Assembly: GCA_964016885.1 (NCBI GenBank)
Contig: OZ024753.1
Span: 31,186,001-31,250,000, forward strand
DNA length: 64,000 nt
Reading direction: 5' to 3'
Origin: Eledone cirrhosa
Taxonomy: Eukaryota
This document shows positions 1-64,000 of this stretch, piece after piece (position 1 is the first letter of the stretch; every line of letters begins with the position of its first letter). The notes beneath the pieces were generated by a model that did no database searches, was not told the origin of the DNA, and saw nothing but the letters and a program-made list of their open reading frames with translations. Made by a program: the position numbers and the translations under genes.

Positions 1-79
1 CTGGGTGACTAGTGTGTGTTTATGTGCTTGTGTATGTATTTATTTATCTTATTTTATTTAATTTAATTTACTTATTTAT

Positions 80-677
80 TTATACTTCTCTTAGGTCAGT
101 GTTGTTTGTTTGGGTGTTGTTGTTGTTCCACTCATTCTTTCTGTTTAGCTTTGGTCTTCTAATTTCTATTTCACTGGCCTCTCTGATTTGCCTATCTGCT
201 GGGTCATTCCTATGCTTAGATATTATTCTAATTTCTATGTTGTCTATGTTACCGTCATGATGTTGTCTAGCATGTTCGTATAGTACTGACCCGTTTTTTC
301 GTCCTTTTAGTTCCCCCCAGTGTTGGTCTATCCTTTCACCTATGCTACGAGCTGTCTCACCTATGTATGTTGTTGTCGTGTTTCTGCAAGTACCCTCTGT
401 ACATCTTATGCTATAGACTACGTTTCTAGTTTTACAGTTTATCCGGGGGTTCACCTTACATATGATACATTTCCTATTGGTACAGTGGGTTTTCTTAAAA
501 GGGTAGGTTTTGCTGATCAGGGATTTTATGGTGGTTCCTGGCTTTTCTACCACCTTTATTTTTAAGTGGGTCTTTCTCAGGGCCTTTCTACACTGGTTAG
601 CTAATTTCCCTCCAGGGGTGGCGTCCACAAACATGACACTCTGATATCTCTGGTTGTCGTACCATGATGTGGCCTTC
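80..677 (-). mobile_element. Penelope-like retroelement, C-terminal linker + GIY-YIG endonuclease (Neptune/Nematis-like); 5' part lost in the assembly gap
   Basis: ORF 80..634 contains a Cx4Cx2C linker (CTNRKCIIC), NVVYSIRC...YIGETARSIGERIDQH (GIY-YIG), a later His motif and EASEIEIRRPKLNRKNE. The frame stays open up to the N-run. Confidence 0.88.
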
Positions 678-877
678 NNNNNNNNNNNNNNNNNNNNNNN
701 NNNNNNNNNNNNNNNNNNNNNNNNNNNNNNNNNNNNNNNNNNNNNNNNNNNNNNNNNNNNNNNNNNNNNNNNNNNNNNNNNNNNNNNNNNNNNNNNNNNN
801 NNNNNNNNNNNNNNNNNNNNNNNNNNNNNNNNNNNNNNNNNNNNNNNNNNNNNNNNNNNNNNNNNNNNNNNNNNNNN
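678..877. other. Assembly gap (200 N)
   Basis: Run of N. Confidence 1.
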
Positions 878-1282
878 AGCTTGTTAGCTATCGTCAGCAA
901 CGTATACCTTCCTGTCAGATTGTTGAACGTATATACTTACCTTATGCATATTAACGGCTGAGTAGCCCAATATGCATATCGAGTGGGTTAATCGGCCGGG
1001 TGCACCGAAAACGATAAACGGAAAAAATGAAACGATATTTCATTTCCCACTCTTAGTACGGCTGTTACTTAAATATAAGTATGTACACGTACATACATAT
1101 ATGTATACCGACGTACAGTAGTATGTATATATATATATACATACATGCACACATATATATATGCACGTATGGATTCACCGAACATTTATTATAATGCTCG
1201 GTGTGTTTGTAAACAAACATCCCGTATTAAGCCGTAGTGTCTAGCAACCACCGTTGCTCATTTGTTCAACACTGACAAAGGA

Positions 1283-1325
1283 ACGCTGTACTAGTTTCAA
1301 GCTTGTTAGCTATCGTCAGCAACGT
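1283..1325 (-). ncRNA. Minimal type I hammerhead ribozyme (F1); identical copy at 1705-1747 (-)
   Basis: Reverse complement reads ACGUUG-CUGACGA-U-AGC-UAACAA-GCU-U-GAAA-CUAG-UA^CAGCGU: 6-bp stem I, intact core, palindromic stem III, GUA cleavage triplet. Confidence 0.85.
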
Positions 1326-2305
1326 ATACCTTCCTGCCAGATTGTTGAACGTATATACTTACCTTATGCATATTAACGGCTGAGTAGCCCAATATGCATA
1401 TCGAGTGGGTTAATCGGCCGGGTGCACCGAAAACGATAAACGGAAAAAATGAAACGATATTTCATTTCCCACTCTTAGTACGGCTGTTACTTAAATATAA
1501 GTATGTACACGTACATACATATATGTATACCGACGTACAGTAGTATGTATATATATATATACATACATGCACACATATATATATGCACGTATGGATTCAC
1601 CGAACATTTATTATAATGCTCGGTGTGTTTGTAAACAAACATCCCGTATTAAGCCGTAGTGTCTAGCAACCACCGTTGCTCATTTGTTCAACACTGACAA
1701 AGGAACGCTGTACTAGTTTCAAGCTTGTTAGCTATCGTCAGCAACGTATACCTTCCTGCCAGATTGTTGAACGTATATACTTACCTTATGCATATTAACG
1801 GCTGAGTAGCCCAATATGCATATCGAGTGGGTTAATCGGCCGGGTGCACCGAAAACGATAAACGGAAAAAATGAAACGATATTTCATTTCCCACGATAGC
1901 TAACAAGCTTGAAACTAGTACAGCGTTCCTTTGTCAGTGTTGAACAAATGAGCAACGGTGGTTGCTAGACACTACGGCTTAATACGGGATGTTTGTTTAC
2001 AAACACACCGAGCATTATAATAAATGTTCGGTGAATCCATACGTGCATATATATATGTGTGCATGTATGTATATATATATATACATACTACTGTACGTCG
2101 GTATACATATATGTATGTACGTGTACATACTTATATTTAAGTAACAGCCGTACTAAGAGTGGGAAATGAAATATCGTTTCATTTTTTCCGTTTATCGTTT
2201 TCGGTGCACCCGGCCGATTAACCCACTCGATATGCATATTGGGCTACTCAGCCGTTAATATGCATAAGGTAAGTATATACGTTCAACAATCTGGCAGGAA
2301 GGTAT

Positions 2306-2348
2306 ACGTTGCTGACGATAGCTAACAAGCTTGAAACTAGTACAGCGT
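2306..2348 (+). ncRNA. Minimal type I hammerhead ribozyme (F1); identical copy at 2728-2770 (+), 5'-truncated copy at 1893-1926
   Basis: acgttg ctgacga tagctaacaagctt gaaa ctag ta cagcgt; predicted cleavage after 2342. Confidence 0.85.
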
Positions 2349-2976
2349 TCCTTTGTCAGTGTTGAACAAATGAGCAACGGTGGTTGCTAGACACTACGGC
2401 TTAATACGGGATGTTTGTTTACAAACACACCGAGCATTATAATAAATGTTCGGTGAATCCATACGTGCATATATATATGTGTGCATGTATGTATATATAT
2501 ATATACATACTACTGTACGTCGGTATACATATATGTATGTACGTGTACATACTTATATTTAAGTAACAGCCGTACTAAGAGTGGGAAATGAAATATCGTT
2601 TCATTTTTTCCGTTTATCGTTTTCGGTGCACCCGGCCGATTAACCCACTCGATATGCATATTGGGCTACTCAGCCGTTAATATGCATAAGGTAAGTATAT
2701 ACGTTCAACAATCTGGCAGGAAGGTATACGTTGCTGACGATAGCTAACAAGCTTGAAACTAGTACAGCGTTCCTTTGTCAGTGTTGAACAAATGAGCAAC
2801 GGTGGTTGCTAGACACTACGGCTTAATACGGGATGTTTGTTTACAAACACACCGAGCATTATAATAAATGTTCGGTGAATCCATACGTGCATATATATAT
2901 GTGTGCATGTATGTATATATATATATACATACTACTGTACGTCGGTATACATATATGTATGTACGTGTACATACTT

Positions 2977-4690
<1,714 letters not shown>

Positions 4691-4695
<5 letters not shown>

Positions 4696-5950
4696 AATTG
4701 AAACAAAATGAAAACGAAATTTCATTTCTCACTCTTAGTATGGCACTTACTTAAATGTAAGTATGCATGTATACGTACATACATATATGTATACAGACGT
4801 ACAGTAGCATGCACATATATATATATATATATACATATATACATACATATGCATACAGGTACACATACATATATGCACGTATCAGTTTAGCGGCGCTTAT
4901 TATAACGTCGCTTTGTTCGTTTGTAAACAAACTGAACAGCCTGAATTTATGCCATACGGTGTTAAGGCAACCACGTCACCTTTTTGTTCAACACTGACAC
5001 AGGAACGATGTACTAGTTTCAAGCTTGTTAGCTATCATCAGCACCGTTTACCCATCTGCCAGATAGTTGAACGTTCGAAAGTATATACTTTCCTTATGAA
5101 AATTAACGGCTGAGCAGCCTAATTTGCATATTGAGTGAGTTAAATCGGTCAGGCATACCGAAAACGATAAATTGAAACAAAATGAAAACGAAATTTCATT
5201 TCTCACTCTTAGTATGGCACTTACTTAAATGTAAGTATGCATGTATACGTACATACATATATGTATACAGATGTACAGTAGCATGCACATATATATATAT
5301 ATATACATATATATATACATATGCATACAGGTACACATACATATATGCACGTATCAGTTTAGCGGCGCTAACGTCGCTTTGTTCGTTTGTAAACAAACTG
5401 AACAGCCTGAATTTATGCCATACGGTGTTAAGGCAACCACGTCACCTTTTTGTTCAACACTGACACAGGAACGATGTACTAGTTTCAAGCTTGTTAGCTA
5501 TCATCAGCACCGTTTACCCATCTGCCAGATAGTTGAACGTTCGAAAGTATATACTTTCCTTATGAAAATTAACGGCTGAGCAGCCTAATTTGCATATTGA
5601 GTGAGTTAAATCGGTCAGGCATACCGAAAACGATAAATTGAAACAAAATGAAAACGAAATTTCATTTCTCACTCTTAGTATGGCACTTACTTAAATGTAA
5701 GTATGCATGTATACGTACATACATATATGTATACAGACGTACAGTAGCATGCACATATATATATATATATACATATATATATACAAATGCATACAGGTAC
5801 ACATACATATATGCACGTATCAGTTTAGCGGCGCTAACGTCAGTATTGAACAAAAAGGTGACGTGGTTGCCTTAACATCAGTGTTGAACAAAAAGGTGAC
5901 GTGGTTGCCTTAACACCGTATGGCATAAATTCAGGCTGTTCAGTTTGTTT
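4691..5950. mobile_element. Family F2: tandem 474/466-bp hammerhead-bearing monomers plus a short inverted arm
   Basis: atgaaaacgaaatttc at 4708, 5182 and 5648; homologous to F1. Inversion at ~5838 with a ~39-nt duplication; joins a family B PLE end at ~5950. Confidence 0.88.
5004..5048 (-). ncRNA. Minimal type I hammerhead ribozyme (F2); second copy at 5470-5514 (-)
   Basis: Reverse complement reads AACGGUG-CUGAUGA-U-AGC-UAACAA-GCU-U-GAAA-CUAG-UA^CAUCGUU. Confidence 0.85.
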
Positions 5951-6266
5951 ACGAACACACAAACACCCGGATGTGGCGCATGCGCAAACTGAGCACGCAA
6001 CCCACACACAAACAAAATGGCGTAGGATAGAAGAAAGGAAACGCACAGAAACGAAGAAAGAAATCCCCAGTCACTGAAGAGGTCACAGAGTGTGTGACGA
6101 AAGAACTGACTATATATATATAAACAACTATCTGGTTTTGGAACCAACCAACCAACCAGAAATTTATAAATTTGTAAATTTATAAATATTTAATAAATTA
6201 AATTGAAGTGAAAGCAACTGGTGCGTGTGTTTCTTATTGGCAACATGACCCTCCCAAAGTATAACA

Positions 6267-6270
<4 letters not shown>
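5950..6270 (+). mobile_element. Family B PLE 3' terminal region (short end); HHR at 6069-6111 lacks 2 nt at the cleavage site
   Basis: Matches 16795-17218, 29685-30282 and 44137-44414. Reads agtca ctgaaga g gtcaca gagtg tgtgac gaaa gaac tgact, versus gaac TA tgact at 44294-44338. Confidence 0.75.
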
Positions 6271-6297
<27 letters not shown>

Positions 6298-6304
6298 AAT
6301 ATAA

Positions 6305-6355
<51 letters not shown>

Positions 6356-6386
6356 TATATATATATAAATATATATATATATAAAT

Positions 6387-6425
<39 letters not shown>

Positions 6426-6828
6426 AATATAAATATATATATAAATATAAATATATATAAATATATATATAAATATAAATATATATATATAAATATGAAT
6501 ATATATATAATTATAAATATATATAAATATATATATAAATATATATATAAATATAAATATAAATATATATAAATATATATATAAATAAATATATATATAA
6601 ATATATATATAAATATATAAATATATATATAAATATATATAGAAATATAAATATATATATAAATATATATATAAATATTTATATAAATATATATATATAA
6701 ATATATATATAAATATATATATATAAATATAAATATATATATATAAATATATATATATAAATATATATATAAATATAAATATATATATAAATATAAATAT
6801 ATTTATATTTATTAAAATAACAGATTAA

Positions 6829-6879
6829 AGTTTAAGCAAAGAATCGCTGCTTTCACCCTTAACGGGATCTTCTGAAACT
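6829..6879 (-). ncRNA. Hammerhead-like motif of family C (variant core CAGAAGA, CUU triplet); also at 30316-30366 (-) and 30461-30511 (+)
   Basis: AGUUU-CAGAAGA-U-CCC-GUUAA-GGG-U-GAAA-GCA-loop-UGC-UU^AAACU. The copy near 54820 has canonical CUGAAGA. Confidence 0.6.
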
Positions 6880-7805
6880 AACAAAGTCAATCTGTAAACG
6901 CAGAACTGGATATTTCAAAAAACTTTGCAACCGGAGGAAGACAGGAAGGCGATACTTTGGTTCGCGGTAATGTTCGCTGGTAAAGAACGGGAAAAAACCA
7001 ATAATACGTCATTAAAAGGAGCGGTGAAAAACAATTACGCGCAAAGACAGAACCACGTTTAGGTATAAAAGAGGTCGTAGACTAATGGTCTCTTAGGTGG
7101 TGCATAGAGACGTTCTCTGGCAATGAACGAAAAAACGAAGATAATAAGTCATATGTGGATCGTGGAGAACAATATCACGCAAAGACAAAACCACGTAAAT
7201 GGCATAGCAGAAGTCGTAGACTAAAATTCTAACTTGGAGACCAAATGAATCTCCTCTACAGAGTTAAGAACAAAGTAAATAAATACAATACAGAAGTAAT
7301 AGAAATAAATAAATACATACACGCAGACAAATACGTACATACACAAGCATACGCAAAACCTTACCATAGCTATACAACCACGCACATATAAATATGTGTG
7401 TGTGTGTGTATGCTTGTGTACAAATAAATAAATAATTATATAAACGTATATAAGTAAATAAATACGTATATAACAAGCGCACACACATACCTACATATAA
7501 ATACACGAATGTTCGGAGACGTAAGTCAACTAAAACAAGAAGTACACATATACACACACCCACCATACGTACGAACCTGCATACTCACGCAGACGCAAAA
7601 CTCCCGTATACACATAGCCAAACCCTAAATACCAGAATATATAAAAATTATACGCCATAACAATCAAATATACGTACGAGAAGGTATACAACCTTCACAA
7701 AATATACAGGTAATATATACTTACCTATGCAAATAAGTAAAGGAATATACAAAACATATACTTAGCTCCCACATCAGGACGTAAAATATCCACGTATAGA
7801 TCGTA

Positions 7806-9002
7806 CTATCCGTTAGGGTATAACGTGGGGCTGTAATACAGGAAAGTTTTGTGCAATTTATGTTTACAAGCCGAAATTGCCTCAGATTTTTTGTTTAAGA
7901 TGTGGTCTGTGGCGTAGAGTATTTCCAGGGCCTCAGCGGCGCAGAGGTCACATGGTCTTTTATTTCCGTTATACGATCTAGCCCTAGCTAGGATCTCCCA
8001 GTGTAACTTATATTGGGTGTGGTTGTCTTTTAGTCTCCGGATATAAGCTGAAAGTGACGTCATATTCCTTCTTAGAGGGTAACGAAAAGAATGGGTATGC
8101 ATGTAAAGACGCTGCTTGAAACTATTGGCGGTTAACCCTATGTAGGCCCTAGGGGACGTGAGTGTTACAACCTTACATTTGTAGACAATGTTACTAGAGA
8201 GGCATTTCCCGGATAGGGGGCAATCAGCCCGATTCCTACAATTACAGTTAGTACTAACTACAGGGTTGCACGTGTTCCTACGGCTAGGTAGTTTAGCTAA
8301 ATTTGAAGCTGTGATGTTATGTGCAAGGTTAGGTGTCGTAGAGTAATCAATTTTAATAGTATTTCTATTAAAAATTTAACTATATTTATGTGTAGGGGGA
8401 AAATGTTTCTTAATAAGGGAAAGAAAGATCTTAGCTAATGGTGTGGCCACCTCCATATTATATGGTGGGTTAAACGAACAAATGCGACGGGATCTATTTC
8501 TTCTAGGTCTATTTTCGTACTCTGTATATGCTACCTTATCGACAAATCCACTTCGAGCAAGAGCTTCGTTGTAATAAGTGGAATGGTCGTTGAAAATGCG
8601 CTCGTTGGTGGAAAGACGGGAAAGCCTCAACGAAACGTTTCTTACCAGGTTCTTGGTTATGCTGGCGGGATGGTTGGAATGCTTACTTATGTAATTAAGC
8701 GTATCAATCGGCTTTCTATACGGGTAATACAACCCATTCAATAAATTGAGGGTAACGTCGAGGTAATTAACGACCGAGAGATTGGCCTCAACCTGTATAG
8801 AGAGGTTGAAGCCTTTAAAGAAGGCTGTGAGTTCTTTTCTGAACCTGTCGCAAGCACGAGGTCCGCACTTAGTCATGGTCAAAAGACCATCGTCACGGTA
8901 CAAACCACCGCCCGCGTTGGAGAATTCGTCCTTGATAGAGAAAAGAAGGAAAAGGCCAATAAGATCAGTAACCTCCGCAGAGTCACTGGCGCCCATACTC
9001 AC
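7806..9002 (-). pseudogene. PLE reverse transcriptase C-terminal half + GIY-YIG endonuclease, one in-frame stop at 8376-8378
   Basis: SMGASDSAEVTDLIG, GLYRDDGL, NYLDVTL, FNPPY, HKYS*IFNRNTIKIDYS, CNCRNRADC (CxCx5C), NIVYKC, AYIGLTANSFKQRLYMH, CDLC, CKH. ORFs 8376..9002 and 7806..8102 share a frame. Confidence 0.9.
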
Positions 9003-9116
9003 GTTCTGTTATTTTAATAAATATTTGCTCTACGGTTCTTATATATTTGATATATATTTATCCTTATCAAGCCCTCTTTGGATTTTAGTCTTCAATTTTA
9101 TTATTATTACTATATA

Positions 9117-9154
<38 letters not shown>

Positions 9155-9161
<7 letters not shown>

Positions 9162-9518
9162 ATTCTTGGGGAGGGTCATTTTATTATAATATTGCCAGAA
9201 ATAATAACAGAGCACACTCACTGTTCGGTTGGTTTTCGCTTCTGTATCTTTTATATCTCCATAGTTAATTTATTTGGCAGTCAATGATATTTATCAGTCA
9301 ATGAAATTTATTTATCAGTCAGTCAATGATAACCATTGATTGCCAAATGAATTAACTATGGATATATAAAAGATACAGAAGCGAAAACCAACCAAACAGT
9401 GAGTGTGTTCTGTTATTATTTCTGGCAATATTATTACAACAATATGACCCTCCCCAAGTATAACAATATTTGTTTCTACAGACGATTTCATATAAAAAAC
9501 CTTGCAAAACAAATCCAT
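9155..9518. mobile_element. Two-armed inverted insertion, family B-related
   Basis: Arms ~9155-9287 and ~9334-9470, plus a ~48-nt tail 9470-9518 similar to the family B tail; both ends in (TA)n. Confidence 0.75.
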
Positions 9519-9530
9519 ATATATATATAT

Positions 9531-9884
9531 ATGGTGTCTGCCAACTCGTTTTCGAGTACGGCCACTACTTGATATCCATGTAGGAGATCCCCTACCGATA
9601 CGCTGAACGACTGTGACTTTTTAGTCCAGCCAGCGACTTGAAGACTCTGGTACAAACACTACACTTGTGATAATTATTGACACATAGTGCTGGGCCCTTG
9701 GTACCATGTGACGACAAATGCAGAGAGATCTCCAGATATAAAGCAATGCCCGTGTCGTGAAGCTTTTATAGTGAGCAAGATGATATTTACCAAAAAGAAG
9801 AACAAGTTAACATCATTGGATACCATCAGGGTTGCAGGTGTTATATCAGAGTTTTCCATTCTCCTAGAATTCTGCCTTGACAAA
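9531..9884 (-). mobile_element. Family H non-autonomous retroelement, 5'-truncated copy
   Basis: Reverse complement of 51828-52215 with an internal deletion. Confidence 0.7.
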
Positions 9885-10636
9885 TATATATATATATATT
9901 GGCTGTGTGTGAGTGTATTATTTCCAGGACGTTCACTCTATTAAATTGAATTGAATTTGGTTATCATATCGAATCGTGATTTCTGGAAGTTGTACCGCCA
10001 ATAAATTAAAGCTAAAAGTGGTTTCCAGGAGAAAAGACTAATATGGCACCTACTTCATTCTCTGAATGCTTACCGTAGATTTTCAGGAAAAATTCTTCTG
10101 GAGTACTCACAGATAATAACATAAGCCAGTTATTATGTGCTTCTAGGTAACCATTGTCACTGGAAGGAATATAGCATACTATACCAATATTTCTTATTGC
10201 CTAATGACTAAATTGTCTATGTGATTTAAATGATTTCTATTGGATAAATGTATGTTTTCTTTTTTGTTTAAATTCTGCCTAGAGACAAATTTGATTTCCA
10301 TTCATCGTAAAAGGAAACTGGTGTAATGTCATGTTGTTCTTGCAATCAATCATACATCAATGACTCTGAATATCGACCTTGTGTTTAGGTTACATACTCA
10401 TACCTACAGACCCACTCACTCTCTGTCATATAAACGCTTTTAATATTACTAATGCAATATATATATATATATATATATGTAGTAGGGGGTTAACCGAACA
10501 TGGCTGAGCCGGCCACTTAATCGTCTTAATGGTCTGTCGGTTGTGAAATATATATAAAGTGTGTGTTGTACGCGCGCGCACACACACACAGATTCATTTT
10601 TGTTTGACACACACACTCATTTTTGTTCGAAAAGAG

Positions 10637-10668
<32 letters not shown>

Positions 10669-10670
10669 AT

Positions 10671-10888
10671 GGTTTCTACTATAGGTACAAGGACAGCAAT
10701 TTCTTTGGGGTGGGGAAAGTCGATTAAATCGACCCAGTGCATTACTGGTCCTTTATTTTATTGATTCCGTAAGGATGAAAGGCAAAGCTAACCTCGGCGA
10801 GATTTGAACTCAGACCGCAAAGGACCGTAACTCTATGCGGCTAAGGATGTTGTCCAACGCTCTACCGATTCTGCCAATCCACCGCCCT
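10671..10888 (-). mobile_element. tRNA-derived SINE with Meta-domain-like core
   Basis: Reverse complement has A-box-like tggcagaatcggtag, B-box gagttcaaatc and core gcctttcatccttacgg..aataaaataaag.accag. Confidence 0.8.
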
Positions 10889-11381
10889 TTACATATATAT
10901 ATAATACCTATATATATTGCCAATGGTTAAATATCATAGCTGCACTTACAGTTATGTATACCATAAGATCCAGCTATCCCTTTTAAGGCGATTTATTTTC
11001 CATCATCGTTAAACTTTGCAAGGTAATACCGTCACTCTCTTGGTGATTGCAGCAAAAAATCTCTAGCCGTCAAGAACAAGTCATAACTGACAGATAGTCG
11101 GCTTTGGTGGTCCAAATTTGAATATATCCATGAAAACGAAGCTAATACTTGGTATGTTGACTTCCTCTCTTACAAGCCTTAGTAATTATAACACGCATAG
11201 AAATATTTATCATGTTACATTTAATATATCCTTACACAGTCCACGAGTAAAATGAGTATTCATCTGAAGGAAAAGAAAATGTAAATAGAGAAAAAAAATG
11301 CGTTAAATGTATGAATATAAGGGACAAAGATACAGTCATTGCAATACAAAGCGAAAAATGTGGTTATTTGGTAAATACGTC

Positions 11382-11465
<84 letters not shown>

Positions 11466-12121
11466 GAGTACATATATGTATAGGCGTGTGTCTGTATGTG
11501 TCTATGTTTCATTGTATATATATATATATAATGTGTGTGTGAGTCTATAAATGTGTGCGTATGTATATAAACGTGTGTGTATGCGTTGAGAAAAAAATGA
11601 CCTATTTATATAGTCTTTTTTCTACAGGTACAAATATTTTATTGTTGATTGTACTGTCAAGTTATTTGTTGAAATGAGGATATGTTGTCTATATATACAT
11701 AGGAATAGGTATGTGATTCTTCATATATATATTTCTACAGGCAGTCCCCGAGTCGAATTTTCATTTTTCAATTTCCTATTATCTTTTCCCTATCTTCCAT
11801 GATAAGTTTGAGTTCAACATAACCCTGTTACGTAATTCTGTTGAAGTTACCTGATGAAATCGTTCTGTCTTGCACCATATTTAGATGATAGAACTCGGCC
11901 ATAGAAATAGCAACAGTGATTTCACGGAATTAAAATTTATATCTTTGTTCCGGCGTTTGTTATTATTTCTAGACGGTGGTGCGAAGATTTATGGCCTACG
12001 CATGTCTATACAATTGTTATGATATTTTGGCGAGTTTATTTGACATTGTTAACCAGTTATAATATAGAATAATATCCAATAGAGTTGTTGTTATTGTCGT
12101 AGTTCAGAACCATTTTGGTCT

Positions 12122-13025
12122 ATAGTGAACAGACCTATGTTCAAACGTTCCATCCTTCGTTTGTAATAGGTGAACAGACCTATGAGCAAACGTTCCATCA
12201 TTCGTTTGTAATAGTGAACAGACCTATGACCAAACGTTCCATCATTCGTTTGTAATAGGTGAACAGACCTATGTTCAAACATTCCATCATTCGTATGTAA
12301 TAGGTGAACAGACCTATCACCAAACGTTCCATCATTCGTTTGTAATAGGTGAACAGATCTATGATCAAACGTTCCATCATTCGTTTGTAATAGGTCAGCA
12401 GATCTATGATCAAACGTTCCATCATTCATTTGTAATAGGTGAACAGACCTATCACCAAACGTTCCATCATTCGTTTGTAATAGGTGAACAGACCTATGAC
12501 CAAACGTTCCATCATTCGTTTGTAATAGGTCAGCAGATCTATGTTCAAACATTCCATCATTCGTTTGTAATAGGTGAACAGACCTATCACCAAACGTTCC
12601 ATCATTCGTTTGTAATAGGTCAGCAGATCTATGTTCAAACATTCCATCATTCGTTTGTAATAGGTGAACAGACCTATCACCAAACGTTCCATCATTCGTT
12701 TGTAATAGGTGAACAGACCTATGACCAAACGTTCCATCATTCGTTTGTAATAGGTCAGCAGATCTATGTTCAAACATTCCATCATTCGTTTGTAATAGGT
12801 GAACAGATCTATGATCAAACGTTCCATCATTCGTTTGTAATAGGTCAGCAGATCTATGACCAAACGTTCCATCATTCATTTGTAATAGGTGAACAGACCT
12901 ATCACCAAACGTTCCATCATTCGTTTGTAATAGGTCAGCAGATCTATGATCAAACGTTCCATCCTTCGTTTGTAATAGGTGAACAGACCTATCACCAAAC
13001 GTTCCATGATTCGTTTGTAATAGGT
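12122..13025. repeat. 45-bp minisatellite, ~20 units
   Basis: Unit ttcgtttgtaataggtgaacagacctatcaccaaacgttccatca; gives the 15-aa periodic ORF 12091..13092. Confidence 0.95.
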
Positions 13026-13484
13026 TGAGCTTTTGTGTTATTTTATATAAATGTAGTTCAACAAGGGTAAAATAATGAAGACGGCAGAACAAGAGTATTT
13101 TATCAACGAATCAAAGACTGACATTTACGAGAAGTGTTAGAATAAAATCGATTACTCACCACCTCAGTTATACATAACATACTTTCCATGTATTTTAGAC
13201 ACAAAAACAACACATATATTCACATACATTGTCTTTCACTATATCTCCTGTAAAGCATTGTAACCACTGGAAACATATTCCCCGCCTCTCCCTTCAATTT
13301 ATCATCATACAATGAAGCCTCGATTTATCACTTTCAGAAGATAATTTCGAAATGTAACTGATAGCATCAGAACAAATTAGGCGAACAATTACGCTGAAAA
13401 ATACAAGAGAAAATAGTCTCTCTCTCTCTTTCTTTCTCTCTCTCTCTCTGTATGCGTATATATATATATATATATATGCAAATG

Positions 13485-13538
<54 letters not shown>

Positions 13539-13752
13539 AATGTACGTATGTATATATATATATATGCAAATGTATGTATATATATATACATACACACATG
13601 AATGTATGTATGTATATAAATATATATATATGTAATGTATGTATATATATATGTAATGTATGTATGTATATATATATGTAATGTATGTATATATATATGT
13701 AATGTATGTATGTATATATATATATGTTATGTATATATATATATAATGTATG

Positions 13753-13792
<40 letters not shown>

Positions 13793-14566
13793 GTATGTAT
13801 ATATGTATATATATACATTAATGTATGTATATATATATATATATGCACATGTATGTATATGTATGTATTTATATGTAGGTCTATATTCATGTATATATAT
13901 ATATGTATGTGTGTGTGTATATATATTTATATATAATGTATATATGTGTATTACATATATACAAGCACACTTACCCCCACACCCACACATACACCTCCCC
14001 CACACACCCACACATACACCCTCCCACCCACACACATATAAATATTGATACATTCTAATATATATATATATATTCACGCCGTTTTTTAATAAGAGTTATT
14101 TTAGTAAACTTTTCTGGAAATATTACGCATGCGCATATATAAGATGTTGCATTGGTATGCTCTAAGTGTATTTCTTATTTCTGTTACGACGTCACCGGAG
14201 ACATCAGTCACGTGTTTCCCTTGCACATTCCGCTCCCATATGACGTGTGAGGTCGTTTTTTCATTTTACCCTTGGTCATATCCACTCTGATGGTCTTAGG
14301 AGGGGACTCAAAAGCAGCTGGGTACGGAGAGCCTTTTGGTGATGTTATCTAGGATGGTCGAGGCTGTGTGCCATACCCACCACTTCTTGGTACTGCAGGT
14401 GGACGAGGATAAATGCATACCTATACACATATATATGCATATATGTGTATATATACGCACCATTGGATGTCCATTAAGTCCCCTTATTTCCTCCATTCTT
14501 CAACAGGTTTTGTTTTTCATCCGGCTGTGTGTCCAAATCTCTCTCTCTCTCTCTCTGTCTCTCACA

Positions 14567-14600
<34 letters not shown>

Positions 14601-14645
14601 ATATATGTCTGTCTGTCTGTCTCTCTCTCTCTATCTCGCACTATA

Positions 14646-14682
<37 letters not shown>

Positions 14683-14685
14683 ATA

Positions 14686-14717
<32 letters not shown>

Positions 14718-14938
14718 GCACTATATCTGTCTCTCTCTCTCTCTATTTGAAAAAAAGGAAAAGAATGACTTCATTTGTAGTTCTAAATAACTTGATTTAA
14801 TTATATAATATAATATTATGAGTTGGTCGATCTAGTAAGTTCTTTGTTAACTTCGGTGGGAAGAATTTTAAAGATTCCTGGTTAACTTTCTTGGAGAACT
14901 TTCTCGCATTCATCGGTGGCGATTGTCAAACTGACATC

Positions 14939-15011
<73 letters not shown>

Positions 15012-15569
15012 TGTGTGTGTGTATGTATATGTGTATGTATATCATGGGTATTTGCTCAACACAAAGCTAGACCACTCCAGTCTATATACTGCTCAGTTCT
15101 GGCATGAGATATTATGTGGGTTTTTAGACCAGACATACTTTTAGAAAGCCATCCACATAAATTGCATATTAGTTTTGGTGCAGCTTGGACTGCTTGTGTA
15201 TCTTGTTGAACCTTGAAATGTCTCTTTAGTCTTCCTTAAAATTTGCAGATCTTGTGATAATGATAAGAATGAGCTGGTTTGTATATACTATAGTTAGTGT
15301 GCTCTTATGTGAGAATAGAGTCCCGCCTCTGAGAGATAGATTCTGCCACAAACTTGACAAATAGAGAAATTTCCTATAAGTTCATGTAGTGGCTGTTTTT
15401 TTCTATTATATTGCTCTTAATATTTACTTGTATTAATCTGATTTGCTCAAAGGTTTTCACACCATCCTATATCTTTGCATGCCAGGTAGAGCAATTCACT
15501 ACGAGACATTCCATATATATATATATATATATATATATAAGATCAAAAGATGGTTAAAAGAGGTCCATG

Positions 15570-15638
15570 TATTTTATTATGCGCATTTCAAAAACAAATA
15601 TCATCATGCAATAACATGTGTTTTCATCAGATAAAATA
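15570..15638 (-). ncRNA. Type I hammerhead ribozyme, family A (element ~15537-15690)
   Basis: UAUUUUAU-CUGAUGA-long stem II-GAAA-UGCGCA-UA^AUAAAAUA: 8-bp stem I, palindromic stem III. Confidence 0.8.
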
Positions 15639-16337
15639 GGAAGACATGATACGAAGATTAAAAAACACTGTGAATAGTGCAGTTTTAAATATATATATAT
15701 ATATATATATATATAAAGAGGGATATTGAGTGAGAGAGACAGAGAGCGAGCGGGAGAGAGAGAGTCAGATAGGGAGAGAGAGAGTCAGATAGGTAGACAC
15801 ACTAGAGGAAACCAGTAGAGGATGTGATTAAATATACCGAGAAACCTTTAAGGATGATACACAAAATATTTTTCTAATCAAATAATCAATAACAACAACA
15901 GCAGCAATAACAACAACAATAATAAAGAAAATGATGATAATAATTATAATTATCCATTTGATAAAGCGACGGCGGGGAAATGTTGTTATCAGTTGGACAT
16001 AAAGAACTTACATGTAGGTTGTGGAGCTTATCAGTAAATTCTGAGGAAACATGATCTTTGAAGGAGGTTTTGTGTTTTTACAAGAGAATCATAGTAAATG
16101 ACGTTGGTAGTACTTAGCGATAAATCTCAACTAAAATGATATCACTGTTAATACGATGTGTCAAATATCATATATCGCAAGACATAATTTATGCAGAATG
16201 AGCATACATAAATCACATTGTATTATTATCTTTAATATTATTATCATTTTATAAAGCGGCGAACATATTCAAATGTATAGACTGTGTCCAAGAGAAGGAC
16301 ATGTATGGACATTATATATATATATATATATATAATG

Positions 16338-16576
16338 TAGGAGGTGAGTTTTATTGTAGTACAATAGAGCAATGCAGATATCGGATAAGAAGCACTCTAC
16401 AGTTTGTAGGACTGATATGTTGATTTAAAACTGCGCTATTCACAAGTGTATTTTAACCTTTATATCATGTCTTCCTATTGTATCTGATGAAAACACACAT
16501 GTTATTGCATGATGATATTTGTTTTTGAAATGCTCATAATAAAATACATGGAACTCTTTTAACAATCTTTTGATCT

Positions 16577-16585
<9 letters not shown>
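16338..16585 (+). mobile_element. Family A insertion (inverted tail ~16338-16413 + body) with HHR at 16476-16546
   Basis: ctgatga 16484-16490, gaaa 16527-16530, tgctca-ta; homologous to 23748-23995. Confidence 0.75.
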
Positions 16586-16619
<34 letters not shown>

Positions 16620-16717
16620 ATATGAATATATATATTGTATATATATATGATATATGTATTATATATATATATGTATTATATATATGATATATGAATAATA
16701 TATATATTGTATATATA

Positions 16718-16778
16718 GTTCGGATCTAGCTGTCGAAACGGCCGGAGCTCAGCCGTCGGGGTCCTGATTCTTTTCATA
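16718..16778 (+). mobile_element. Family E fragment carrying the 3' half of a hammerhead; related copies at 29583-29667 and 34719-34890
   Basis: gaaac ggc cggagctca gcc gtc ggggtcc = GAAA + stem III + GUC triplet; no CUGA half present. Confidence 0.55.
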
Positions 16779-16794
16779 TATATATATATATATA

Positions 16795-17210
16795 TATTTC
16801 GTTTCTGAATTTGTTTAGCAAGATTCTTTATCTGAAATCGTGTGTTGAAACCGATATTGTTATACTTTGGGAGGGTCATGTTGCCAATAAGAAACACACG
16901 CACCAGTTGATTTCACTTCAATTTATTATAATAAATTTATAATAAATTTATAAATTTATAAATTTCTGGTTGGTTGGTTGGTTCCACAACCAGATAGTTG
17001 TTTATATATTGTCATAGTTCTTTCGTCACACACTCTGTGACCTATTCAGTGACAATATATAAACAACTACCTGGTTGTGGAACCAACCAACCAACCAGAA
17101 ATTTATAAATTTATAAATTTATAAATTTATTATAAATTTATTATAATAAATTGAAGTGAAAGCAACTGGTGCGTGTGTTTCTTATTGGCAACATGACCCT
17201 CCCAAAGTAT

Positions 17211-17218
<8 letters not shown>
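16795..17218. mobile_element. Family B two-armed palindromic insertion centred on the HHR core
   Basis: Arms ~16856-17014 and 17050-17218, tail 16795-16855. The spacer is the HHR core on the minus strand (CUGAAUA variant). Confidence 0.85.
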
Positions 17219-17254
<36 letters not shown>

Positions 17255-17836
17255 TCTTTTACCTGTTCCAGCCATCCGGCTGTGGCCATGCTGTGGCACC
17301 GCCCTTATATATATATATACATATATACAATGTTTGTGTATAAATGTATATGTATGTATGCATATGTATATATATAAATTATAAGTTGTTTCGCCTGTGT
17401 GGTTTCGTTAGTGATAGACAAGTCTTGTTCTGTTAAAGTGATAAATCAACACCTTCGTTAATCTTTCCCCTATCCGCAAATGGGGTGTGGTGATGACTAT
17501 CTTATTAACCTATGTAATTAATCTCTGCTTTTCCTCTAATCATTCTCCCTCTCTCATAGTGTCTTCACGCTCCTTCTCCATTCTCACTCTCTCCATTTAA
17601 TTATTTTAGACACTATGTACATTTCGCCCGTAGACACACTTTGAGCATAGATATACGCATACATAGATATACGCATACACACACATACACTTACGCATAC
17701 ATGTAGTATACATATGCATATATTTATATGTCCTATCCTTGAAAGTCAATTTTCCTATTATTACTTCATTCTTTCTGTCGACTTCAACAACCAGCCACTC
17801 ACAATCACACATGCTTGTAAACTCTCTCACACACCA

Positions 17837-17895
<59 letters not shown>

Positions 17896-18610
17896 ATCAA
17901 ATAATCTTGTCTATACAAATAGACACATATCCGTATGTACACGTGCCTATATCGTTATCAGCCCGCGATGATCATCGTGATGCTGTGTCAGTCCCGTTTG
18001 AATCAAAACTTGTTCTGTTTGTGTAGTTTCAAACACTGAGTTTTTCTCCTGTGACGAGATAGGATATGTTAGCTCGTCTTTCTATCTCTATGTTAGAAAC
18101 TGTGTTGATGCATATAAAAGGTTTTGTACTTTAATTTCCTTAGAGATAGAAAAATACTACATCATTTTGCAGTTAGTGTCTATTCTAACATTTCAGTTAG
18201 TGTCTATTCTAACATGTGTCGGATCTGGAAGACATTTTGCTGAATTCTTTAAGTTTTATAACTTTATGGGGTTCTTTTATGGACAACGTTTATAGCAAAC
18301 ACTAGACACAGTTTACAAACACATAATCTGCAATATTGTATATTATTAAGAGATCTCTCCAGCAGGATTTACACAAACGTACACACACATATATACGTAT
18401 ATATACACATATATACATACATATACATATATACAAACATACATTCATACATACGTACATAGACACATATATACGTACATATATACATATATACAAGAAT
18501 ACATTCATTTACATGGTGGTAAATTACAATATAACCAGCAGGATAAATAAATATTCTAGTTAACGCGTCTGTAGGCAGAGTGACACACACGCACACGCGC
18601 ACGCGCACGC

Positions 18611-18657
<47 letters not shown>

Positions 18658-18702
18658 CACACGCGCGCACACGCACGCACACACATACGCACACACATAC
18701 GT

Positions 18703-18735
<33 letters not shown>

Positions 18736-19084
18736 AGTACATTGAATTTCCTCTAGCGATTTCAAGTATAGATCTTAAAGTCTAATATTGTAAAGGGACG
18801 CTCTCACACCACATACACACACACGCACACGCATAATCACACTCGAACACACCCACATATTGAATTGGTATTTATTTATTTCTGTTGTTGGATACTAATT
18901 CTCACACCTGGATATCTGCCTGCATCGAAAACAAAGTGATGATAACGAAGGATTACCTCACACCAGCCTCATGATAATTATATATATGGTTCAAGTAATA
19001 TTTTATTTGTAATATCTTTTAAAAATATTTATTTATATATGTATATGGCGCATGTACTCACATACATACAAACAGAAACACAGA

Positions 19085-19128
<44 letters not shown>

Positions 19129-19204
19129 GGTATATATATATACACACAAGTTTATATATATATATACAAGTATGTATATATATATATATATATATATATA
19201 GAAG

Positions 19205-19250
<46 letters not shown>

Positions 19251-19318
19251 CACTTCTCTCTCTCTATATATATACACTTATATATATATATATATATATA
19301 CACACTTCTAAATATATA

Positions 19319-19389
<71 letters not shown>

Positions 19390-19425
19390 TTCCATATATA
19401 TATATACACTTCTATATATATATAT

Positions 19426-19501
<76 letters not shown>

Positions 19502-19502
19502 T

Positions 19503-19535
<33 letters not shown>

Positions 19536-19676
19536 ATATATTTATACATATATATATGCATATATATATGTATATATTTATACATATATATATACATATA
19601 TATTTATATATATATATATACATATATATTTATATATATATATATACATATATATTTATACATATATATATCTATA

Positions 19677-19756
<80 letters not shown>

Positions 19757-19758
<2 letters not shown>

Positions 19759-19970
19759 GAAGGAAATGTGGTAAGGAACCAGATGGACCATAACGCACCA
19801 ATACACTCAATACTTTGGGTAGTAGAGTGGGTAATAGGAACGGGTAGGACCCCGACGGCTGAGCTCAAGCCGTTTCGACGGCTAATTCTGGACTAAATTT
19901 AGTCCAGATTTCTGTCCAGAATTAGCCGTCGAAACGGCTTGAGCTCAGCCGTCGGCGTCCTACTCGTTCC

Positions 19971-19972
<2 letters not shown>
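19757..19972. mobile_element. Family E two-armed palindromic insertion
   Basis: Arms ~19833-19888 and ~19914-19972, tail 19757-19832; both arms carry gaaacggc..gccgtc. Confidence 0.75.
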
Positions 19973-20007
<35 letters not shown>

Positions 20008-20241
20008 TTATATACACTTCGATATATATTTATATACACTTCTATATATATATATATATATACACTTCTATATATACATATATACATATATATATATACA
20101 CTTCTATATATATATATATACATATATATATATACACTTCTATATATATATATATACATATATATATATACACTTCTATATATATATATACACTTCTATA
20201 TCTATATACCTATATATATATATATACACTTCTATATATAT

Positions 20242-20291
<50 letters not shown>

Positions 20292-20301
20292 TTCTATATA
20301 T

Positions 20302-20336
<35 letters not shown>

Positions 20337-20729
20337 CACTTTGCTCATTTCTAATGCTTTTCAAAAATAATTTTGAGATAGAGTGCCCCTGATGTTTGCT
20401 CTAATCTCAGAGCAGACATGATGAGAGCAAACATCACGGGTGCTCTATCTAGATAGAGAGAGAGAGGAAATGTATAATATATTGCATTACCATAGCTAAA
20501 ATGATAGTTATAATAATTTTGTTTTTAAATAAGATAATTGCAATGGCCTTATCATTACATGCCATTAATTTAATGACTGAATCACAATTACGTGATGCCT
20601 CAAGGAAACTTCTAGGTGTGTATTCATATACAGACACATCTATATACACTAACACAGACACATAAATAGTAAGACATATATCCATGTACACATAAACGTA
20701 CACATACACGTACACGCATGTAAATATGT

Positions 20730-23747
<3,018 letters not shown>

Positions 23748-23992
23748 AGGAGGTGAGTTTTATTGTAGTACAATAAAGCAATGCAGATATCGGATAAGAA
23801 GCATTCTACAGTTTGTAGGACTGGAGTATACATAATATCACTATCCACACGTGTTTTTTAACCTTCATATCATGTCTTCCTGTTTTATCTGATGAAAACA
23901 CAAATATTATTGCATGATGATATTTGTTTTTGAAATGCGCATAATAAAATACATGGAACTCTTTTAACCTTCTTTTGTTCTTATATATTATG

Positions 23993-23995
<3 letters not shown>
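23748..23995 (+). mobile_element. Family A insertion with intact HHR at 23881-23951
   Basis: tgttttat ctgatga ...stem II... gaaa tgcgca ta ataaaata. The left ~90 nt is the inverted 3' tail. Confidence 0.8.
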
Positions 23996-24025
<30 letters not shown>

Positions 24026-24044
24026 ATATATATGTATATATGTA

Positions 24045-24089
<45 letters not shown>

Positions 24090-24310
24090 ATATATATATG
24101 TGTGTGTATATATATATATATGTGTGTATATATATATGCATATATATGTATGTGTGTGTGTATATATATATATCTGTGTTTATATATATATGTTTATATA
24201 TATATATATACAATTATATATGTATTTGCACATCTGTCGTATTATTATACTATGTTGTCATACATATGCATATTTGTGTATATATATATATACATATATA
24301 TATATACACG

Positions 24311-24349
<39 letters not shown>

Positions 24350-24684
24350 ATGTGTTTACGTGTGCGTACATCTACACGTAGAGGCATACATATGCCTGTC
24401 TATATTCATGTGTTTCAATGTATTTGTGTGTGATGTTATTTAACAGTGAATACATGTTTTGAGTAATCTTAGGTTAGTAACCTAATTGATCGAGATTAAC
24501 AGATGGAATGAATTTTAATATATGAAAATTTATGTTGCATATGCCGTGATCATTTTAATATATGTAAATTTGTGTCGCATATACCGTGATCAAGAATATG
24601 TAACATAAAGGCCTTCAACCATGGCCATTCTGTAATCTGTTCTGACATAATATATTTAGGTGTACACTATCTAATATCCTTTTT

Positions 24685-24870
24685 GTGGATTGGCAGTATC
24701 GGTAGAGCATTAGACGCCGTGCTTTTCAGTATAAAGCTATGGCCCTTTACACTCTGAGTTCAAATCCAGTCGAGGTTAACTTTGCCTTTCATCCTTACGG
24801 GGTTGATAAAATAAAGTACCAGCAATGCACTGGGATAATTGCTGGCCTTGTGCCAAAAGCAGAAACAATT
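24685..24870 (+). mobile_element. tRNA-derived SINE (Meta-like); opposite-strand copy at 25181-25362, fragments at 25612-25691 and 32594-32683
   Basis: ggattggcagtatcggtag...gagttcaaatcc...gcctttcatccttacggggttgataaaataaagtaccag. Confidence 0.8.
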
Positions 24871-26711
24871 ATTTAGTCACTGGTAACCCCTTATCGTGCA
24901 CAACATTGTTATAACAATATAGTACATCAGAGAATACACCAGATATGTGTAATGAACAGGTTTAAATTGAGGGAAAACGGGTTATATTTAGCAGATCGTG
25001 CACTGGTATAGAGACCCGCTCTTAGATTTATTTCCTTAATTATTTCAATTTATATTTTTTGTGTGCTGGATTTAATTTCTGAGAAGTTTTAAGTAGAATA
25101 TGCCTGTGTTGTTTATTTTACGTTCATTTATAAAAGAAATTGTTGTCTGTTAAATTGATAAACCAACTAGGAGAACATAATTTTCTACTTTTTGGCACAA
25201 GGCCAGCAAATACCCAGTGCATTACTGGTACTTTATTTTATCGACCCCCTAAGGATGAAAGGCAAAGTTAACCTAGGCGAGATTTGAACTCAGAATGGCA
25301 AGGGCCGTAACTCTATGCGTCAAAGCATGGCGTCCGACCCTCTACCGATACTGCCAATCCACGAGAAAATAATGTATTGTGAAGTTATTTTATCTTGATA
25401 TTTTGTATTATTTCTGTCGAGTTTCTGCAAGTTTGTATAAATGCAGACGCCCTCTATTGGATTGATCTACCACTTGGTAGATGCTCCAGAAGGCAATTTG
25501 CATTTCATACGTTTATCACTTTCAGTATCATATCTCTAATGAAAGACATTCCCCATCCCTATGTGATACTTTTGAAAATAATCATTATTAAGCTGGTAGT
25601 GATGTGAGCGCAATGGCAGAGTTGGTAGAGTATTGGACAACATGCTTTGTGGCATAGAGTTATGTCCTTTTACGTTCTGAGTCCAAATCCCTTAATCTAA
25701 TTTGAAAACTTCCACTAGTAAATACGATGATCCGCTAGAGCTAGCGGAAAGAGTATTATTCTATTTATATTACTACATTTTCATGTTGCTTGGGTTTCAT
25801 ATAATGTAGAGTTTTCTGTAGAATTTTGCAAGCAAAAGCGAGAATGAAATCCTACCATACGAGACCCTAAATAGCAAATAGTAGAACTACATCTAGACAT
25901 AAAGGTTCGCGGCGAATACGGCAATGAAATAACCTGGAGTAAACAATGGGTACATATTGGCAAGACCCCACAGGGACCCAGTCAAAGACCATAAGGGTGG
26001 TAATTGGAAGCAGCATCAACAATAACAAAAATATAGTGTTAGTGAAAGGGTCATCCATCGAGCGAGGAATTCATTTACACGATGTTGGACAGAGAAAGGT
26101 TTATGAGGTCAATGTCCAGGAGGTCCAAATTCTCAAAGTGTATTATTACTAATGTCTATAGACCTGGCGACCAGATATGTCATTAAGTTAGTGAAAGTGG
26201 TTTAATAAATTACCTGTAATATATTGTCAAGACATGTTCGACTTCTAAACACAATTCTTAAACATTCACTGTGTCCTGACGTATAACATCTGAAGAAAAC
26301 ATTTGAAATATTGATGGATTTAAGTGAATATACGTATTGCATTTACGCCTATTTTTGTTGTTGTTCGATGTAACTTACAGAACACATATATTAGTTAGAG
26401 TGCACAAGGCCTTCAACTGTTTTCCTAGTAGAGTCGAACTTCCTCAAAACCGAGGATCATACACTGATGAATCTTCTATGGGGCAGTATAATATTCTGAA
26501 TATGTTCTATCAGAGCTGAAGTCCAGCGAAAGCACGCATTGCTGAAACATGCTGAACATGTAACAATATGAATAAACCTATATTATACAAGACCTTACTG
26601 TAGATATTGAGTTCCCGTTCTTTTGTTGGCTACTACGGTCACAAAATCAGAAGACCATGCGCCTTATATATATATATATATATATATATCCTTCATTATT
26701 AAGAGTCTGTG

Positions 26712-26744
<33 letters not shown>

Positions 26745-26753
26745 ACACCCCAC

Positions 26754-26793
<40 letters not shown>

Positions 26794-27199
26794 GTGTGTG
26801 TGTGGCTACATATATGTGTACGTGCACACGCGTGCGTACATAAATATATTATTACCGGCAGAGAAGGCTTTATTCTTAAGCAAACAAAAATATATAAATA
26901 AGTCAAGAAAATAAAATGTTAAGCCCAGGCCAAATGAATGGCGTTATCTCAAGTAGCAACATAAAACTGTCAATTGGAAACTGGACTCTTCTTTCTCCGC
27001 CATATTAAGACATATGTGTAAATACTTAATATGAATCAAGTGTCTTCCTAAAGACGTCCTCGCTCTACGCTTTGATACTTGGTCCACTAGAAACTATTTC
27101 CTCTTTTGTTGCATTTACTGTTGCTCTATTTTTTTTTCATTCAATTCTTTATTATTTAATACACTACTACTGTTTAGTCTGCGATGCCACTTATTTTTA

Positions 27200-27209
27200 G
27201 TTGCTGCTG

Positions 27210-27260
<51 letters not shown>

Positions 27261-27652
27261 ATGCTACTGTTACTACTACTACTATTGCTACTACTACTGC
27301 TACTACTACTAATGCTACTGTTACTACTACTATTATTGCTACTACTACTGCTACTACTACTAATGCTACTGTTACTACTACTACTACTGCTACTACTAAT
27401 GCTACTACTACTACTAATGCTACTGTTACTACTACTACTAATGCTACTGTTACTACTACTACTATTGTTACTACTACTGCTACTGTTACTACTATTACTA
27501 CTATTGTTACTACTACTAATGCTACTGTTAAAACTACTACTACTACCGCTGCTACTACTCCTGCTGCTACTACTACTAATGCTACTGTTACTACTACTAC
27601 TGCTACTACTACTGCTAATGCTACTACTACTACTGCTACTACTACTACTACT
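27200..27652. repeat. (CTA)n trinucleotide microsatellite
   Basis: Direct reading; source of the poly-Leu ORF. Confidence 0.95.
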
Positions 27653-27850
27653 TAACCGTAATTAAGTCTATCTACTTAAACACACATACACAAACAATAA
27701 TTCCACGCAGACGCAGACGCCCCCCCCCCCACACATATATATATATGAGGGGATTGTATAATTCACACCTACATGCATTGTAACGGCTTCGAAGATCTAC
27801 ACAGTTCTTTATATATATATATATATATATATATAAATATATATAAAGAA

Positions 27851-27891
<41 letters not shown>

Positions 27892-27902
27892 TATATAAAG
27901 AA

Positions 27903-27964
<62 letters not shown>

Positions 27965-28156
27965 AAGTGTATATATATATATATATATAAAGAAGTGTAT
28001 ATATATATAAATATATATAAAGAAGTGTATATATATATATATATATATATATAAACATATATAAAGAAGTGTGTGTATATATATATATATAAAGAAGTGT
28101 ATATATATATATATATATATATAAATGAAAGGCATAAAAAATATTGTAGCAAAAAG

Positions 28157-28197
<41 letters not shown>

Positions 28198-28297
28198 ATA
28201 TATAAAGAAGTGTGTGTATATATATATATATATATAAAGAAGTGTATATATATATATATATATAAATGAAAGGCATAAAAAATATTGTAGCAAAAAG

Positions 28298-28351
<54 letters not shown>

Positions 28352-28959
28352 AAGTTTTATGCATGGGTGTCCGTTTAATTTCCAGTCTACCTTTATAAAT
28401 AATAACTACGTAAAATATAATATAGCTAGCAGTAGTATTAGTAGTATTAGTATCAGTAGTAGTAAAAACCTGGCTTTATTTCAAATTGAAGTTAAGGAAT
28501 TTAGCTTATGTCTGGCTAAGGAATAGCTCAAAGCAATGAAAAGGTGAAAGGTAATACAAAGATTAAAATTAGAAAAGCAAGGAAGTAGCGAATACATATC
28601 ATATAAAGTATGTGAGGATGCGTGGCATCATGGTTAAAGTGTTGGGTTTATGTTCGATAGATGGTATGTTGTATAATTGAGCAAATTTTACGTTGTTACA
28701 ATCCATTCTGCTGTGGCTCAAATAGTCAATTGTGTCACACTGAATCTCCCAGAGAGTTATGTTAAAAGTGAACTCTTGGAATTCATGGAACTCTTCGTCA
28801 ATTGCATCTTCCATTTACTTGGGATTGGAAAACTCAGAGTTTATATATACAAATATACACAAATACCTATATATATATATATATCCGGGAGCTTTCAACA
28901 GTAATGGTTGTATTTTTTAAGGGTATGTCAATATTTATTTATAAAACTGATCTATATTA

Positions 28960-29024
28960 TATTTTGTCTGATGAAAGCACACCATAATTTAACTTGGTGT
29001 CCTTGAAATATGTATAATGAAATA
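28960..29024 (+). ncRNA. Type I hammerhead ribozyme, family A-related (element ~28885-29155)
   Basis: tattttgt ctgatga aagcacacc-loop-ggtgtcctt gaaa tatgta ta atgaaata. The downstream sequence resembles the family A tail in sense orientation. Confidence 0.72.
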
Positions 29025-29162
29025 AATCTGGTTTTATAAATATAGTTTCCATTTTTTAATATCGTATGTTTACTCCAAATACTGTTGAGTGCTTTATATC
29101 AGTTTTTAAAATATTTGCTTGTTGTATCCCAACAATTTAAATAGAACTTTTGCATATATATA

Positions 29163-29298
29163 TATTTATTAAAATAACAGATTAAACTTCAATCTGTTAT
29201 TTTAATAAATATTTGTTCTACGGTTCTTATATATTTGATATATATTTATCCTTATCGAGCCCTCTTTGGATTTTAGTCTTCAAATTTATTATTATTAC

Positions 29299-29299
<1 letters not shown>
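29163..29299. mobile_element. Family C minimal two-armed insertion
   Basis: Arms 29163-29183 and 29191-29211 plus an ~88-nt tail. Confidence 0.8.
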
Positions 29300-29333
<34 letters not shown>

Positions 29334-29684
29334 ATATATGTGTGTGTGTATATATATGCGCGCGTGTGTATGTGTGTGTATATATATATATGTGTGTGTG
29401 TGTGTATATATATATGTGTGTGTATCTATATGTGTGTATATGTATACATATGTGTATATATATGTATACATATGTGTATATATATGTATACATATGAATA
29501 TATATATACATGTGTGTTTGCGTGTGTTATATGTACTTATATGCATATATATATATACACATATATATATATATATATATATAACAAAGAAGGAGCTGGC
29601 TTAGTTCGGGGATCAAGCCATCGAAACGGCTGGAGCTCAGCCGTAGGGGTCGTGACTATTTTCCTATGTATATATATATATATG

Positions 29685-30282
29685 TATTGTTATGCTTTGG
29701 GAGGGTCATGTTGCCAATAAGAAACACGCGCACGAGTTGCTTTCACTTCAATTTATTATAAATTAAATTTATAAATTTAAGAATTTATAAATTTCCGGTT
29801 GGTTGGTTGGTTCCACAACCAGACGATTGTTCATATATTGAGGACAAAATGAATACACACACACACATAGAACAAACAACCAACCAGTAACATGTAAATA
29901 AACAAATAAATAAACAAACATAAACACACACAGACACCCGGATGTAACACATGTGCAAATTAAGCACACAACACACACAAAAACAAGATGACGTAGGACA
30001 GACCGAAGGAGAGGCACAAAAACAAAGAAAAGAATCCCCAGTCACTGAAGAGATCACAGAATGTGTGATGAAAGAACTTTGACAATATATGAACACTCGT
30101 CTGGTTGTGGAACCAACCAACCAACCGGAAATTTATAAATTCTTAAATTTATAAATTGAATTTATTATAAATGGTGCGTGTGTTTCTTATTGGCAACATG
30201 ACCCTCCCAAAGCATAACAATATCGATTTCAACACACGTTTTCAGATAAAGAATCTTGCTAAACAAATTCAGAAACGAAATA
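29685..30282 (+). mobile_element. Family B PLE 3' region with inverted short arm (29685-29840) and HHR at 30041-30083
   Basis: Body begins with GQNEYTHTHRTNNQPVTCK* (cf. RKNEWNNNNTQTNNTDLREV* of ORF 80..634). HHR reads gtca ctgaaga g atcaca gaatg tgtgat gaaa gaac tt tgac. Confidence 0.8.
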
Positions 30283-30292
30283 TATATATATA

Positions 30293-30618
30293 TATTTATT
30301 AAAATAACAGATTAAAATTTAAGCAAAGAATCGCTGCTTTCACCCTTAACGGGATCTTCTGAAACTAACAAAGTCAATCTGTAAACGCAGAACTGGATAT
30401 TTCAAAAAACGTTGCAACCGGAGGAAATATCCAGTTCTGCGTTTACAGATTGACTTTGTTAGTTTCAGAAGATACCGTTAAGGGTGAAAGCACCGATTCT
30501 TTGCTTAAACTTTAATCAGTTATTTTAATAAATATTTGCTCTACGGTTCTTATATATTTGATATATATTTATCCTTATCGAGCCCTCTTTGGATTTTAGT
30601 CTTCAAATTTATTATTAT

Positions 30619-30622
<4 letters not shown>
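30293..30622. mobile_element. Family C two-armed palindromic insertion
   Basis: Arms 30293-30403 and 30424-30533, tail to 30622; matches 6806-6938 and 9006-9111. Confidence 0.85.
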
Positions 30623-30675
<53 letters not shown>

Positions 30676-31149
30676 GAGAGAGAGAGAGAGAAAATAAACG
30701 TTTGAAGATGCAGCTAATCTTCTTAATATACATGTACGTTTTAGATATACAAAAAATTAAAATGTTTTTCTATTTGTTTTATTTCTAAATATATGTAGGT
30801 TGTTCAGAAATAGTCATGATTATCTAATTAGTTTTTGCACTACTCGATTTTGTACTGAGTAACTTTAGAAAGCTGCAATTTAATTTGTGTTGGAGGGATT
30901 TTTTCCTGACATATTGCTATATGCTGTATCCACGGAGTACATGTAGAAAACTACGTATGTTAGTAAAACAAACAAACAAAATATGACTTATTTTGTAAGT
31001 ACCAATTTATTTACGGTGTGTATTGTAATCATGCATATATATTAACAATAACTATTAGTCGAATATTCAAAGCTAGATTGATATTTTTTTTACTATATAA
31101 CCTGATGTTTATAGAATACCTTAATTCTCTAACGTTTTGACTTTCATCA

Positions 31150-32575
<1,426 letters not shown>

Positions 32576-32816
32576 TGAAAATAGAGAAATTAATTGTTTC
32601 TACTTTAGGCACAAGGCCCAGCAATTACCCAGTGCATTACTGGTACTTTTATTTTATCGACCCCGTAAGGATGAGAAGGCAAATGTGAGCAAGAAGCCAA
32701 CAGTAATTCATATATATAAGTGACTATTAAGTATTGGGTCAAGATGGAAAATATTTAACGTAAGAATATGGAAGGAAAATAATTCAATCCCAATTCAAGA
32801 CAGAAATGTGTGTATG

Positions 32817-32912
<96 letters not shown>

Positions 32913-64000: not shown

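Follow-up and report, generated by a model that had tools for sequence, protein, structure and literature searches.

The window, the whole 64,000-bp stretch of DNA analysed here, is a (TA)n-rich piece of animal genome. Its positions 4693-6270 hold a composite of two repeat families: a hammerhead-bearing tandem repeat (F) and what reads as the 3' end of a Penelope-like element, or PLE (B). The parts of this composite and its flanks are listed below; signed positions in the F arm are counted from the predicted hammerhead cleavage site.

2977..4692, (TA/TAAA)n tract, left flank and target of the composite (A/T at 1715 of 1716 bases)
4693..5841, minus strand, F2 retrozyme-like array, about 2.46 units of 466-474 bp (tandem repeat and alignment)
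4696..4755, minus strand, F 'tail', the 60 nt that set the long 3' end apart from the short one; the left arm stops at the long end
5011..5041, minus strand, type I hammerhead core of F2 unit a, with cleavage predicted between 5011 and 5010
5477..5507, minus strand, type I hammerhead core of F2 unit b (Rfam Hammerhead_HH9, 18.5 bits, E 0.029)
5839..5841, head-to-head inversion point, with a 3-nt microhomology or overlap
5839/5840..5877, plus strand, F sense arm copy 1 (+13/+14 to +51), a 38-nt duplication with one mismatch at 5845
5878..5952, plus strand, F sense arm copy 2 (+14 to +88), 75/75 identical to the array
5952..5963, plus strand, F/B junction zone, A/C-rich on either side
5953..6270, plus strand, B, a 5'-truncated putative 3'UTR/pLTR of a PLE, stopping at the short end (about 6270)
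6069..6112, plus strand, minimal hammerhead of B, 5-bp helix I and 6-bp helix II
6245..6270, plus strand, putative PLE ORF start inside the pLTR (MTLPKYNN...), which in long-end copies extends into the tail
6271..6804, (TA/TAAA)n tract, right flank

The anatomy of the composite was observed directly, as were the hammerhead motifs, end types, tail lengths and B coding start described below. The F2 sense arm (hammerhead +14 to +88) passes into B at 5952/5953 with no (TA)n in between, and B runs to its usual short end in (TA/TAAA)n, both as an earlier note on this DNA had claimed. That note also saw a duplication of about 39 nt in the arm and an arm start about 11 nt past the cut; the duplication is there with a period of 38 (TRF), and the arm does begin just past the cut, with 12-13 nt skipped (+13/+14). 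The breakpoint is blurred, because A/C-rich sequence flanks the junction on each side, and the F alignment reaches 5963 at 96.5%, past 5952/5953. The junction copy of B is 97.9% identical to the copy at 44135-44414, and no remnant of F +89 to +247 was found in the right flank (0 of 128 G/C-containing 10-mers). Of the 25 5'-junction sites inspected in the window, 15 are same-family inversions and 9 are solo copies; the composite is the remaining one and the only direct cross-family join. Neighbouring families elsewhere in the window are kept apart by (TA)n, which lies at the 5' side of seven of the nine solo copies, the other two abutting sequence unique in the window. None of the 24 contig pieces listed spans 5952/5953; with 12,556 further ones beyond the listing, this is no test of the junction. 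Altogether, the junction looks real, and the mechanism proposed for it below is reasonable but unproven. Between the two arm copies, at 5876-5879, the first four bases past the F cut site are recreated; spotted after the fact, this may reflect a cDNA that reached the cleaved end, or chance.

Judged on its sequence, F is a tandem repeat with a canonical type I hammerhead and fits a non-LTR retrozyme, with predicted self-cleavage and a predicted circular RNA. Its retrozyme-like character, already claimed in the earlier note, is borne out by a type I hammerhead in each complete tandem unit, with a 6-bp helix I, a 4-bp helix II and a palindromic helix III; helix I differs between F1 and F2 by one double change. 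The Rfam Hammerhead_HH9 match is weak (18.5 bits against a gathering threshold of 52) and the fold z-scores are modest (-1.3 to -1.7). The units, of 422 bp in F1 and 466-474 bp in F2, are low in GC and non-coding, no ORF is conserved between F1 and F2, and the predicted circle is highly self-paired (67-71%). Apart from the composite, F occurs twice in the window:

878..2976, F1, inverted retrozyme-like insertion, 422-bp units with 0-1 differences; the right arm ends short and the left end is lost in the 200-N gap at 678-877
57882..58457, third F insertion, inverted, with a left long end (57-nt tail) and a right short end

The F2 units differ by 2 substitutions and by as many as two indels, of 2 and 6 nt. 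Since the 6-nt deletion is common to units b and c and absent from unit a, the F2 array is no clean copy of one circle, unlike F1. Comparison of F with the B pLTR gave TA-rich matches and one 11-nt word only, and comparison with nine pLTR-like stretches gave only TA-rich or hammerhead-core matches. The shared word (5520-5530, minus strand, in F; 6125-6135 in B) sits beside the hammerheads and is at about chance level. We rejected F as a deletion or non-autonomous derivative of B, the longest G/C-containing word in common being these 11 nt. The F and B patterns had no match in metagenome contigs, nor the B pattern in viral contigs.

B is, as far as its sequence tells, a PLE 3'UTR/pLTR. The earlier note had already taken it for a PLE 3' end, and rightly so, since it combines a minimal hammerhead with a pLTR and tail that encode an ORF start under coding constraint: over 24 codons, two subfamilies show 14 identical, 6 synonymous and 4 non-synonymous codons, and 7 of the 10 changes fall at third positions. 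The B hammerhead has no Rfam hammerhead match. All three B-type inverted insertions have a 5'-truncated partner and a tail at one end, and two B arms start at, or a few bases past, the B cut (17050, 29838). The junction copy lacks 2 nt across the hammerhead cut (6104-6110) compared with the 44333 copy, either through TA slippage or as the scar of a reverse transcriptase (RT) crossing a cleaved RNA.

The PLE to which B belongs is probably of the Neptune type, Nematis also being possible; the clade features behind this assignment are those of PMC8557442. The candidate coding sequence lies at the left edge of the window:

80..676, minus strand, C-terminus of a Neptune-type PLE, open over 198 codons, with a CX4CxxC linker and GIY-YIG

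The link to B is favoured by two alignments. The 3'UTR of this ORF (1-79) aligns upstream of the 29926 B copy with a score of 53, the best of 500 shuffles reaching 44, and two B peptides match four related full-length N-termini better than all but 4/3000 and 10/3000 shuffles. On the other side, a third B peptide gave no significant match to the same four (396/3000 shuffles), a profile built from 47 long N-termini of the Neptune type was null for the B peptides, and the four N-termini were picked post hoc, by rank and completeness after inspection of the list (P0283, P0285, P0292 and P0295, of similar rank and apparently N-truncated, were omitted). Against the shorter junction copy of B the 3'UTR did no better than chance, 200 of 500 shuffles being equally good, and the match of the B N-terminal peptide to P0030 alone was unconvincing. 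Pfam gave no match on three PLE fragments, and the best named protein match of a retroelement ORF in the window was to Octopus vulgaris (58% identity), which suggests a cephalopod host. Of the RT-coding elements, A (6805-9110) lies closest, but its different ends, Hydra-like motifs and 89-nt tail led us to reject it as the source of the B ORF. The Neptune-type ORF, with its B-like 3'UTR, faces F1 in the same orientation across the 200-N gap (1-2976). A gap of 200 N is a default size of scaffolders. As exactly 200 N separate the two, they were not counted as a second fusion; 1-2976 may be another F/B-type composite, which the gap makes unprovable.

The remainder of the window is crowded with repeats. 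At least 8 families with PLE-like ends or hammerhead-like cores lie in (TA)n over 1-64000, with tails of 39-89 nt depending on the family:

6805..9110, minus strand, family A PLE, unrelated neighbour and control family (RT and GIY-YIG, Hydra-like motifs, internal stop, 89-nt tail)
6805, 29157, 30287, 46700, 54633, family A copies
36665, 45848, 55119, family C copies
15540, 16335, 23744, family D copies
16722, 19820, 29590, family H copies
34080, family G; 42144, family K; 60992, family E

A 45-bp minisatellite of 20 copies occupies 12125-13025, and an abundant SINE-like dispersed repeat is found at 10669-10891, 24685-25362, 48161-49524 and 61393-63334, several copies being in inverted clusters. 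Amid these repeats, a coding exon of a host receptor gene (46936-47691) encodes an ANF_receptor ligand-binding domain (Pfam E 7.9e-25). Microsatellite miRNA matches dominated the Rfam scan of the whole window.

We then considered how F inserts. All three F insertions are head-to-head inversions in (TA)n targets, joined through 2-3 nt overlaps as in the PLE families, and F has two recurrent 3' ends, long at 4696 and 57882 and short at 2976 and 58457 (two copies each). One long and one short end were found in 13/13 same-family inverted insertions with both ends visible (3 of B, 4 of A, 2 of C and one each of H, G, K and F; F1, with its left end in the gap, was excluded). The inversions together with the alternative long and short 3' ends indicate that F is handled by PLE machinery. 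That F inserts with PLE-type machinery is our best-supported and firmest result, and it is independent of the junction. The tail lengths go further: the F tails measure 60 and 57 nt and those of B 60 and 60 nt, as against 50, 89, 68, 81, 80, 72 and 39 nt in seven other families or subfamilies. We estimate that F and B would match in this way by chance about one time in eight. Tail length thus points to B as the partner of F, and either the protein or the RNA may set that length. Against B as partner, tail length varies within the B clade, the subfamily at 9154-9514 having 50 nt, and the F and B tails have no evident common fold.

We propose, leaning only slightly to this side, that 4693-6270 arose as a single B-driven mixed insertion, whether by a template switch or from a read-through RNA. 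In the form that we put forward tentatively, short of an even chance, a B-type (Neptune-like) PLE RT/GIY-YIG protein would have made a single insertion at (TA)n by switching templates. The first strand would be primed at the F long start site, and 2.46 F units would be copied from a multimer or circle. The second would be primed at the B short start site, and about 318 nt of B RNA would be copied before the RT jumps, at the A/C-rich motif, onto F RNA near +88. It would then stall at +14 inside the extended helix I, return to +51 and recopy to +13, and this arm would be joined to the first through the 3-nt microhomology. We infer the single event, the order of the jumps and the identity of the RT from several features. 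The left end of the composite is the long one of F and its right end the short one of B, as a single event predicts under the 13/13 rule. The F tails equal those of B and differ from those of other families, no F remainder lies past B, and all three F inversions show the short overlaps of PLE families. Moreover, the 38-nt recopy is a second jump in the same arm, which favours template switching. It is echoed among the pieces listed from run X1 by a contig (depth 15.7) holding another F inversion, with an arm start at about +18 and a short recopy. Both F and B have very high summed depth in X1, which is not copy number. Since F has no sequence in common with B beyond the 11-nt word, it would have hijacked the B protein instead of deriving from B by deletion.

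Several claims of the earlier note change in strength in this light. A PLE RT switching templates, as it had proposed, is plausible; read-through, or nesting followed by deletion, would yield an identical sequence. Its self-cleaved monomer fares poorly as template: the arm start is 12-13 nt from the cut and the left arm is a 2.46-mer crossing two hammerheads, the X1 arm at about +18 being in its favour. Among the three F sense arms in the window, one truncation point is near the cut (+13/+14) and the others are at -28 and -106. The start falls within the extended helix I, so that a structural stall would account for it no less well than an RNA end. The claim that the junction identifies the autonomous partner was overstated, as it rests on one junction in a type of tract targeted by many PLE families; the pointer to B comes from tail length.

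Other histories have to be weighed on the same features. A B-driven insertion could do without a switch in trans if B already followed an F array at some donor locus; both arms would then come from an F-F-F-B read-through transcript, which the last hammerhead may have trimmed. This would account for an arm starting just past the cut, the non-identical F2 units suit a linear multimer template, and the long/short arrangement and tail lengths fit equally well; retrozyme arrays are highly transcribed (PMC7229834) and pLTRs are able to mobilise unrelated flanking sequence (PMC3846280). However, the arm leaves out the 12-13 nt next to the cut, and the repeated breakpoint copies that read-through predicts were absent from the window and from the pieces listed from X1, X4 and X5; we regard this history as unlikely. 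An assembly or chimeric-read artefact is less probable still. The region is indeed repeat-dense, with the gap at 678-877 and near-perfect inverted arrays, and no contig among the pieces listed bridges the junction, but the longest G/C-containing word common to F and B is 11 nt, too short for an assembler and located elsewhere, and the outer ends are biologically typical end sites.

Two successive events are a more serious contender, still short of probable: an inverted F insertion followed by B arriving in or beside its right arm, with at least 159 nt of F lost by target-site deletion or by microhomology-mediated deletion between A/C-rich motifs. F amounts to 3936 of the 64,000 bp, PLE families pile up in the same tracts and both F and B target (TA)n. 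The A/C-rich sequence on either side of the junction suits such a deletion, and microhomology deletions have been described, as has a PLE inserted in another element with microhomology at its 5' join (PMC3846280). Independent events would give F-long and B-short about half the time, 2/2 solo B copies ending short, and a single junction is all there is, with no bridging read among the pieces listed. A further X1 contig (depth 4.18) joins the internal TA tract of B (6124) to F near its long end (5185), in a joint whose kind is unlisted; F/B contacts thus arise also by nesting, and this reciprocal joint speaks against a single event. Yet nesting requires the total loss of F +89 to +247 at a place where other neighbouring families, and most solo copies, keep (TA)n, and it leaves the equal tail lengths unexplained. 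If the origin were nested, the junction would be uninformative on the partner of F. Setting the template switch and the read-through RNA against nesting and artefact, we consider B as the mobiliser of F to have somewhat better than an even chance.

Returning to the mixed insertion, we speculate that a retrozyme without homology to its helper may mimic the two internal priming sites of one Neptune-type PLE, with their 60-nt spacing, co-load with PLE RNA in one dimeric complex and leave mixed insertions behind; we hold this broader scheme to be doubtful. If true, tail length and chimeric junctions would allow retrozyme families to be paired with their autonomous PLEs from genome sequence alone. 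The mobilising RT of animal retrozymes has so far been argued from co-occurrence and pLTR similarity, and the tail-type ends and inversions of F provide evidence for PLE machinery at the level of the insertion itself. A countable test able to name the partner family is offered by chimeric junctions and tail length, which also specify substrates for in vitro work of the kind done with the Anolis PLE. From its single junction, the composite hints at the identity of the enzyme that copies these ribozyme repeats in an animal genome.

A single RT event is known to join two RNAs, with inversion, in L1/U6 template-switch chimeras and in L1 twin priming. The composite differs from these in RT class, in internal priming and in its ribozyme-bearing passenger. 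Among retrozymes, F resembles the metazoan non-LTR type (Cervera & de la Pena 2020, PMC7229834) in its type I hammerhead tandem repeats, low GC, lack of an ORF and highly self-paired predicted circle. It has a U.U pair at the base of helix II like the axolotl HHR_Amex2, and with 422-474 bp its units lie at the top of, or beyond, the 150-450 bp quoted there. Its helix sizes are those of canonical metazoan type I hammerheads, and the minimal hammerhead of B matches the description of pLTR hammerheads (PMC4209133).

That PLEs mobilise retrozymes is already in print. PLEs were proposed as mobilisers in PMC7229834, and animal retrozymes have been argued to be non-autonomous PLE partners from vertebrate co-occurrence and pLTR homology (Li, Clavereau & Pollet 2026, preprint 10.64898/2026.07.22.740005). 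No homology links F to the B pLTR, and the evidence here is instead insertion anatomy and a chimeric junction. Inverted insertions, tail ends and fusions, all seen with F, do not figure in the portion of PMC7229834 available to us. The words 'tail', 'template' and 'junction' do not occur in the abstract-to-discussion text of the preprint, the supplements of which could hold junction data. In the literature covered, with subscription journals outside its scope, we found neither tail-type ends on retrozymes nor a retrozyme/PLE chimera. In the Anolis PLE system in vitro, each of the two strands is cleaved and extended, two internal RT start points delimit the tail, and the main substrate is uncleaved RNA (Frangieh 2024, PMC11167929). 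The insertion-level signature and the candidate partner are what is new here. In EN+ PLEs (Craig 2021, PMC8557442; Arkhipova 2013, PMC3846280; Frangieh 2024, PMC11167929), as in the window, the pLTR and tail overlap the ORF start, the pLTR carries a hammerhead and the targets are (TA)n or AT-rich; the tails are 30-40 nt there and 39-89 nt here. The composite is like the insertions of these elements in being a head-to-head inverted copy with a tail at a single end, and unlike them in that its two ends come from different families.
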